Shown here in pieces: positions 1 through 64,000 of a stretch of 64,000 nucleotides of DNA. Below the pieces are notes generated by a model. That model had not been told where the DNA came from. It was given only the letters and a program-made list of their open reading frames with translations, and did not search any database. This DNA is from Candidatus Eiseniibacteriota bacterium (GTDB lineage: Bacteria > Eisenbacteria > RBG-16-71-46 > JABDJR01): the NCBI GenBank assembly GCA_963762255.1, contig CAVXKA010000001.1:576001-640000 (forward strand), given 5' to 3'. How positions within the stretch are numbered: the first letter of the stretch is position 1; every line of letters begins with the position of its first letter. The position numbers were made by a program, and so were the translations under genes.

Positions 1-1947
1 AGGACGAGGGCGAGCGCGACGTCGAGCCCGTCTACGACGCGATCGCCGCTCACCGCGATCCCGTTGCCGACCCTCCCCGCGTCGAACTCTGGTCGGTGAT
101 CGCTCCCGAGGGCACGGATGCCGAGACCCGGCGCATCGCCGAGGCGCGCGAGATCGCGCGGGAGATCGCGGAACTCTGCCGGCCGGGGTCCGCGTTCCCC
201 GTCGGCGACCCTCCCGGCGACCGCCCCTGCACGCTGCGCGATATCGCGATCCTCATGCGCTCGCTCACCGACGTGACCCTCTACACGCGCGAGTTACGCG
301 AAGCCGGCATCGATTACGTGATCGGCGGAGGGAAGGCCTTCACCGAGCGCCCCGAGGTGGTGGAGGCGCTGGCGCTCCTCGAAGCGCTGGCCAACCCCGC
401 CGACCCGGTGGCCGCGCTCGCCGTGCTGCGCTCCGCGTTCGGCGGCGCCGACGACGGTGCCCTCGCCGCGTTCGCCCGCGACGGCGGACGGTTCTACTGG
501 CCGGGAACGCTTTCCGAGGAACTCGCCGCCGCCCACCCGTTGGTCGCCGCCGCCTTCAAGCGGCTCGCGCGCCTCGACCACGACACCCGCTACCTTCCGG
601 TGGACCGCCGCGTGCAGGCCGTTCTCACCGAGAGCGAGTTCCTCCTCGCGCAGTGCGCGTTCACCGACGGCGGCCAGCGCGTGGCGAACGTGCGGAAGCT
701 CGCGGAGCGCACCGCCACGCTGGCGCGCGACCGCGGACTGACGCTCGAAGAGGCGATCCTGCACCTGCGCGACGAGTTCACGGGCAATCGCGCGGAAGCG
801 GAGAGCCCGCTCGCCGACGAGGCGGTGAACGCCGTGCGCGTGATCACCATCCACAAGGCGAAGGGGCTCGAATACCCGGTCGTCTTCCTCCCTGACCTCG
901 GCCGGATGAAGCCCAACGAATGGCCGGAGACGCGCGCGGGCCTGTTCAGGTGCCACGGCGCGGTCTGGATCTCGCTCGTGAGCGCGGGGCGCAAGCGCGA
1001 AACACGCCGACGCAACGTCGCCGCGATGCTCGCGCGCGAAGAGAACGCTCGGCACGAAACCGCCGAGGAGAAACGTCTCCTCTACGTGGCGACGACGCGC
1101 GCCCGTGACAAGCTCGTGCTCGTCAACAGCGCGGTCTCGCGCTTGCCCTCCTGGGTGAAGGCGCTCCAGGAGCACTGGGGCTACGCGATCGACAAAGAGG
1201 ACGTCGAGCACCCCTTCGCCGGCAGCGGCGACTCGCTCCTGGACGGCGCGGTCACGCACCGGGAGATCACGTCGGCGCCACGTAAGGCCGGGGCGCTCCG
1301 GGCCGAACCGCGCGATGTGCTCCGGGCGGCGATCGCGTTTCGGGAGGTGGCCGAGCGCGCGGCGGCCTCGGCGGAGCATCGCTTCCGCACACCGAGTGCG
1401 GACCGGCGCGCGGACGCGGTGGAGCAAGCCGCGCAGGACGACGCCGAGGGCGCGGTGGAGCGCCTGCGCGAGCTGCCCCGCGCGGTGGGGCTCGCCGTAC
1501 ACGCCGCGCTGGAGCGGACCGACTTCGCGAAACCCGAGACCGCGGGCGCGGCGCTCACCGCGGCCGCCGAGGCCGCCGCGCGCGAGATCGGATGCGCGGC
1601 GGAGGATGTGCTCGCCGGAGCACAGACTCGCACTGCGCGGGTTGCTGGCATCGCCCATCATGAAACGCCTTGCCGCCGCCGAAATCCTTGGACGGGAAAC
1701 GCCCATTCTCTTCCGCGACCCCGACGGGAAGACCGTGCACGGCTACGCGGACCTCATCTACCGCGTGGACGGTCGCGTACACGTCGCCGACTACAAGACC
1801 GACGAAGCCTCCGCCGCCGAGGCCGCCGATCGCTATCGCGCGCAACTTGCCGACTACGCCGTCGCGGTGCGCGTCGCGATGGGTCTCGACGAGCCCCCCG
1901 CCACCGAACTCATCCTCGTTCGCACCGGCGAACGCGTGGAGCTGTGA
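1..1947 (+). CDS. UvrD/AddA-like helicase with C-terminal PD-(D/E)XK nuclease (5'-partial; frameshift near 1620)
   Basis: Helicase motifs DIAILMR, TIHKAKGLEYPVV and EEKRLLYVATTRARD in the 96 frame; nuclease motif GYADLIYR..VADYKT in the 1315..1947 frame. Confidence 0.85.
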
Positions 1948-2825
1948 TGCCCGCTTCGACCATTCCCCGCGCCACGCTGCCCCTTCTCATCGAGCGCTAC
2001 GCGTGCCTCTTGCTCGACGCCTACGGCGTGCTCGTCGCCCACGACGGCCCGCTCGCCGGGGCCTCGGCGGCGATCCACCATCTCAACGCGCTCACACATC
2101 CCTACTACATTCTCACCAACGACGCGTCGCGCAGTCCGCAGACGTCGTCGCGGCGCTACACGGGGATGGGCCTTCCGATCCCGGCCGAGCGCATTATCTC
2201 CTCCGGGCTGGCGCTCAAGCCCTACTTCGAGGCGCAGGGGTTGCGCGAAAGCCGTTGCCTGGTGCTGGGCACGGAAGACTCCAGGCAATACGTGCGCGAG
2301 GCCGGCGGCGTGCCGGTCGCGTTCGGCGGCGATGCGGATGCCGTGGTGGTCTGCGACGAGTGCGGGTACTCGTTTCTGGAGATGCTCGACGAGACGCTGA
2401 GCTTCCTCTACCGCAAGCTCGACGCGGGCGAGACGCCTCGACTGATCCTCGCCAACCCCGATCTCCTCTATCCGGCGTCCGACGGACGATACGGCTTCAC
2501 CGGCGGCGCGGTGGCGCTCCTTCTCGAGGAGGCCTTGCGCCTGCGCTATCCCCGGCGCGAAGATCTCGCCTTCGTGCGTCTCGGCAAGCCCTTCACGCCG
2601 ATGTTCGAGGAAGCGTTCCGCCGCTCGGGAACCCGCGACATGGTCATGGTGGGCGACCAACCGCGCACCGACATCCGGGGGGCGCGCGCGTTCGGCATCG
2701 ACAGCGCGCTCATCACCACCGGCGTCACACGGATCGAGCACGGCACGTTCGACGACGACGCCCGACCGACATGGATCCTGGAATCGCTCTCGCTCGACGG
2801 GACCGAAAGGAGCGCCGCAACATGA
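1947..2825 (+). CDS. HAD-IIA family hydrolase (NagD-like)
   Basis: ATG overlaps the upstream TGA; motifs LLDAYGVL, LTNDAS, LGKP and VGDQPRTDI. Confidence 0.85.
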   Translation: MPASTIPRATLPLLIERYACLLLDAYGVLVAHDGPLAGASAAIHHLNALTHPYYILTNDASRSPQTSSRRYTGMGLPIPAERIISSGLALKPYFEAQGLRESRCLVLGTEDSRQYVREAGGVPVAFGGDADAVVVCDECGYSFLEMLDETLSFLYRKLDAGETPRLILANPDLLYPASDGRYGFTGGAVALLLEEALRLRYPRREDLAFVRLGKPFTPMFEEAFRRSGTRDMVMVGDQPRTDIRGARAFGIDSALITTGVTRIEHGTFDDDARPTWILESLSLDGTERSAAT

Positions 2826-3334
2826 GGTCCGTTCTCGAACTCGCGGGTGCTCGACTCACATGGAGACAGCCGCGCCTTTTCGTCCGCTCGTTCGAGTTGT
2901 CGAACGGCGACGGCCAGGTGCTGGCCAGGCTTCAGTGGCGGAACCTGTTCACGGATCGCGCATCGGCGGAAAGCGCGGAGGGCCGCTGGGAGTTCCGCAG
3001 GGCGGGGCTCTTCAGCCGCCGAGTCGTGATCCAACGCGAGGGGTCGGATGTGGAGGCCGGCGTGTTCACGCGCGGCTTCTTCGGCGGCAAGCTGGAGCTC
3101 GCAGGCGGGCACGAATACCGCGTTCGGCTCCTGCGGTTCTGGCCGCGGCACTGGGCCGTTGTCGACGGCTCCGACCGCCAGCTCATTCGTGTCGAGGTTG
3201 CGTTCCCCCTCTTCAAGGACCGGGCTCGCATCACCGTCGCACCCGAGGCCGCTCAGAACCCGGACATCCCCCTCCTCGTGCTCTTCTCCTGGTTCCACAT
3301 CGTGCACGTGCGCCATCGCGGAGAGTCGAGCTGA
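2822..3334 (+). CDS. hypothetical protein (LURP1/tubby-like beta-rich protein)
   Basis: ATGA overlap with the HAD gene; protein-like composition from MRSVLELAG. Confidence 0.6.
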   Translation: MRSVLELAGARLTWRQPRLFVRSFELSNGDGQVLARLQWRNLFTDRASAESAEGRWEFRRAGLFSRRVVIQREGSDVEAGVFTRGFFGGKLELAGGHEYRVRLLRFWPRHWAVVDGSDRQLIRVEVAFPLFKDRARITVAPEAAQNPDIPLLVLFSWFHIVHVRHRGESS

Positions 3335-3410
3335 GCCTCGTCGACGCGGCCCCGCCGCTTCGGTAGACTACATCCCCTTACCCTCCCCCCGGTTCGTAAG
3401 GAGAACAGCC

Positions 3411-4013
3411 ATGGCTTTCGGCTGGGAAGGCGCGCTCGTGCGCCTCGTGCCCCTGGACAAGGACAAACACCTCGCCAACGCGATGCGCTGGCTGAACGAC
3501 CCCGAGGTGACCGAGTGGACCTTGGTGGGCGATCTGCCGGTCACGCGCCTGGGCGAGGAAGCCTACTTCGACCGCATGATGAAGGGTCCGGAGAGCGACA
3601 TCGCGCTCGGCATGGAAACCCTGGAAGGGCTGCACATCGGGTTCACCGGCGCGCACAAGGTGGACTACCGGCAGGGCGTGGCCACCACCGGATCCATCAT
3701 CGGTGACAAGGACTATTGGAGCCGCGGGTTCGGCACCGATGCCGCCCGCGTGCGCACGCGCTACCTCTTCGACGTGATCGGGCTTCGGCTTCTCCTCTCG
3801 GACACGCTGGGAGAGAACGAGCGCTCGCAGCGGATGCTGAAACGCGTTGGGTACCGCGAGGTGGGACGCATCCCCCGCCGGGATTGGAAGCACGGCACCT
3901 ATCACGACCGTGTGCTCTTCGCGCTCCACCGCGAGGATTGGTTGGCGCTGCACCGCGCGGAAGCCGCGCGCAGCCCTGAGGCCGGCGCCGGCCCCAAGGG
4001 AGGCAAGTCATGA
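3411..4013 (+). CDS. RimJ/RimL-type GNAT N-acetyltransferase
   Basis: RBS aaggag; motifs IGDKDYWSRGFGT and ENERSQRMLKRVGY. Confidence 0.85.
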   Translation: MAFGWEGALVRLVPLDKDKHLANAMRWLNDPEVTEWTLVGDLPVTRLGEEAYFDRMMKGPESDIALGMETLEGLHIGFTGAHKVDYRQGVATTGSIIGDKDYWSRGFGTDAARVRTRYLFDVIGLRLLLSDTLGENERSQRMLKRVGYREVGRIPRRDWKHGTYHDRVLFALHREDWLALHRAEAARSPEAGAGPKGGKS

Positions 4014-5188
4014 GCGCCCGCGAGGACTACGGCCTCCCGGCCTCGCAGGAGGAAATCGATCTTCTGTGCGACATCCAGGCCGACGCGTTTTCGTTCCCGC
4101 CGGACATGGCGCGAAAGCGCGTGGAGCAGTTCGGGTCGGGCCTCGCGCGGGCGTTGCGCGAGAACGGTCGCATTACCGCGGGGCTCTGGCTCATCGACAT
4201 GGGTCAGTGGTTCGGGGGCCGCAGCGTGCCCATGACCGGCGTGGGGGCGGTCGCGGTGGCGCCGGAGGCGCGGGGACGCGGCGCGGCGTTCAGACTCATG
4301 CGCTGCGCGCTCGAGGAGATGCGCGAGCGTGGGATTGCGCTCTCGTCGCTCTACCCCGCCACGCAGACTCTCTACCGCAAGGCCGGCTACGAGCAGGCGG
4401 GCGCGCGGTTCGCGGTGTCGGTGCAGCCGTACCTGATCGGAGTGCGTGACCGATCGCTCCCCATGCGTCCGTCCACCGAGGCGGATCGCCCCGCGATCGA
4501 GGCCCTCTACGGCGACTACGCCCCGCGCTTCGCGGGTGCGCTGGAGCGCGTGCCGTTCAACTGGGCGCGCGTGTACTCCCCCCGCGATACTCCGGCCAAG
4601 GGATTCGTGGTGGAGGAGAACGGCGGCATCACCGGCTACGTGTTCCGTACCCAGGACCCGATCACGCCGATGGGCTTCGACATCAACGTCACCGACATGG
4701 CGGCGGTGACTCCCGGCGCGGGACGGCGAATCCTCACCTTCCTGGCGGATCACGGATCGATGGCGCGCGAAGTGCACTGGTACGGCGGTCCCGCCGACCC
4801 GCTCCTCGCTCTCATGCCCGAGCAGAAGTACAAGATGGAGCTGCGTTTCTACTGGATGACCCGGATCGTCCATCTGCCGGCAGCCTTGGAAGCACGCGGT
4901 TATCCGGACGGGATGCGGGCCGAGCTGCACCTCGAGGTGCGCGACGACGTGCTTCCCGACAACGCGAAGAAGTGGGTGCTGGAAGTCGCCGATGGCGCGG
5001 CGAAGGTGCGCGAGGGCGGGAAGGGATCGCTACACGTGGATGCCTGCGGCCTAGCCTCGCTTTACGCCGGGTTCATGACCCCGGGGATGCTTCGCGCGAC
5101 CGGCAATCTGGAGGGAGACGCCGGCGCAATGCGCACCGCGCGCGCGCTGTTCGACGGTCACTCGCCGTGGATGCGCGACATGTTCTGA
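4010..5188 (+). CDS. Eis-like GNAT acetyltransferase with C-terminal SCP2-like domain
   Basis: VAVAPEARGRG, SSLYP...LYRKAGYE and a C-terminal W(M)xDxF motif. Confidence 0.85.
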   Translation: MSAREDYGLPASQEEIDLLCDIQADAFSFPPDMARKRVEQFGSGLARALRENGRITAGLWLIDMGQWFGGRSVPMTGVGAVAVAPEARGRGAAFRLMRCALEEMRERGIALSSLYPATQTLYRKAGYEQAGARFAVSVQPYLIGVRDRSLPMRPSTEADRPAIEALYGDYAPRFAGALERVPFNWARVYSPRDTPAKGFVVEENGGITGYVFRTQDPITPMGFDINVTDMAAVTPGAGRRILTFLADHGSMAREVHWYGGPADPLLALMPEQKYKMELRFYWMTRIVHLPAALEARGYPDGMRAELHLEVRDDVLPDNAKKWVLEVADGAAKVREGGKGSLHVDACGLASLYAGFMTPGMLRATGNLEGDAGAMRTARALFDGHSPWMRDMF

Positions 5189-5243
5189 GCGCCGGCGCGA
5201 TAGAATTGACAGTCCGGCGAAGACCGCCGGGATGGAGGTTTCG

Positions 5244-6341
5244 ATGAGCCAGCGGTTGTATGTCGCCACGCGCAAGGGTCTCTTCTCGCTCAAGCGGAAG
5301 ACGGGGCCCGTCCCGGGTTGGGCGATCGAACAGGTTTATTTCCTCGGCGAGCACGTCTCCATGGTGCTCCCCGACCGACGCGACGGCACGCTCTACGCGG
5401 CGCTCCACTCCCGGGACTCCGGAGTGAAGCTGCATCGCACCTCCGATCGTGGCCAATCGTGGGACGAGTGCACCACCCCCGCGTTCCCGAAGGCGGGCAA
5501 GGGCGAGGCCAAGGGCTCCCCGTCGCTGCGCATGATCTGGTCGCTGGAGGGCGCGGGCAAGGACAAGGCGGGCGAACTCTGGGCGGGCACGATTCCCGGC
5601 GGGCTCTTCCACTCCGGGACGCGGGGCGATACGTGGACCTTCGTGCGGTCGTTGTGGGCGCGCCCCGAGCGCGAGGCGTGGACGGGCGGCGGCTTCGGCG
5701 AGCCCGGCATCCACTCGATCTGCGTGGACCCGCGCGACAGCCGTCGTGTCCTGATCGGGGTGTCGGTCGGCGGCGTCTGGCTCACCGAGGACTCCGGCCA
5801 GACCTGGGCCCTGCGCGCGACCGGCATGTTCGCGGACGACGTCCCGGCGGAACAGAGCAAGGATCCCAACCTGCAGGATCCGCATCGCATCGTGCAGTGC
5901 CCGTCCAACCCCGACATGCTCTGGTGCCAGCATCACAACGGCGTCTTCCGGAGCGTGGACGGCGGGCTGGCATGGACCGAGGTGCCGGCGGTGAAGCCGT
6001 CCGTGTTCGGGTTCTCGGTGGCGGTCCACCCCAAGGACCCCGAGACCGCGTGGTTCGTTCCGACGATGAAGGACGAATGCCGCGTTCCCGAGAAGGGCAA
6101 GGTCTCGGTGGCCCGCACCCGCGACGGCGGCGCCAAGTTCACCGTGCTCCGGGAGGGCCTCCCTCAGAAGCACGCCTACGACCTGGTCTATCGGCACGGG
6201 CTCGACGTGGACGACACCGGAGACCGGCTCGCCGTGGGCTCGACTACGGGATCGCTCTGGATCTCGGAGGATCAGGGGGAAACCTGGGCGACGGTCTCGG
6301 CGAACCTCCCCCCCATCTGCTGCGTGAGATTCGAGAAGTAG
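5244..6341 (+). CDS. BNR/Asp-box repeat beta-propeller (sialidase/glycosyl hydrolase-like)
   Basis: Multiple S/T-x-D-x-G-x-T/S-W Asp boxes. Confidence 0.8.
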   Translation: MSQRLYVATRKGLFSLKRKTGPVPGWAIEQVYFLGEHVSMVLPDRRDGTLYAALHSRDSGVKLHRTSDRGQSWDECTTPAFPKAGKGEAKGSPSLRMIWSLEGAGKDKAGELWAGTIPGGLFHSGTRGDTWTFVRSLWARPEREAWTGGGFGEPGIHSICVDPRDSRRVLIGVSVGGVWLTEDSGQTWALRATGMFADDVPAEQSKDPNLQDPHRIVQCPSNPDMLWCQHHNGVFRSVDGGLAWTEVPAVKPSVFGFSVAVHPKDPETAWFVPTMKDECRVPEKGKVSVARTRDGGAKFTVLREGLPQKHAYDLVYRHGLDVDDTGDRLAVGSTTGSLWISEDQGETWATVSANLPPICCVRFEK

Positions 6342-6469
6342 CTTCCCGGCGTGCGGGTCGCGCCTGGCGGCTTGCGACCGCCGAGCGTCGATCTCGCCCC
6401 CTCGCGCCGAGCCGGGTATACTCCCGCCTCACCCCCGTGAAGTTTCACCCGCAGGCCAGGAAGGGCACG

Positions 6470-7120
6470 ATGAAGAAGTACGTCATCATGGGCGTCCAGG
6501 GGTCGGGGAAGGGCACGCAGGCGAAGCTCCTCTGCGAGCGATACGGGCTGATTCACATCAGCGTCGGCGACATCTTCCGCGGACACATTCAAGAGCGCAC
6601 CAAACTCGCCGCGCGCATCCAGCGAATGATGGCCGAGGGGAGGCTCGTCCCCGACGAGATCGTCATCGCGATGATCCAGCGGCGGCTGGACGATCACGAT
6701 TGGAACCACGGGTTCATCCTCGACGGGTTCCCGCGCAACCGCGTCCAGGCCGAGTTCTTCCTCGAGACCTACGACATCGATGCGGTCATCCTCATCGATG
6801 TGCCGGACAAGGCCGTGATCGAGCGCATCGCCGCGCGTCGCCTCTGCACGCAGTGCGGGGCCGATTTCAACCTGATCTCGGCGCCGCCCGCGAAGGCGGG
6901 CATCTGCGACACGTGCGGCGGGAAGTTGCGGCAGCGCGCCGACGACACCGAGAAGGCGATCCGCTCCCGTTTGCAGGACTACCACAAGCAGACCGCGCCG
7001 CTCCTCGATCTCTTCCGCAAGAAGGAGACGGTGGTGTCGGTGGACGGGACGAAGGCGCCGGAGAAGGTGCACCAGGAGATCCGGCGGAAGCTCAAGCTGC
7101 CGGTCGTGAAGGCGCGGTGA
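6470..7120 (+). CDS. adk: adenylate kinase (Zn-lid type)
   Basis: P-loop GVQGSGKGTQA, LDGFPRN, lid CxxC..CxxC and QRADD. Confidence 0.9.
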   Translation: MKKYVIMGVQGSGKGTQAKLLCERYGLIHISVGDIFRGHIQERTKLAARIQRMMAEGRLVPDEIVIAMIQRRLDDHDWNHGFILDGFPRNRVQAEFFLETYDIDAVILIDVPDKAVIERIAARRLCTQCGADFNLISAPPAKAGICDTCGGKLRQRADDTEKAIRSRLQDYHKQTAPLLDLFRKKETVVSVDGTKAPEKVHQEIRRKLKLPVVKAR

Positions 7121-7492
7121 GGGCGTAGGAGCGGTTCATCGGGGGTGGTGGCAATCCGATTCGATGCTCACCCGGGTGAGCACGGCGGACGGCTCAAGTC
7201 CAGTCGGCTGGACTCGGGGAATGCGCCCTGCGGCGCCCGGGCCCGGTGTGGCATCCGCTGAGACGCGGCGCGTAGCGGGTCTCCCGTCGACCGCAGTCCG
7301 AAGGGCCGCGAAGCGGGGGCCCCTTCGGCGAGGGCGACGGGCGAGACGCGAAGCGCCGCGCGGGGCGAGACGGCGCGAGCCGCGCCCGCGCCCGCGCGGG
7401 GCGCCCTGTGACCAATCCCGCCTCGGTGCGTCCTTCCGCGTGAAGCCAGCCATGCCTGCCGCACCGGCCACGCAAAGGAGTCTCACCGCACC

Positions 7493-7879
7493 ATGCACAT
7501 GGAAATCGTCTTCCCCGACGGGGACCGCGTCGACGCCCTCTCCAACGGCAACGTCATTCGAACCGAGCAGGACGGTTCCGGCCCTGCGCCGTTCGAGCTG
7601 TTCCTGGCCTCGATCGGCACCTGCGCGGGGATCTACGTTTCGCGCTTCTGCCGCCAGCGCGGCATCTCGACTGCCGACATCCGCATCCGCCAGACGATGC
7701 GCGTCAACCCAACCACGCGGATGGTGGACGGCATCGACCTCGACATCGCCCTCCCCGACGATTTCCCCGAGCAATACAAGGACGCCGTGGTGCGCTCGGC
7801 GCAGCTCTGCGCGGTGAAGAAACATCTGGAGAACCCGCCGGAGATTCAGGTGCGCACGGTTTCGCTCGTAGACAACTGA
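7493..7879 (+). CDS. OsmC/YhfA family protein
   Basis: PFELFLASIGTCAG and CAVKKHL motifs; RBS aaggag. Confidence 0.85.
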   Translation: MHMEIVFPDGDRVDALSNGNVIRTEQDGSGPAPFELFLASIGTCAGIYVSRFCRQRGISTADIRIRQTMRVNPTTRMVDGIDLDIALPDDFPEQYKDAVVRSAQLCAVKKHLENPPEIQVRTVSLVDN

Positions 7880-7909
7880 GCGAGACCGTGTCGCTCGTAG
7901 ACAACTGAG
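7862..7909 (+). repeat. 19-bp direct repeat TCGCTCGTAGACAACTGAG duplicating the osmC 3' end
   Basis: Copies at 7862-7880 and 7891-7909. Confidence 0.9.
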
Positions 7910-7936
7910 GAGGCCGCGGCTAAACAGTAGAGCCGG

Positions 7937-8608
7937 TCAGCTCTTGACGCGCTCCCGAACGTAGATGGGACGCTGCCCCGCCGGTCGTCGGAGCTTGCGA
8001 TAGCCGGCATCCACGAAGAGCGCGGGCACCCCGGTCCATGCGAACGCTGCAGGCATGGGCTTCTCGGCCGAAGCCGGCACCGCTGGAAAGCCCTCCACCT
8101 GCGTCGCGCCCAGCGCGAACGCGCGTTCGGTGGCCGCGGCAAGAAGCGCCTTCGCCACCCCCTTGCGCCGCCAGCCCGAGGGGATGAAGAAGCAGACGAC
8201 GGACCATGTGCCGGCCGGCGCGCCGCGCTCGAGCGACGGGGCGTTTCCCAGGCGCGCGAAGCTCTCGCGGAGGCCGAACGCGCACCAACCCACCGGCGTC
8301 TTTCCCGCGAACGCGAGCACGCCGTGTACCTCGCCCCCCATCACGCGCTTCTTGAACGCGGCCTTATTCTTCGGCCCCTGCATCTCTTTCCACATTTTGC
8401 CGCCGTGGGGCACGTGCCACCACATGCACCAGCAGCCCGCGCAGGCGCCACGCGCGCCAAACAGGGTCTCAACGATCGGCCAGTCCTTCGCGGCGAGCTG
8501 GCGGACGGTCAGCGCGGCCGTCTCCGGTCGGGCGGCGGCACTGGAGGGCTTCTTCTTCGCCGGCGTCTTCGCCGTCTTCCTGGTCGTCTTCGTCGTTTCA
8601 TGCGCCAT
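7937..8608 (-). CDS. GNAT family N-acetyltransferase
   Basis: CWCMWW, VGWCAFG, CFFIPSGWRRKGVA and VEGFP motifs. Confidence 0.85.
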   Translation of the reverse strand: MAHETTKTTRKTAKTPAKKKPSSAAARPETAALTVRQLAAKDWPIVETLFGARGACAGCWCMWWHVPHGGKMWKEMQGPKNKAAFKKRVMGGEVHGVLAFAGKTPVGWCAFGLRESFARLGNAPSLERGAPAGTWSVVCFFIPSGWRRKGVAKALLAAATERAFALGATQVEGFPAVPASAEKPMPAAFAWTGVPALFVDAGYRKLRRPAGQRPIYVRERVKS

Positions 8609-8705
8609 GCCGCACCTCCGAGCCGGCCTTCGTGCCCGCCGCGCCGAAGTGTATGCTGTCCGCCGAGCCCGACGCTCGGGCCGGCTGTATCAAGGAGTAC
8701 CCGTC

Positions 8706-9101
8706 ATGCTCGAACTCGAGAGCCAGCGCACGTATCTTCGGATCGGGGTGATCTACCTGATCCTCGGCGCGCCCGGGCTCGTATGGCTCGCGATCGGCGA
8801 CCTCTTCGCCTCCCGCAACATCTACCTGCTGACGTCACTTCTCGGTCTGCCGCTGAGCGTTCTGTTCGTCCTCTTCGGCACCGGGAAGTTCCCGCGGAAC
8901 ACTCGAAGCTGGTACGCCGTGCGGGTGGCCGTGCTGTCGCTCTTCTTCGCCGTCCTGCTTCTGGCCTCGCTTCTCGTCGTGCGGCTCGGCGCGGTCATGT
9001 TCGAGACCTCGGCGCGATTCTGCCTGATGGCATCGTCGTACCTGGCGTTGGTGACCCTGGTCCTCGGCATCTCCGCCGCACTTCGCGGAAAGCGGCAATG
9101 A
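8706..9101 (+). CDS. small 4-TM membrane protein
   Basis: RBS aaggag before the ATG; four hydrophobic segments. Confidence 0.6.
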   Translation: MLELESQRTYLRIGVIYLILGAPGLVWLAIGDLFASRNIYLLTSLLGLPLSVLFVLFGTGKFPRNTRSWYAVRVAVLSLFFAVLLLASLLVVRLGAVMFETSARFCLMASSYLALVTLVLGISAALRGKRQ

Positions 9102-9141
9102 CCGGGCGGGGCTGGCGAACCGAGGCAATGCAGGCCGCGGC

Positions 9142-10572
9142 CTACTTCGTCATGACGATGTCTTTCCAGAAATCGGTCTCGCGAAGTACCGGCCAGCGGG
9201 CGAACTGATCCCAGATCGGCTGCGCGCGCCGGCGAAAGACCGAGTCCTCGAGGTCGTCGTTCGAGGGGAGATCCGCACCGAGCCGGTTGCGCCCGAGCAC
9301 GTTGCCCCCGATCGAGAAGATCGACGGCGCGGCGTGCTTGGCGATGGGCAGTTGATAGCAGTAGGGCTCCCCCGAGTCGTAACGCGGATCCTGCCCGGTC
9401 TTCATCACGATGTTCTGGACGAAGCGTCCCGGCGCCGGCGGCAGATCGCTGGTGCGTACAATGGAGGCGCCGCACGCTCCGGTGTCGAAGATCGCGTTAC
9501 GCTGGAAGAACCCGGAGGGGCGCCCGTGCCCGGCATCCCAGAGGGCTACCCCCCAGGTGGCAACGTGCTCGATGATGTTCTCTTCCGCCGTGAGTTGGGC
9601 ATCGACGAACACGCCGATGCCCTTCCAATAGCGGCGCACCACGTTCCCGCGCACGGTGGCATAGGCGTTCCATGTGGCGCCGATGCCGACGCCTCGGCCG
9701 CCGCCGACTCGCTCGCCGCGGGCGAGGTCCACACCGTCGATCCAGTTTCCCTCGATGACCGCCTGCGAATTGCGATAGAGGGCAATCCCGTCCCAGGAAT
9801 TGCGCACGATGCGGTTGTTGCGGATGGTGAGCACTCCGCCGTCGCGGCCCACCACGCCGATGATCCCGACCACGGTCTTGGCCACCGTGGTGGAGTCGCC
9901 GATGTTGTCGCGGAGCGTGCATCCTTCGATAGTGACCGAACCGTTCTTGACCACCACCGCACCGTCGGTGGCCGCCGCGGAGGTATCGCGCTCGCCGGCG
10001 GTCACCGTGAGCCGCTCGAGCGTGCAGTTATGGCACTCCTCGAACAGAAGTCCATAGCCCGCATGCGTGCGGATGATCGCTTCACCCTGCTCGGGGCCGA
10101 CCAGACGGAGGGCGCTCCCCCGGACGATGAGGCCGACCGTGGCCTGCACCAGCGTCGATTCGGACTCGCAGTTGCCGCAGGTCGCTTCGACGTAGGGATC
10201 CGGTTCGATGTCGTACGTGCCGGCCGCGAAGCGAATGATCGTCCCGGGCGCGGCGCCACGCAGCGCGGCTCGCAGGTCGGTCAGCGCGCCGGGTACGTCC
10301 GCGCCTGGAGGAGCAACGAGGATTTCCGGGGTGACGACTGTGTCGACCGCCACCGGAACGGGCGTCGCTGCCGAATCCACGGCTGCCGAATCGCCGGGGG
10401 CTACAAGACTGGGGGCTACAAGGGTGTCGGAGACCGCCATCGAGTCGGCGACCGACGAATCGGGAGGAGCGGCGAGTTGAATGTCGGCAACGCCCTGGGC
10501 CCCGACACCTGGCGCGCCGCCAAGAACACATGAAGCAAGGAGGATCGCGGCGAGGCGTGCTCTAGTCGCCAT
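9142..10572 (-). CDS. secreted right-handed parallel beta-helix (pectin lyase-like) protein
   Basis: Signal peptide and repeated (I)xxNxI beta-helix motifs. Confidence 0.75.
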   Translation of the reverse strand: MATRARLAAILLASCVLGGAPGVGAQGVADIQLAAPPDSSVADSMAVSDTLVAPSLVAPGDSAAVDSAATPVPVAVDTVVTPEILVAPPGADVPGALTDLRAALRGAAPGTIIRFAAGTYDIEPDPYVEATCGNCESESTLVQATVGLIVRGSALRLVGPEQGEAIIRTHAGYGLLFEECHNCTLERLTVTAGERDTSAAATDGAVVVKNGSVTIEGCTLRDNIGDSTTVAKTVVGIIGVVGRDGGVLTIRNNRIVRNSWDGIALYRNSQAVIEGNWIDGVDLARGERVGGGRGVGIGATWNAYATVRGNVVRRYWKGIGVFVDAQLTAEENIIEHVATWGVALWDAGHGRPSGFFQRNAIFDTGACGASIVRTSDLPPAPGRFVQNIVMKTGQDPRYDSGEPYCYQLPIAKHAAPSIFSIGGNVLGRNRLGADLPSNDDLEDSVFRRRAQPIWDQFARWPVLRETDFWKDIVMTK

Positions 10573-11152
10573 GACGCTCCCGAAGGAACGGCGAGAGCCG
10601 CAGCATGAGTTGTACGCGCTCGACCTCGCCCACCCACTCCGCGATCACCGCGGTCAATTCGTCTTCGTCGAGCAACGCGGCGCCGATCGGACACGCCGGG
10701 CCGAGCTGGTTCTTCGCCATCGCGCGATAGGTCGGCAACGTTCGATCGCCGAAGCGCGAGCACTCGAAGAAGTCCTCGGTGAGAAGGAGCACCACCGGCA
10801 CTTTGGTCGCACCGTTCAGTCTCAGTTCGTCGCGCAGATCCGGGTTCGCGTCGCGATCGGCGAGCCGCATCGAAAACGTGGGGCAGGCCTCCTCGATCCG
10901 CTTCAGGATGGGCACCTGGCGGATGCAGTCCCCGCACCAGTTGCCGGAAAGGACCAGCGCGTGGATGTGCCGGTTGAAGGCGCCCAGGAGCGCCTTCTGC
11001 GCTTCGGAGATCTGCACGATCGGGAGCATCGCGTCCCAGCGAGCGCGGTGGGCCTCAGAGGCGCTGGATACGTGCTGTTCGTAGGTCTCCCCGGCCTCGA
11101 AGTGGCGGCGGAAGAGATCGGAGCGACGGTCGAAGTACTTCGGCATTTCCAT
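10562..11152 (-). CDS. thioredoxin-like protein (WCGDC, Thioredoxin_9-like)
   Basis: NWCGDC active site and cis-Pro motif KVPVV. Confidence 0.8.
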   Translation of the reverse strand: MEMPKYFDRRSDLFRRHFEAGETYEQHVSSASEAHRARWDAMLPIVQISEAQKALLGAFNRHIHALVLSGNWCGDCIRQVPILKRIEEACPTFSMRLADRDANPDLRDELRLNGATKVPVVLLLTEDFFECSRFGDRTLPTYRAMAKNQLGPACPIGAALLDEDELTAVIAEWVGEVERVQLMLRLSPFLRERHGD

Positions 11153-11162
11153 TCGGAGAATC

Positions 11163-11879
11163 CTAGCACGGCTCTTGCGCGAGGTAGCGCTTGGCCGCAT
11201 CGAGCACGCAGTCCAGATCCTCGGGCTTGAGCTTTCCGGTGAACGTGTTCTGCTGGCTCGGGTGAAAGGTGTCGAAAAGCGCAGGACCGACTGCCGGTCG
11301 ATGCCGCGCACCGTGTGCGAAGGGGTGCGCGTTGAGCTTGATCGCGGCGCCGCTCGCCTGGAGATGACGCAGGTACGCGTCGTGGCCGAACCGGCCGAGC
11401 GCGAGCACGACCTGCACGCGGGGAAGCACGGCGAGTTCCTCGGCGAGGTACTCGCGGCAGTTCTCCGCCTCAGCGGGAGACGGCTTATTGGCGGGGGGAG
11501 CGCAGCGCACCGCGGCGGAGACGTACGCGTCGGTGAGCGCGAGGCCGTCCTCGCGGGTCACGGAGTGAGGCTGATTCGCGAACCCCGCGCGATGGAGCGC
11601 GGCGAAGAGGAAGTCGCCGGAGCGGTCGCCGGTGAAGACGCGGCCGGTGCGGTTGGCGCCATGCGCGCCGGGGGCCAGACCGAGGATGAAGAGGCGCGCC
11701 TGCGGATCGCCGAAACCGGGCACCGGCCTTCCCCAGTAGGTCCAGTCCGCGTAGGCGCGGCGCTTCTCGCTCGCGACCTTGAGGCAATGTGCGCGCAATC
11801 GCGGGCAGCGTTCGCACGCGACGATGCGGCGTTCGAGCGCATCGAGCTTCCTCTGCACGGGATCGACGGGCGCGGGCAT
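11163..11879 (-). CDS. udgB: uracil-DNA glycosylase family 5 (UdgB)
   Basis: CxxCPRL, GLAPGAHGANRTGRVFTGD and HPSQQN motifs. Confidence 0.9.
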   Translation of the reverse strand: MPAPVDPVQRKLDALERRIVACERCPRLRAHCLKVASEKRRAYADWTYWGRPVPGFGDPQARLFILGLAPGAHGANRTGRVFTGDRSGDFLFAALHRAGFANQPHSVTREDGLALTDAYVSAAVRCAPPANKPSPAEAENCREYLAEELAVLPRVQVVLALGRFGHDAYLRHLQASGAAIKLNAHPFAHGARHRPAVGPALFDTFHPSQQNTFTGKLKPEDLDCVLDAAKRYLAQEPC

Positions 11880-11899
11880 GCGGGGGAGGATAACGGACT

Positions 11900-12658
11900 C
11901 TATCGCCCGCGCCACTCCCAGACGCCGACCGCAAGCGACGATCCGTCGAGGACGGCCTCCACCTGAACCACCGCGGAGTCGCCGTCCAAGGGCGGCACGA
12001 ACCGGGCTTGATCGCCGGTGGGCTCGATGGCGCCCGCGCTCGCGCGCCAGCGGTAGATCAGCCGCTGGGATTCCTCCGGGGTGAGGGTCGGGATCGCCTT
12101 GAGGAGTACGGCGTCCCCGTCCGCGCCGGCCGCGACATGAACGTCGAAGTACACGCCGAGCGCCTGGTTGGGTTCGGGCAGGCTCACGATCACCGCCGTT
12201 CCCTGCGCGTCGATGCTGACAACGATTTCCCCCAGCATCTCGCAGGTATTGGTCCTGCCCTGGTACGTTCCCATAACCTGCGGGTAGACACGGATCTGGT
12301 GCTGTCCGGGCGTGAAACCGCCGGCCTCGTTGCGAGGCCCCCACGTGAACGAGAACGAGCGCGGGAGGTGGAGGACCGCCTCGGTGGGTGTGCCCACCTC
12401 CGCCGACAGGTTGACCGCCTCGATCTCCGAGACCACGGTGTCGGTCACGGTGCCCGTGAAGGTCGCGGTTCCGCCGAGCGGAATCGTGTCCCGGTCGGTG
12501 GTGATCCGCAGAGGCGCGTCGCGGTCGAGCCGATCGCAGAGCGGGGGCGGCAACGGATCGCACACCTGGCTGCACCCCTGGTTGTCGCAGGCAGCCACAC
12601 CCGCAGCCAGCGCTCCGGCCGTCCACACGAGACCTTTTCCTCGCTTCAAGCTTCTCAT
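11900..12658 (-). CDS. putative lipoprotein with N-terminal Cys-rich VCDPLPPP motif and Ig-like C-terminus
   Basis: Lipobox-like VAAC; ATGA overlap with the radical SAM gene stop. Confidence 0.6.
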   Translation of the reverse strand: MRSLKRGKGLVWTAGALAAGVAACDNQGCSQVCDPLPPPLCDRLDRDAPLRITTDRDTIPLGGTATFTGTVTDTVVSEIEAVNLSAEVGTPTEAVLHLPRSFSFTWGPRNEAGGFTPGQHQIRVYPQVMGTYQGRTNTCEMLGEIVVSIDAQGTAVIVSLPEPNQALGVYFDVHVAAGADGDAVLLKAIPTLTPEESQRLIYRWRASAGAIEPTGDQARFVPPLDGDSAVVQVEAVLDGSSLAVGVWEWRGR

Positions 12659-14241
12659 GCCATCACTCCTTCTCCGGCCAGGGCGCGCACCCGAGCCTCG
12701 AGAACCCTCAATCGGTCGCGAAGCGCGAGATCGCGCCGACTCACGTCCCAAGCTAGATCCGATCCCGCCGCCACGAGCGCTTCGCGCGAGATGGCCTCGT
12801 CGGCGGCCAGCGCGCAGATGCTCTCCACGACCTTCGCCGTATCGAGAACCAGAGTCCTCTCGAAATCGGTCACCGCCGACTCCAGATCGCCTACCTCCGC
12901 CTCGGGCCATGCCCTCCGGATGACGGCCGGCTCGTAACCGAGACTCGACGCCAGGTTCAGGACCCCATCCAGTTCAAATGCGCGGCGGCGGAAGACCAGG
13001 GTGACCAGACGCGACGCCAATTCTACCCGCCGATCGCGAATGCTGTAGAAAGGGGCGAACTCGGGGCCGCTCAGACGCCTTTCACGCCGCAGACGGCGCT
13101 CCAGCGGTGTGCCTGCGTAGATCTCCGCGCGCCCAAGGTTGAACAGCGCCTCGGGGTGTGAACGCGCAAAGGCGACGTCCTCACGAACTTCATCCAGGGT
13201 CGCTTCAGGGTGGAAGGAAAGTAGGTTGTAGCAGGCGAAAACGCCGATCTGCGCGAACGCATCGAGGGCGCGATGGCAGGCATCGACGCTCATGCCGCGA
13301 CCCAGCACTTTGAGGCCGTGCGCGTTCCCGGATTCGATGCCGACGTACGCACGGACCACCCCGGCATCCTTGAGCGCCCACACCACATCTTCGGTCACCA
13401 CGTCCGGCCGAATCTTGATCACGAGCGAAACACCGTCCAGCCCGGCGCGGCGAAGAAGCGCGGCCAGCGTGACAGCGCGGTCGAGACTCGCGCTTGCCGT
13501 CGGACAGAGGAAGTTGTCGTCGTGGAAGATGAACACACGCACGTCGTGGCGGTGGTAGAGATCTGCCATTTCTTCGACGACAGCGGGCAAGGTGCGCATT
13601 CGGTGCCGCGGTCCCGGACGATGGCGGCCGTAGGTCTGGATCGAGCAATAGGTGCAACCCTGCAGGCAGCCGCGACTTCCCAGCATAGCGGCCAACGGAA
13701 CGCCGGCTTGGCGGAGGAAGGGAGGAGCGCGCAGCGGCCACGGGAGCAAGTCCAGATCGGGCAGCGCCGGCCGAGGCGGGTTCTCCACGATCTTGGGGCT
13801 ATCATCGCGACTCCGCACGCTGACACCGAGCACGTCTTCCAGCCCGCGGTTCGCCGTGAGCCGGTCCAACAGCTCGACCAGCGTCTCCTCGCCGTCGCCG
13901 CGCACGACGGAATCGAGCTCGGGTGAGAGTTCGAGAAGCCTGAGCGCGGCCACGGTAGCGAACTGACCGCCCGCGGTGAGGTGACCCGCGAAGCCCGCGG
14001 CGCGCAGGGCGCTCGCCAGATCCAGGAAGCGGGTCATACCGGCCTGAAACGTCATGGAGAGCCCGATCACGCGGGGATTGAGAGCGAGCGAGCGCGTGAC
14101 GGCGATCTCCAGGGGCGCCTGCGTGTCGAGCGGGACCATGACGGTTCGATAGCCCGCTCGGACAGCGGCGGCAGCAAGATAGCGAACGGCCAGGTTCTCT
14201 TCGGATTCCGCACCTATCAGAACGAGGTCCGCTCGATCCAT
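12655..14241 (-). CDS. B12-binding domain radical SAM protein (class B methyltransferase-like)
   Basis: N-terminal cobalamin-binding domain (AGGQFAT, VVRGDGE); SRGCLQGCTYC (CxxxCxxC); FHDDNF; VGIESG. Confidence 0.9.
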   Translation of the reverse strand: MDRADLVLIGAESEENLAVRYLAAAAVRAGYRTVMVPLDTQAPLEIAVTRSLALNPRVIGLSMTFQAGMTRFLDLASALRAAGFAGHLTAGGQFATVAALRLLELSPELDSVVRGDGEETLVELLDRLTANRGLEDVLGVSVRSRDDSPKIVENPPRPALPDLDLLPWPLRAPPFLRQAGVPLAAMLGSRGCLQGCTYCSIQTYGRHRPGPRHRMRTLPAVVEEMADLYHRHDVRVFIFHDDNFLCPTASASLDRAVTLAALLRRAGLDGVSLVIKIRPDVVTEDVVWALKDAGVVRAYVGIESGNAHGLKVLGRGMSVDACHRALDAFAQIGVFACYNLLSFHPEATLDEVREDVAFARSHPEALFNLGRAEIYAGTPLERRLRRERRLSGPEFAPFYSIRDRRVELASRLVTLVFRRRAFELDGVLNLASSLGYEPAVIRRAWPEAEVGDLESAVTDFERTLVLDTAKVVESICALAADEAISREALVAAGSDLAWDVSRRDLALRDRLRVLEARVRALAGEGVMA

Positions 14242-14257
14242 CCTCGCCTCCCGCCGA

Positions 14258-14986
14258 TCAAACCACCTTGCGCTCCCCCAAGTTCCAGCGTTCCATGAGC
14301 CAGTTCTCGAACCCCTGCGCGGCGGACAAGTCCGCGAACACGGCGGTCGCGCCCGCATCCCGCAGTCCATCCACGGTCGTGCTTCCGGTGGCCACGCCCA
14401 CGGTCAGGAAGTCGTGCGCGAGACCGGCGGCGACATCGGACGCGGTGTCGCCGATCACGAGCACGTCGTGCGGTGCGAAGCGCACGCCGACGCGGCCCTC
14501 GGCGCGTGCCAGCGCGTACTTCGCCATCACCGCGCGGTCGTCGGCGTCGCTCCCGAACCCGCCGAACGGAAAGTAGTGATTGAAGCCGAACGGCTCCAGC
14601 TTGATGCGGGCGCCGCGCTCGACGTTGCCGGTCAGGAGCCCCAGCAGCAGGCGCGGGTCGGCATGGAGGCTCTCCAACAGCTCGGGCACGCCGGGGCAGG
14701 GTTCCTTCGTATCCGACTCAGCTACCGTGGCGCGCAGGTGCGCGAGGTACGCGGTCTCGAACTCACCGAGGCGCGAACGCAGTGCATCCGGCGTGATCCC
14801 CAGCACGCGCGCCATCTCCTTGATGATCCGGGGATCGCTGTTGCCGGCGAAGGGCACCGACTTGAGCACCGGGTTGTCCTCGGCATCCACGCCGAAGAGG
14901 TCGCGGAAGGCGCGCTCGAGGGCCCGCCGCCCGAAGCCGCGTCCTCGGATCAGCGTCCCGTCGATATCGAAGAGGATGAGATGCAT
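14258..14986 (-). CDS. HAD family hydrolase (phosphoglycolate phosphatase-like)
   Basis: LFDIDGTL, LTGN and VIGDTASD motifs. Confidence 0.9.
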   Translation of the reverse strand: MHLILFDIDGTLIRGRGFGRRALERAFRDLFGVDAEDNPVLKSVPFAGNSDPRIIKEMARVLGITPDALRSRLGEFETAYLAHLRATVAESDTKEPCPGVPELLESLHADPRLLLGLLTGNVERGARIKLEPFGFNHYFPFGGFGSDADDRAVMAKYALARAEGRVGVRFAPHDVLVIGDTASDVAAGLAHDFLTVGVATGSTTVDGLRDAGATAVFADLSAAQGFENWLMERWNLGERKVV

Positions 14987-15070
14987 CCGGGGAGTATACC
15001 CATTAAGCTCATGGGGCTGACGTCTTCAACGTGCCCTCACGGTTCCCCCCCAACGAAGCGGAAGATCCCC

Positions 15071-15532
15071 ATGACGGCATCGGCCCCCAAACTGAAAGTG
15101 CTTTTCCTCTGCACCGGTAACTCCTGCCGGAGCCAGATGGCGGAAGGGTGGGCGCGCGCGTTGGTGGGCGACCGCATCGAGCCCACCTCCGCTGGAATCG
15201 AGACCCACGGGCTCAACCCGCATGCGGTGCGGGTCATGGCCGAAGCCGGTGTGGACATCTCGAACCACCGGTCGAAGCATGTGGACGAGCTCTCGGCGGT
15301 CCGCTTCGACGCCGTGATCACGGTCTGCGACAACGCTCACGAGAGCTGCCCGCTCTTCCCGGGCAAGACGCTCGTCCTGCACCACGGCTTCGACGATCCC
15401 CCGCGACTGGCTCGCGATGCGGCGACCGAAGAGGAAGCGCTCACGCACTACCGACGCGTGCGGGACGAGATCCGCGCGTTCGTACTCGCGCTGCCGGCGC
15501 TGCTTGCCGCCGAAGGGCTCACGAGGCCGTGA
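15071..15532 (+). CDS. arsC: thioredoxin-dependent arsenate reductase (LMW-PTP fold)
   Basis: [22 protein letters not shown] and DDPP motifs. Confidence 0.92.
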
Positions 15533-16607
15533 CGAAATACCGGCGGCGGAACCAGAAGGCCACATTGACCAGTCCGATCATCACGGGTACCTCGACCAGC
15601 GGGCCGATGACGGCGGCAAAGGCCGTGCCGGAATTGATGCCGAAGACGGCGATCGCCACCGCGATGGCCAGCTCGAAGTTGTTGCTCGCAGCGGTGAAGG
15701 CCAGCGTCGTCGTCTTGCGGTAGTCGGCGCCTATCTTGCGCCCCAAATAGAAAGACACCAGGAACATCACCACGAAGTAGACGAGCAACGGAATGGCGAT
15801 GCGCACGACGTCCCCGGGAATCTGGACGATCAGGTCGCCCTTGAGGCTGAACATGAGCACGATGGTGAAGAGCAGGGCGATCAGGGTCAGGGGACTGATC
15901 CTGGGAACGACAACGGCGTGGTAGCGCTCGCGCCCCATGAGCTTCACGCCCACCAGACGGGTCAATGCTCCGGCCAGGAACGGAATGCCGAGGTAGATGA
16001 ACACGCTCTTGGCGATCTGGCCGATGGTGATGTCGATGGCCGTCCCCTTCAGGCCGAACAGCGGGGGCAACACCGTGAGAAAGAACCAGGCATAGACACT
16101 GAAGAAGAGCACCTGGAACACGCTGTTGAACGCGACCAGCCCGGCGGCGTATTCCGTGTCCCCCTTCGCCAGCTCGTTCCAGACAATGACCATCGCGATG
16201 CAACGAGCCAGCCCGATCAGAATCAGGCCCGCCATGTAGGCCGGGTAGTCGGCAAGAAACACGATGGCGATGAAGAACATCAGGAAGGGACCGATCACCC
16301 AGTTCTGAAGCAGGGAGAGTCCCAGGACGCGCTTGTCGCGGAAGACGTCCCCCATCTCCTCGTATCTCACCTTGGCGAAGGGCGGATACATCATCAGGAT
16401 CAGCCCGATGGCGATGGGAATGTTGGTGGTCCCCACCGTGAAGCGGTCGACAAAGGTCTTGGTCCCGGGGATGAGCCAGCCCGCCAGGACCCCGGCCGCC
16501 ATGGCAGCGAAGATCCAAAGGGTCAGGTAGCGGTCGAGGAAGGAGAGGTTCTTGCCGACTCCTCCCCTGGCACCGGCGGTTGGGCGCAGGTTCCGGTCGC
16601 GGTTCAT
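15519..16607 (-). CDS. acr3: ACR3 family arsenite efflux transporter
   Basis: [30 protein letters not shown] and GPLVEVP motifs. Confidence 0.95.
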
Positions 16608-16843
16608 CCCCGGCTCTCCTTCTGGCGGCGGGAATTCGACCGAGGAGCTGCCGGTACGAGGACCGAGGCCGGAGGCAAACTGCAGAGTTCGTCGGCGGGG
16701 ACCGCCAGAACCTGACGCAGCCGGCGGCGATCCGCTCGAATACGAGGGTCCCGGTCCAGTCGCCCCTTGAGAAGGCTGCGTACCCCGGCCACGTATGGGT
16801 TACCCTTGTCCGTGGCCTTGAGAGCAAGCTCGAGATCGCGCAC
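16604..16843 (-). pseudogene. ArsR-family regulator with internal deletion of the HTH/metal-sensing core
   Basis: N-terminal MRDLELALKA is joined directly to a C-terminal NPY..LLKG.L..DPRI.ADR.RL..ELC segment; sits directly upstream of acr3. Confidence 0.6.
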
Positions 16844-16863
16844 GCGCGGGAACTCCTTTCCTC

Positions 16864-16883
16864 ATTTCGTCACATGACGGGAT
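16864..16883. promoter_or_regulatory. ArsR-type inverted-repeat operator ATTTCGTCA-CA-TGACGGGAT
   Basis: Imperfect palindrome in the short spacer between the divergent arsR remnant and the selenoprotein gene. Confidence 0.55.
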
Positions 16884-16911
16884 TATGGTGGACGGGAGAG
16901 AGAGAAGGAAC

Positions 16912-17899
16912 ATGATCTGGCGAAAGCTCCTCTGGTTCGGATCCCTGGCTGCGACGGTCGCCGCCCTCCTCCTGGCCCTTCCCGCGTCCGAGAGCGCGGG
17001 CCAGGTCACGTCGGCGACGATCCTCTCCACCGCCTCCACGAACGGCGAGACGTCTCCCTGTGGGTGACACAAGCCGCAGGTAGGCGGGCTCGCCCGGAGG
17101 GCGACCGTTATCAAGGCTGAGTGGGCGAACGGGAATCCCACTCTGTTGGTGGACGCGGGCAACTGGGGTGACAGCAAGGGCAGCGCAGCCTGGGACAAGA
17201 CCCAGTTCATCTTCGACGAGATGGGCCAGATGAAGTACGACGTGGTCACGCCCGGCGACTGCCGAACTGAGCCAGGGCGTGCACGCGCTCGAGAAGCTCC
17301 TTGCCTCGCAGCCACAGGTGAGCGTGGTCTCGGCAAACGTGAAGGACAAGTCGGGCAGGCTGGTCTTCCCCGAGTCGGTGGTCATCACCAAGGGCGGAGT
17401 CCGGTTCGGGGTGACAGGGGTCACCGGCGCGTTGTCCTATAACGCCAACGTCACCCAGGGTCTCCAGGCCGTGGACGAATTCACCTTCGAGGACTCCGGG
17501 GCGACGTTGCGACGCGTTCTCCCCAAGTTGCGCGGCGAGTGCGACATCGTGGTCGTCCTCATGCATGAGACCTTGAAAGACGCCCAGCGGATCGTGAACG
17601 AGGTGCTGGGCATGGACGTGGTGATCGTGGGCCACAACGCCGGCTTCCAGCCGGCTCCCGAGCAAGTGGGCGAGACGCTCGTGGTCCACCCCGGCAACCG
17701 AGGGCAGTACGTCCACTCGCTGGAACTGACCCTCGACGGCAATGCGAAGATCGTCGACTTCAAGGGCAGAGGGAAGCCGCTCAACGAGAGCGTGGCCAAG
17801 GATCCCGAGTTCGACAAGGTCGTCACAGAGTGGGAGACGGCATCCAAGGCCCGCCAGGCGGAGGGGATGCGCAAGAAGGCGCCACCCAAGCCACGGTGA
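16912..17899 (+). CDS. secreted UshA/5'-nucleotidase-like metallophosphoesterase-fold selenoprotein (CGU motif; frameshift near 17260)
   Basis: Signal peptide, then GETSPCG-TGA(17065-67)-HKPQVGGLARRAT..LLVDAGN in frame; continues with VSANV, GVTGV and VIVGH motifs. Confidence 0.8.
17087..17106 (+). promoter_or_regulatory. bacterial SECIS-like hairpin (TCGCCC-GGA-GGGCGA)
   Basis: 6-bp perfect stem with a G-first apical loop about 28 nt downstream of the in-frame UGA. Confidence 0.6.
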
Positions 17900-17996
17900 T
17901 CCCGGGAATTCGGGCCTGACGCCAGACGCGTCAGGATGCCACAGACCGGATCCGGCCCCAGGCACCCGAGGGAAGTGACGAAGAAACCCTGGAATG

Positions 17997-18014
17997 TATG
18001 GCCGCATGGCCATA
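17997..18014. promoter_or_regulatory. palindromic operator TATGGCC-GCAT-GGCCATA upstream of arsR
   Basis: Perfect 7-4-7 inverted repeat directly before the ArsR start codon. Confidence 0.6.
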
Positions 18015-18019
18015 TACTC

Positions 18020-18331
18020 ATGATTATGAAATCGGCAACTGGACTCGGCAGGCGGGTGTTCCGGGATCAGGCTCGCGTCATGAAGGCGCTGGCCAACGAG
18101 TCGCGCCTCATGATCGTCGATCGTTTGAGCCGGGGGGAGTGCAGCGCCGGGGAGCTGACCCAGCTCGTTGGGACTGACCAAACGACGGTTTCGAAGCACC
18201 TCGCCGTACTGCGGGCCTACGGGATTGTCGAGGACCGCCGGGAGGGAAGCGCCGTCATCTACAGGCTGCTCACGCCGTGCGTGATGAACTTCTTCTCATG
18301 CGCAACTCAGGTCTTGAAGGCACCCAGATGA
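18020..18331 (+). CDS. ArsR/SmtB family transcriptional regulator
   Basis: KALANESRLMI, TVSKHLAVL..GIV and C-terminal PCVMNFFSC motifs. Confidence 0.9.
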   Translation: MIMKSATGLGRRVFRDQARVMKALANESRLMIVDRLSRGECSAGELTQLVGTDQTTVSKHLAVLRAYGIVEDRREGSAVIYRLLTPCVMNFFSCATQVLKAPR

Positions 18332-18346
18332 GGCGCAATTTTCTAT

Positions 18347-18382
18347 TTGACAATAACTTGCTGGTTTGGCCAAGTCGCCATG
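18347..18382 (+). promoter_or_regulatory. sigma70 -35 (TTGACA) with downstream ArsR-like box TTTGGCCAAGTCGCCATG
   Basis: Consensus TTGACA at 18347-18352 and an imperfect palindrome resembling the 17997 operator. Confidence 0.45.
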
Positions 18383-18410
18383 ACTCGGCCGGGACATCAG
18401 GGACTCTGCC

Positions 18411-19487
18411 ATGAGAAACACAGGACCTGCGGCGGGACCCGCGTGTGCGTGCGGACAGGAGCGGCGAGTTCTCCCCCTGCGGTGGATCGCCGTCGCTCTG
18501 GCGGCTGTCGCTTGGATCTTCGTCTACCGGAGTCTCGATCCGTTCTCGAACTGGTTCGCATATGAGCTGCTCGGCCTGCGGGCAGGCAGCCATGTCGCCT
18601 CCGCGGTCCAGTTCTTCGTCTTCGAGGCGCCCAAGGTCATGATGCTGCTCACGATCGTGGTCTTCGGCGTGGGGATCGTGCGTTCATTCTTCACTCCCGA
18701 GCGCACGCGCCGCATTCTTGCCGGCAAACGGGAGACCGCCGGCAACGTATTCGCGGGTCTGCTTGGAGTCGTGACCCCATTCTGCTCCTGCTCGGCGGTG
18801 CCTCTGTTCATCGGGTTCGTGACGACGGGGGTCCCGCTCGGGGTTACGTTTTCCTTCCTCATCTCCGCGCCCATGGTCAACGAGGTTGCCCTCGTGCTCC
18901 TCTTCGGGCTCTTCGGCTGGAAAGTGGCCTTGCTCTACATGGGCACCGGTCTGGTCATCGCGATCGGCGGTGGTTGGGTGATCGGCCGACTGCGCCTCGA
19001 ACGTTGGGTGGAAGGATGGGTGTACGAAATGGCACCCGGGACGGGCGATGCCATCGGCGAACCCTCCCCGAGCTGGGCGGACCGAGTCGCGCGTGGACGA
19101 GCCGCGGTGAGGGAAATCGTCGGCAAGGTCTGGCCGTTCGTGCTGGCCGGCATCGCCGTTGGAGCCGGCATCCACGGCTATGTCCCTCAGGACTTCATGG
19201 CCTCCATCATGGGCAAGGAGGCGTGGTGGTCCGTCCCGCTCGCTGTCCTGATCGGCATTCCGATGTACTCCAATGCGGCCGGGATCATCCCCATCGTGCA
19301 GGCTTTGCTCGGCAAGGGGGCCGCGCTCGGGACGGTGCTTGCGTTCATGATGGCGGTCATCGGGCTGTCGCTTCCCGAGATGATCATCCTTCGCAAGGTC
19401 CTCAAGGTGCCTCTCATAATCGCCTTCGCGGGCGTGGTCGGCCTCGGAATTCTGGTGGTCGGGTACTTATTCAACATCCTCATCTGA
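18411..19487 (+). CDS. DUF318/ArsP-like permease
   Basis: TPFCSCSAVP, SAPMVNE, GIPMYSNA and LSLPEMIIL motifs. Confidence 0.9.
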   Translation: MRNTGPAAGPACACGQERRVLPLRWIAVALAAVAWIFVYRSLDPFSNWFAYELLGLRAGSHVASAVQFFVFEAPKVMMLLTIVVFGVGIVRSFFTPERTRRILAGKRETAGNVFAGLLGVVTPFCSCSAVPLFIGFVTTGVPLGVTFSFLISAPMVNEVALVLLFGLFGWKVALLYMGTGLVIAIGGGWVIGRLRLERWVEGWVYEMAPGTGDAIGEPSPSWADRVARGRAAVREIVGKVWPFVLAGIAVGAGIHGYVPQDFMASIMGKEAWWSVPLAVLIGIPMYSNAAGIIPIVQALLGKGAALGTVLAFMMAVIGLSLPEMIILRKVLKVPLIIAFAGVVGLGILVVGYLFNILI

Positions 19488-19499
19488 GAAGGAGTCACG

Positions 19500-19730
19500 A
19501 TGCGAATCCAGGTAATCGGAACCGGCTGCCCCAAGTGCAAGCTCTTGGCGGAACACGCCGAGACCGCGGTGAAGGAACTGGGCATCGAGGCCCGTGTCGA
19601 GAAAGTGACCGAGATCGACAAGATCATCGCTATGGGGGTCATGGCCACGCCAGCCCTCGCCGTGGACGGCGTGGTCAAGTCATCCGGCAGAGTGCTTTCG
19701 GCCAAGGACATCCAGGAGTTGCTGAAATGA
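19500..19730 (+). CDS. MTH895/ArsE-like small redox-active disulfide protein
   Basis: GTGCPKC and MATPALAVDG motifs. Confidence 0.85.
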   Translation: MRIQVIGTGCPKCKLLAEHAETAVKELGIEARVEKVTEIDKIIAMGVMATPALAVDGVVKSSGRVLSAKDIQELLK

Positions 19731-20203
19731 ACGCGCGGAAGATCGTCACGCTGCTGCTTCTGGTTCTGGTCGCGGCCAGCGCCGCGTACCTCGTGGTGGA
19801 CGGCGCGCGCGGACGCGCTGCCTCTCGGGCCGACTCCGCATCGAACGGCGACGCCGCTCCCGCGGCCGCCGATCGGGTGATCGCTTACTACTTCCACGGG
19901 TCACAGCGGTGCCGGACATGCCTGACCATCGAGGCCTACACGGCGGAAGCCATCCAGACAGGCTTCGCCGACGCGCTCTCCAACGGGACGCTCGAGTGGA
20001 AGGTGGTCAACATCGAAGAGCCCGAGAACGAGCACTTCGTCGAGGACTACCAGATCACGACGCGGACGGTGGTGCTGGTAGAGATGAAGGACGGGAAGCA
20101 GGTCCGCTGGTCGACGCTGGGCCGGGTGTGGGATCTGGTGGACGACCAACCGGCGTTCATGACCTACATCCAGGAAGAGACAAAGGGATACCTCGGGAGC
20201 TGA
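19727..20203 (+). CDS. ArsF-like membrane-anchored thioredoxin-fold protein
   Basis: N-terminal TM segment; YYFHGSQRCRTC motif; ATGA overlap. Confidence 0.8.
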   Translation: MNARKIVTLLLLVLVAASAAYLVVDGARGRAASRADSASNGDAAPAAADRVIAYYFHGSQRCRTCLTIEAYTAEAIQTGFADALSNGTLEWKVVNIEEPENEHFVEDYQITTRTVVLVEMKDGKQVRWSTLGRVWDLVDDQPAFMTYIQEETKGYLGS

Positions 20204-20204
20204 C

Positions 20205-20894
20205 ATGACCGAAGCTCTTTCCGGGGTTCTTGCCGCGCTCTGGCTCGGCGTGCTGACCTCGATCAGCCCTTGCCCGCTCGCCACGAACATCGCAGCGATC
20301 TCGTACGTGGGAAGCCGGGTCGGCAACTCCCGCCGCGTGCTTCTGGCCGGCGTCCTCTACACGGCGGGGCGGGCGCTGGTGTACCTGGTGCTGAGCGTGG
20401 CTCTGGTCTCGAGCCTTCTCGCCGCTCCGGCACTCTCCCATGCGCTGCAGAAGTACGGCCACAAGCTGCTCGGTCCCATCCTCATTCTCGTGGGAATGGT
20501 GCTCCTGGATCTGATCCGCCTGCGTCCGTCCGGCATCAGCACGGGCGGTGGCGTGTCCGAGCGCCTGGCCAAAGCGGGAGTGTGGGGCGCGCTGCCGCTC
20601 GGTGCGCTCTTCGCACTCTCCTTCTGCCCGACATCCGCCGCGCTCTTCTTCGGAAGCCTGCTTCCACTCGCCGTCGAGCGACACTCGCCGGTGGCGTTGC
20701 CGCTGGCGTACGGCGTCGGTACCGCGCTGCCGGTTGTGGTCTTCGCGGTCCTTCTCGCCGCGGGGGCACAGTCAGTGGGAAGGGTGTTCGAGCACGTGAG
20801 CCGTCTGGAGATCTGGGCCCGCCGAGCGACCGGCGTCGTTTTCATCGCAATCGGCGTCTATTTCGTCCTGGCGTACGTGTTCGAGGTCCTGTGA
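20205..20894 (+). CDS. ArsG-like / CcdA-DsbD transmembrane protein
   Basis: TSISPCPLATNIAA and ALSFCPTSA motifs. Confidence 0.85.
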   Translation: MTEALSGVLAALWLGVLTSISPCPLATNIAAISYVGSRVGNSRRVLLAGVLYTAGRALVYLVLSVALVSSLLAAPALSHALQKYGHKLLGPILILVGMVLLDLIRLRPSGISTGGGVSERLAKAGVWGALPLGALFALSFCPTSAALFFGSLLPLAVERHSPVALPLAYGVGTALPVVVFAVLLAAGAQSVGRVFEHVSRLEIWARRATGVVFIAIGVYFVLAYVFEVL

Positions 20895-20939
20895 GGCGTC
20901 GCGCGATGCGGGCGCTCAAGCGCGCCGCACACCTTGCGC

Positions 20940-21866
20940 TCACGCGCGCCGCACGACCGCCGGCATGGTGCGGTTGTCGGCCACGCCTTCGTCCTCGCGC
21001 GAGACCGCGATGATCCCGATCGTGAACTTGGCATCGATGGAGGCCACTCCCCGCTCCGCTGCTTCCTTCGCGGAAACACCGCCTGCGATCCAGTCGTAGA
21101 CCTGCTTCGCCAGCACGCGGCGCATGATTTCCTCACCGTCGCCGGTCGCCGCCACCGCACCATGCGGCCCCGCGTAGAGTCCGGCGCCGATGATCGGGGT
21201 GTCGCCCACGCGCCCGAGGAGCATGACCGTGGTTCCGCCCGTGCTGAGCGCGGCCCCGAACTCTCCGGCGGTGTCGCGAACCACGGCGCCCACGGTGTCC
21301 GAGGGCCCCGCGACCGCGCGCAAGGACTCGGCCATCGGGGTCGAGAAGTTCCAATAGGGCGCCGGGTCCTTCCCGAACCATGCGACGAACATGTCCGAGT
21401 CGCCGCCGCGGGCGAAGAATTCGCGCACCTGGGCGTAGCGATTGTGCGCGCGTTCGGAGATCGGGTAGAAGTCGGCGACGCCCCCCGCGCGCGCGAACGC
21501 GGTGGCCCCCTCGCCGCAGAGAAGAAGATGCGGCGACTCCATCACCAGCCGCGCCACACGAACCGGATTCTTCACTCTCTGGATGGCCGCCACGGCACCG
21601 AACCGCAGCCGGTGATCCATGACCGCCGCGTCCATCTCGATGGTCTTTCCGTCCAATCGCAGGTTCGACCCGACGCCCGCATTGAGCCGCGGGTCGTCTT
21701 CGAGAACGACGGTTGCTTCGATTGCCGCGTCCAGGGCTGTCTTCCCTGCCGCCAACGCCGTCAGCCCCGCGTCGCACGCGCGCTCGCAGGCATCCGCGTG
21801 CTCGCGCGGCCCGCCGGCACCGCCGTGCGCCACGATCGCCGCTCGCACCCGCAGGTCATCGCTCAT
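20940..21866 (-). CDS. isoaspartyl peptidase / plant-type L-asparaginase (Ntn hydrolase)
   Basis: HGGAG, EMDAAVM, DTVGAV and GRVGDTP motifs. Confidence 0.9.
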   Translation of the reverse strand: MSDDLRVRAAIVAHGGAGGPREHADACERACDAGLTALAAGKTALDAAIEATVVLEDDPRLNAGVGSNLRLDGKTIEMDAAVMDHRLRFGAVAAIQRVKNPVRVARLVMESPHLLLCGEGATAFARAGGVADFYPISERAHNRYAQVREFFARGGDSDMFVAWFGKDPAPYWNFSTPMAESLRAVAGPSDTVGAVVRDTAGEFGAALSTGGTTVMLLGRVGDTPIIGAGLYAGPHGAVAATGDGEEIMRRVLAKQVYDWIAGGVSAKEAAERGVASIDAKFTIGIIAVSREDEGVADNRTMPAVVRRA

Positions 21867-23113
21867 GTCACGACCCCCAATCGAAACGCCTCGCGCACCC
21901 CAAGCACGCGCACCAGGCTCCTTGCCAGCCGGTTCCAGAACGCGGCCAAGAGCGGCTTCTGCCCGAACCGCTCCGCATAGTCGCGCAACGCCTCCACCAT
22001 CCCCACGTCCTCCCCCTTTTCGCGGCTCAGGAAGTACTTGTGCGTCATCACCTCCACGTAGAGGTCGGACGCGGTCTTGCCGGGGAAGAGTTCGAGAACC
22101 TTCTGCTTGCGGAAGAGCGCGCAGACCGGGGCGAAGACCTCGGCGCGCCAGCGCACGGCGGCCTCGTGGAGCGGCACCTCGCGCTCCGCGCTCTCGCTCA
22201 GGTACCACTTGTGCTCCTCGATGTGACGAAGGAGCGTTTCGAGATAGGTACGGTCGCGCACACGTCCGAGCATGCGACGCACATCCAGACCGGTCCGCTC
22301 CTGAAACGCGCGCTCCTCGACGGCGATCGCGTAGCGCCGCTCGTACTCACCCAAGAAGAACGCCGTGTCCTCTTCGGTTGCGTGCGGATCGCGGAAGATG
22401 CCCGCCAGGCGAAGGTCCTCGTGCATCCAGTGCATGGAATCGATGAACGTCTCCACGTCCGCGCGCCGGAGCGCATCGGAGAGAGCTCCGCGCATCTCCA
22501 CCGTCTCCGCATCGGCGAGTACCGCCTGCAGCCGGGTGTGCCGGCCGACGTAGGGGATGTTCTCCTTGCGGAACCGGATGAGCGTGTTGGCCATCGAGGC
22601 GTCGCCCCAGTAGATCCCGTTCACATGGAGGTCCACGAAGAGGTCGAGTTCGGCGTCAAGGATGCGACGCCGGTTGTCGCGGGTGAAACCGAAGCGAAAG
22701 AGAAGCGAGTCGGGCAGGACGCGGTCCGCGAGCCGGGTCACGCTGTGGCCGATCTCGTTCTCCGCGCGTTGCGCGCCGGCGGAGGTCTCGATCAGCACCG
22801 GCGCCTCCTCGCGCACGACGACGCCCACCGGCTCGAGCGTTTCGATGCCAAGCTCGCGGAGCCGCCGGTAGACGGCGATCTCCCGACGCGCCCCGTCCAC
22901 GCCCAGCTCCTTGATGACGAGCGCGCGTCCGTCGGCCTCGACGAAGATGAGCGGATGTCTTCCGATTCCCCTGCGCACCGGAAGGTGCGGTATGCCGCGC
23001 TCGCGCCAGGATTCGATCGGCGATTCCCAGGGGAGTGCGCGGACCGCGCGAGATAGACGCCGATCGGCGATCTCGAACCGTGCGCGGGGATAGCGGGGCA
23101 GATTGCGCCTCAT
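21863..23113 (-). CDS. DUF4032 / LPS-kinase-like domain protein
   Basis: GIYWGDASMANTL, LADAET and IEEHKWYLSE motifs. Confidence 0.75.
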   Translation of the reverse strand: MRRNLPRYPRARFEIADRRLSRAVRALPWESPIESWRERGIPHLPVRRGIGRHPLIFVEADGRALVIKELGVDGARREIAVYRRLRELGIETLEPVGVVVREEAPVLIETSAGAQRAENEIGHSVTRLADRVLPDSLLFRFGFTRDNRRRILDAELDLFVDLHVNGIYWGDASMANTLIRFRKENIPYVGRHTRLQAVLADAETVEMRGALSDALRRADVETFIDSMHWMHEDLRLAGIFRDPHATEEDTAFFLGEYERRYAIAVEERAFQERTGLDVRRMLGRVRDRTYLETLLRHIEEHKWYLSESAEREVPLHEAAVRWRAEVFAPVCALFRKQKVLELFPGKTASDLYVEVMTHKYFLSREKGEDVGMVEALRDYAERFGQKPLLAAFWNRLARSLVRVLGVREAFRLGVVT

Positions 23114-23180
23114 GGAGGGGCAAGTCTATCACCCCGCGATTTGCTAGGATTCGACGCATGAAATCCTCCGGAGCGGCGTC

Positions 23181-24017
23181 GTGAGCCGCGACCGACGCGG
23201 TCGAGGCGGTGTCTGGGTGGACGCTGCGTTCTTCCGCCGACTCGCCGACCTCGCCGCGGATCGCATCCCCTTGGTGCTGGTGACGGTCACCGAGGCCTCG
23301 GGGAGCGCCCCCGGCAAGGCGGGCGCCAAGATGGTCGTCACCGCGTCGGATACGTACGGCACCGTGGGCGGCGGCCGCGTCGAGAACGCGGCCATTCTGC
23401 GCGCGCGCGAACTGATCGGCAGCACCGCGGGACCGGAGTCCGAGCACTACGACGTGGTGCAGGACCTCGGCATGTCCTGCGGAGGGAGCATGAGCGTCAT
23501 GTTCGAACCCGTGACCCCGTCCCCTCGCCTCGTCATCTTCGGCGCCGGCCATATCTCGAAACCGCTCTGCGCCATCGCCGTCATCGCCGGCTTCGACGTG
23601 ACGGTCTGTGATGACAGGCCGGAGTGGCTCACCGAGGACCGCTTCCCCGACGCGAGCGCGCGCCTGCTGGCCGACTGGGAGGACGCCGTGGCGCAGGCTC
23701 GTATCGACGGGCAGACCTTCGTGGTGTCGGTTTCTCCCGGCCACGCCTTCGACGCGCGCATCGTGCGCGCGATCCTCGGGGCGGGGCTGCGCCCGCGTTA
23801 CCTGGGCGTGGTCGGAAGCGTGCGCAAGTCGATCCTCTTGAAACGCGAGCTGGTGGAGGCGGGAATGGACGCCGAGGCGGTGGCCCGCATCCACAGCCCG
23901 ATGGGCATCGATATCGGCGCCGTGGAGCCGCGCGAGATCGCGCTCTCGGCGGCCGCCGAGATGGTGGCCGAGTTGCGCAATGTGTTGGGCGACAAGACCG
24001 CCGCCGGATCGGAATGA
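23181..24017 (+). CDS. xdhC: XdhC/CoxI family molybdoenzyme maturation factor
   Basis: GSAPGKAGAKM, GTVGGG, MSCGG, FGAGH and PREIALS motifs. Confidence 0.85.
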   Translation: MSRDRRGRGGVWVDAAFFRRLADLAADRIPLVLVTVTEASGSAPGKAGAKMVVTASDTYGTVGGGRVENAAILRARELIGSTAGPESEHYDVVQDLGMSCGGSMSVMFEPVTPSPRLVIFGAGHISKPLCAIAVIAGFDVTVCDDRPEWLTEDRFPDASARLLADWEDAVAQARIDGQTFVVSVSPGHAFDARIVRAILGAGLRPRYLGVVGSVRKSILLKRELVEAGMDAEAVARIHSPMGIDIGAVEPREIALSAAAEMVAELRNVLGDKTAAGSE

Positions 24018-24608
24018 CCGCGCGCGTCGCCGCTGTCGTGCTCGCCGCCGGGGCGGGGCGACGCATGGGGTTCCGCCCCAAGGCCCTTCTTCCTATCGAT
24101 GACGAATCGTTCCTGGCGCGCGTGGTGCGAACGTGTCGTGATGGGGGCTGCGACGATGTGTGGATCGTCGTTCCCGCCGAACCGCCCGGCGTGCTCGCGC
24201 TCGCGCGATCGTTGAAGGCGCTACACCGTCGTGAACCCCGATCCCGAGCGCGGCATGTTGTCGAGCGTGCAGATCGGCGTCCGTGCCGCGGCGCATGCGA
24301 CCGCAGGAACGGTGAGCTGCCTCGTCTTCCCGGTGGACCACCCGCGCGTTCAAGCGTCGACGGTGAGCGCACTCCTCGCCGCGCGCCACCAGGCAAGCGC
24401 CGCGGTATGGCTACGACCCGTGTTCAACGGGCGCGGGGGACACCCGATCCTCATCCCAGGTCCGGCCACGGCGGGGCTCCTCGACCGCGACCCGCGCGAG
24501 CCGCTGCGCGACGCGCTACGAGGGATCGGGTTGGAGCCGCTGGACGTGCCGGTGGACGACCCGGGCATCCACGCCAACGTGAACGTGCCGGGGGATCTCG
24601 GCGAGTAA
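24014..24608 (+). CDS. MocA/YgfJ-like molybdenum cofactor nucleotidyltransferase (frameshift near 24222)
   Basis: LAAGAGRRMG..KAL in the first frame; NPDPERGMLSS, PVDHP and GGHP in the second. Confidence 0.8.
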
Positions 24609-24700
24609 TCGCAGGATGCCGGTCTCCAGCCCGCAGGACGCGGCCTTCCAGCCGAAGGAATCGACTCCCCGAACGGCGGCGCATTTGCGACAATGCGCGC

Positions 24701-26749
<2,049 letters not shown>

Positions 26750-26875
26750 GTTTCGAGTGGGCACAATCGTCACCCGTGGGCTGTCGTAGCTTCCACGTCA
26801 GTCCGGGCGGGTCTATATGTGTTTGAAATCAATGGGTTTCGGGGGCCGGGACGTTCAAACCCGCCTGCGCGAGCG

Positions 26876-27622
26876 TCAATCCCAGAGTTGCTTCAGTCTT
26901 CCCCATGTCGTGCCTTCCACCGGCGTCGCGCGTTGCACGGAAGCACGTCCGTCATTTGTATCGAAGGCGATGACCACTCGATCGTCGGCCTGCGTATTCT
27001 CGAAGCTGAAGTTGTCCCCGATAAGCATGTTGTAGTGCGGGCCGAAGGACCAGTCCCAGCTCCCGACGGATCGGAACTTGTACTCGACCGTACCGACGTC
27101 GGCAAGATTCATTTGAGCGCTCCAGACGCCGTCTTGCATCGTGGCCACGATCGGCAACGTCCAGGAACCAAGCTCGGGCGCACTTCCCATGAGCTCCAGG
27201 CTCGTCCCGACCGGTAATCCATGGTCGGTCATGATCGCCCCGGATTCCGGCTGCCAACCAGAACGGGGGTTTGCATCGAGCCGAAAGAAGACGGCCTCCC
27301 CGGCAGATACCGTGACAAGCCGGGCGTTCTGAAGCACGTATTCGGGATTGTGTGGCCACAACTGCGACCAGTCCGCGTTAGCGATCTTGAATTCATGGAG
27401 TCCAGGCGGCTGATCCGAGGTGATCGTCGCCGCATAAATGCCGTCTCCCCCTACTCCATCCCCATGCACGCCGTCATCATAGAGCCGGTTACCTGCGTCA
27501 TAGCCCCAGGTCGCGCCGGACCCCGCGTAATAGGAACCGCGCGCATAGTAAGGTTGAGCGACTGCCGACTGGGCCATGAGGCAACACACCGCCAAGAACA
27601 CCACGACCCCGATCCGTGTCAT
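26876..27622 (-). CDS. secreted protein with carbohydrate-binding-like Ig domains and TWG tail
   Basis: Signal peptide; LYDDGVHGDGVGGDGIY (choice-of-anchor X-like); YKFR; C-terminal PVEGTTWGRLKQLWD. Confidence 0.7.
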   Translation of the reverse strand: MTRIGVVVFLAVCCLMAQSAVAQPYYARGSYYAGSGATWGYDAGNRLYDDGVHGDGVGGDGIYAATITSDQPPGLHEFKIANADWSQLWPHNPEYVLQNARLVTVSAGEAVFFRLDANPRSGWQPESGAIMTDHGLPVGTSLELMGSAPELGSWTLPIVATMQDGVWSAQMNLADVGTVEYKFRSVGSWDWSFGPHYNMLIGDNFSFENTQADDRVVIAFDTNDGRASVQRATPVEGTTWGRLKQLWD

Positions 27623-27705
27623 CTTGCCTCCTCGATTGGCCGGACACCGCCGACGACAGCTACTTCACGAACTGCTGCTTCAGATTGCCCCGGGGGGGGG
27701 ATTCG

Positions 27706-27960
27706 CTACTTCACGACCTTCACCGGTAGCCCACCGTACGGGACATCAACCACCCTCACGTCCAGCGTAGTCCGCTCCCATGACCACTCCGCGCCCTTCA
27801 CTTCCAGCGGCGGAAGGTCAGAGGCAAGGCCGACCAAACGCACATCCATCGGGTCCTTCGCCGACTGCGCATCTGCAGTCTGTTGCCCCAGGTGGAACCC
27901 GATCAGCAGCGTCAGCGAAAGGAAGAACAGAGAGCCGGAGAGGTAGAACAGGCGCTTCAT
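27706..27960 (-). CDS. small secreted/membrane hypothetical protein
   Basis: RBS ggagg overlaps the upstream stop region; N-terminal hydrophobic segment. Confidence 0.55.
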   Translation of the reverse strand: MKRLFYLSGSLFFLSLTLLIGFHLGQQTADAQSAKDPMDVRLVGLASDLPPLEVKGAEWSWERTTLDVRVVDVPYGGLPVKVVK

Positions 27961-27970
27961 CCAAGACCTC

Positions 27971-28624
27971 CTACTTGCCGAACTGCTGCTTCACCACGCC
28001 CCATGTACTCTTCATCACGGGGACGATGCCTTCTCCGCTTAAGGTCACCACTCCGAATTCAGTCGGCTTCAACGCGACGCTGCCACTTGAGGGTTTTTCG
28101 GCACTGTTAAACGTCGCAAGGGTAAGTCGAAACGCATTGCCATCCGATGTGAATTCATGGATGCGAAAGTCAAATTCGCAGCCGAGTTCCGGAAACCGCA
28201 CCCCGTAATAGTAGTCGGGCGATTCATAGCAGCTGTACGAGGATGGGATGGGCCACCGGCCACTGGAGTAGCCGATCGACTCTATGCGCAGTATGTCCCT
28301 GCGCGTCTCAGGCTCAATGTCCATAATGCGGATGCTGGCGGAATCCAACGTGACCAAGGAGAAGCGAACGTTCAGAAATGAAACAACAAAAGGCAATCCA
28401 GGTTGGCAGCTTGGGTGCTGGACGCGGGTGTTGAATTCCAGGGACACGGGTCCCTGGTAGTAGATCCCCCTCGCCTTGTCGTCAAGACAGCTGGGCGCCG
28501 CGTAGAAGTCAATGGACGCAAACGCTTGACCAGAGAAGGTCGCGCCCCTGAGCTCAACCGCAGCGTCGGCCGTCCGCGGGATGGTGAATGTGGCAAGGCA
28601 GAGTACAAGCAGCAGTCTCAGCAT
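27971..28624 (-). CDS. secreted hypothetical protein with TWG tail
   Basis: Signal peptide MLRLLLVLCLA..ADA; C-terminal VPVMKSTWGVVKQQFGK. Confidence 0.7.
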   Translation of the reverse strand: MLRLLLVLCLATFTIPRTADAAVELRGATFSGQAFASIDFYAAPSCLDDKARGIYYQGPVSLEFNTRVQHPSCQPGLPFVVSFLNVRFSLVTLDSASIRIMDIEPETRRDILRIESIGYSSGRWPIPSSYSCYESPDYYYGVRFPELGCEFDFRIHEFTSDGNAFRLTLATFNSAEKPSSGSVALKPTEFGVVTLSGEGIVPVMKSTWGVVKQQFGK

Positions 28625-28766
28625 TGGCCGCCTCCGAGGAGGCATGGGGTGAAGACATCTTAGCACCGGGCGCAAGCCGCTCGGCTGCGTGTGCGCGTTC
28701 AATGGCGGCGGACAATTTTTCACGGCGGACCTACAGCGCTACACGCAGAGCCTGACTCTCGAACTG

Positions 28767-29035
28767 GTCACGGCACCGTGATCGCGTCCCTGCCGTAGGC
28801 CCCGGCGGCAGGGCGAGGTGAGTTTCGAGCGAGCACAATCGTCACCCGTGGGCTGTCATAGCTTCCACGGCAGTCCGGGTGCCCGTATATCTCTTTGAAA
28901 TCAATGGGTTTCGGGGATCGCGTCTTCCGAAATAATCGTCCCCAGGCTGCGATAGTGCCCACTCGAAGGGTGGTTTTCGAATGGATAGGAATTATGCGTT
29001 GCCCCCCCTGGATCAGGCCCGGAGGGGACGGCGAC
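28767..29035 (+). repeat. non-coding att-like repeat, copy B (full length)
   Basis: Contains an inverted pair (TTCGAGCGAGCACAATCG / CGATAGTGCCCACTCGAA) and an IHF-like site AATCAATGGGTTT. Confidence 0.9.
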
Positions 29036-29078
29036 GGGGGATTGCCGAACCAGTACAATCCGGCGTATACGCTTAGCC

Positions 29079-30650
29079 TCAGATTCGATGGGGGCTGATT
29101 TCCATCCCAGATACCAAACGGAAACTCTCGAGGGCGTATTCGTCCGTCATCCCACTTATGAAATCAATGATCATTCGAAGGCGATGTACCCTTTCCATGA
29201 CCTCAGCCATTCCCTCGTCCCTGCCCGCGTCCTTAGCCGAAAGCCGCACGGCTGCGTCGTATACCGCCAAGTACTTTCTGGAGACGCGACTGAGAAGACT
29301 AGTCTCCAGGGCGATCGGAGCGCCCATCGAATCCTTGTCCTCTTTGGCGCGGATACTCCCGAATCGAGATGCGTCACACTGCATGATTGGCTGATACGCA
29401 GACAACAATCCGCTGAGAACAGCGTATGCGGTAATCTCCCTCCGTCGAACAATCTCCGCAGAGTACAAGTGCTGCTCTGCAAACCGCTTCAATTCACTCA
29501 GCAGCTTCCCCGCATCCCCGTCTCTAAGTATCGGCCCTGCCTCGCCACTAAGGACCGCTGCCTGCTTCACCACAAACACCAAACCTGCTTGATGTGCTAG
29601 AAACCGAATGACAGCAGAGCGAAACTCCTCCATTGGTCTGAGTCTCTCTCCACCTGGCGCCGCGCCAGAATGGGGATCCTTCAGAGACTGCAAGGCAGAA
29701 GCGATGCGCTTCGCTTCATTTCCGATCTCCTCACCAGCCTCACCGAAGTTCATTCCCCCCGCGACGCCCTCAATGAACTGGGCGAACGCTGCCTTTGTGA
29801 CGATGCCCTTCTCTATGCCATCCTCGATGTCGCTTACACAGTAAGCGATGTCATCCGCCGCCTCCATGAGATAGGCGAGTGGATGTCTGCATCCGTTCTT
29901 AAGTCCAAGCTCTTTCCATATTTGGCGTGCTACATCCTGTTCCGTCTGAAAATATCCCGACTTCTTCCTCCCGCATCCGCCTCCACTGCTATCCCCAATC
30001 TCCGAAGTAGACCATGGGTATTTCAGAGTAGAAGCAAGCGTCGTTATGGTCAAGTTCAGGCCGAAGCGATCACTCGTCTCCGCCGCCTGCAGCCTCGTAA
30101 TGATTCTGAACCCCTGGGGGTTTCCATCGAAGTTCTCAAAATCAGCCTGAAACACATTCCATCGTCTCAGGGCCGGCCCACCGAGGCCATCCGGCGCTAG
30201 ATTGCAAATGCTCTGATGAAACCAATCGTTGATCGCACGCTCACCAAAGTGCCCGAAGGGGGGGTTACCGAAATCGTGAAGCAAGCAGGCAGTTGAGACG
30301 AATGTAATGAAGGCTCGCTCATTCCCGGCAATGCCCAGCTCCTTCTTTTGCCGCCCTGAAAAATGCTTCAACGCTTGTTGAGCAACGAACTGCCCAATTG
30401 AAGACACCTCCAAGGAATGGGTGAGCCTTGATCTGACTGCCGCATTTGTCTCTAGCGAGAAGACCTGAGCCTTGTTCTGAAGCCGCCGAAATGGCGATGA
30501 GAAGAGAACGCGGCCACGATCGGCGTCGGCGTTCTCGTCGAGTGTCCGCTTCACGACTTCGGGCCTTCGAAGGCGAGTGCCCTGGAGTAACCGCTCATAG
30601 GGTCGAGGTGTTGAGGCCGCGGTAGCTTTCCTTGCCCCCTTCCTATTCAC
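29079..30650 (-). CDS. dgt: dNTP triphosphohydrolase (dGTPase, HD domain)
   Basis: RRLQNKAQVF, SRLTHSLEV, LLHDFGNPPFGHFGE, EAADDIAYC and DFISGMTD motifs. Confidence 0.92.
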   Translation of the reverse strand: MNRKGARKATAASTPRPYERLLQGTRLRRPEVVKRTLDENADADRGRVLFSSPFRRLQNKAQVFSLETNAAVRSRLTHSLEVSSIGQFVAQQALKHFSGRQKKELGIAGNERAFITFVSTACLLHDFGNPPFGHFGERAINDWFHQSICNLAPDGLGGPALRRWNVFQADFENFDGNPQGFRIITRLQAAETSDRFGLNLTITTLASTLKYPWSTSEIGDSSGGGCGRKKSGYFQTEQDVARQIWKELGLKNGCRHPLAYLMEAADDIAYCVSDIEDGIEKGIVTKAAFAQFIEGVAGGMNFGEAGEEIGNEAKRIASALQSLKDPHSGAAPGGERLRPMEEFRSAVIRFLAHQAGLVFVVKQAAVLSGEAGPILRDGDAGKLLSELKRFAEQHLYSAEIVRRREITAYAVLSGLLSAYQPIMQCDASRFGSIRAKEDKDSMGAPIALETSLLSRVSRKYLAVYDAAVRLSAKDAGRDEGMAEVMERVHRLRMIIDFISGMTDEYALESFRLVSGMEISPHRI

Positions 30651-31522
30651 GCCACATTCCTGTCATCGCGAGAGGGGATCGTGCGTACACGGGATTCTCT
30701 GCGTGAATCGAGAAGAAGATCCAATCTGTTCAGGAGCTCCTCCCGTCCCTGCGGAAATCTCGCGTGAAGAAAGTCCCATTCTACCTGAAGCAGTCCTGGC
30801 ACGACATTCTCTCGCAGCCGACAACAATCGGCATCGGGGACGACCAGCTGTGGAGTGTCTTCTAGAATCCGGACGAGACGTACTGCCAGGACGGCCAACT
30901 CGACGGGTGGCATCTCGTTCCATCGGGGCCAGTTGATTCCGGGGTCACGTTGTTCGCGTCTTTGCAGTACACCAAACGGATCGAGGACACACCCGGTCCC
31001 CAAATGAACCGCGAGCGCATTGATTCGTAGGTCAAAGTAACGAAGTGCTCCCGAAACCGATCGAAATCCCTTGTGGAACGTGGAGGGCTCAGAAATGTCT
31101 ATGTAGCCATCTTCGTAATGATAGCAACGTTGCTGGTGTCGGTTCAGTTCGAATGGCAAACCAAGAGCATCCAGAGCTTTGAATGCCCGGACATCTCCGT
31201 TCGGTACCATGACATCTATGTCGCCAGAATCTCCGAGTTGAAACAATGCTCTGCGGTGGGTACCGCCGACCACATAGGCACGTCCATTTGTAGCGTGAGT
31301 GATGGCGCGAATGACCTCGCGGGTCCTGTGACGCTCTTGTAGCCGCCTCATGAGTTCGCGATACAAGACCGCATGCGGTTCGTCAGGCTGACGCGCATTG
31401 CGCGTTGGCCGCGTGATCGTCCCAACCATTCCTGTGGGCGTCAATCGCAACCAAGAGGGCGGCCGCCACGCACGGACGCCGAGCAGATCACCGGCCGATA
31501 GAGCCATCGAGTGTTTCTTCAT
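30647..31522 (-). CDS. CCA-adding / poly(A)-polymerase-like (class II) nucleotidyltransferase head domain protein
   Basis: YVVGG...GDIDV (DxD), RYFDLRINALA (compare RRDFTINAL) and LDPFG motifs; GTGA overlap with the dGTPase gene. Confidence 0.7.
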   Translation of the reverse strand: MKKHSMALSAGDLLGVRAWRPPSWLRLTPTGMVGTITRPTRNARQPDEPHAVLYRELMRRLQERHRTREVIRAITHATNGRAYVVGGTHRRALFQLGDSGDIDVMVPNGDVRAFKALDALGLPFELNRHQQRCYHYEDGYIDISEPSTFHKGFRSVSGALRYFDLRINALAVHLGTGCVLDPFGVLQRREQRDPGINWPRWNEMPPVELAVLAVRLVRILEDTPQLVVPDADCCRLRENVVPGLLQVEWDFLHARFPQGREELLNRLDLLLDSRRESRVRTIPSRDDRNVA

Positions 31523-31951
31523 GCCAGCAACACCATTAGTGGTCTTGTCATTTTAAGACGGCTTGTCACTCATGAGTATACCCCACACAGGCTACCGAGA
31601 TGTACTAGCGCAGGGCAATGTAATTCGGACCAGCCCGAGTGAGCGGACCGTAGACGGACCGGTCGCTGTCACTGGGTGGCCATTACCGCACGCTACCCTT
31701 TGATTGTAGCGGTCCGACACTTGCTTCTCGATTCCTACTTGGCTGTGCTGCTCTGTACTTGGCGCCAGGAATCTGGTCCTCCGGCGCCATTACCATTGAA
31801 ACGTGCCGGGTCATCCGGAGATCTCCGCGATGACTTCCCCGGCGGTCCATGTGGAAGTTCACCGCCGTAGGCTTGGCTCCCAGCTTCGGGGGTCGGCTCC
31901 CCTTGAACCCGTGCCGCCCCGGCTCCCCAATGGGGTCTGGAGGTTCAAGTT

Positions 31952-32203
31952 ATGCCCTACCTATCGTCCCCGACCCTGACGAAAGCCGAACAGGAAGCCC
32001 TACTCCGCGTGTCATCGGGACACCCCCGCGATCACTTGATCTTTTCGCTCGCCCTCGGCACCGGGCTTCGCCTCGCGGAGATCGTCGGCCTCAACGTGGG
32101 CGACGTGTTCACCGCTGACGGCAAGCCGCGCGGTCGCATCAGAGTCAGGCGCGAGATCGCCAAGGGCGGCCGCGCCGGCGACGTGTTCCTGCCGGACGCG
32201 CTG
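31952..32203 (+). pseudogene. small tyrosine recombinase, N-terminal fragment (copy 1)
   Basis: LALGTGLRLAEIVGLNVGDV..IAKGGRAGDVFLPDAL, then unrelated sequence. Confidence 0.85.
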
Positions 32204-32307
32204 AGGCTACGAGGATGCCTGACGCGGATTAGATCACGCCCGGAGGGGCCGGCGTCTGGGGACCACCGAACTTGTACAAGCCAGAGAATCACCATGGCCG
32301 CAAAGTT

Positions 32308-33219
32308 CTATTCGAGGCCAATCTCCAACTGCTGGTCGCCACCGCTTCTTGCCCGGAAGAGTCCCAATACTCGCTGAGCGTCGGGTTCAGCGACAATGAC
32401 GGTCACGACCTTCTTGGGGTCATTGAACATCATGCGCGATTCACCAAAGTAGCGCTGCTCCTCATGATCGATCTTGAGGTTCATCTTCCCGACCGAGCGT
32501 CCCTTACTCTCCCAGGCAACCTGTGGTGCCCCTCGATCGCTTGGGCGCCCAGGCAATGCCGCCGGTCGCAGATCCCCTAAGCGCAGCCCGATGTTAGATA
32601 CAGCACGACACGGCCAGAGCTCTCCTTCGTCTGCGTCGCCAGCCCGCCATTCCCAGACCACAACTGCGCCATGCCAAATGTCAATTTCGAACACCCTCGC
32701 CGCAGCAGCCCAAAAGGAGACCCCGTATAGTCTGGCAAGGTAGTTCAGGTGCCCCCAAGATAGGCCGCCTTCGAGCAACCTACTCCGCCAAGCATCGCGG
32801 GGCATCAAGAGCGCAGCCGCAAAGGTATCGCAGAGTCTCTCAACCGAGGTACGTTCGGCCTCACTCTCTAGCAGCCCGTGCTCCATGGCAACAGCGAGCT
32901 TTGTAGTTCTTGCTATCTCCAAGTGCCCGATCTCGTGCGCTATGGAGAAACGCCTCCGTGCCGGGCTTGCAGACGAATTGACCACTGCGACATAACCACC
33001 CGCGGATACATTCAGGAGGGCATCGACGTGCAACACTCGGTACTCGACAATCAGTCCTCGTGTCTTCGCGAATGCCTCAACGTCGAGTGCTCTTGTCGAG
33101 TCCCAACCACTCCTAATCGCTTCCGCTAATCTCTCTACGGCCTCTCGCGCATCCACAACACCCATTTCTCTCGCGAGGTTTACGGCGACCCCTGATTGCC
33201 ACACAACGCGTCGCGCCAC
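32308..33219 (-). CDS. ImmA/IrrE family (CapP-like) zinc metallopeptidase
   Basis: RRRFSIAHEIGH and ERLCDTFAAALLMP motifs; HTH-like middle and an extended C-terminal domain. Confidence 0.9.
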   Translation of the reverse strand: MARRVVWQSGVAVNLAREMGVVDAREAVERLAEAIRSGWDSTRALDVEAFAKTRGLIVEYRVLHVDALLNVSAGGYVAVVNSSASPARRRFSIAHEIGHLEIARTTKLAVAMEHGLLESEAERTSVERLCDTFAAALLMPRDAWRSRLLEGGLSWGHLNYLARLYGVSFWAAAARVFEIDIWHGAVVVWEWRAGDADEGELWPCRAVSNIGLRLGDLRPAALPGRPSDRGAPQVAWESKGRSVGKMNLKIDHEEQRYFGESRMMFNDPKKVVTVIVAEPDAQRVLGLFRARSGGDQQLEIGLE

Positions 33220-33222
33220 GAC

Positions 33223-35029
33223 CTAGATCTCACTATCAAACAGGGACCCATCCGACGTCCCGCTCCCCAGTTGATCCTGACTAACCCAGTCAATGTAGAG
33301 CTTCTTCCAGGACTCCTCTGACAGAGGAGATGCCGAGTCCCCGCGCGCAGCCGACGCATCAAACGCGGCCCGCAAGTCCTCCCAACCCCGCTTCTTCAAA
33401 TCAGCATAGGCACGATAGGGCAGTTCCTTCCTTCTCGCGAACGCCCTCAAGTGCCTCAGGCTCTCGCGATATGTATTCTCAAAGCGCTGGTCCTTTCCGG
33501 ATTGGTCCCTCAGCAACTCAGCTGGTGCCACGCCCAAACCCTTCGCAACCCGCCGTAGCTGCACCGTTGAAATCGTGGCCAATTGCTCAGGCCGCGTTTC
33601 CACGTTCGCAAGCGAAGCTGCGTCCAAGCCTGAACCGAGGGCCAGCTGCTCCAAGCTCATTTCTTGCTCCTCACGCAGGGATCGAATACGACTTCCAAGC
33701 CTCAAGCTGTACTCGCGCTCTCGCGATCTTCGGGTCAAGTGGAACTTCATACGGTTCTCCTTGAAGAAGGCGTCAAGGTGACACGACAGCTCTTCAAAGG
33801 TGTTGAACTGTATCTCGCCCAAGATCCTCGTCGGCACTCCCCGCAACATGCGGGAGATTGTGACGTGTTCTGAATGCAGAATGACCAAAGGTACGCCTGC
33901 GTTTGCAGCAATCTCTGCCTCAATGCCAACTCCATGACTGGGGTCATCCGCGAAGATGCAGACGAGATCGGAACTTGCAACCCGCTCCCGGTCGATCCAG
34001 TAGACCTCAGTCGGTGTCAAGGATCGAGCTCCGACCGGATGCGTATGCTCACCAGGAACGTAGAGGGCGAAGTCCGCGCCTTCGCATGCTCCTCTAACGA
34101 TTTCCGTCACCTCGACAGCTCGCGTTTCCTGTTCCGGCGTGGACTGCGTCAGAGGACACGCAAAGTACGCCCGGAATGGTACGACGGTTGGAATGGCAGC
34201 CCCTAGCAGATCAAGGCAAGCCAGAGCCGATGCCGGTCGGTCAAGGGAGTTCTTGGACAGCAGAGATTTCGTCATATCCAGGGCAGCAGTCCAAACCGGC
34301 CCCTTCATGCGCAGCTTATCATCAAAGGTGATGGAATGCGCGATCTTCGCGGCATTGATTTGCTCCGAGTCTGTCGCGGCAGCGAATATCTCGGTACCAT
34401 GCAGCAGATAGTAGAGCGTCGCCCCGAAGGAATAGAGATCGGCAGGATATCCATAATGGTCGTGCTCGATGTACTCCGGGGCAGCGTATCGCCTCGTGCC
34501 CACAAACTTGTTGCCAGATTGAGTGACACCCAGGTCTCTAGCGAGCGGATCACCCCGAAATCGAGCAGCCGCAGCCGGCCGGTTGAGTCAATGTGAATGT
34601 TTCTCGGTTTTATATCCCGGTGAAGACGTCCGGTAGAATGCAGGAACTCAATTGCATCGAGTATTTGGGAACAGAACTGGAGGAGGAATTCTTCTGTTGG
34701 CTCGTGGGCTAATCGCCAAGTATGTAGATTGTCACCATCGAGCCATTCCATCACGAGGAACGGCTTGTCGCTCACATCGAGATGATGCACGCGCACGAGA
34801 TTGGGGTGTGACAAGCGAGACCCTGTTTCGAACTCCTCTTCTTGAACCTACTCCACTGAGCTGGTTCAGCAAGAATGGTGTCATTATATATCTTGAGAGC
34901 TAGAAGGCCCCCCGTCTTGGCGAATTGCAGTTCCCGTTTGGCGGCGACCTTCCATACTGCTCCGGCGCCCCCCTCGTCGATCTTGTCCAAGAGATTGAAA
35001 TCAGATAAGGAGATCGCAATCGCTGTCAT
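33223..35029 (-). CDS. Ser/Thr kinase - nucleoside 2-deoxyribosyltransferase(NDT)-like - XRE HTH fusion (frameshifts near 34830 and 34515)
   Basis: Kinase motifs EGGAGAVW, LALKIY, HRDIKPRN, DFG, GTRRYAAPE and DLYSFG; NDT motifs YFACPL and DRERVASSD..PSHGVGIE; HTH LGSRIRSLREEQEMSLEQLA..LRRVAKGLGVAPAELL. Confidence 0.8.
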
Positions 35030-35271
35030 TGAAGTCCGCCTCCTCCGGGTTTGACTTGTGGCCGCGCTGCGGTTCTGGTCAACCGGCTCGAGTCTGCCTC
35101 GTCCCCCCTGTCCTCCCGAAAACCCCATCCAACGATTTCACTCGCCAATTCCCTGTTGATTCTACACCCGGACGCTTTGCGGGGTCAGGCCGGCCGATCG
35201 CTGAATGAGCGCACCCATGTTCCCCTTGACTCCCTCGCCTCTCAGCTCCCCAATGTCCTCGGAGGTGACCC

Positions 35272-35507
35272 ATGCCGCATCTCTCGCCCGCGACCCTGAC
35301 TCGCTCAGAATAGCAGGCCCTGCTTGAGGTTTCGGCCTCGCATCCTCGGAACCACTTGATCTTCTCACTAGCCACGGGAACCGGACTGAGATTGTCGGAG
35401 ATCGTCGGCCTTAACGTGGGCGACGTGTTCACCAAGGACGGCACGCCTCGAAGCCGCATCCGCCTGCGGAGAGAGATCGCCAAGGGCGGCCGCGCCGGCG
35501 ACGTGTT
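35272..35507 (+). pseudogene. small tyrosine recombinase, N-terminal fragment (copy 2, early TAG)
   Basis: MPHLSPATLT..TGLRLSEIVGLNVGDV..AKGGRAGDV, then unrelated sequence; in-frame TAG at about 35311. Confidence 0.85.
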
Positions 35508-35556
35508 ACCCCACGGGCGCATACAGACCAAGTTGCGTAGCCTTCCGGTGCCCCTG

Positions 35557-36417
35557 TCAGCGTCCGCCCCCCTCGTGTTCCTCGAACCAAAGGAGGAATC
35601 TCCTACTCTCCTGCATCGACAGTTGGTTAATCCCTCCCAGCGCCGCAATGCGGCTATTGTAGTGCGGTACCAGAGCCTCCTCCACCTTCCGCACGCCCTT
35701 GCTCATCGCGACGAGGTCAGTACCGAAGGCTCGGATTGCGCTCAGTTTCGCTGCTGCCAAATTGTCCCCAATAAGGGTCTCGGGGAATCTCAGGACCGGG
35801 TCGAGCGCAACCAGGATGTGAGTCCTCAGCAAGTCTTCGGTCTTCCGATTCACACCTCTGTGTACGAACTGGTGGCGGGCATCGGAAAGCTCCGCGGTTG
35901 CCAGGGCTAGCTCACCAAGGGCGTCGCGGATAGCTCCGTCATTTGGACCGAGCCTTTGCTTCATTGACTTGTACGAGCACTGTCGCGGCTCCATGTCTAG
36001 CTGAAGGACTGCACTCGACGCAATGAGCGTCCTGTCCATGCAAGAATGGAGCATCACGGTGCCCGAGTTTAGGCAATCCTGAATGAACGAGACTTCCGTC
36101 CAGCCGACAGATTCAAGCCACTCACCTGGTGGTGGGGCATCCATCGCGCAGACCAGACGCGCGGCGTTCTGAAACACCTTGTGCAAGGGCTCGATCCCGT
36201 TGAAGACATCGAGAACATACTCACAGACTGGCGGAGTACGAAGTGGTTCGTCATCACTGCTCTCGATTCCCCAAGTGCGTAATGTGTGGGCCAATAGGTC
36301 AGGCCAGTTCGCCTGCATCATTGGGCTGTCGGGAAAGAGCCTCCGGGCGGTGACCCGAGCATTCGCGGCGATTCCATTCTCCATGTTCGGCCGGTTCACT
36401 TCTTCGTTCCCGCGCAT
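35557..36417 (-). CDS. HEPN domain protein (Cthe_2314-like)
   Basis: All-helical composition with an R-x4-H motif (ARHQFVHRG); RBS ggagg. Confidence 0.6.
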   Translation of the reverse strand: MRGNEEVNRPNMENGIAANARVTARRLFPDSPMMQANWPDLLAHTLRTWGIESSDDEPLRTPPVCEYVLDVFNGIEPLHKVFQNAARLVCAMDAPPPGEWLESVGWTEVSFIQDCLNSGTVMLHSCMDRTLIASSAVLQLDMEPRQCSYKSMKQRLGPNDGAIRDALGELALATAELSDARHQFVHRGVNRKTEDLLRTHILVALDPVLRFPETLIGDNLAAAKLSAIRAFGTDLVAMSKGVRKVEEALVPHYNSRIAALGGINQLSMQESRRFLLWFEEHEGGGR

Positions 36418-36637
36418 CCTCGATGATCCTCCCCAAGGGAAGCAGTTCAGCGCATGCCCATTGCGCCAAGAAGCGCCTAAGGACCAGCCGGGTTGGGACC
36501 CCGCCTCTATCCCGGATTCTCTCAGACTATGGTCTGTATGATCTTGCCCCAATACGGTCACCTGGTGAGAGCACACTGAAACTTGTGCTTGAACTCCATC
36601 GCCCTTGGCTCCCCAATGTGGTCGGGAGGTTGACGTT

Positions 36638-37226
36638 ATGCCGTACCTGTCGCCGCCGACGTTGACGAAAGCCGAGCAGGAAACCCTACTCCGCGTGTCG
36701 TCTGATCCACCCCCGCGACCACCTGATCTTCTCCCTCGCCCTCGGAACCGGTCTTCGCTTGTCGGAGATCGTCGGCCTCGAACGTGGGCGACGTGTTCAC
36801 CGCGGACGGCACGCCTCGAAGCCGAATCCGGCTCCGCCACGAGATCGCCAAGGGCGGCCGCGCCGGCGACGTGTTCCTGCCGGACGCGCTGGGGCCGAAG
36901 CTCGTGAGGTTCTGGGGGTACAAGGTGCGGTCGGGCGAGTCGCTTGACTGCCAGCCGCGCCGCTCTTCTGCAACCAGTCCGGCCACCGCATCTCCAAACG
37001 CCGCGTCCAGATGGCATTCAAGACCTGGCAGGAGCGCGCGGGGTTCGACCGGATCTACGGGTTTCATGCGTTGCGCCACAGCGGCCGTGACGAATGTGTA
37101 CCGGGCGTCCGCGACCTCTTCCTCGCCCAACGGTTCGCGAGGCACGCGTCGCCGCTGACGACCACCATCTACACGCACATCGGCGACGAAGAACTCATGC
37201 AGGGCGTTCGCACTTTGACCTGCTAG
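36638..37226 (+). CDS. small (about 195 aa, catalytic-domain-only) tyrosine recombinase, full copy 3 (several frameshifts)
   Basis: Catalytic set R (GLRLSE), K (AKGG), HxxR (FHALRH), H (FARH) and Y (TTIYTH) spread across frames. Confidence 0.85.
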
Positions 37227-37358
37227 CCGCCCACGGCCGGTGGTAGAATTCATGGTCCTGAGTGGTGGCGAGCTTCATTGCTGCCCACCGATTCCCCCAG
37301 GTTGGGGCATCACTCGGGAACGCCGGGCCTAGCTCACGCTGGGCCCGTTCGTTTTGCC

Positions 37359-37475
37359 GGCGACTGGCTCATGGCGCAGCGGTTCGCAAGGCGCGCGTCG
37401 CCGCTCACGACCACCATCTACACGAATCCCTCGGACGAGGAGCTGTTCGGCAGGGTGAGGGATCTGGTCTGCTGA
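37359..37475 (+). pseudogene. tyrosine recombinase, C-terminal fragment (copy 4)
   Basis: DWLMAQRFARRASPLTTTIYTNPSDEEL..RDLVC*, paralogous to the end of copy 3. Confidence 0.8.
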
Positions 37476-37488
37476 TAATCCGTGGCCC

Positions 37489-37824
37489 CTATGAGCGGCC
37501 GGTCTTCTCCTTGTACTGTGCAAGTATCTTGGCGACTTCCGGCTGCACTTGCTCCGCGGGCCAATTCGCCACGACAAAGTCAAGGACGCCAGAGTCCCAG
37601 GCTGAAGTCCCTGGGAAATTCTGCCCGAACAGCAAGTCGAGCTTGATCTCGGCATCCGAAGAGCCGCTTGGAGTAGGCCAGAAGACGATCTTCACTCGCA
37701 CTCCAGGGGAACCACTACTGAATCCTTCAATGGCGACGTGAAACCGTTCGTCGAGCCCATTATCGTGAAGTCGACCTGAGAGAATTCCGTTTGCCTTCGT
37801 CTGTTCCGACGGGTCTGTCATCAT
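37489..37824 (-). CDS. hypothetical protein downstream of the type III Mod gene
   Basis: RBS gagaggag; about 111 aa with protein-like composition. Confidence 0.55.
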   Translation of the reverse strand: MMTDPSEQTKANGILSGRLHDNGLDERFHVAIEGFSSGSPGVRVKIVFWPTPSGSSDAEIKLDLLFGQNFPGTSAWDSGVLDFVVANWPAEQVQPEVAKILAQYKEKTGRS

Positions 37825-37889
37825 CCTTGCTCCTCTCTGGCTCTGGGCGACGCGGGCATGAACAGGCCAGGAGACCGATGCCCAGCTGG

Positions 37890-40561
37890 TCACACCCCAA
37901 ACACCTTCAGCACCTCGTCGCCGTAGTGGTTGATGACCTTCACGGCGATCTTGCCGGTCTCGGGCGGGTCGAACGGGCGGCTCACCGTGCTGTAGAGGGT
38001 CGCCCAGGCGGCCTCGTCGATCTCCGCCCGCAGGGCCCGCTTGAGCTTCTCGTAGGGCTCCTCGGCGCCGGTGAAGTAGGCGTGGCGCACGAAGAAGCTC
38101 TCGCCGTTGTAGTCGGTGTCGATGAACCAGCAGGCGATGTCGTCGGTGGAGGCGCTGCGGATCTGCCCGGTGGTCGGGTCGTAGACGTCCACGCCCTTGA
38201 TCTCGACGACGATCTGTGCCGTCCGCTCTGCGTTCGTGATCTCCACGTCCGGCTCGCCGAAGACCATGAAGAGGTTGCCCGCGCCGGTCTTCTTGAGCAG
38301 CTCGTCGCCCATCGCCAGGTCGGGGTTCATCTTGCGCGGGCAGCACGGTCAGCTTGCCGTAGCGCTTGGCCTCCTCGGCGACGTGCGGGTCGAAGGCGAA
38401 GCCGCAGACGACGAGCAGGTCGAAGCCGACGCCCTGCACCGCTTCCTTGGCCGCTTCCTTCACCTGCTGCGGGCCGACGGTGCCGTGCTCCGGGCCGATG
38501 GAGACGGCCACGCGCCGGGTCTTGCCGTCGGCGTCGGTGTACTCGCCCGCGGCGTGCAGCCACGCCCCGGCGTACGGGTCGAGCCGGTCGAAGGTGAGCC
38601 GCTCGTCCTTGCGGGTGTTCTGCACGCCCGCCTTGCGCAGGTTGTCGAGGATCATGGTGGCGAAGTCCTGGCTGCTGTGCGGGCTTCCTGCTCGGCTCAC
38701 CGTGCCGTCCGTGGTTCTCGTCGGCGGTGGAGAGCACCCGGTGCGGCGAGAGGCTCTCGACCGTGAACGGCCCGCAGACGCGGACGCGCTTGTTGTCCTC
38801 GTAGGGCTGGTCGTAGAGCATCTCGGTCTCGGCGTGGCGGGCGATGGCGGCGTCGATCTCCTGCGCGCGTCATGCCCTTCCTTGATGTCCGGGTTGTTGG
38901 CGATGGACTTGAGCGTGACGTGCGGCACGCGCTTGTAGACGAAGCCCTTGCGGATGTCGCTCGTCGGTCTTGTAGTCGGGCGGCATCTTGCCGGTCAGCT
39001 CCGCTTCCTTCTTGATCCCCTCGGGCGAGTCGGCCAGCAGGTAGTAGGGATACTTGGCGGCCATGAGCCGGGTGCGGGCCAGGGCCAGGGCAACGCGGCT
39101 GGTGTCGCAGGTGATCCAGCGCCGGCCCCACTGCTCGGCGACGTAGGCGGTCGTGCCGCTGCCGCAGGTGGGGTCGAGGACGAGGTCGCCGGGGTCGGTG
39201 GTCATGAGGAGGCAGCGCTCGATGACCTTCGTGTTCGTCTGAACAACGTAGACCTTGTCGATCCGTCGAAGCTGCCCGTCGCGTGTCAGTCCAGACGTTC
39301 GTCAGTCGGCAACGACGGGAAAGTCGTCGAAGTAGCCGCACGTACCGCAAGCGTGTTCTCGCTGACGGCAGCAAGCCGTCCGCGCAGCCGCAAGCCGTGC
39401 CATACCCATCGGTGTCGGTCTTCCAGTAGCTCTGGACCCGGGCGAATACGTCTTGCCCTCGAACTCGAACGGCGAGATCGCTCGCTCGCAGCCGACTGCT
39501 GCGAAGTCAGATCGTCGTGGCGGAACACCGTGCACCCGTCGGGCAAGCGCGCTGGATCCGCTCATCTCTTCGGCGGTCATGCGACGCCGTCGTGCCGTCG
39601 GGCAAGCTCGATCCAGTGTAGTGACCCCGGCGGCTCGTCACCAGCGTCTTTCTCGAATAGAGCTGCCGGTACTTCACTGTCTCACTGGTTCTTCGCGTAC
39701 CAGAGCACGTAGTCGCTCGACGCCGGCGAGCAGATTCGCTCGTCGCACGCCGCTCGTCTTCGCGAACGTGATCATGCGCACAGAAGTTCTCGCTCCCAAA
39801 CACCTCATCCAGCACGCACCGCACCAGATGCACGTTCTCATCGCCGATCTGCACGAAGACGCTGCCCGTCTCGGTGAGCAGCTCGCGCGCCACGACCAGC
39901 CGGTCGCGCAGGTAGGCCAGGTAGGAGTGGATGCCCAGCTTCCAGGTGTCGCGGAAGGCCCGCACCTGCTCCGGCTGGCGGGTGGCGTCCTCGGCCTTGC
40001 CGTCCTTCACGTCGCGCTTGCGCGTGCTGACCTGCCAGTTGGAGCCGAACTTGATGCCGTAGGGCGGGTCGATGTAGATCATCTGGACCTTGCCCTTGAG
40101 CCCTTCCTTCTCGGCCAGCGAGGTCATCACCAGCAGCGAGTCGCCCAGGATCATCCGGTTCGCCCAGTTCTGCTCGTGCTGGTAGAAGTCGACCTTCTGG
40201 TCGAAGTCGTCGGACCGCCGTTGAAGTCGGCGAAGAGCGTCGAGCTGCGGCGCTCCGGCTCGCCGGCCCTTGCGCGCGGCTGCGCCAGCAGGTCCTCGAT
40301 GATCGCCTGCGGGTGGATCTTCTCCTGGATGTAGATCGGCACGACGGGCACGGCGAGGTCCTGCGCGGTCCTGCTCGTCCTTGCCCTTCCAGACGAGTTG
40401 CGGGTCGAGCGACGGGTCGCGCGGGTAGAGCATCGTCTTCGGGCGCGCTTCTCGTCCTCGGCCACGAAGTCGCGCAGCTCCTCGGTCGGGATGTTCGCGC
40501 GCTTGTCCTTGTGGCGGATGGACTCGACCGGCGTCGGGCTGGCGGTCTTCTTCTTAGCCAT
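37890..40561 (-). CDS. type III restriction-modification DNA methyltransferase (Mod), many frameshifts
   Basis: [30 protein letters not shown] and [12 protein letters not shown] motifs across frames. Confidence 0.9.
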
Positions 40562-40580
40562 GCATGCACGTCTCCTCCGT

Positions 40581-43500
40581 TCAGGTCGTTGCGCCTGCTT
40601 GCAGGAACGCCGCGGATCGCGTTCTGCGGCGTCCCACGGGTCGGCGATCTCGACGAACGCCCAGCGCCCGAAGCCGCCGTGGTTGTTGACCGCCGGCACC
40701 CAGAGCGTCGCGCGCCGTGGCGACCTTGGCCGCCTTGTCCTTCTTCTTCTCGCCGGTGACCTCGACGATCAGGTTCAGCAGGTCGTCCGCGCCGTGCCCG
40801 TCGTCGATGCAGGCGATGAAGTCGGGGATGTACGTTCCGCTCCTCGCCGTTCGAGCGTGTAGGGGATGGTGAAGCCCGAGGTTGTGGTTCTTGACGTAGC
40901 GGACGACCTCGGCCATGTCCTCCAGCGCCTGCGGCCATCTTCTGCTCCCAGGAGTCGGTGTCGGCGACGACGTGGGAGATGTGGCACTTGTCGTCGCGCG
41001 GTGGCGTAGACCGGCCGGGTGGTGTCGAAGTCCACGTACCGGGTGGAGCCGACCGGTGTCGTAGGGGCGCAGGATCGGCTTGAGCGCGGCCGTCGCCGTC
41101 CGTCGACGGCGACGATGGCCTGGTAGATGCGGTCGGCGGCGTCGTGGGCGAACTCGATCAAGCAGCAGCAGCTGCGGGAAGGTGTTGTCCTTGCAGCGTG
41201 ACGCACTCGGCCAGCCAGCGCTTGGCGATGCCGAGCAGCTGCGGGAAGAGCCAGGGCTTGTCGTTCGCCGTCGTCGTCGCCGGAAGTACTTCTCCAGCGT
41301 CAGCTTGGCCAGCAGGAAGGCGACCTCGTTGGGCCGGCGTCGTCTTGAGGTCGTCGAGCGTGTGGATGCTCGATCTCGCCCGACGATGCGGCGCGTTCTC
41401 GGTCTTGGTCGGGATGTCGCGCGGTCGAGAGCGCGCAGCGTGGAGTCCTCGGTGAAGGTCGCCGTCGAGCCGCTCGCTCGGCGATGTCGTAGCGGTAGCC
41501 GAGCAGCCGCGGGAAGGTGATCTCGCAGGCGATGCCGCTCCTCGAGCGCGCGCACGCGGGTCGGCATGCGGGCCGGGCTTGGGGTCGGCCGTCGACGCCG
41601 CTGCACGGGATGAACGAGAACGGCACGCCGTAGACCTCGGCGTACTCGGGCTCGAAGTGGCCGTTCGTCGTTGGCGGCGTAGCTCATGCGCCGCAGGCCG
41701 CGGCCGACCACCTGCTCGCAGAGGAGCTGCGTGCCGAAGGCGCGCACGCCGAGGATGTGGGTGACGGTGTTGGCGTCCCAGCCCTCGGTGAGCATGGAGA
41801 CGCGACACGACGCACTTGACGTGCTCGCCGAGCTTGCCGGGCTTGCCGACGGTGTTCATCACCTCGCGGAGCAGGTCTTCGTCGGTGAGGTCCTCGGCGT
41901 CGCGGCCGGGGAAGCGCTGCGCGGTACTCGGCCTTGAACTCCTCGATCTCCGCGGCGGCGATCTTCTTGAAGTCGGCGCTCATCGCCTCGCCGGATTCGA
42001 GCTGCTGGCTGTCGACGAGGATCGTGTTCGGGCGGTCGCGTCCAGCCGCCGTGCCGTCGTCGTTGCTGAAGAGCGGCAGCTTGCCCGGCACTGGACGACG
42101 GTCTGCCGTCCGGCATCGTGCTTCTCCCAGCCGGCGATGTAGTCGAAGACGAGCTTGGAGACATTGGTGTTGTTGCAGACGACGATGAAGACCGGCGGCG
42201 TGAGCGCCGCGGGCGCGGGCCTCGGCGTTCTGCCTCCCACAGGCGGTAGTACTTCTCGTAGTTGCCGTAGAGGCTGTGCAGCGCGCCCTGCGAGCTCCGC
42301 CGGGAGCTTCGGCTCGCCGCTCGACGGCGTCGGTCTTGCGCCCCTTCTTCGGCAGGTCCTCGCGGATGCGCAGCCAGAGGTCGCGGTAGGTGGGCTGCTC
42401 GCCGGTCATCGAGTCGTCGGCCACCGGCACGCGCGGCACCTTGACGATGCCCGCCTCGATGGCGTCGATCAGCGAGAAGTCGGAGACCACCCAGGGGAAG
42501 AGCGTGCCCTCGGGGTAGCCCGAGCCGCGCAGGAAGAACGGCGTGGCCGAGAGGTCGTAGATCGCCTTGACGCCGATCTTGCGCCTGCACCGCCTCGAGG
42601 CCGGAGATCCAGACGCGGGCCTCCTCCTCGCGCTTCTCGGCCTCGCTCGCGCTCGTCGCCGGTGAGCTTCTCCGTCCTCGGCCGTCGGGCTTGCGGCGGT
42701 AGCAGTGGTGCGCCTCGTCGTTGATGACGACGATGTTCTTCTTGGTGCCCGAGCTCGCGGCAGACCCGGCGCACCATCTGGTCGGGCGTCTCGGTGAACG
42801 GGCTCGTGGCCTCGCCGCTGGCCGAGGATCTCCTTGGTGAGCTTGCCGCGCCGTCGACCTTCTCGCGCAGCAGGAAGGCGTGGAAGTTGGTGATGACGAT
42901 CTTGGCCTGGCCGAGCTGTCTCGAGCTGGTCGGGCGGCACGATGTCGCGCTCGCGGTAGTAGTTGCCGGGGTCGTTCGGCAGCAGCACGCGCAGCCGGTC
43001 GCGGATCGTGATGCCCGGGCGTGACGATCGAGGAAGGCGTCGGAGAAGCGGGCGTCCTGCGGGTTGGCGAGCTTGTTGAGCGCCTGCCAGGCGATGAGCA
43101 TCGCCATGACGACGGTCTTGCCGCGAGCCGGTGGCCATCTTGAAGGCGATGCGCGGCAGAGCCCGGGGTTGGCGGCGTCGTTCGCCTCGCGGAGCTCGTT
43201 CTCGATCCAGGCGTCGCCGTACTTGCGGCGCGACCTCGGTGAGGTAGATGGCCGTCTCGAGCGCCTCGATCTGGCAGAAGAAGAGCTGCTTCTCGCGGTC
43301 GGGGTCGGTCCAGTAGTGCGAGCAGCCGCGCGGTGGTCGGCGTGACGCCCGGCGTAGCCGCCCCTGCCGCCAGATCGGCGACCCGCTCGCGGATCTGGTT
43401 GATCGAGCTTGTTCTCCTCGATCCGGTCCTGCGTCCACTCGGTGTCGAACGACGAGCTGCGCCGCCCTTCTTCTTCGGGCCTGGGCGATCGGGACGAAGT

Positions 43501-43627
43501 AGGAGCTGACGCGCGCGCGCCCTCGACGATCTCGTTCGGTGATGCCCTCGTCGGCGAAGCGGAAGTGCCGCGTCGGCTCCGCGAAGGGCGAGTTGAGGAT
43601 CGGGTTCTCGATCGTTACGTCGGCCAC
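40581..43627 (-). CDS. type III restriction endonuclease / helicase (Res, BPTD_3080-like), many frameshifts
   Basis: [29 protein letters not shown] region, [27 protein letters not shown] and [14 protein letters not shown] motifs. Confidence 0.9.
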
Positions 43628-43786
43628 GGGGTGGGCTCCCGGTTGCTACGTGATCACGGCCTCAGCGCACCCGGTTGGGGGAATCCGGCGCAACTATGGC
43701 AGAGCGGCCTCACGGGTCGGGTCGCAGCATACCGCACCGCACGGGCAGGCCGCCACCGCGCCAGAGTGTACGTCACCGATCACGGG

Positions 43787-44254
43787 CTATTGGGGGATCG
43801 TCTCCGCGAGGAACACTCGGAGGCGATCGATGATGGACCCAAGTGCGCGACCTGCATCCAGGGGCTGCCCCTCTCCGACCACGTTGAATTGTACCGGGTC
43901 GGTCTCCATCTCAATCACGACTGGTATCACCTGGTACCGGCGCTCCGTCGGGTCAAAGACAACCTCGAACGCCATTCCTCGATCCTCATTGGTCCCCAGC
44001 AATCGCGCGCTCACTCCCTCGTCCTCATGAGGATGTCGCGCCACAGTGTCGGGGTGGCTAAACCCATCGCTCCGAACGCCCGCCAGTTCCTGACGCAAGA
44101 TCTGTCGAATGGATCTGAGGACCGGTTCCAATCGCCTCCCCACCGGCTCATCGTGTTCAGCCTCGATCCCCTTGCTTGCTGCGGGGGATTGCGTCCTGTA
44201 GGTGATCAAGTCGTAGCCGTCATCGCCCTCGTTGTAGCGCAACTCGAAGATCAC
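43787..44254 (-). CDS. hypothetical protein
   Basis: GTG start with RBS gaggag; co-directional between the TWG gene and Res. Confidence 0.5.
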   Translation of the reverse strand: MIFELRYNEGDDGYDLITYRTQSPAASKGIEAEHDEPVGRRLEPVLRSIRQILRQELAGVRSDGFSHPDTVARHPHEDEGVSARLLGTNEDRGMAFEVVFDPTERRYQVIPVVIEMETDPVQFNVVGEGQPLDAGRALGSIIDRLRVFLAETIPQ

Positions 44255-44296
44255 GCATCCTCCTCGCTCGTGGCAGCCTTCGCCGCGGGGCAGACC

Positions 44297-45365
44297 CTAC
44301 CCACCGAACCTCTGCTTCAGCTGGCCCCAGGTGGTGGGGACAACTGGAATCCAATCGTCCACCAGCCAACACGCAGACCTAAAGGCCGCCTGGAGATCTG
44401 GAGTCAAGGACCAGAAGAATCCAGGATCATAGGACACGTCTGGACCGCCCTGACTCGTCCAATCCCGCAACACGATCACGGAACCAGTTACCGAGAGCTG
44501 ACCCTGAACGTCATCCACATCGCGGGTGACGTAGAGGAGCGAGGGATTCACGGGCGTGCCAAGTGCGACCTGGCAGTTCGACTGGTCGAGGTTGTGCGTG
44601 ATGAGCGAAATACCGTTGACGGGCTCGAACGCCAGCAGAGTGGCAAAGTACGTCCAGCCGCCGGTCCAGTTGTTCCAATCGAGGCGGTCGCCGCCCGGAA
44701 ATCCGATGTAGCGCGAGTTGATGATGGTGGCGGTGACCGACGCGGTGCCTGAGCTCGACCTGAGTTCGATGTCAGCGGTCGACGGCGTGCTTCCGTAGAA
44801 GGTGCCAAAGTTCACAACGACCGCGGTGTGGCCGGCATCGAGCGCGAAGAACGCTCGAGTTCTGTCCAAAGAAGTAATCGACCGCGGGTATGCCGCTAAT
44901 GTTGCCGTCGATGTTGTACCGGAACACATGATTGGTAGTGTCGTACGTCGTCAGCGGGGTCAGCACGTTTGGAAGGGACGCGGTGATGTCGTTACCGTTT
45001 CGGTCGAAAATGAGCGCCTCGGTTTTCGCTGGAATGGTAGGACCGCCCTTCGGCGTGTACCTGCCCCTCACGTAGTAGTAGGTCGCGTTGGGGAAGTACT
45101 CAGGCTCGGTGTAGATCGCCGGGGAACCAATCTCGAATCCTTCGGAATGGGTGCCACCGCACGTCAGATGATCGTCATTGGGACCGAAATCAACGTCACC
45201 ATTGGCGTGGACGTGTCCGGAGATGCAGATGTTGCCCTCCGCCTGGATGTCTCCCATACACACCAACGCGTAAGGGAGTCGCTGCTCACAGGGTGTCTGG
45301 CTCAACACAGACGCCGGGGCCGCAAGGACGGCCAACAGAATCAAAGAACACCTGAAGATTGCCAT
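44297..45365 (-). CDS. secreted protein with TWG tail (frameshift near 44850)
   Basis: Signal peptide; I.GHVHANGDV; C-terminal IPVVPTTWGQLKQRFGG. Confidence 0.65.
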
Positions 45366-45375
45366 GTGAATCACG

Positions 45376-45414
45376 GCCTCCGAGGAGGCATGGGGTGAAG
45401 ACATCTTAGCACCG
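45376..45414 (-). promoter_or_regulatory. 39-bp promoter/leader identical to 28630-28668 (extended -10 TGCTAAGAT plus RBS)
   Basis: Exact repeat in front of two different TWG-tail genes. Confidence 0.75.
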
Positions 45415-45508
45415 CCCGCAAGCTGCACGACGGCCCGCACCCACCCTTGACTCGTGCAGTTGAAGAGCAGCTCGAAAGACCGTCGACTCCAGCGACTTCA
45501 GGCTCTCG

Positions 45509-46704
45509 TCACTCGACAAGAATCCCGCCGACCTCGGCAGCCCCCTTACGCAATACACCAATGGCGTAGTCCAAGTCACTCTTCAGGTGGAGGGACGACA
45601 CTGCGGCTCTTAGCCGGGCAGTGCCCTGCGGTACAACCGGATATGGTATGGCTTGAATGAACAGCCCACGCCTCTGACAGTACCGGGCCAGCCTCCAAGC
45701 CTGCCAATCATCCCCGCAGATGATGGGAAAGATCGCGGTCTTACTGTTCAAGAATGGAAGTCTTGCTTCACGCAGATGTTCTGCGAAGTACGAGGCGTTC
45801 TCGTGAAGCATGCGTACCCTCTCCGGCTCTTCCTCAATTACCTCAAGCGCAGCGAGTGCAGCTGCGGCTGCAGAGCCGGGAGGGCGCCTGAATAGATGAA
45901 CCCCCGAGCCTGGCATTTCAGTAACTCACACAGGCGCTTGCTGCCGGCCACATAACCACCGACGCTCGGGACGGCTTTGCTGAAAGTCCCCATCTTGATA
46001 TCGATGCTGTCCGGATGAAGGCCGAAGTGCTCTTCAATACCATGGCCAGTGCGACCCAGAACGCCAAGAGAGTGTGCCTCGTCGACCATGAGCAATGCGT
46101 CATACTGCCTACAGAGACGACTAATCTCTGGCAGGTTGACTATGTCGCCGTCCATGCTGAAGACGGCGTCGACCACGACAAGTTTCCGGCCGCGGTTCGC
46201 TGGAGCTTCGAGACACTCCACCAGATGTTCCATGTCATTGTGCCGAAAGCGGACCAAGTTCGCCTGCGACAGCTGGCAACCGTCCATGATGCTGGCGTGG
46301 TCCAATTTGTCGCAGAACACTGTGTCATGCCTACCAAGTAAGCAGGCGATTGATGAAACATTGGCGACGTAGCCGCTGGAAAACGTGGCCGCCGCTTCGG
46401 TTTGCTTGAACGCCGCCACCTTCTCTTCTAGGCGCTTGTGAATCTCGAGCGTGCCAGACAGAAGTCGGACGCCATGCGTCCCGGTGCCGAACCGGTCGAT
46501 CGCCTCTTGCGCTGCCCGGTTGATCTTGGGATGCCCATTGAGTCCGAGGTACGAATAGCTGCCGAACATGAGCATTTCGCCATGGCCGGACACCGTGGCT
46601 CTGAAGTCAGCGGCGTAGGACTCAATCGGCTCCAGATAGAAGTAGAGATCTTCGTCACGGACTCGCTGCAGCGGCCAATCGGGCTCGAAATTCCACCCAT
46701 CCAT
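45509..46704 (-). CDS. alpha-oxoamine synthase (BioF / serine palmitoyltransferase-like, class II PLP), frameshift near 45875
   Basis: MFGSYSYLGL, DHASIMDG, DAVFSMDGD, VDEAHS and GTFSKA motifs. Confidence 0.85.
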
Positions 46705-47082
46705 TCAGGGCCTCCCAAGAGCCTGCTCACCTCGCAGAAACGGATGAATCAAAGCGCAGTGGAAGACCGTCGCCTTCCAAAGGCATTGCACTATAGCATC
46801 GTCCACAAGCCACGCGAGTACTCGTCTCGCATTCAATAGCGACAGAGAATTCAGCACCGCATCCAACAATGCGTCTCTGAGTCAGACCACGACATGTGGC
46901 AATCCGGGGGGGCAGACGGCGGGCACGTGGGACAGCCCGTGGGCAGTCCTGGGGCTCCACGTGCATGCCCTTAACGGGGCAGAGGTGCAGCGAAGTCCAC
47001 CTTACTCGCGAGGACTCAGGAGGTTAGCGGATGGGCATGCTCTGCCCCTAGATGCGGCACGTCCCCGGTTGGGCTCGATTTC

Positions 47083-48681
47083 GTGCCCCATTATCGGGGT
47101 CATTCCGGATGCGGATGTCCCATTATCGGCCTTTGCGCCGAGGCCACTGACGCAAAACGGGCGCTTGGCCAAAGTGCCATGCCCCAAGACGACCCCGCCG
47201 TCAAGCGCGGCTGGGACGCCATGCTCTACGACGAGGGCGGCGTCAGCGCCGAGACCATCGGAGCGCGTCCCGTCATGAAGCGGCTGCTCGACGATGTCGC
47301 CGCCGGCCGCATCGACCTCGTTGCCGTGGTCGAGATGGAGCGGCTCTGCCGCGCCTCCGACCTGCGCGATTGGGCGACCATCAGCACCACGTTCCGCGAG
47401 GCCGGGACGCTGGTGGCCACCCCCGAGCGCATCTTCAACCTCGAGACAGCCGAAGACGACTTCGAAGCGGACCTGCGGGGCATCCTCTCCAAGCGCGAGA
47501 AGCGCAAGCTCCTCGAGCGCACCCACCGCGGCCTGGAACAGGCCCGCGATGCCGGGCGGTTCATCGGGGGTCAGCCGATGCTCGGCTACCGCTACGATCA
47601 CGCTACCCGCAAGATCGTCCCCGACCCGGAGACGGCCCCCTTGGCCCAGCGCATCTTCGAATCCACCCTTGGGGCCTGGGCACTCTGCCGCCAGCTGCGC
47701 AGCGAAGGGATCACCGTCGGGTACCAGAAGATCGAGCGCATCCGCACCCATCCCTGGTACGTCGGGAAGCGGGTCAACTCGGAGGGGCGGCTGATCGATG
47801 CCGACTGGCCCGCCATCATCGACGAGGACATCTGGCGGAAGTGGCAGAGGAACCCGAGACGGCTCGCCCGCCGCGTTGCGCCGAACGCGAAACCCACGTA
47901 CTTCCTCTCTGGCATCGTCCGGTGCGCCAACTGTGGCAAGGCCGTTGTCGGGGCACCCATCCAACCCTCCAAGACGGGCATGCCGCTCTTCGTCTACAAG
48001 TGTTTGGAACCGCGCAGGTGTCCGGCGAAGGGAGGCCAGCTCTCCGGCTGGCTCGTGGACCTGCTCGTGCTGGATGCGCTCAAGGCGCACGCCGGAGATC
48101 CGGAGGTCTTGAAGGACCGCTACGCCCGCGCGATGGAGACGGCGGGAAGTCGGGACGCGACCGCCGAGCGCGATGCTCTGAAGGCTCAGGTACGCGACCT
48201 CGAAGCCCGGCAGGCCCGTCTCGTCGACGCCGTCGAGCAGGCGTTGCTGCCGGACCACATCGTCCGCAGGCGCCAGAAGGCGCTCGACGCCGAGATGAAG
48301 CTGGCGCGCAGCCGTCTCGACGCGACGGTGGACGCCACGATCATCCCGTCTCTGCCGGACCTGCGGGCGATCCTCGCTCTGGCCGAGGGGATCGAGACGG
48401 CAGGCCGCGACGGTCAGCGCGAACTACTGGAACGCCTCGCCACCGCCGTCGAGATCGATCCACGCACGCGAACGGTGACGGTGACCTGGCGGCTCGGCGG
48501 CGAGACCCGGTATCGGGTTCCGCTGTTCCGGGGCGGGCAGGGGCGGAGCGTCGGAGAGCTTCATGGAGCGGGTGGCGGCGTCGCCGGGGGACTTCCTCGT
48601 CCCGTAGAGAGCTTGGCCGGGGAGGAGCATCGCAAGAATGACTCGGCGGGTCGGCTAGACCAGCGGCCTCGACATACTTGA
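47083..48681 (+). pseudogene. large serine recombinase lacking the N-terminal catalytic YxRxS motif
   Basis: Homology starts near 47196 (KRGW..YDEGGVSA..RPVMKRLL..ERLCR); recombinase domain; Zn ribbon CANC..YKC; coiled coil. Confidence 0.75.
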
Positions 48682-48930
48682 TGGTGATCTGAAAGCGGAT
48701 TCTTATGATATGGTCTCAGTCAGCCTTGAGCACAACCCCCTGCATCATGGCTGCTGCGATCACGAACGTACTCTGGGCCGCTCCGGATTGCACTGATTCC
48801 CAAGAGCAACTGGCCGTTCGATAGCGTCCCGGGTCTTGATGCACGAGATTCCCCTGGTGGGCTGACGAACTGGACTCTGCCTCCTTGACATCTCCAGCCG
48901 CCTCGCTTGCAAGGGGAGGGGGTATATATC

Positions 48931-51900
48931 ATGAGGCGATCGTTCGTCATGGGGATGATTGTTGCCGCGCTGTGTCTCCCATGGCTCGTGTACTTCAACA
49001 CGCCATTGGCAAGCGGGCTCCGTGGACCGAGTCCGACCCGGAGCATTGACTGGCGTGTCGATGTCCACGACGCGGGAACTGCTGACGTTCCTCGGGTGAT
49101 CGCGAGACCACCGCTCGATCCGCTTTCGGTGACCACGACGGCTGGAGTGTGGCGCGAGACCACGCCACCCCAGCGCTATAAGCACGTTGCATGTTTCGAC
49201 CCGGTCGGTCGCCGTATGCTCTTCATCGGAGGTCAAGACGATTGGCCTCGAAACGCGCTTTACGCGATCGACGCAGATGCTCCCGGGGAACCGACGGAGG
49301 TGACCGTCGGGGGCGACCCGCTCCCCGGCCTGACTGACGCTTCCATCGTCTACGACTCGCGGCGGCAACGCGTCCTGGTCTTCGGTGGCGACAAGCTCGA
49401 TTACTACGCGGGCGACCTGGGCGTTACCAACAACGTGTGGGAAATCACTCTGGACGCCATCCCCTCCGGGCGTCTTCTAACCCCGCAAGGGGAACGACCT
49501 CTTCCACGCAAAGGACACGCCGCTCTCTACGATCCGGTGCGGGACAGGATGGTCGTCTATGGAGGTTCGGCCGGAGCCGATGAGGTATGGGCCCTGGAGC
49601 TGAGTGGGCTTCTCCGGTGGGTCCGTCTCGATCCATCGGGTGTCGCGCCGGCCGGCCGTTCCGGACACGGGGTTCTGTATGATCCCGAAGGGGATCGCAT
49701 GATCGTGATCGGAGGGGGGAATGGACCCACCGAGATTGACGTCCTGGAGTTTGCCGGGGGGGAGACGTGGCGGATCCTGTCGGCAGGTGGGACGCCGCCC
49801 AGCCTGGGGAGTAGCGATGCCGCAGTGTTCGATTCCAATCGCCGGGGCGTCCTGACCTTTGGTGCGGGCGCTGGGAACGAGACCTGGGAGCTCCTGCTTA
49901 ACGACAACAGCGCCTCGTGGGTTCCTATCACGGTGGCGGGAACAAAACCGGGTGCCCGGTACTGGCACGTGGCCGCGTTCGATCCCGTGGCCGACCGGAT
50001 GATGGTTCACGGTGGCATGCTGATTCCTGGACCTGTCCTCAGAGACGCCTGGGTCCTGAACTTGAGTGGCGTTCCGACGTGGCAGCAGATCTGTCCCGTG
50101 GATCCCATGCCTTCCGAGCGCTACCTTGCCGCGTTCGCCGAGGACTCGAACCGGGACAGGCTCCTGATATTTGGCGGCTGGGCCGGATTGCCACCCGCCT
50201 TCAATGATTCCTGGGCGCTCTCCTTCGCCGCACATCCGAGCTGGTCGGCTTTGGCTCCGGGGGGAACCAAGCCTTCGGCACGATTTGGCGCCTCCATGAT
50301 CTATGAGACCGAGGGGGACCGGATCATCCTCTGCGGGGGCGCGACGCCCGCCAAACTGAACGACGTTTGGAGCCTCAACCTAGCCGGTTCCTCCGCATGG
50401 AGCCGTCTCTTTCCGTCGGGAAGCGCCCCGGTCGCAAGATACGCGCATACCGCCGTGTACGATGCGGCTCGCCGCCGGATGATCGTATTTGGGGGCAGCA
50501 GCGATGGCGGCTACAGGAATGATGTGTACGTCCTAAACCTGAACGGCGCTGTGTCATGGGCACTGCTGGCAACGCAGGGCGTCGCTCCGTCTGCCCGGTC
50601 CGAGCACGGCGCGGTGTTCGATGCCGCATCGGACCGCATGCTTATCTTTGGGGGATACAACGGCGCTCCCCTCCAGGACTCGTGGGCGCTCGACTTCGCC
50701 ACGACCCCCCCGACATGGACTCGGCTCGCAGACCTGCCAGTCCAAGCCCGGCGCGGCCCCTTGGTCGTCCTCGACTCGCTTCGCCGGCAGGTTCTGCTCT
50801 TCGGGGGTGACAACGATGGTAACTATGTATTTGATGTCCACACCCTGAGCCTCGCAGGCACTCCGTCGTGGTCGCGGCTCGAGCCGTTTGGCTATCCCGC
50901 GATGCCCCGTCGAAACGCGGTGGCTGCGTTCAATCGGCAGAGTCGCCGGTTCGTTGTCTCCTGCGGGGTGACCGGCTCTGCCCGCAATGACACATGGACT
51001 CTGGACTGGACCCCGCCCTCGCGGCCCACATACTGCTCTGCGGCCGATCAAGTCCTGGAGTACCAAGCCGGTCCGGGAACCAACCTTGGATCTCGGCAGA
51101 GCTGCCTTCTCGACTCGGACGGGATCGGGCTTTCCCTCGGAACCGGGGGCTCCGTGACGGTCCGCCTGGCGAGCAACGTCATCGACGGACGCGGCGACGA
51201 CTTGATCGTGTACGAGCTTGGCGCGGATGACGGTGACGTGGATGAGGAGTTCCTTGTTGAAGTCGGGAGCACCCAGAGTTCCTTCGTGACCCTGGGTTCG
51301 GGCTCAGGGGGTGCCGTCGCCTTCGATCTGGGAGCAAGTGGCCTCACCCGGGCTCGATACGTGCGCATCACCGACACGGGGCCGGCGTCGGCAGATCCCT
51401 ACCGCGCGGGCGCCGACCTGGATGCCATTGAGGTACTCAATTGTGGGAAGCTAGACTTCGCGCTGAACCGGATCGAAGTTGCACAGGCGGTCGTCTCCGA
51501 ACGCCTGGTTCAAGGAAAGCCAACGGTAGTTCGCGCTTTCCTCGAAAACACCGGTGATCCCGCCCAGGACTGGACTCCGGTGCAGGGCCAGCTCCATGTT
51601 CTTGATGGGAACGGGACCGAGCTCTACGTACGCGACGCCGCGGAACCCTTGGTCTGGCCCGTTGACGATTCGTTCGATCACGAAAGCGAGCGTAAGGGAA
51701 CCAATTCCCTCAATTTCTACCTGACCGCCGAGGAGACCAGGGTTTCGTCGCTCCGGTTCTGGGCTGACATCGATCCCAACAATCTGGTCACCGAGGAAGA
51801 TGAGCTGAACAACGACAATGCTGGGGCACCCGTGAGCCAGAGCTTCTACCTGGCGCGGTCGTTAGACATCGGATACTGCGTGGTCGGTCCTTACTGGCAG

Positions 51901-54135
51901 CGCGAGGGGCTCTCCGTCATCGGCTCGGCACCGGCCCTTCTTGCCAAAACCTATCCCACGGTGTTCGATCCCGTCTCGAACTGGCAGGACGCCGGATTTG
52001 TATCCTGGCCTGTCACCGTTACTTCATATAATGTTCCGCACTTCTCCATCGCCTGAAGATCAAGTTGGGTCACGAGAACGATGATCGCAGAAAGATCGGG
52101 GACCCTGAACTCAGTGCACTGATAGGCTTTTCGACGGCTTGGGACATGGGAGATGTTGTCGGAAAGACTGGGGGGCAGATAATCGCCGTCGATGCCGGAT
52201 ACGTGCAAGGTATGCAACACATTCTGGCGCACGAGATAGGACATGGATATGGGTTGCGCGGCGAGTACTATAGCCCTATCGAAGATCCCCCGGGCTGGCG
52301 CGCGGAGGATCACTATCCGCTTGATATTTCCGGGTGTCCGGACCCACTGACCCAATGCAGGAATTACCCCGCCCGAAACCGAAACCAAGGGCTTGTCCAG
52401 GGCCGATACGTCTCGATCGGTTCGTTCGACGTGGAGGCGAAACGCCCCGCCGGATGGGGTTCAACGAACCGCTCTTGCGAGTCCCACCCAGAAAGATGCA
52501 ACCTGGCCATCGATCATGCGACACAGGTTTCCAACCACGCCAATCAATCCCAGGTCCTGCATTGGGATGGATGGGCGGACGCTGTACTCGCCGTCAACGA
52601 TCGCCGCATCGGCTTCATGGGCTCTGCTACCTACGGTGACGGATTCGCCTGGATCACTGACGACGACTACGAGGTGTTGGCCGATCACTTCATCATCTCC
52701 GGACCGTCCAAGCCGGCCCCATCCACCGCCCTCGTCCCCACGAGTGGTGATTTGCTCCAGCTCTGGATGGGGACCGTCATCACCGCCACCGACCAAGTAA
52801 TTCCCTTTGCCTGGCGTATCATCGAGACTGAAATCATCCCGGATTCGCTTCAGGGGACCCAGTACTCCCTGGCATTGCTCGACGCTGGGAGCGAGGTCCT
52901 GGCCTCCTACGGCTTCGACCTCGATTTCTCGGTCGGGGACAGCGTGCTCTTCGCTCCCGCGCTTCCGTTTCCGACCGGAGTCACGGAAGTCCGTATCTCC
53001 AAAGGAGCGCAACTCCTTTACAGTCGGGTGCTCTCGGCCTCCCCCCCCGAAGTCACTATCCTCACTCCCCTGGGGGGCGAGACGCCCGCGGAGAGCCTCA
53101 CGGTGAGCTGGTCGGTCTCGGACACCGACGGTGACGACATCGTCGCGGATGTCTTCCTGTCCCTGAATGGTGGTGCCTCGTGGTCTCTCTTCGCCGCGGA
53201 ATACCCCGAGACGACCCTCACCCTCGCTATGTCCGACCTGCCGGGAACCTCACAGGCCAAGATCCGGATCTCGGTGACGGACGGCATGAGAGTCACGAGC
53301 GCGGACTCCCCCGGCACGTTCACGATCGGGGCCAAGACGCCGATCGCGTTCGTTCTTACCCCGGGGGATAGCACTGAGGTGCTCCAGAGCGACATGATTC
53401 AACTCACTGGAGATGCCACCGACCCCGAAGACGGAATGTTGCCCGATAGCTTGCTTGTCTGGACGGACCCGGTAGCGGGGGCGCTGGGGATCGGACGGCA
53501 TCTCTCGGTCTCCGCGGGCTCTCCGGGCATGCGGACCATCATCCTGACGACCAACGATTTCGAATCGAACACGGCGAGGGATACCTGCCGGGTGACCGTC
53601 CTGGCGGATGTGGATGGGGACGGGATGAGTGACGCGTGGGAGGTGATGTATCCTGGCCTGGATCCGACAGTGTTCGACGGCCAACTGGACCTTGATCACG
53701 ACCGCCTCAGCAATCGCGACGAGTACCGAATCGGTACCGACCCTACCGACATGGATACGGACGGCGACGGCGCGCAAGATGGCCTGGAGGTCGAGCAATC
53801 CACTGACCCTCTCGATCCTAGTGAAACGCCAGTGGGTGTAACAGAGGTCCCACCCCGGCCAGTCCTATCCCTCATGGCCTACCCAAATCCATTCCGGGGC
53901 TATGCTCGGATTCGCTACGTCATTCCCCTATCTTCTACGGCGTCGGTTGACGTGTTTGACATTCGGGGGTCGCCGGCTTGTGTGTTTGGCTCAAGGCCAG
54001 CATTCACCCGGTGAACACGAGGTCAGATGGGACGGCCGGGACGATGCCGGGCGACTCGTCAGCTCCGGAATCTACTTCTACCGGCTTAGGAACGCTGGCA
54101 AGTCGGTGGTTCTCAAGGCAGTCTTCCTGAGATAG
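48931..54135 (+). CDS. giant secreted Kelch-repeat / CARDB / zincin / Ig / Ca-binding protein with FlgD-T9SS-type C-terminus (frameshifts near 52045 and 53980)
   Basis: About a dozen Kelch repeats (PxxR..H...YD...RM..FGG); IDPNN.V.EEDELNN; AHEIGH; DxDGDG repeats; YPNPF...WDGRDDAGRLVSSGIYFYRL. Confidence 0.8.
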
Positions 54136-54186
54136 TCGGGACGGAGCAATGGAATCATTGCTACCGGAGGATCCATGGAGGTCGAC

Positions 54187-55056
54187 ATGAGGAAGAAGCT
54201 CACCCGTTTCCGCCCGCAGTCCTTCGCCTTGGCTCTTCTCCTGCTGTCCGCGACGACGAAAATGGCGTTCGCTTCTGAGGATCCGGCGATCTGCGGCCTC
54301 CTAGCCCCTGATGAACTCCGCCCCGGAGCCGAACCGGTGAGTGTGATGGTGACCGTGTGCAACGTCGGGGATTCCGTCGGGGAGGCGAATGCCACTTGGC
54401 GGCTCACGGTGGAGATCGACTCATTAGGTACCAGCCCTCCAATCAAGTATGTCTTGGCCGACACCAGCGTGATCGGGCTTCCTGGCCCGGGCGAGTTCAT
54501 CCTCTTCGATCTTCCCGTCAGGGCCCCGGCGTCCGGTCGCGCCGGTTCCTATCGATGGCGTGCCACCCTGATCCCGCTCGACCATATCGCGGACGAGGAC
54601 TTCCAGAACAACAGCGAAGTGGGCACCACGCTGAGGTTGAGGGGCATCGACCTATACGCGATGCACATGGAGGGTCCCGCCGAAGTGGCGGCCGGCGACA
54701 CTGCGGTCGTCTTCTATGCCCTCGCGAACAGGGGCACGGTCACGGCGGGGCCGTTCCGGATTCGCTTTGGATTGGCCCGATCAGCGATTTCAGGAGATGA
54801 CGAGATCGTATGGATGATGGAATCCTCAGATGTTCTTGAGCTGTCTCTGGCCCCTACAATTTTTGTGTTCTCAACTGGGCACGCAGTCATCATCCCGGAG
54901 GATCTTCCGCCTGGAGCATGGGTCTGGATCATCGACCTGGATCCGGACAATGCCGTTGTCGAAGAGGACGAAACCAACAACCGCATGGCCGGGAACGCGA
55001 CCGTCCCGAGCCTTCCCGTCTCCTGGGGAAGCCTGAAGCGCAGGTACGCTCACTGA
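54187..55056 (+). CDS. secreted CARDB-domain protein with SWG tail
   Basis: Signal peptide; DPDNAVVEEDETNN; C-terminal VPSLPVSWGSLKRRYAH. Confidence 0.75.
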   Translation: MRKKLTRFRPQSFALALLLLSATTKMAFASEDPAICGLLAPDELRPGAEPVSVMVTVCNVGDSVGEANATWRLTVEIDSLGTSPPIKYVLADTSVIGLPGPGEFILFDLPVRAPASGRAGSYRWRATLIPLDHIADEDFQNNSEVGTTLRLRGIDLYAMHMEGPAEVAAGDTAVVFYALANRGTVTAGPFRIRFGLARSAISGDDEIVWMMESSDVLELSLAPTIFVFSTGHAVIIPEDLPPGAWVWIIDLDPDNAVVEEDETNNRMAGNATVPSLPVSWGSLKRRYAH

Positions 55057-55303
55057 TACTACCCTTCTAGCCTGACTGATCCGAGTTCTCCGGAGGGTTG
55101 CCTTGTTCATTTCCGGAGACAGCGTTGGAACATCCTGGCGTTGACAGTGGGCCTCCTCGCATCTGGTCGTCGAACGTACCCGATCGACCTGAGCAGCCGC
55201 CAGTCGATGAATCGGCCGGCCCTGGTGCCGCGCGCGTTGATTGTCACCTGAACGACCAGGGAGACGTTTGTGCCCACTCGACTCAACTGGACATGAACCT
55301 TGT

Positions 55304-55485
55304 GTCACCCGTGGGCTGTCATAGCTTCCACGGCAGTCCGGGTGGCCCTATATGTGTTTGAAATCAATGGGTTTCAGGGATCGGTCTTGCGGCAGAAGTC
55401 GCACCCAGGCGGCGGTTGTGTCCACTCGAAGGGTGGTTTTCGGGTGGATAGGAAACATGCGTCTCCCCCCCTGGAAATCGGGGGG
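55304..55485 (+). repeat. non-coding att-like repeat, copy C
   Basis: Aligns with 28841-29015; an extra inverted motif TTGTGCCCACTCGA lies at 55268-55281. Confidence 0.9.
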
Positions 55486-55608
55486 TGAGGTTCAAGGTCA
55501 GACCGACGAGATGGGCGCGAGCGGGAGCCCCTGGTCAAGCATGGGGGACACAAACATATGACTCCCCGGGGGGGGCACCTCCGCAACACGGATGGACGGC
55601 CCCAGACC

Positions 55609-55639
55609 GGGCCCGGTTGACCCAGTGCCAACCGGGCCC
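55609..55639 (-). terminator. GC-rich 11-bp hairpin GGGCCCGGTTG / CAACCGGGCCC
   Basis: Perfect stem about 30 nt downstream of the stop at 55671; no clear U-tract. Confidence 0.4.
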
Positions 55640-55670
55640 ACTCGCTGGATAGGTTACCGGGTTCAGTGCG

Positions 55671-55970
55671 TCAGACGTGCTTCATCGCCTTCTCGATCCC
55701 CGCCTTCATGTCCTCGAGGTTCATCACGGGTGACATCTCGATGGACGCGTTGAGGTTCGTAAAGAACGGCTCCGCTGCCGTCGGAATCATCGATGGGTCT
55801 TTGAGATCGAAGAAGAAGAATGCCGTTCGTCTTCCGCCTTCAGGGCCAAAATAGCAGGACTCCGGCTTCATCTGCTCCACGAATGCCATGACGGTTCTGG
55901 GAAGAATGCCTTCCTTCACCCCTTTGTTGCCAGCCTCGACGGGGATGGATACTTTCATCATCACGCGCAT
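55671..55970 (-). CDS. DUF3303-like small protein
   Basis: RBS ggagg; EAGN..KEG, PESCYF, GRRTAFFFFD, AEPFF and PVMN motifs. Confidence 0.65.
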   Translation of the reverse strand: MRVMMKVSIPVEAGNKGVKEGILPRTVMAFVEQMKPESCYFGPEGGRRTAFFFFDLKDPSMIPTAAEPFFTNLNASIEMSPVMNLEDMKAGIEKAMKHV

Positions 55971-56082
55971 GTGACACCTCCATGGGTTGGTGAATCGCAA
56001 CTCGCTGCGCAGTTGAACGCTGAGGGAAGGTCTGAGCGAGGCGCCGTCCGCTGGATGCCGTTGCTGGGCGCGGGAGCTCCTG

Positions 56083-57468
56083 TCACACCGGCTTGATGTT
56101 CTGGTTCATCCGAAAGAGGTTCGTCGGGTCGTACTTCTTCTTCAGATCCACCAGCCGTTTGTACGCAGCACCGAATGCGAACGCTATGCGATCGGTTTCG
56201 TCCTCGGTCAGGAAGTTGATGTACGCCCCGCCGCTCGCGAACGGCTGTGACTTGCCGAAGAACTCGCGCGCCCAATTGATGCAGCGCTCGTCCTCGGCGG
56301 CCGTCTCCCAGCGACCGTGCACATTCATCACGTAATTCGCATCTCGGTTCGAGTAGGCCATCGCCCCCGGTGCTACGCGGGCTGTCTGGCCGCCGATCGT
56401 GCCGATGAAGATCTCGCACTGCGAGGACGGCAGCATACCGGCGTATGTGATGATGGTGTCGATCGCGCCGTCGCTAAGCTGCGAGAAGTTGTGCGACTTC
56501 CAGTAATTACGCGCGCCCGGCATCAGAAGTGGATCGAAGGCCTGCTGCCATGCCGTGTACGGCTGCACGCCAATGTGCTCGCCGTGCGCCGTGCCGAACT
56601 TGCGCAACGGCTCGATCAATTTCTCCCCCTCAGTTGGGTCGCCCGCATAGCATATAGCGAGCGCCACGATCTCCTTCCCGTGCACAGCCTCGGGCAGGAA
56701 GGGTAGCGGGGGCGCTTTCCGCGTGACCATCCACACGTTGAGGTCGTCCGGCATCGTTTGGGTGAACTCTGCGAATTGCGTGAGCACGGACTTCGCCTGG
56801 CCGAACGGGAAGACGATGAGCCCGCTCAGCACATTCGGCCCGACGGGATGGAGCTGGAACTCGAAGCTGGTGACAATGCCGAAGTTCCCACCACCACCAC
56901 GCAGCCCCCAGAAGAGGTCGGCGTTCTCCATCTCGCTGGCGTGCACCCGCTTGCCATCCGACGTGACTACTTCCGCGGAGAGCAGGCTGTCGACGGTCAT
57001 GCCGTACTTCCGGCTCAACCAGCCAAAGCCGCCGCCGAGCGTCAGCCCGGCTACCCCCGTGGTCGAGTTGATACCCAGCGGCGTTGCGAGGCCATGCACC
57101 TGCGCAGCCGCGTCAAAGTCGGCGAGAGTGCAGCCGGGTTCGACGGTCGCTCTGCGGGCGTTCGGGTCCACCTGGACTCTCTTCATCAGCGAGAGGTCGA
57201 TCATGAGGCCGTCGTCGCAGACGGCATTTCCCGCGATGTTGTGCCCGCCACCCCGGATCGAAACGAGCAGGGCATGCTTGCGGGCGAAGTTGACGGCCTG
57301 GACGACATCCTCAGGCGACGCACAGCGGGCGATCAGCGCGGGGCGGCGGTCGATCATGGCGTTCCAGATCTGGCGCACCTCGTCGTAACTCGCGTCGCCG
57401 GGAAGAAACACCCCCCCGCGGAAGTGCGCTTTGAATTCGTCGATCTTCGCTCTTTCCAACTGCTTCAT
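56083..57468 (-). CDS. FAD-binding oxidoreductase with BBE domain
   Basis: RGGGHN, GLTLGGGFG, LRGGGGNFGIVT and KKYDPTNLFRMNQNI motifs. Confidence 0.92.
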   Translation of the reverse strand: MKQLERAKIDEFKAHFRGGVFLPGDASYDEVRQIWNAMIDRRPALIARCASPEDVVQAVNFARKHALLVSIRGGGHNIAGNAVCDDGLMIDLSLMKRVQVDPNARRATVEPGCTLADFDAAAQVHGLATPLGINSTTGVAGLTLGGGFGWLSRKYGMTVDSLLSAEVVTSDGKRVHASEMENADLFWGLRGGGGNFGIVTSFEFQLHPVGPNVLSGLIVFPFGQAKSVLTQFAEFTQTMPDDLNVWMVTRKAPPLPFLPEAVHGKEIVALAICYAGDPTEGEKLIEPLRKFGTAHGEHIGVQPYTAWQQAFDPLLMPGARNYWKSHNFSQLSDGAIDTIITYAGMLPSSQCEIFIGTIGGQTARVAPGAMAYSNRDANYVMNVHGRWETAAEDERCINWAREFFGKSQPFASGGAYINFLTEDETDRIAFAFGAAYKRLVDLKKKYDPTNLFRMNQNIKPV

Positions 57469-57595
57469 GATTGCCTTCCCTCTCTTGCGGCTAATGTGAA
57501 TCGGACTGTAAGCGTCCCGACAGACTCGTGGCGCCTAGCCTTCGCGTGCTCACTGGGTCGCGAGTCAAACAAGACTAATTCTATCCTATTTGGGG

Positions 57596-57683
57596 GCGCC
57601 GGTTGTGTCCACTCGAAGGGCGGTTTTCGAACGGTTAGGAAACATGCGTCTCCCCCCCTGGATCAAGCCCGGAGGGGCCGGCG
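57596..57683 (+). repeat. non-coding att-like repeat, copy D (right part)
   Basis: Aligns with 28945-29035 and 55409-55475. Confidence 0.9.
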
Positions 57684-57827
57684 TCGGAGAATCGCTGAAC
57701 GTGAGCAGTGATGCCAGGAATGTGGCGTACCCTGAGGCGACTCGGTTCTTCTGTGCGCTTGATTCTCCGAATTTGCAGCGCATGCTGCTCACGGTTTCTG
57801 AGATGAGCTGAGAAGCGAAAGGGACTC

Positions 57828-59489
57828 ATGGCCGATCACTCGCCGGATCCAATGCGCGTGGCCATAGCGACAATGAGTTGCGTCGTCGGCGCTATCATGA
57901 TCATCTTGGTAGTTCTTCTGGTCCGGACCGTGCTTACCACGACCATTCCATTCGACAACGACGAGGCGAATCACGCTATCGACGGGTGGGAGGTCTATCG
58001 AGCCATCGCTGAGTCTTCACCGAGCGCCCTGGTCCAGGCGGTGCGGAACCAGAGCTTCTACCCGCCGGTAGGGTCCCTCTTCATCGCTGCCGCATATGCC
58101 CTGGCAGGACCCAGTATTGCCGCGAGTCGGATGCCAAGTGTCGTCAGTTTCGCCTGTGTGCTGGTGGGACTCGCATATCTGGTCATGCGCATCGCGGGCA
58201 AGCAAGAACGGAGCTGCGCCCGCAAAGGTGACCGCTGGCTCTCTGTGGCAGGTGCAGCGTTCGCCATTGCCCTGGCCATCAGCAGTCGCGTCTTCGTGCG
58301 CAATAGTGTCCCGTGCATGGCCGAGATGTGCGGGGCGATGTTGGGCCTCCTCTTGATCCTGGTTGCCGATCGCGCGGACGGACTCCCCGATAGACGCTGC
58401 CGGTGGCTTGGTATCATCGCGGCCAGCCTGGTCGCCATCACGATCTTCCTGACGAAGTACTCGTTTGGACTCTTCTTCTTCGCCGGCCTCACTGCGGCCA
58501 TTCTGAGCACGAATTGGCCACGGAGACCGAACCGCCGAGCCTGGGTCGAGGCCAGCGCCACTGTCGCCCTGGGCGCCATTGGCATCGCGGCGTGGGCGCT
58601 TGTCACACACCGGCAGACGATGGCGATGTTCTTCACCGATCACCCGAGTTACGCGCCACTCTGGTCGGAGCGGCACTTGCTGTTCTATCCCCGTCTCTGG
58701 CTGAACGGCTATTCGGCGAACGCGTTCGTCGGCCTCGCGGCCATCCTCCTGGCGATAATCGGTGCGGTTTCATACTGGAGGCGACTTCCGGTACGGGTCG
58801 CTTTCTGGTCTATCTTTGCGGGCTTCGTGGTGCTGGTCATTTCAACGACCGACGAGCCGCGGCACGTCCTCGTGGTGATACCCGCCATCTGGGTGTTGGC
58901 GGGCTTGGGCTTGGCGAGCGCGCTTCGCTGGCTACACCGATTCTCCCGAGGCCGTTTTATGGCCATCGGCCTGCTGGTACTTCTTGTGTCCATGGTCTTC
59001 GGCGGCGAACTTGGCTTCATCAAGGTTCTGCCTAAAGACTTGGCTGCGGAGTTCGAGGGGCTGCCGGTCTATGCCACGATGCAAGACTACGCGTTGGGGC
59101 AGGTCGATCTGGGTCAACCCATCCTGATTGTCGGCACGATCAGCGACCAGAATGGCTTGCTCGCAATGCGATGGCGCGCCGCTGTTCTTGCGCACGAGAG
59201 TCTCTGGAATCTCGACATCGACTACTTTCCATTCGACGAGTGCGAGCACTCCCTCATGCGCACCCATCGCAAGCCGCAGATTGCTACTGTCGACCGGAGC
59301 TTTCCTCGGGACTCACTGTCGGCGGTGCTCGGGCGTGACTACTATCGGTACATTATCGCGATCGACTGCCCCGGCGATCGATGGGTTATGCCCGACGACG
59401 TTCAGGAGGTACTGGGGCGCCAACAGAGCGCCCACCGGGATTTTGACGGCTGGTCAGTGGCGGTATACAAGCTTCAGCGCGAGTCATGA
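57828..59489 (+). CDS. ArnT/PMT-like (GT-C fold) polytopic membrane glycosyltransferase
   Basis: Loop motif DNDEANH, FYPP, LTKY and EPRH motifs; many TM helices. Confidence 0.65.
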   Translation: MADHSPDPMRVAIATMSCVVGAIMIILVVLLVRTVLTTTIPFDNDEANHAIDGWEVYRAIAESSPSALVQAVRNQSFYPPVGSLFIAAAYALAGPSIAASRMPSVVSFACVLVGLAYLVMRIAGKQERSCARKGDRWLSVAGAAFAIALAISSRVFVRNSVPCMAEMCGAMLGLLLILVADRADGLPDRRCRWLGIIAASLVAITIFLTKYSFGLFFFAGLTAAILSTNWPRRPNRRAWVEASATVALGAIGIAAWALVTHRQTMAMFFTDHPSYAPLWSERHLLFYPRLWLNGYSANAFVGLAAILLAIIGAVSYWRRLPVRVAFWSIFAGFVVLVISTTDEPRHVLVVIPAIWVLAGLGLASALRWLHRFSRGRFMAIGLLVLLVSMVFGGELGFIKVLPKDLAAEFEGLPVYATMQDYALGQVDLGQPILIVGTISDQNGLLAMRWRAAVLAHESLWNLDIDYFPFDECEHSLMRTHRKPQIATVDRSFPRDSLSAVLGRDYYRYIIAIDCPGDRWVMPDDVQEVLGRQQSAHRDFDGWSVAVYKLQRES

Positions 59490-59930
59490 TGTGACAATGA
59501 GTTGCGTGGCGGGGTGCTTTGCAGTCCAAAATGAAGGGGCATAGCCTCATGCGCCCATAGTCGTTTCACAAGGCTCGGAAACTTCCGAAGTCACTTGTAC
59601 CTACTGCAAATCCTATCCTGCCCATCAAGAACAACGTTCTGCAGGTATTCGAAATACTCGAGGTTACGCGACATCACTCGGCGCAGATGACTTTCGCTGA
59701 GCACCAGCACATGGTCGAGGCACTCCCTACGAATCGTGCCGATCACCCGCGGGAGGCGCCATCCGTCCTCCGGGGTCGCGGATCCCTTTCAGGGTGCCCG
59801 GCGACGCACGGCCTCGTCGCCGAAGTACCCGCGGGCCTGATGAACGGCAACCCAGTCGCCAAACTGCGGCGGGCAACGAGTTGGCCGGGTGTGACTCTAC
59901 GTGCAGGGGAGGCAGTCAGGAGCGCAAAGA

Positions 59931-59960
59931 AACGTTTTGACGTTATGACGTCTTAGCGTC
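59931..59960 (+). promoter_or_regulatory. 8-bp-period ACGT repeats, probable RHH antitoxin operator
   Basis: AACGTTTT GACGTTAT GACGTCTT AGCGTC immediately upstream of the antitoxin gene. Confidence 0.55.
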
Positions 59961-59971
59961 CTCATCCTCCC

Positions 59972-60205
59972 ATGACCAAGCCTCAGAAGAGAGCTACCGT
60001 CTACTTCGACGCTGAGATCCACCGCGTACTGCAGCTCAAAGCTGCGGAGACGGATCGATCGATGTCCGAGTTGGTCAACGACGCGGTGCGCGAGTCGCTC
60101 GTGGAGGATGCCGAGGATCTCGCCGCATTCGAGGAGCGCGCCTCGGAGCGCTCTGTTCGCTTCGCGGACGCGGTCAAGGATCTCAAGCAGCGTGGCAAGC
60201 TATAG
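59972..60205 (+). CDS. CopG/RHH family antitoxin
   Basis: KRATVYFD..HRVL.LKAAET.RSMSELVNDAVRESL.EDAEDL. Confidence 0.85.
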   Translation: MTKPQKRATVYFDAEIHRVLQLKAAETDRSMSELVNDAVRESLVEDAEDLAAFEERASERSVRFADAVKDLKQRGKL

Positions 60206-60314
60206 CCTTCTCATCAAACGGTCGGCGCTCAAGGAGCTCGTCTGTGAGATCGACGACAAGCGATCCGTCGTGTCCGTGGTCAAGATCGGCCGGCGGAAGG
60301 ATGTCTACCGATAG
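60192..60314 (+). pseudogene. RelE/ParE toxin with in-frame internal deletion
   Basis: MASYSLLIKRSALKEL is joined to EIDD..VVSVVKIGRRKDVYR; only 40 aa. Confidence 0.75.
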
Positions 60315-60324
60315 CCTTACCCGG

Positions 60325-60771
60325 TCACGGCACCGTGATCGTCGTGTCGAGCCCGGAGAGGCACGATCCGCTCTGGCCCGCCCGGCTCTCGAAGAGCACG
60401 CGCAGCTCGCCGACTCCCTCACCGACGAAGCGGAACGAGTTCTCGAACGGGCAGATGCACCGGCATGCGTAGAGCGTGTCCACCACCGCGATGGTGAGGA
60501 CGCCGGCGTCGTAGGTCACCTGCTCCGTGAACTCCGGACAGCAGTTGGCCTCGAAGCGGATCCAAATGACGAGTGTGTCCTCGATCGCTTCGACGTTCGT
60601 GAGGCTGGCCCCTTCGAGGCATTCCTCGATGCCGCCCCTGCTGGCCACGCACCCATAGTCGGTGTGTCCAAGAAATTCCATGGAGTTCGGGCGCGTCTCA
60701 TCATCGTTGCAGGCGCCCAGTACAACGACGAAGACGGCGAGCAGCGCGTGGAGCGCTTTCGTGCTTCGCAT
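60325..60771 (-). CDS. Cys-rich lipoprotein
   Basis: Lipobox VLGAC; ANCC and ACRCIC motifs. Confidence 0.65.
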   Translation of the reverse strand: MRSTKALHALLAVFVVVLGACNDDETRPNSMEFLGHTDYGCVASRGGIEECLEGASLTNVEAIEDTLVIWIRFEANCCPEFTEQVTYDAGVLTIAVVDTLYACRCICPFENSFRFVGEGVGELRVLFESRAGQSGSCLSGLDTTITVP

Positions 60772-60842
60772 GGCGGAACCTCCCGGGCTCCCCGAGGGGG
60801 GGGCTCGACTCGATCTACGAGTCCATTGTACCCGGGTGCTCC

Positions 60843-63539
60843 CTACTTCGCCCCTTCGATCTCCGCCTCCCAGTTCATCACCAGGTTGATGACCGACCGA
60901 CCCTGTACGCCGATCGGCATGCACACCGCGATCCGCTGGCCGTCGGGCGAGATATCGGCATCGACGAACCCGTGGGGCAGGCGAAGCAGCGGGCGCGGGG
61001 TCTCGAAGCGGAATGCCTCGCCGCACTCCGTCGCCGAGACCATGATGGTCTGGCCGTCTCCCCCGATGAAGTAGAGCTCTCCGCCGTCGCGACGCCAGCG
61101 CACCCATGAGGCCGTCGTGTTGACCAGCGGGTTCGCTCCCGCATCGGACACGCGGTACTTGCGGTCCAGGGACGGAAAGGACTGCACGTAGATCTCGAAG
61201 CGTCCCGATTCGTCCGAGCGGTAGGCGATCCACCGGCCATCTGGGGACACTACCGCATCCATTTCATTGAAACGGGTCTGGATGAGCGGCTTGGGCTCGC
61301 CGCGCCCGTCCGTGGGGACGGTCCAGATATCCTCGCTGGTCTCGCCGCTCAGCGAACGGTAGATGACGGTGCGCCCGTCGGGAGTGATGTCGGTAGGGTC
61401 GTTGAAGAGATTCGGCACGTCGGCCACCAGCTCCTCGGCGCCCGAACCGTCCGCGTTCTTCGCGTAGATGCTCCGTCCACCCCCGCGATCCGATCCGTAC
61501 AGCACCCGGCGTCCGTCAGGGGTCCAGGCCCCGTCGCTGTCGAATGTGCCGTCCACGGTGAAGCGGCTGGAGATATTGCGCGCGGCATCCGCCATGACCA
61601 ATGGAGAGACGGACAGCCCCAGCTTGCTGAAGTTGAACACGAGGTGCGCTCCGTCGGGAGAGAACCGAGGCGTGGTGTAGGTTCCGGGGGGGAGCGAAAG
61701 CGCTCCGCGCGCCTGCCCCGAGCGGTCTAGGAACTCGACCCGCGTGTCGGTGGAGCGCAGCTCACGCTGGACGAGAACCCCGTCCCGCGATGCCATGAGC
61801 ACCGGCGAGCCGGAGTAACTTGCGGTTGCATCCACCAGATCGCGGATCGGCTGCGGCGTTCCACGGAGGCTCATCCGGCCGGCGTCGAAGGGTTGAGCGA
61901 GGACGGTGCCCTGCCGGTTGAACAAGAGATACCCCGGCCCGGCGTAGACCGCCGTGCTGTTGGCGCTCAAGACCACCGGGCCCGGCTCGGGCGAGTCCAG
62001 CGAGCCGACGCGGGTCTCCTTTTCGTTAGCGAGGCCGGGTAAAGCCACGTACAGGAAGTGACGTCCGTCGGGGAGGAAGCTGGGGAAGCGGTGCGCGGTC
62101 TCCCCTTTCGAGGCATCGAGGGTAGTCGCCGGCTTCGGCGTTCCACCACTGGCCGGCACTTGCATGAGCGCGCCGGAGGCGGCGGGTGCGAAGACGATCA
62201 CGTCATCGGGGCTCCACGCGCCCCCGCGGGGGTTGGGCGCCGCGCAGATCGCCTGCACGCCCTGAGCGGCGACCGCCATGCGTCGCAGTTCTCCTCCGGC
62301 GAAGAAGGCGACGTTGCGGCTGTCGGGGGACCAGAAGGGTATTGCCGCGCCCTCCGTTCCCGGCATCGCGCGCGCCGTCGCGGAGGAGAGTGGGCGCAGC
62401 CACAGGCGCCGGGTTCCCGACGAGTCCTGCCCGACGAAAGCGAGCGTGGTCCCGTCGGGGGAGATCGTGATGTCCGGAACCTCGTCGCTCACCTCCACGC
62501 CGTCCGGAGCCTGCACCGAAACGCGCAGCGTACCCATCTCCGGCGCGTCCCCTCTGGCTCTCACAAGTGCGAACCCCGCCAGAGCTGTCGCGAGCACGGC
62601 AACGAGCGCGGCTGCGCCGATCTCCCAGCGAAACCGGCTGCGACGCGCCGAAGGCAGGACACTCGCGACGGCAGCCGGCGGGTCGGTGAACGCCTCCCCC
62701 AACTCGAGGCGCGCGTCGCCGATGTCCCGCAGACGCTCCTTCGGGTCCTTGCGCAGACACCGCCGCAACAGCTCCCGCACCCTCGGCGGCACGTTCGCCG
62801 GCAGCGCACTCCAGTCCGGTTCCCGCTCCAGGATCCTCGCGATCAGATCCGAGACCGTTTCTCCATCGTACAACTGCCGGTCGGTCAGACATTCGTACAG
62901 GACACACCCAAACGACCAGATGTCGGTGCGCCGGTCCACCACGCGACCCCGCGCCTGCTCCGGACTCATGTAGGCCGCGGTCCCCAGGATCACTCCCGCG
63001 CCGGTCGCCGCGTGCGCCAGCGTCGGCGAGTGCGAGATGTGAAAGTCCGATCCGTCGCCCCCCGCGGCGCTCTTCGCCAGCCCGAAGTCGAGCACCTTCA
63101 CCTTTCCATCGGGCGTGATCTTCACGTTGCCCGGCTTGAGATCGCGGTGGATCACCCCGCTCTCGTGCGCGGCTTCCACTCCCGCCGCGATCTGCCGGCA
63201 GATATCGATCGCCTCGTCGAGCGGCATGGGACCTCGCTGGAGCCGCTCGGCCAAGGTCGGTCCCTCGATGTACTCCAGTACCAGGTAGCGATCCCCCGCG
63301 ACCTCTTCCAAACCGTAGATCGCCGCGATGTTCGGATGGCTGAGCGTGGCGAGGAGTCGCGCTTCGCGCTCGAAGCGGCTCAGACGCTCCGGGTCGCGAG
63401 CGAAGGCGTCCGGCAGTGCCTTGATGGCGACGTCGCGCCCCAGCCGCGAGTCGTGAGCGCGATAGACCTCGCCCATGCCGCCGGCGCCGATCTTCTCGAG
63501 GACGGTGTAGGGACCCAGCGTGGAATCAGATAACGACAT
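60843..63539 (-). CDS. Ser/Thr protein kinase with TM segment and TolB/PD40 beta-propeller
   Basis: GAGGMGEVY, VAIK, HRDLKPGN, DFG and YMSPEQ motifs; SPDG repeats. Confidence 0.93.
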   Translation of the reverse strand: MSLSDSTLGPYTVLEKIGAGGMGEVYRAHDSRLGRDVAIKALPDAFARDPERLSRFEREARLLATLSHPNIAAIYGLEEVAGDRYLVLEYIEGPTLAERLQRGPMPLDEAIDICRQIAAGVEAAHESGVIHRDLKPGNVKITPDGKVKVLDFGLAKSAAGGDGSDFHISHSPTLAHAATGAGVILGTAAYMSPEQARGRVVDRRTDIWSFGCVLYECLTDRQLYDGETVSDLIARILEREPDWSALPANVPPRVRELLRRCLRKDPKERLRDIGDARLELGEAFTDPPAAVASVLPSARRSRFRWEIGAAALVAVLATALAGFALVRARGDAPEMGTLRVSVQAPDGVEVSDEVPDITISPDGTTLAFVGQDSSGTRRLWLRPLSSATARAMPGTEGAAIPFWSPDSRNVAFFAGGELRRMAVAAQGVQAICAAPNPRGGAWSPDDVIVFAPAASGALMQVPASGGTPKPATTLDASKGETAHRFPSFLPDGRHFLYVALPGLANEKETRVGSLDSPEPGPVVLSANSTAVYAGPGYLLFNRQGTVLAQPFDAGRMSLRGTPQPIRDLVDATASYSGSPVLMASRDGVLVQRELRSTDTRVEFLDRSGQARGALSLPPGTYTTPRFSPDGAHLVFNFSKLGLSVSPLVMADAARNISSRFTVDGTFDSDGAWTPDGRRVLYGSDRGGGRSIYAKNADGSGAEELVADVPNLFNDPTDITPDGRTVIYRSLSGETSEDIWTVPTDGRGEPKPLIQTRFNEMDAVVSPDGRWIAYRSDESGRFEIYVQSFPSLDRKYRVSDAGANPLVNTTASWVRWRRDGGELYFIGGDGQTIMVSATECGEAFRFETPRPLLRLPHGFVDADISPDGQRIAVCMPIGVQGRSVINLVMNWEAEIEGAK

Positions 63540-63869
63540 CGGGATGCCTCCGAAGGGGAACGGGGAAGACCGACCCAGTTTACACACAAATGACAAATAA
63601 TGTCGTGTTTAATGCTGGGGGAGTCCGGCCGACGAGGGGCACGACCACCGACCCGCGCGACTGGTCCGGGCCTTGCATTATGCACTCCTCAGGAACGTCA
63701 TTCCGAACTCGGATACGGGCCCGCTTCGGTCCAGCATCAAGTGCGTCATGCGGTTAGCGCAGCCACCACGAACTGGACGCCGGCGCGAAGGCCGCCTCTT
63801 GGCCCAAAGCGTGGGTTGGAGTACCCAGGGGATCGGCAACATGAAATCCAATCGGGACGAAACCGCAGA

Positions 63870-64000
63870 ATGAAAACTCTCGCGACCGGGGCGCTCCTCA
63901 CCTGCCTCCTCTGGGCCGCACCCGTTGGGGCCCAGACTTTGAGCGGGACGGAGCTGGGAGTGGACTTCGGCTTCAACGTCAGCTTCATCGATGACAGCGA
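63870..64000 (+). CDS. secreted / outer-membrane beta-barrel-like protein (3'-partial)
   Basis: Signal peptide MKTLATGALL..VGA followed by an alternating strand pattern ELGVDFGFNVSF. Confidence 0.5.
   Translation, partial: MKTLATGALLTCLLWAAPVGAQTLSGTELGVDFGFNVSFIDDS

What the first reader, a model, noticed from the sequence alone, without database searches (positions are those of the whole stretch)
29079..31522. Candidate new defence operon: CCA/poly(A)-polymerase-like nucleotidyltransferase coupled to a dGTPase
Seen: a two-gene operon with GTGA overlap and lower GC, lying between att-like copy B and int1. Gene 1 keeps the class II NTase catalytic head (GG..DxD, D.RINAL, DP.G) but lacks the EDxxR nucleotide-selecting motif and the tRNA-binding body. 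Gene 2 is an intact HD dGTPase. Known: stand-alone dGTPases defend by dNTP depletion, and other NTase families make signals or inhibitors for effectors (CBASS, Hailong). Inference: the NTase makes an oligonucleotide or modifies a target that gates the dGTPase, or repairs/poisons tRNA ends. I know of no described system with this pairing.
Basis: partly seen in the sequence, partly recalled or inferred. Interest (0 to 1): 0.8.

Follow-up and report, generated by a model that had tools for sequence, protein, structure and literature searches.

The report
Clover-like NTase–dGTPase defence gene pair
This is a rare two-gene cassette, a small nucleotidyltransferase coupled to a dGTP-destroying enzyme, that looks like a distant and differently wired relative of the recently described Clover anti-phage system, not an unknown kind of system.

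Summary
Two minus-strand genes, a 291-aa nucleotidyltransferase (NTase, 30647-31522) and a 523-aa dGTPase (29079-30650), overlap by GTGA in a low-GC island.

- **NTase:** it matches no Pfam, NCBIfam or PADLOC model. It belongs to a small conserved family, and its model matches class II CCA-adding enzymes and poly(A) polymerases.
- **Pairing:** a dGTPase lies directly downstream in 20 of 20 informative loci out of 23. One 767-aa fusion protein exists.
- **Rarity:** the pair was found in 0 of 40 relatives and 0 of 400 other sampled Acidobacteriota genomes.

The claim that this pairing is undescribed is out of date. Clover (CloA dGTPase plus CloB NTase, PMC12265719) is exactly this pairing. A plasmid Clover operon I recovered has a CloB with the same truncated class II fold.

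This pair is still not an orthologue. Gene order is inverted and the dGTPases form their own clade. CloA's specific p3diT and dTTP contact residues are replaced in 13 of 13 sequences. The NTase resembles CloB only remotely.

Most likely it is a Clover-like defence module that uses a different nucleotide signal, which makes it a new variant of a known kind.

The parts
30647..31522 (-). Minimal class II-type nucleotidyltransferase (291 aa). Residues 1-41 are disordered and not conserved. Catalytic D101, D103 and D142. Family-specific motifs are VPNGD, YFDLRINAL, DPF and DPGINWPRW.
   Evidence: ORF. No Pfam, NCBIfam or PADLOC hit. Family alignment A1. AF2 pLDDT 82.4. Foldseek top hits are class II CCA-/A-adding enzymes and poly(A) polymerase, E about 1e-6, probability 1.00. 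hhalign to the CloB family gives 94.7%, E 5.7e-8.
29079..30650 (-). Dgt-like HD-domain dGTP triphosphohydrolase (523 aa). Metal and catalytic residues H78, H125-D126, H134, E137 and D266 are kept. The N-terminal segment is Arg-rich and conserved (Y18, R26, R28, R35).
   Evidence: NF003429 410.5 bits (cut-off 405), PADLOC dGTPase 3.2e-69, Pfam HD and HD_assoc. Best PDB matches are 7w1f (1.5e-70) and E. coli Dgt 4x9e (8e-62); CloA 9p8t scores 1.6e-50. Clade and residue analysis.
30647..30650 (-). GTGA overlap of the NTase stop and the dGTPase start, implying translational coupling.
   Evidence: Read directly. In 20 other loci the two genes lie between a 20-nt overlap and a 27-nt gap. They overlap in 15 of 20 if the start codon nearest the homology is used.
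31523..31900 (-). Upstream non-coding spacer that should hold the operon's own promoter. One weak sigma-70-like match lies at 31731-31703.
   Evidence: 1 promoter-like site found, against 1.4 expected in shuffles. This is a consensus match only and not evidence of function. An oppositely oriented recombinase fragment (31902-32377) separates the spacer from the upstream capP-like gene.

Best explanation
The pair is a self-contained, horizontally acquired, Clover-like nucleotide-pool defence module.

**Proposed mechanism.**
- The dGTPase is the effector. When active it hydrolyses dGTP and starves phage DNA replication.
- The upstream, translationally coupled NTase is its regulator. It uses its intact Pol-beta active site to make a small nucleotide or short oligonucleotide without a template.
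- That product binds an allosteric site of the dGTPase oligomer and sets its activity threshold. By analogy with CloB and p3diT it most likely restrains the enzyme in uninfected cells, until an infection-linked change in the nucleotide pool overrides it.

**Why I expect a different signal.** This dGTPase clade has Dgt-like rather than CloA-like residues at the positions that read p3diT and dTTP. I therefore expect both the signal and the trigger to differ from Clover's.

**Shown here.** The folds, the intact active sites, the conserved operon, one fusion, the rarity, the island context and the remote likeness to CloB.

**Inferred.** The defence role, the existence of a diffusible product, and the sign of the regulation.
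For: 1. **Same kind of pairing as an experimentally defined system.** In Clover, CloA is a dGTPase that dTTP activates and that p3diT, made by the NTase CloB, inhibits. CloB active-site mutants are toxic (PMC12265719, sections 2, 4, 5 read).
2. **A genuine Clover operon was recovered for comparison.**
   - The plasmid locus L009 dGTPase matches SeCloA (PDB 9p8t) over its full length: 467 bits, E 5e-139.
   - It keeps R29, R34, D37, R38, F41, N75 and D61.
   - The gene 8 nt downstream encodes a 259-aa NTase.
3. **That CloB family and the window's NTase share a fold.**
   - CloB-family model: pLDDT 83. Window model: pLDDT 82.
   - Both give the same PDB hit list. 4wby ranks first in both, and each has 46 hits at E<=0.001, nearly all class II CCA-/A-adding enzymes or poly(A) polymerase.
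   - The order of secondary-structure elements is the same.
4. **Profile links between the two NTase families.**
   - hhalign of A1 against the CloB family: 94.7%, E 5.7e-8 over 113 columns, with DxD and the third acidic residue aligned.
   - The A1 HMM finds CloB at 8e-06.
   - The wider mini-NTase profile A6 finds CloB at 5e-11, in a small database.
5. **Both families lack the RR of motif B.** A1 reads [YF][FV]D in 17 of 17 and CloB reads TTFF. Motif B RRD is described as ribose-recognising in PMC2910056 (passages read). Its loss is compatible with dNTP use, as in CloB.
6. **The operon is conserved.**
   - A dGTPase at 53-72% identity lies directly downstream, on the same strand, in 20 of 23 loci.
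   - The other 3 contigs end too early to tell.
   - Spacing runs from a 20-nt overlap to a 27-nt gap.
   - One 767-aa NTase-dGTPase fusion, P0061, exists.
7. **The paired dGTPases form one clade** with 100/100 support.
8. **Accessory and rare.**
   - The NTase family is in 0 of 40 relatives of G000.
   - A close dGTPase is in 0 of 40 relatives.
   - The NTase is in 1 of 401 sampled genomes of the phylum of G041, and that one is the centre genome itself.
   - Flanking genes differ from locus to locus.
9. **Island context in the window.**
   - The GC dip.
   - Recombinase fragments.
   - A CapP-like peptidase, PADLOC capP 1.1e-28, and a kinase with PD-T4-6/mad6-like hits.
   - A weak HEPN hit.
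10. **The dGTPase is an extra one.** The five acidobacterial genomes with the pair also carry a separate short dGTPase-like gene.
Against: 1. **No function was measured.** Defence is inferred.
2. **The dGTPase is not a CloA orthologue.**
   - It scores higher to Dgt-type structures than to CloA.
   - The relation among its clade, Dgt and CloA is an unresolved three-way split.
3. **CloA-specific ligand contacts are replaced in 13 of 13 paired dGTPases.** These are R29, R34, D37 and N75 for p3diT, and D61, K256 and N420 for dTTP. E. coli Dgt likewise has none of CloA's residues at these seven positions; the paired clade matches Dgt exactly at D37->G, D61->A and K256->E, and nearly at N420 (K against R).
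4. **The NTase is no closer to CloB than to other class II NTases.** hhalign to a set of 416-449-aa class II-like proteins gives 99.4%, E 2.9e-21, against 94.7% for CloB. That comparison set was picked from A1's own hits. The pairing may be convergent rather than inherited.
5. **Gene order is inverted** relative to the one Clover operon I could inspect.
6. **Neighbours in the other loci are mostly housekeeping.** I scanned 20 flanking ORFs from nine other loci. 15 had Pfam hits, mostly housekeeping (GH57, LptF/G, YidC, GroEL, iron permease, peptidase S9). Only three were defence- or mobility-like: patatin, ResIII and an integrase fragment.
7. **The fusion rests on one sequence from one contig**. 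Given the overlapping stop and start, it could be a frameshift artefact.
8. **G000 has no other dGTPase-family gene at E<=0.001**, so a housekeeping role in this host cannot be excluded.
Confidence: 0.55

Rival explanations
1. The module is the same two-gene unit with the opposite sign of regulation. The NTase product, for example a short oligodeoxynucleotide, activates the Dgt-like enzyme. It would act through the kind of single-stranded-DNA effector site known for E. coli Dgt, either after infection switches the NTase on or after the product accumulates.
For: At the mapped CloA ligand positions the dGTPase lacks CloA's residues, as E. coli Dgt does, and it passes the Dgt equivalog cut-off. 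E. coli Dgt binds single-stranded DNA tightly, and this stimulates hydrolysis (PMC9478638, passage read). Signal-activated effectors are the commoner pattern in NTase-based defence such as CBASS (recalled).
Against: The three described systems in which a constitutive NTase partners a toxic effector use inhibitory signals: Clover, Hailong and Panoptes, as listed in PMC12265719 section 5. The NTase has no recognisable sensor domain. It is only a head and neck, plus a disordered N-terminus that is not conserved. An upstream, translationally coupled NTase suits a protector made no later than the effector, though this point is weak. The Dgt DNA-site residues were not mapped here.
Confidence: 0.15
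2. The pair is not a defence system. It is an accessory module for dNTP-pool homeostasis, in which the NTase product tunes a housekeeping-type dGTPase to growth state.
For: The pair's dGTPase is the only dGTPase-family gene found in G000. It reaches the NCBIfam equivalog score of housekeeping Dgt. Most neighbours in the other loci are housekeeping genes.
Against: The pair is extremely sporadic: 0 of 40 relatives, and 1 of 401 in a phylum sample. The contexts are not syntenic. In this window it sits in a low-GC island with recombinase remnants. The five acidobacterial carriers also have another dGTPase-like gene.
Confidence: 0.12
3. The NTase works on nucleic-acid 3' ends, tailing or repairing tRNA or other RNA in the manner of MenT- or AbiEii-type toxins. 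The dGTPase would then be an independent effector or an antitoxin-like partner.
For: The fold is that of class II tRNA nucleotidyltransferases.
Against: The body and tail domains that hold tRNA are missing. Motif B RRD is lost in 17 of 17 family members. There is no PADLOC hit to any known NTase toxin family. The strict coupling, and one fusion, to a dNTPase is better explained by a nucleotide ligand, as in Clover.
Confidence: 0.08
4. The NTase regulates the dGTPase by direct contact or covalent nucleotidylylation, with no diffusible signal.
For: One natural fusion places both domains in a single polypeptide. The two genes are translationally coupled.
Against: Nothing here supports it specifically. 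In Clover the regulator acts through a free ligand seen in cryo-EM (PMC12265719, section 4).
Confidence: 0.05

Closest known systems
Clover anti-phage system (CloA dGTPase + CloB nucleotidyltransferase; Yamaguchi et al., bioRxiv 2025, PMC12265719)
   Same: It is a two-gene operon of an HD dGTPase and a roughly 250-290-aa Pol-beta NTase with the [D/E]h[D/E]...h[D/E]h motif. The CloB family I recovered (A2) and this NTase share the truncated class II CCA/PAP-like fold and the same PDB hit list. Their profiles match at 94.7%. The dGTPase catalytic residues are identical.
   Different: - Gene order is NTase first here. It is dGTPase first in the plasmid Clover locus.
- The dGTPases form a separate clade.
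- The p3diT contacts R29, R34, D37 and N75, and the dTTP contacts D61, K256 and N420, are replaced in 13 of 13.
- The NTase is only remotely similar to CloB and is closer to other class II-like NTases.
- The carriers found are Acidobacteriota MAGs and soil metagenomes. The preprint lists proteobacteria, Bacillus, Clostridia and Myxococcia.
- I could not see its Supplementary Table 1, so I cannot exclude that members of this family are among its >650 systems.
Escherichia coli Dgt (housekeeping dGTPase; PDB 4x9e; NCBIfam NF003429)
   Same: The dGTPase aligns over its full length at E 8e-62. It passes the equivalog cut-off. At the positions where CloA reads its ligands it lacks CloA's residues, as Dgt does, and it matches Dgt exactly at three of them.
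   Different: Dgt stands alone between mtnN and degP and has no NTase partner. The paired clade is separate from Dgt in the tree and has its own conserved N-terminal segment, RPYDRLL..R.R.SRV.
Stand-alone anti-phage dGTPases (Tal et al. 2022; Shewanella dGTPase, PDB 9p8w; NCBIfam NF041026)
   Same: They are HD dGTPase effectors that defend by dGTP depletion, and the window's protein matches the PADLOC dGTPase model at 3.2e-69.
   Different: The relation is far more distant: NF041026 scores 176.8 bits against a cut-off of 400, and 9p8w scores 2.6e-27. They are single genes with no partner NTase (locus L037).
Class II tRNA nucleotidyltransferases / bacterial poly(A) polymerase (Pfam PF01743)
   Same: The head and neck fold matches (Foldseek E about 1e-6, probability 1.00). 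The GGxxR...DxD, third carboxylate, DxxxNA and DP motifs are present.
   Different: - There is no Pfam hit at E<=10 for this protein.
- There is no body or tail domain.
- Motif B RRD reads YFD.
- There is no literal EDxxR.
- It is encoded with a dGTPase rather than as a housekeeping gene.
Hailong (NTase making inhibitory oligodeoxyadenylate) and CBASS (CD-NTase signals)
   Same: The logic is the same: a Pol-beta NTase makes a nucleotide signal that controls a toxic effector (as summarised in PMC12265719, section 5).
   Different: The NTase lineage and the effector are both different. This NTase gives no PADLOC hit; that library dates from 2023 and may lack Hailong.

Membership tests
Clover (CloA/CloB) | Adjacent, co-oriented genes for an HD dNTPase and a Pol-beta NTase | tested here: met
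   for the window. 20 of 20 informative loci out of 23. The order is inverted relative to the Clover locus L009.
Clover (CloA/CloB) | CloA HD motif, metal ligands and HE catalytic dyad (H69, H117/D118, H126/E129, D242) | tested here: met
   All are kept in the window's protein. 13 of 13 paired dGTPases keep them, except that L016 has Y at the H126 position.
Clover (CloA/CloB) | dGTPase is orthologous to CloA (closest to SeCloA) | tested here: not met
   PDB ranking is 7w1f at 241.8 bits, Dgt 4x9e at 213, and CloA 9p8t at 175.8 over the N-terminal half only. The tree shows a separate 100/100 clade, and its relation to Dgt and CloA is unresolved.
Clover (CloA/CloB) | p3diT pocket residues (R29, R34, D37, R38, F41, N75, N181, Q311, R314) | tested here: not met
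   R29, R34, D37 and N75 are kept in 0 of 13, and Q311 in 4 of 13. R38, F41, N181 and R314 are kept, but R38, N181 and R314 are also kept in E. coli Dgt. The alignment of the N-terminal segment is uncertain. Invariant R26, R28 and R35 lie nearby.
Clover (CloA/CloB) | dTTP activator pocket (R47, D61, Q172, K256, S418, N420, T449, Y452) | tested here: not met
   D61->A, K256->E and N420->K in 13 of 13. R47, Q172, T449 and Y/F452 are kept, and R47, T449 and Y452 are also kept in Dgt.
Clover (CloA/CloB) | CloB active site [D/E]h[D/E]...h[D/E]h | tested here: met
   D101, D103 and D142 are acidic in 17 of 17. They align to CloB-family D62, D64 and D102.
Clover (CloA/CloB) | NTase belongs to the CloB sequence family | tested here: inconclusive
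   hhalign gives 94.7%, E 5.7e-8, and the fold and PDB hit list are the same. tblastn against plasmids, which include a CloB, found nothing at E<=1. A1 is also closer to other class II-like NTases, at 99.4%.
Clover (CloA/CloB) | Octameric clover-shaped CloA; phage defence; toxicity of NTase active-site mutants; p3diT product | not testable with these tools
   These need expression, phage assays, LC-MS and cryo-EM.
Class II tRNA nucleotidyltransferase / poly(A) polymerase (PF01743) | Head-domain fold with motif A (GGxVRD...DxD) | tested here: met
   Foldseek gives 46 PDB hits at E<=0.001, nearly all class II enzymes. The profile hits CCA-adding enzyme 6ibp at E 0.014.
Class II tRNA nucleotidyltransferase / poly(A) polymerase (PF01743) | Reaches Pfam's gathering score | tested here: not met
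   This protein has no PF01743 hit even at E<=10. 2 of its 16 homologues carry a precomputed PF01743 hit.
Class II tRNA nucleotidyltransferase / poly(A) polymerase (PF01743) | Motif B RRD (ribose recognition) and motif D EDxxR (base template) | tested here: not met
   Motif B reads [YF][FV]D in 17 of 17. A literal ED..R occurs in 2 of 17 and not in the window's protein. A DxxR is conserved at 232-235. Motif roles are taken from PMC2910056 (passages read).
Class II tRNA nucleotidyltransferase / poly(A) polymerase (PF01743) | Body and tail domains that bind tRNA or RNA | tested here: not met
   The protein is 291 aa, with 1-41 disordered, against PDB targets of 340-520 aa. The model ends after four neck helices.
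E. coli-type dGTPase (NCBIfam NF003429) | Score at or above the curated equivalog cut-off, full-length match | tested here: met
   410.5 bits against 405, with residues 32-516 matching profile positions 23-499 of 500. This is only just above the cut-off, and the tree puts the protein outside the E. coli/Arcobacter Dgt branch.
CBASS CD-NTase and other PADLOC defence NTases | Match to a PADLOC model | tested here: not met
   The NTase matches 0 families at E<=0.01.

The most novel reading that the evidence does not exclude
This is a second lineage of NTase-gated dGTPase immunity. It either diverged anciently from Clover or was assembled independently from a Dgt-like dGTPase and a different mini class II NTase. 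It would use a nucleotide signal other than p3diT and a trigger other than dTTP. One possibility is a short oligodeoxynucleotide acting at the single-stranded-DNA effector site that E. coli Dgt is known to have. If so, the long-puzzling DNA effector site of housekeeping Dgt would be linked to an immune signalling origin.
Probability: 0.35. Interest if true: 0.65.

Novelty: new variant of a known kind. Interest (0 to 1): 0.45.

Why it matters
Clover showed that a cell can hold a lethal dNTP-depleting enzyme in check with a home-made dinucleotide and release it when a phage distorts the dNTP pool. This acidobacterial-type pair shares Clover's general architecture, but it lacks the residues that read Clover's two ligands.

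It offers a natural test of how general NTase-gated dNTPase immunity is, and of how signal chemistry diversifies. It could yield a new nucleotide signal. It also bears on why E. coli Dgt has a nucleic-acid effector site.

Tried and rejected
- **Complex prediction** (dGTPase alignment A4 plus NTase 45-291): no verdict (score 0.00, mark 0.32, controls not run). I do not use it either way.
- **The look-up of sequencing runs** on 29000-31900: none was listed, and no RNA holder was listed.
- **Viral-contig scan with A1**: 74 pattern matches, none a relative.
- **tblastn of the NTase against plasmids**: no match at E<=1.
- **Klebsiella and E. coli plasmid dgt loci.**
  - The Klebsiella and E. coli loci (L006, L007) and the Arcobacter, Paracoccus and Rhizobium loci (L008, L034, L035) show no NTase of type A1, A2 or A6 in their flanks.
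  - The divergent 273-aa gene in L006 is unrelated (hhalign 0.3%).
- **Wider mini-NTase profile A6 on 401 genomes of the phylum of G041**: 161 of 401 matched. Apart from G041, the listed matches lie in frames of 330-1457 aa. I take these to be housekeeping class II enzymes. The profile is not specific and gave no further small paired forms. That sample includes three genomes flagged unpublished (G197, G069, G094). Only these tallies, and the negative tallies on a like sample of 401 genomes, could rest on them.
- **Two other long dGTPases in that sample** (G062, G373; 46-50% identity over the N-terminal half): no NTase within about 1.5 kb.
- **The listing of cluster members on 10 representatives**: no useful names.
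- **tRNA and Rfam scans of the island**: nothing found.
- **Promoter and terminator scan**: counts at shuffle level.
  - Nicastro et al. 2023 (PMC10681802) is not held.
  - Paper supplements are closed, so I could not check the CloB homologue list of PMC12265719.
- **Idea rejected:** that the capP-like peptidase and the kinase-HTH genes upstream belong to the system. They are absent from all 23 other loci, and a recombinase fragment separates them from the pair.


Full report
**1. The observation**

Two minus-strand ORFs occupy the stated interval: 30647..31522 (291 aa, ATG start) and 29079..30650 (523 aa, GTG start). Read on the minus strand, the junction is ...AAT GTG GCG TGA, with GTG AAT AGG starting the second gene. 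The stop and the start share GTGA. GC is 0.56-0.57 at 29-32 kb, against 0.67-0.69 at 21-26 kb and 0.66-0.69 at 38-44 kb.

Gene 2 is an intact dGTPase:
- Pfam HD and HD_assoc match.
- PADLOC dGTPase scores 3.2e-69.
- NCBIfam NF003429 scores 410.5 bits against a cut-off of 405, and TIGR01353 scores 304.5.

Gene 1 matches nothing in Pfam, NCBIfam or PADLOC, even at E<=10 in Pfam. It does have 16 homologues among 5.8 billion proteins, at 37-46% identity. The alignment shows these invariant or conserved features:
- G86-G87-x-x-R90.
- D101-x-D103.
- An acidic residue at 142 in 17 of 17.
- [YF][FV]DL[RK][IV][ND] in 17 of 17.
- D181-P182.
- A family-specific GINW.RW motif in 17 of 17.

**2. Fold of gene 1**

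An AlphaFold2 model built on that alignment has mean pLDDT 82.4, with only residues 1-41 disordered. Foldseek against the PDB gives 46 hits at E<=0.001. Nearly all are class II CCA-adding or A-adding enzymes and bacterial poly(A) polymerase: 4wby, 3h37, 1miv and 3aqm, with E about 1e-6, probability 1.00 and query TM 0.45-0.56. The family profile also touches CCA-adding enzymes by sequence, at 6ibp with E 0.014, aligning motif A and the DxxxNA/DP region.

The protein lacks the body and tail domains. Motif B RRD, described as ribose-recognising in PMC2910056 (passages read), reads YFD. No literal EDxxR is present. A conserved D232-x-x-R235 (D 17 of 17, R 15 of 17) may be its remnant.

**3. Is the pair conserved?**

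Yes.
- A genome-collection scan gave 5 loci, all Acidobacteriota MAGs. A metagenome scan gave 18 more.
- In 20 of these 23 loci a dGTPase at 53-72% identity follows the NTase directly on the same strand. The other three contigs (L018, L031, L033) end inside the NTase or within about 100 nt after it.
- The distance from the NTase stop to the nearest candidate dGTPase start runs from a 20-nt overlap to a 27-nt gap. The genes overlap in 15 of 20 loci.
- A HMMER search of 1.84 billion cluster representatives found 205 proteins at E<=1e-3, 85 at E<=1e-10 and 34 at E<=1e-30.
- One of these, P0061 (767 aa), is an NTase fused to a dGTPase of this clade. It is a single sequence on one 59-kb contig. With overlapping stop and start codons, a frameshift artefact cannot be excluded.

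**4. Distribution and context**

G000 (4.1 Mb, 93.6% complete) has one copy of each gene and no other dGTPase-family match at E<=0.001.

Among 40 relatives (same genus to same class):
- None has the NTase family. Two weak matches, at E 8e-5 and 3.7e-4, lie in 630- and 474-aa frames that I take to be housekeeping class II enzymes.
- None has a close dGTPase. Two matches at 39-42% identity fall in one other family.

In a sample of 401 genomes of the phylum of carrier G041:
- Only G041 itself has the NTase.
- Only G041 has a full-length close dGTPase. Two others have different long dGTPases with no NTase within about 1.5 kb.

The five acidobacterial carriers each also hold a short dGTPase-like gene elsewhere.

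I scanned 20 flanking ORFs from nine other loci. 15 had Pfam hits. Most were housekeeping and different at each locus: GH57, LptF/G, YidC, GroEL, FTR1, peptidase S9, cytochromes and MarR. Only three were defence- or mobility-like: patatin, ResIII and an integrase fragment.

In the window itself the surroundings look like a decayed island:
- Three tyrosine-recombinase fragments.
- A CapP-like peptidase (PADLOC capP, 1.1e-28).
- A kinase with PD-T4-6/mad6-like hits, fused to a CapH-like HTH and broken across reading frames.
- A weak HEPN hit.

None of these neighbours recurs in the 23 other loci, so the unit is the two genes alone.

**5. What is already known**

[quoted passage not shown] It reports the following:
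- Clover is a dNTPase-NTase operon found in more than 650 genomes.
- CloA is a dGTPase that dTTP activates.
- CloB makes p3diT, which binds CloA and suppresses it.
- CloB active-site mutants are toxic.
- HD mutants lose defence.

A 2026 review repeats this and cites a 2026 publication (PMC13434031, passages read). A search for "p3diT" found only these two relevant papers. The pairing is therefore described.

**6. Is this pair a Clover?**

No CloB structure or sequence was directly available to me, so I looked for a Clover operon in the plasmid collection. Locus L009 (a Phaeobacter plasmid) has a dGTPase that matches SeCloA (PDB 9p8t) over its full length, at 467 bits and E 5e-139. It keeps CloA's ligand-contact residues. 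A 259-aa gene follows it 8 nt downstream.

That protein's family (A2) has invariant D62-x-D64 and D102. This is consistent with the CloB catalytic residues given in the preprint as D71/D73, or D61/D63 in one legend. Its AF2 model (pLDDT 83.3) gives the same PDB hit list as the window's NTase. 4wby is first in both, and each has 46 hits at E<=0.001. CloB is thus also a truncated class II NTase, a point the preprint does not make (0 mentions of "CCA").

Evidence that links the two NTase families:
- hhalign of A1 against A2 gives 94.7% probability, E 5.7e-8, over 113 columns, with the three carboxylates aligned.
- The A1 HMM scores CloB at 8e-06.
- The broader mini-NTase HMM A6 scores CloB at 5e-11, in a small database.

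Evidence against orthology:
- A1 is closer (99.4%, E 2.9e-21) to a set of 416-449-aa class II-like proteins than to CloB. That set was picked from A1's own hits, which favours it.
- tblastn of the NTase against all plasmids finds nothing at E<=1.
- The dGTPase scores higher to Dgt-type structures (7w1f 1.5e-70, 4x9e 8e-62) than to CloA (1.6e-50, N-terminal half only).
- In a tree of 21 dGTPases the 13 NTase-paired ones form a 100/100 clade. Its relation to E. coli/Arcobacter Dgt and to CloA is an unresolved three-way split. Rows left out were the partial dGTPases of L001, L017, L022, L025, L027, L028, L029 and L032, the near-duplicate L024, and L014/L015.
- Gene order is inverted.

I mapped CloA's ligand contacts onto the alignment, taking numbering from the HMMER alignment:

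| Site | CloA residues | Kept in the 13 paired dGTPases |
|---|---|---|
| p3diT, specific | R29, R34, D37, N75 | 0 of 13 |
| p3diT | Q311 | 4 of 13 |
| dTTP, specific | D61, K256, N420 | 0 of 13 |
| General | R38, F41, R47, Q172, N181, R314, T449, Y/F452 | kept; six of them (R38, R47, N181, R314, T449, Y452) are also kept in E. coli Dgt |

At these seven positions E. coli Dgt also lacks CloA's residues, and the paired clade matches Dgt exactly at D37->G, D61->A and K256->E.

The N-terminal alignment is uncertain. The clade has its own invariant Arg-rich segment there (R26, R28, R35), so a phosphate-binding pocket may exist in a shifted form.

**7. Mechanism**

The best-supported reading is a Clover-like module. 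The dGTPase is the effector, and the NTase is a constitutive maker of a small nucleotide that sets the effector's threshold. The ligand, and probably the trigger, differ from p3diT and dTTP.

The loss of motif B's two arginines in both CloB and this family is compatible with deoxynucleotide substrates. This is an inference.

E. coli Dgt binds single-stranded DNA, which stimulates it (PMC9478638, passage read). The Dgt-like character of this clade therefore keeps open an oligonucleotide effector, and the opposite sign of regulation.

Nothing here measures function. The defence role rests on analogy, rarity, mobility and the island context of this one window. The mostly housekeeping neighbours in other loci count against it.

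**8. Verdict**

- The pair is a new variant of a known kind.
- Interest is moderate. The pair is a promising source of a new nucleotide signal and a useful comparison for Clover and Dgt, but it is not categorically new.

Paper supplements were closed, so the published CloB list could not be checked. Nicastro et al. 2023 was not held.

Noticed in passing
window 32308-35128 (-): A Ser/Thr kinase is split over three reading frames (ORFs 34772-35128, 34305-34814, 33223-34503). The 34305-34814 and 33223-34503 ORFs match consecutive parts of the Pkinase profile, and the first ORF gave no Pfam hit. The last piece continues into an unassigned domain of about 150 aa and an XRE/CapH-like HTH. A CapP-like M78 peptidase follows (PADLOC capP, 1.1e-28). 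It looks like a decayed CapH/CapP-regulated kinase defence gene. It is not linked to the NTase-dGTPase pair in any of the 23 other loci.
   Followed up: partly
window 31902-32207, 35272-35527, 36588-36895; 37111-37195 and 37360-37444: There are three copies (72-88% identical) of the N-terminal part of a tyrosine recombinase gene and two copies of its C-terminal end. The first two fragments give sub-threshold Phage_integrase hits, and one ORF from the third copy gave none. The pattern suggests repeated integration and decay at this spot.
   Followed up: partly
window 26695-26859 and 28767-28931: A direct repeat of about 150 nt, about 87% identical, brackets two paralogous secreted proteins (26876-27622, with a weak CBM_20 hit, and 27971-28723). 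It has no tRNA or Rfam match.
   Followed up: partly
window 35557-36420 (-): The C-terminal 287 aa of a long ORF gives a weak Cthe_2314-like HEPN hit (E 6.7e-4, below the cut-off). The upstream part of the ORF overlaps recombinase fragments on the other strand and may be spurious.
   Followed up: no
P0061 (767 aa; metagenomic protein): This single polypeptide joins an A1-type NTase (residues 5-243) to a dGTPase of the paired clade. It is one sequence on one 59-kb contig.
   Followed up: partly
L028:736-1722 and L016:1064-2650: The L028 dGTPase lacks the equivalent of residues about 130-307, so it is a decayed copy. The L016 dGTPase has Y in place of the catalytic-dyad histidine (CloA H126).
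   Followed up: no
L009:2899-5129 (Phaeobacter piscinae plasmid pP18_c): This is a clear Clover operon: a CloA orthologue (E 5e-139 to PDB 9p8t) plus a 259-aa NTase annotated as hypothetical. It sits beside a three-Cys-motif partner protein TcmP and a phage Gp37/Gp68 family protein.
   Followed up: partly
P0163-P0204 (alignment A5): These 12 proteins run from 397 to 449 aa, and several show two NTase-like stretches. They are the closest profile relatives of the window's NTase family (hhalign 99.4%). Their function and gene context are unknown.
   Followed up: no

What the first reader, a model, noticed from the sequence alone, without database searches (positions are those of the whole stretch)
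32308..35029. Candidate new system: kinase-NDT(N-glycosidase)-HTH fusion plus IrrE/CapP-like protease
Seen: a protein of about 600 aa (after fixing two frameshifts) with a complete Hanks kinase, an NDT/DNPH1-like domain retaining the SxGxxxE catalytic motif (about 34175-33760) and an XRE HTH (about 33700-33510). An HExxH IrrE-type peptidase with an extended C-terminus follows 3 bp downstream. Known: IrrE/ImmA/CapP peptidases are activated by DNA damage/ssDNA or phage cues and cleave partner HTH proteins; NDT/TIR-like folds hydrolyse nucleotides or NAD in immunity; kinases act as abortive-infection effectors (Stk2). Inference: a protease-gated switch in which cleavage at the HTH releases or derepresses a kinase/N-glycosidase toxin. 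This three-domain architecture is unfamiliar to me.
Basis: partly seen in the sequence, partly recalled or inferred. Interest (0 to 1): 0.85.

Follow-up and report, generated by a model that had tools for sequence, protein, structure and literature searches.

The report
Kinase–glycosidase–repressor fusion with IrrE-type protease
A two-gene module found in scattered environmental bacteria pairs a DNA-damage-type protease with one long protein that joins a protein kinase, a nucleotide-cleaving enzyme and a DNA-binding repressor; it looks like a new variant of protease-switched bacterial immunity, but the copy here has two frame breaks that may be real or may be sequencing errors.

Summary
On the minus strand, 35029-33223 encodes a ~600 aa protein read in three frames. 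It has a complete Hanks kinase, a DNPH1/MilB/NDT-fold domain (VIA Z 15.5 to DNPH1) that keeps the catalytic Glu, an XRE HTH nearest CapH, and a helical tail. Three bases downstream lies a full three-domain IrrE/PprI-type M78 peptidase (Foldseek E 1.8e-11 to IrrE).

Intact homologues exist: 27 of 37 hits are 588-622 aa. In 7 of 7 metagenome loci with downstream DNA the peptidase follows directly, and no other gene is shared.

NDT-HTH proteins form at least 265 clusters. They are often followed by an M78 peptidase, with a swappable N-terminal or upstream partner (kinase, extra HTH, ART-like gene).

I read it as a protease-gated effector-repressor module, related in logic to CapH/CapP, DdrO/IrrE and RosmerTA. 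No cleavage, toxicity or defence has been shown.

Whether this copy is a pseudogene is unresolved. The assembly has frameshifts in rpoB, rpoC and carB, yet breaks are locally enriched in this island. I found no description of the system in PADLOC or in nine literature searches.

Verdict: new variant of a known kind, moderately interesting.

The parts
34838..35029 (-). Kinase gene, first reading frame: ATG at 35029; glycine loop 34972-34955; ATP-binding Lys motif (ALK) 34900-34886
   Evidence: tblastn of P0001 residues 1-64, 53% identity; motif coordinates; alignment A1
34827..34837 (-). Frame break 1. Eleven bases stand where the homologue has three residues, so either one base is missing or two are extra
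   Evidence: Gap between HSPs in frames -2 and -1; a TAG at 34850-34848 closes the second frame upstream
34539..34826 (-). Kinase gene, second reading frame: alpha-C Glu region, HRD catalytic loop 34622-34599, DFG 34562-34554
   Evidence: Pfam Pkinase E 8.3e-19; tblastn of P0001 residues 68-164, 72% identity
34538..34541 (-). Frame break 2. The two HSPs overlap by one base, which fits a one-base deletion
   Evidence: HSPs end and start at 34539 in frames -1 and -3; reading of both frames
34195..34538 (-). Kinase C-lobe in the third frame (activation-loop Thr, APE 34482-34474)
   Evidence: Pfam Pkinase E 1.3e-11, profile positions 159-253
33760..34194 (-). DNPH1/MilB/NDT-fold (DrHyd) domain: Tyr 34167-34165, Asp 33993-33991, Ser 33939-33937, catalytic Glu 33921-33919, Ser 33855-33853
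   Evidence: Model pLDDT 85.8; Foldseek MilB E 5e-5; VIA DNPH1 Z 15.5; profile hit to Rcl/DNPH1 E 0.0017; NDT 7m5h E 0.0084 and MilB 0.013. The Glu, with G88 and G119, is one of three invariant columns in 137 sequences
33511..33699 (-). XRE-type helix-turn-helix, preceded by a 44-residue connecting helix (33798-33667)
   Evidence: Pfam HTH_3 E 5.6e-5; PADLOC Control_protein 1e-8 and capH 4.6e-7; PDB 7t5u E 5.5e-4; C.AhdI Z 12.7, rmsd 1.2 over model residues 160-228; secondary structure
33223..33510 (-). Helical C-terminal tail (three helices, model residues 232-310) with the conserved L249/A253 motif at 33450-33436; TAG stop at 33225-33223. Proposed dimerisation and cleavage region (inference)
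   Evidence: Model; near-invariant columns S245, L249, A253; analogy to the CapH C-terminal domain
32308..33219 (-). IrrE/PprI-type M78 metallopeptidase, 303 aa: HExxH 32937-32923; third zinc ligand Glu 32841-32839; helical middle part; GAF-like domain about 32676-32380
   Evidence: Pfam Peptidase_M78 5.7e-14; PADLOC capP 1.1e-28; PDB IrrE/CapP 1e-7; model pLDDT 83.4; Foldseek IrrE 3dte E 1.8e-11, 267 columns, TMt 0.75; invariant H95, E96, H99, E127 in 8 of 8 sequences

Best explanation
This is a self-contained two-gene conflict module (candidate anti-phage, abortive-infection or stress-triggered suicide system).

Gene 1 encodes a single polypeptide that is both effector and repressor. It joins a PD-T4-6-like Hanks Ser/Thr kinase, a DNPH1/MilB-like nucleotide N-glycosidase, and a CapH/DdrO-like XRE HTH with a helical C-terminal tail. 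Gene 2 encodes an IrrE/PprI-type zinc peptidase with its GAF-like sensor domain.

Proposed working, with every step inferred:
1. In unstressed cells the HTH-tail part oligomerises. It binds the module's own promoter and keeps the fusion scarce and/or its enzymes inactive.
2. When the peptidase is switched on (by single-stranded DNA or DNA damage, as for IrrE and CapP), it cuts in the tail after the HTH.
3. The cut abolishes DNA binding and derepresses the operon. It also frees the kinase and glycosidase part, which then phosphorylates cell or phage proteins and depletes nucleoside monophosphates or a related nucleotide.

Shown here: the domains, their catalytic residues, the strict gene linkage, and the modular swapping of the N-terminal effector.

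In this genome the kinase part has two frame breaks. About evenly likely, these are either recent inactivation or assembly errors.
For: Family and conservation.
- Intact full-length homologues exist: 27 of 37 hits are 588-622 aa, the best at 60% identity.
- The window copy matches 144 of 149 columns conserved in at least 90% of them (kinase 67/70, NDT 48/50, HTH plus tail 29/29).

Linkage.
- The peptidase lies directly downstream in 7 of 7 kinase-type metagenome loci that have downstream DNA. These are L082-L086, L088 and L094. L086 and L088 are probably one lineage, and the eighth locus, L087, ends at the end of the gene.
- The genes are 3-6 bp apart or overlap, and they are the only genes shared among the loci.

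Peptidase and HTH.
- The peptidase has the whole IrrE architecture and an intact HExxH...E.
- The HTH is nearest the CapH N-terminal domain in the PDB and hits PADLOC capH.
- CapP and IrrE cleave exactly such HTH partners in the C-terminal oligomerisation helix on ssDNA binding (papers read).

NDT domain.
- It has the DNPH1/MilB fold.
- Its Glu aligns with MilB E103; the E103A chain scores 2.7 bits lower.
- PS-G-G-E and S-M--G align with the Rcl/DNPH1 stretches PSLGVGYE and LSAMIRG.
- The Glu is invariant in 137 sequences.
- An NDT-like domain is a proven anti-phage effector in retron Ec86 (passages read).

Kinase.
- It keeps all the Hanks motifs.
- P0001 covers PADLOC model PD-T4-6 positions 1-275 of 292 at E 3.2e-52.

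Modularity.
- Kinase-less NDT-HTH genes are followed by an M78 peptidase in L090, L091, L092 and L095.
- They are preceded by different genes. In L089 and L090 that gene is ART-like (PADLOC PD-T4-9_A 1.7e-6, Pfam PARP 0.003).

Context in the window: a low-GC island (0.57-0.61 against 0.67-0.72) next to a dGTPase (PADLOC 3.2e-69), a weak HEPN-like ORF and a type III methyltransferase.
Against: - No experiment or read data supports any step.
- No shared palindromic operator was found upstream of six orthologues in a crude scan.
- In five orthologous loci the nine neighbouring genes scanned include ordinary ones (gyrB, a RecF/SMC-like ATPase, an Era-like GTPase, a beta-lactamase-like gene) and one integrase; two have no family hit. 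So association with defence islands is not general.
- The peptidase is missing, or not recognised, downstream of two kinase-less relatives (L093, L106).
- The NDT domain is the constant part, not the variable part, of the wider family. That would also fit a sensor rather than an effector.
- Unlike CapH/CapP, the pair is not divergently placed beside a separate effector operon.
- The copy in the window is broken in the kinase, so it may do nothing here.
Confidence: 0.5

Rival explanations
1. Ligand-sensing regulator rather than toxin. The NDT-like domain acts as a nucleotide-binding (or nucleotide-processing) sensor that tunes an XRE repressor, and the peptidase is its anti-repressor. The module then controls transcription, as ImmR/ImmA or DdrO/IrrE do. 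The kinase adds a signalling output and no cell-killing effector is involved.
For: NDT-HTH is the constant core of the family: 69 of 136 representatives have nothing but NDT-HTH, and 21 carry a second HTH. The TIR/DrHyd/SLOG class includes non-catalytic nucleotide sensors (passages read). Neighbours in other loci are often housekeeping genes.
Against: The catalytic Glu is invariant in 137 sequences, and the Tyr, Asp and two Ser are at least 90% conserved. That argues for catalysis. Upstream partners include an ART-like toxin gene and a PD-T4-6-like kinase, which are typical effectors. No regulated cargo genes are conserved next to the pair.
Confidence: 0.2
2. Toxin-antitoxin or addiction module of the RosmerTA kind. 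The peptidase, together with the HTH, is the antitoxin that keeps the kinase and glycosidase toxin in check. Loss or titration of the peptidase releases toxicity; activation of the peptidase does not.
For: PADLOC RmrA models hit the peptidase (best E 2.6e-12). RosmerTA pairs an ImmA-type protease antitoxin with varied toxins, and gene order varies (passages read). The module is small, solitary and patchily distributed: 0 of 205 other genomes of the phylum, and one locus lies next to an integrase.
Against: RmrA carries its own N-terminal HTH. Here the HTH sits on the putative toxin, and the RmrA models match only the peptidase part (profile positions 138-293 of 380). The peptidase has the full IrrE sensor architecture, which in IrrE and CapP means activation by a signal.
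Confidence: 0.15
3. DNA-damage housekeeping. This would be an IrrE/DdrO-style damage response in which the DNPH1-like enzyme removes damaged or unwanted nucleoside monophosphates from the pool after derepression, with the kinase as a signalling branch and no role in immunity.
For: The nearest structures are DNPH1 entries titled 5-hydroxymethyl-dUMP N-hydrolase, and MilB, a CMP/hydroxymethyl-CMP hydrolase. The peptidase is nearest to Deinococcus IrrE/PprI.
Against: The distribution is sporadic and looks horizontally acquired. The kinase is of the PD-T4-6 defence type, and relatives carry an ART-like gene. A repair function would be expected to be vertically conserved.
Confidence: 0.1
4. Status of this particular copy (a separate question from the three above). 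The two frame breaks may be real, making the gene a decaying pseudogene in a degrading island. Or they may be assembly errors, with the gene intact in the organism.
For: For real breaks:
- The background is low: 2 frame changes in 61 orthologous genes, 90.4 kb.
- Locally, the neighbouring type III methyltransferase is in at least five frame pieces, and recombinase genes are fragmentary.
- Neither break lies in a long homopolymer.

For errors:
- Essential genes are frameshifted in this assembly: rpoB once, rpoC at least twice, carB once. Three of these fall within 8 kb, so errors cluster.
- Completeness is only 93.6% for a 3-contig genome.
- The kinase keeps 67 of 70 conserved residues, and there are no other defects.
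Against: Neither reading can be excluded: no sequencing run was listed for this stretch.
Confidence: 0.5

Closest known systems
CapH + CapP (CBASS-associated regulator pair) and DdrO + IrrE/PprI (Deinococcus damage response)
   Same: An M78 zinc peptidase with peptidase, helical and GAF-like domains sits next to an XRE HTH protein with a helical C-terminal part. The best PDB matches are IrrE, PprI-ssDNA and CapP for the peptidase, and the CapH N-terminal domain for the HTH. PADLOC gives capP 1.1e-28 and capH 4.6e-7.
   Different: - The HTH is not a small free repressor. It is the C-terminal third of a 600 aa enzyme fusion.
- The genes are co-directional, with the peptidase second, and there is no separate regulated effector operon.
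- There is no cysteine in the loop between HExxH and the third ligand, so CapP's cysteine switch is absent (feature described).
RosmerTA (RmrT toxin + RmrA HTH-peptidase antitoxin)
   Same: An ImmA/IrrE-type peptidase is paired with interchangeable toxic partners, and the module is small and mobile. RmrA models hit the peptidase.
   Different: In RmrA the HTH is fused to the peptidase. Here it is fused to the putative effectors, which reverses the likely logic: the protease would be an activator, not an antitoxin.
DNPH1/Rcl, MilB/BcmB and nucleoside 2-deoxyribosyltransferases; NDT-like effector of retron Ec86
   Same: Same fold (Z 15.5) and an aligned catalytic Glu, Tyr, Asp and Ser-Ser positions. 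In retron Ec86 an NDT-like domain with conserved Glu/Ser residues is the anti-phage effector and needs dimerisation.
   Different: The window protein does not reach any Pfam PF05014 hit at E<0.01. It is fused to a kinase and an HTH. There is no reverse transcriptase or msDNA, and the substrate is unknown.
PD-T4-6 / Stk2 / MADS mad6 defence kinases
   Same: A Hanks kinase with all motifs. The intact homologue P0001 covers a PD-T4-6 model almost end to end at E 3.2e-52, and mad6 at 1.1e-51.
   Different: Those kinases act alone or in other systems. None is described with an NDT-like domain, a C-terminal HTH or an M78 partner. That PD-T4-6 and Stk2 act as single effectors is recalled, not checked here.

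Membership tests
IrrE/PprI-CapP type M78 peptidases | HExxH plus a downstream Glu as zinc ligands, with a catalytic Glu | tested here: met
   H95, E96, H99 and E127 are invariant in 8 of 8 aligned sequences; Pfam Peptidase_M78 52.4 bits against a cut-off of 22
IrrE/PprI-CapP type M78 peptidases | Three-domain build: peptidase, helical (HTH-like) domain, C-terminal GAF-like domain | tested here: met
   The model aligns over 267 columns to IrrE 3dte (E 1.8e-11, TMt 0.75), to PprI with ssDNA 8sln, and to CapP 7t5t
CapP specifically | Cysteine-switch loop between HExxH and the third ligand | tested here: not met
   No Cys in that loop in any of the 8 sequences. The paper notes that not all CapP homologues have it and that IrrE lacks it
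CapH/DdrO type substrates | Small free XRE repressor with a C-terminal oligomerisation domain that holds the scissile bond | tested here: inconclusive
   An XRE HTH nearest CapH and a helical tail are present, but fused to about 430 aa of enzymes. Oligomerisation and cleavage are not testable here, and the fold of the tail was not searched on its own
CapH/CapP or DdrO/IrrE systems | ssDNA- or damage-stimulated cleavage of the HTH partner | not testable with these tools
   Needs biochemistry. The complex prediction gave no verdict (listed under Tried and rejected)
DNPH1/MilB/NDT (DrHyd) superfamily | Flavodoxin-like NDT fold | tested here: met
   VIA Z 15.5, rmsd 2.5, 137 residues aligned to DNPH1 8rpt; MilB Z 14.7; Foldseek probability 1.00
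DNPH1/MilB/NDT (DrHyd) superfamily | Catalytic Glu nucleophile, with the Tyr and Asp of the active site | tested here: met
   E92 aligns with the Glu of Rcl, NDT 7m5h and MilB, and the E103A chain scores lower. Y10 and D68 align with the Tyr and Asp of 7m5h. E92 is invariant, and Y10 and D68 are at least 90% conserved, in 137 sequences. The roles of these residues are recalled knowledge
DNPH1/MilB/NDT (DrHyd) superfamily | Pfam PF05014 above its gathering score | tested here: not met
   No hit at E<0.01 for the window protein. Relatives are mostly below the 28.8-bit cut-off (13 of 50 at E<1e-3). Only the viral-contig protein in L111 passes, at 33.8 bits
Hanks-type Ser/Thr kinases (PD-T4-6-like) | Gly loop, VAIK Lys, alpha-C Glu, HRD, DFG, APE | tested here: met
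   All motifs are present, though spread over three frames; Pfam Pkinase; P0001 against PD-T4-6 at 3.2e-52
RosmerTA | Antitoxin RmrA: an N-terminal HTH fused to the M78 peptidase | tested here: not met
   The peptidase gene has no N-terminal XRE HTH. RmrA models match only profile positions 138-293 of 380

The most novel reading that the evidence does not exclude
The fusion would be a single-chain 'repressor-zymogen': an immune effector that sits on its own promoter as a repressor. An ssDNA-sensing IrrE-like protease would both release and amplify it with one cut. The DNPH1/MilB-like domain would then hydrolyse nucleoside monophosphates, perhaps preferring phage-type hydroxymethyl-pyrimidine nucleotides as DNPH1 and MilB do. 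That would starve phage DNA synthesis while the kinase shuts down the cell. The broader NDT-HTH plus M78 family (at least 265 clusters), with its swappable kinase, ART or other partners, would then be a widespread, undescribed class of protease-gated defence systems.
Probability: 0.2. Interest if true: 0.8.

Novelty: new variant of a known kind. Interest (0 to 1): 0.55.

Why it matters
IrrE/CapP-type proteases are known as switches that destroy a small free repressor. Here the presumed substrate is welded to two enzymes. If the reading is right, the same cut would both derepress and release effectors, a compact design not described for these proteases.

It would also add a DNPH1-like nucleotide glycosidase and a PD-T4-6-like kinase to the list of protease-controlled effectors. 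And it would define a sizeable family, NDT-HTH plus M78, that current defence-system catalogues do not recognise: PADLOC returned no hit for two relatives that have only the NDT and HTH domains.

The family is testable with ordinary E. coli assays using an intact orthologue.

Tried and rejected
- Complex prediction of peptidase with HTH-tail: no verdict (score 0.00, controls not run). It is evidence neither way.
- Sequencing runs: none was listed for 32200-35300, so the frame breaks could not be checked in reads and read laying was not used. No RNA holder was listed.
- The genome-contig scan with alignment A1 picked a generic kinase pattern.
- Same-phylum genomes: 0 of 205 others have the protein at E<=1e-10. 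In the phylum of G206, 5 of 401 have only weak matches at 29-30% identity. In five genomes reached through L030, L033, L040, L048 and L053: 0 of 5.
- tblastn against the plasmid and phage collections: no match at 1e-6.
- Viral contigs: 1 locus (L111), with an NDT protein that has no detectable HTH or M78 neighbour.
- A word-index search with the peptidase found only itself and one homologue.
- Operator search: no shared inverted repeat upstream of six orthologues. The scan was crude and the start codons are uncertain.
- ESM Atlas: the nearest cluster is a 'hypothetical protein' with HTH_3 (score 0.94). This adds nothing.
- Literature: nine searches found no paper describing a kinase-NDT-HTH fusion or an NDT-HTH plus M78 system. 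The protease-effector survey PMC12642450 has none of the words M78, IrrE, ImmA, kinase, deoxyribosyltransferase or HTH in its main text. Supplements were closed and may list such systems. Subscription journals are not covered.
- That PD-T4-9 equals CmdTAC is my recollection. The name is not in either version of the CmdTAC paper, so the ART-like call rests on the PADLOC and Pfam hits alone.
- Rejected reading: the 'extended C-terminus' of the peptidase as something unusual. It is the standard IrrE GAF-like domain.
Full report
WHAT IS THERE.

On the minus strand of the window an ATG at 35029 opens a gene that an intact homologue (P0001, 602 aa) covers in three colinear pieces:
- residues 1-64 at 35029-34838;
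- residues 68-164 at 34826-34539;
- residues 165-596 at 34539-33241.

Each piece is in a different frame, so there are two frame breaks. One lies inside 34837-34827. The other is at about 34539, where the one-base overlap of the pieces fits a single missing base.

Pfam finds Pkinase in two of the pieces, HTH_3 in the third, and Peptidase_M78 in the next ORF. All Hanks motifs are present. The peptidase ORF (33219-32308, GTG start) begins 3 bp after the TAG at 33225-33223. Its start is confirmed by alignment with seven homologues.

THE MIDDLE DOMAIN.

Pfam gave no hit at E<0.01. I folded residues 1-323 of the third piece (window 34194-33226) with an alignment of 27 homologues, giving mean pLDDT 85.8. 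The structural results are:
- Foldseek's best PDB matches are MilB (CMP/hydroxymethyl-CMP N-glycosidase, E 5e-5, TMt 0.71), DNPH1, BcmB and nucleoside 2-deoxyribosyltransferases.
- VIA-align gives Z 15.5 (rmsd 2.5, 137 residues) to human DNPH1 and Z 14.7 to MilB.

Sequence comparison agrees:
- A 100-column profile hits Rcl/DNPH1 at E 0.0017, aligning P-S-x-G-x-G-x-E with PSLGVGYE and the later Ser with LSAMIRG.
- The single sequence hits NDT 7m5h (E 0.0084, Tyr, Asp and Glu aligned) and MilB (0.013).
- The MilB E103A mutant chain scores 2.7 bits lower than wild type, which places the window's Glu on E103.

In an alignment of 137 diverse relatives the Glu is invariant, and the Tyr, Asp and both Ser are at least 90% conserved. 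The two conserved Ser suggest a 5'-phosphate-bearing substrate, but their role in DNPH1 is my recollection, not a result.

THE HTH, THE TAIL AND THE PEPTIDASE.

The HTH's best PDB sequence match is 7t5u (E 5.5e-4), which I take to be a CapH construct by its numbering next to CapP 7t5t. Next comes the controller protein C.AhdI (Z 12.7). PADLOC gives Control_protein 1e-8 and capH 4.6e-7. After the HTH the model has three helices (residues 232-310) with a conserved Leu/Ala motif.

The peptidase matches PADLOC capP at 1.1e-28. Its model (pLDDT 83.4) aligns over 267 columns with IrrE (E 1.8e-11), with PprI bound to ssDNA, and with CapP. The 'extended C-terminus' is thus the ordinary helical plus GAF-like part of this family.

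H95, E96, H99 and E127 are invariant in 8 of 8 sequences. No cysteine occurs in the loop where CapP has its cysteine switch (feature described). In that respect the enzyme is IrrE-like.

IS THE LONG PROTEIN REAL?

Yes. A word-index search with the 426 aa piece returned 37 proteins (E 4e-159 to 1e-38). Of these, 27 are 588-622 aa with kinase, middle domain, HTH and tail in one frame. The other 10 (246-517 aa) look like contig-end fragments and were left out of alignment A1.

The window copy agrees with the consensus at 144 of 149 columns that are at least 90% conserved in those 27 (kinase 67/70).

LINKAGE.

One metagenome scan, with patterns from the middle domain, gave 19 loci.
- Eight carry the kinase-type gene (L082-L088, L094). 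L086, L087 and L088 have identical statistics and are probably one lineage.
- Seven of the eight have DNA downstream, and all seven have the peptidase immediately downstream. L087 ends at the gene's end.
- In an all-against-all comparison of ORFs from eight loci, these two genes are the only ones shared.
- In five of those loci I scanned nine flanking genes. They include an intein-containing gyrB, a RecF/SMC-like ATPase, an Era-like GTPase, a methyltransferase, a radical-SAM enzyme, a formiminotransferase-cyclodeaminase-like gene, a beta-lactamase-like gene, and one integrase; two have no family hit.

So this is a self-contained two-gene module dropped into varied contexts. It is not generally a defence-island resident.

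A WIDER FAMILY.

An exhaustive HMMER search with the middle domain plus HTH found 691 clusters (50% identity) at E<=1e-3, and 265 at E<=1e-10.

Of the best 150 I aligned 136; fourteen short fragments, or the window's own product, were dropped. By what precedes the NDT domain they divide as follows:
- under 40 residues: 69;
- 40-79 residues: 24;
- 80-129 residues: 21;
- 130-249 residues: 6;
- 250 or more residues: 16.

Pfam on 50 of them (all 43 with 80 or more residues before the NDT domain, plus 7 others) shows Pkinase in 19, a second N-terminal HTH in the 80-129 class, and sub-threshold Nuc_deoxyrib_tr in 13. I did not check individually which three besides the 16 long-N-terminus proteins carry Pkinase. 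P0090, P0126 and P0135, with about 420-440 residues after the HTH, are the likely ones.

In the metagenome loci, kinase-less NDT-HTH genes behave as follows:
- They are followed by an M78 peptidase in L090, L091, L092 (21.9 bits, just under the cut-off) and L095. L096 has the same ORF map as L095 and probably holds the same sequence, but I did not compare the two.
- No peptidase was recognised downstream in L093 or in the genome locus L106.
- L089 ends too early to tell.
- L097-L100 and L107-L110 are weak matches that I did not analyse.

The gene upstream differs between loci:
- L089 and L090 have a 183/184 aa protein (74% identical to each other) that hits PADLOC PD-T4-9_A (1.7e-6) and Pfam PARP (0.003). 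It is therefore ART-like.
- L091 and L092 have unrelated proteins without family hits.

The constant unit is therefore NDT-HTH plus peptidase. The kinase occupies a swappable effector position. Two kinase-less NDT-HTH relatives got no PADLOC hit; the window's third-frame piece (kinase C-lobe, NDT domain, HTH and tail) hit only kinase and HTH models there.

HOW IT PROBABLY WORKS.

Shown here: the domains, the conserved catalytic residues, the tight conserved gene pair, and the modular partner.

Taken from papers I read (passages or sections):
- CapP and IrrE are activated or stimulated by ssDNA bound between the peptidase and GAF domains.
- They cut their XRE partner in the first helix of its C-terminal oligomerisation domain (CapH between Phe82 and Arg83).
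- The cut abolishes repression.

Inference: the fusion's HTH-tail is the peptidase's substrate, and cleavage both derepresses the operon and frees the kinase-glycosidase part. An NDT-like domain is already a proven anti-phage effector in retron Ec86. There it needs dimerisation and conserved Glu/Ser residues, and it depletes adenine derivatives (passages). NDT enzymes being dimers, release from a tail-imposed arrangement is a plausible gate. That is speculation.

I put 0.5 on the protease-gated effector-repressor scheme. The rivals are a ligand-sensing regulator without a toxin (0.2), a RosmerTA-like toxin-antitoxin logic with the peptidase as antitoxin (0.15), and a damage-induced nucleotide-sanitation function (0.1).

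THE FRAME BREAKS.

No sequencing run was listed, so I looked at the assembly itself (4.14 Mb, 3 contigs, completeness 93.6%).

Evidence that the assembly has indel errors:
- rpoB changes frame between the stretches ...IRIGA and VRAGDILVGK.
- rpoC changes frame at least twice.
- carB changes frame once.
- gyrA, secA, two uvrA and two dnaE-type genes are whole.

Such breaks in essential genes must be assembly errors.

Evidence that the breaks are locally enriched:
- A broader sample compared 150 long ORFs from a same-family genome (G048). Sixty-one had an orthologue covered at 80% or more, totalling 90.4 kb. They gave only 2 frame changes.
- Against that background, two breaks in the 1.8 kb kinase gene are an excess.
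- So are at least four in the adjacent 2.6 kb type III methyltransferase.

This fits real decay of an island. It fits equally a locally poor consensus, since three of the four essential-gene errors also cluster within 8 kb. The kinase shows no other damage. I leave it at about even odds.

CONTEXT IN THE WINDOW.

The module lies in a stretch of GC 0.57-0.61 (28-38 kb) within a 0.67-0.72 background. The neighbouring features are:
- a dGTPase (29079-30650; NCBIfam PRK04926 410.5 bits against a cut-off of 405; PADLOC dGTPase 3.2e-69) with an overlapping 291 aa ORF of no known family;
- a weak HEPN-like ORF;
- the broken methyltransferase;
- three diverged copies of the 5' part of a small tyrosine recombinase gene that bracket the cargo genes.

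The protein is absent from the other 205 genomes of the phylum that were searched. This fits horizontal acquisition.

NOVELTY.

Each piece belongs to a known kind: IrrE/CapP peptidase, CapH/DdrO-like HTH, DNPH1/NDT fold, PD-T4-6-like kinase. The switch logic has precedents in CapH/CapP, DdrO/IrrE, ImmR/ImmA and RosmerTA.

What I did not find described is the fusion of the presumed substrate HTH to enzymes, or the NDT-HTH plus M78 family as such. This rests on nine literature searches and on word searches within or passages read from eight papers. Supplements were closed and subscription journals are not covered, so the claim of 'not in print' is limited to those searches.

I rate it a new variant of a known kind, interest 0.55.

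Noticed in passing
window 31902-32207, 35272-35527, 36588-37226, 37278-37475 (+ strand): There are three diverged copies (72-88% identity) of the 5' part of a small tyrosine recombinase gene. Two are cut off at the same point, just where a cargo gene on the other strand ends. There is also one nearly full copy and an extra 3' fragment. The kinase-peptidase pair and the HEPN-like ORF each sit between two such copies. Further full copies lie at G000 C1:467341 and C1:1408757. A second array of fragments lies at C2:1146833-1151535, beside another type III methyltransferase piece (C2:1152150). This could be nested or serial insertion of related elements, and it remains unexplained.
   Followed up: partly
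window 37896-40412 (- strand): A type III-like DNA methyltransferase (PADLOC PDLC03632, pieces with E 1.2e-74 to 3e-6) is read in at least five frame pieces with internal stops. It is either a decayed gene or a badly assembled stretch.
   Followed up: partly
G000 C2:1285412-1293342 and C3:588968-592163 (outside the window): The assembly has frame changes inside rpoB (1), rpoC (at least 2) and carB (1). These are essential or core genes, so the changes are indel errors of the assembly. Any 'frameshift' in this genome needs read support.
   Followed up: yes
window 29079-31522 (- strand): A dGTPase (523 aa; NCBIfam dGTPase over its cut-off; PADLOC dGTPase 3.2e-69) overlaps by 4 bp with an upstream 291 aa ORF that has no Pfam, NCBIfam or PADLOC hit. 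They may form a two-gene unit.
   Followed up: no
window 28630-28688 and 45376-45434; also 26695-26859 and 28767-28931: A 59-nt direct repeat (90% identity), 16.7 kb apart, brackets the low-GC stretch, the methyltransferase and several further ORFs up to 45.4 kb. It is a possible pair of island ends. A 165-nt repeat (87%) lies just to the left. There is no tRNA gene in the window.
   Followed up: no
window 35557-37017 (- strand): The 486 aa ORF has a weak Cthe_2314-like HEPN match (E 0.0018, below the cut-off). Its first ~145 codons overlap a recombinase copy on the other strand, so the real gene is probably shorter.
   Followed up: no
L089:1046-1597 and L090:7201-7755: An ART-like 183/184 aa protein (PADLOC PD-T4-9_A 1.7e-6; Pfam PARP 0.003; the two are 74% identical) lies directly upstream of a kinase-less NDT-HTH gene. 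In L090 an M78 peptidase follows, giving a three-gene variant of the module.
   Followed up: partly
window 33226-33660 (product P0038): The public protein collection holds a 145 aa protein identical to the last 145 residues of the fusion. So at least one gene caller reported only the C-terminal HTH-tail fragment of this locus.
   Followed up: no
L084:9803-13735: A gyrB gene with an intein (Pfam Intein_splicing 5.9e-16) and a RecF/SMC-like ATPase gene (Pfam SMC_N) beyond it lie right next to an orthologous module. That is an origin-proximal housekeeping context.
   Followed up: no
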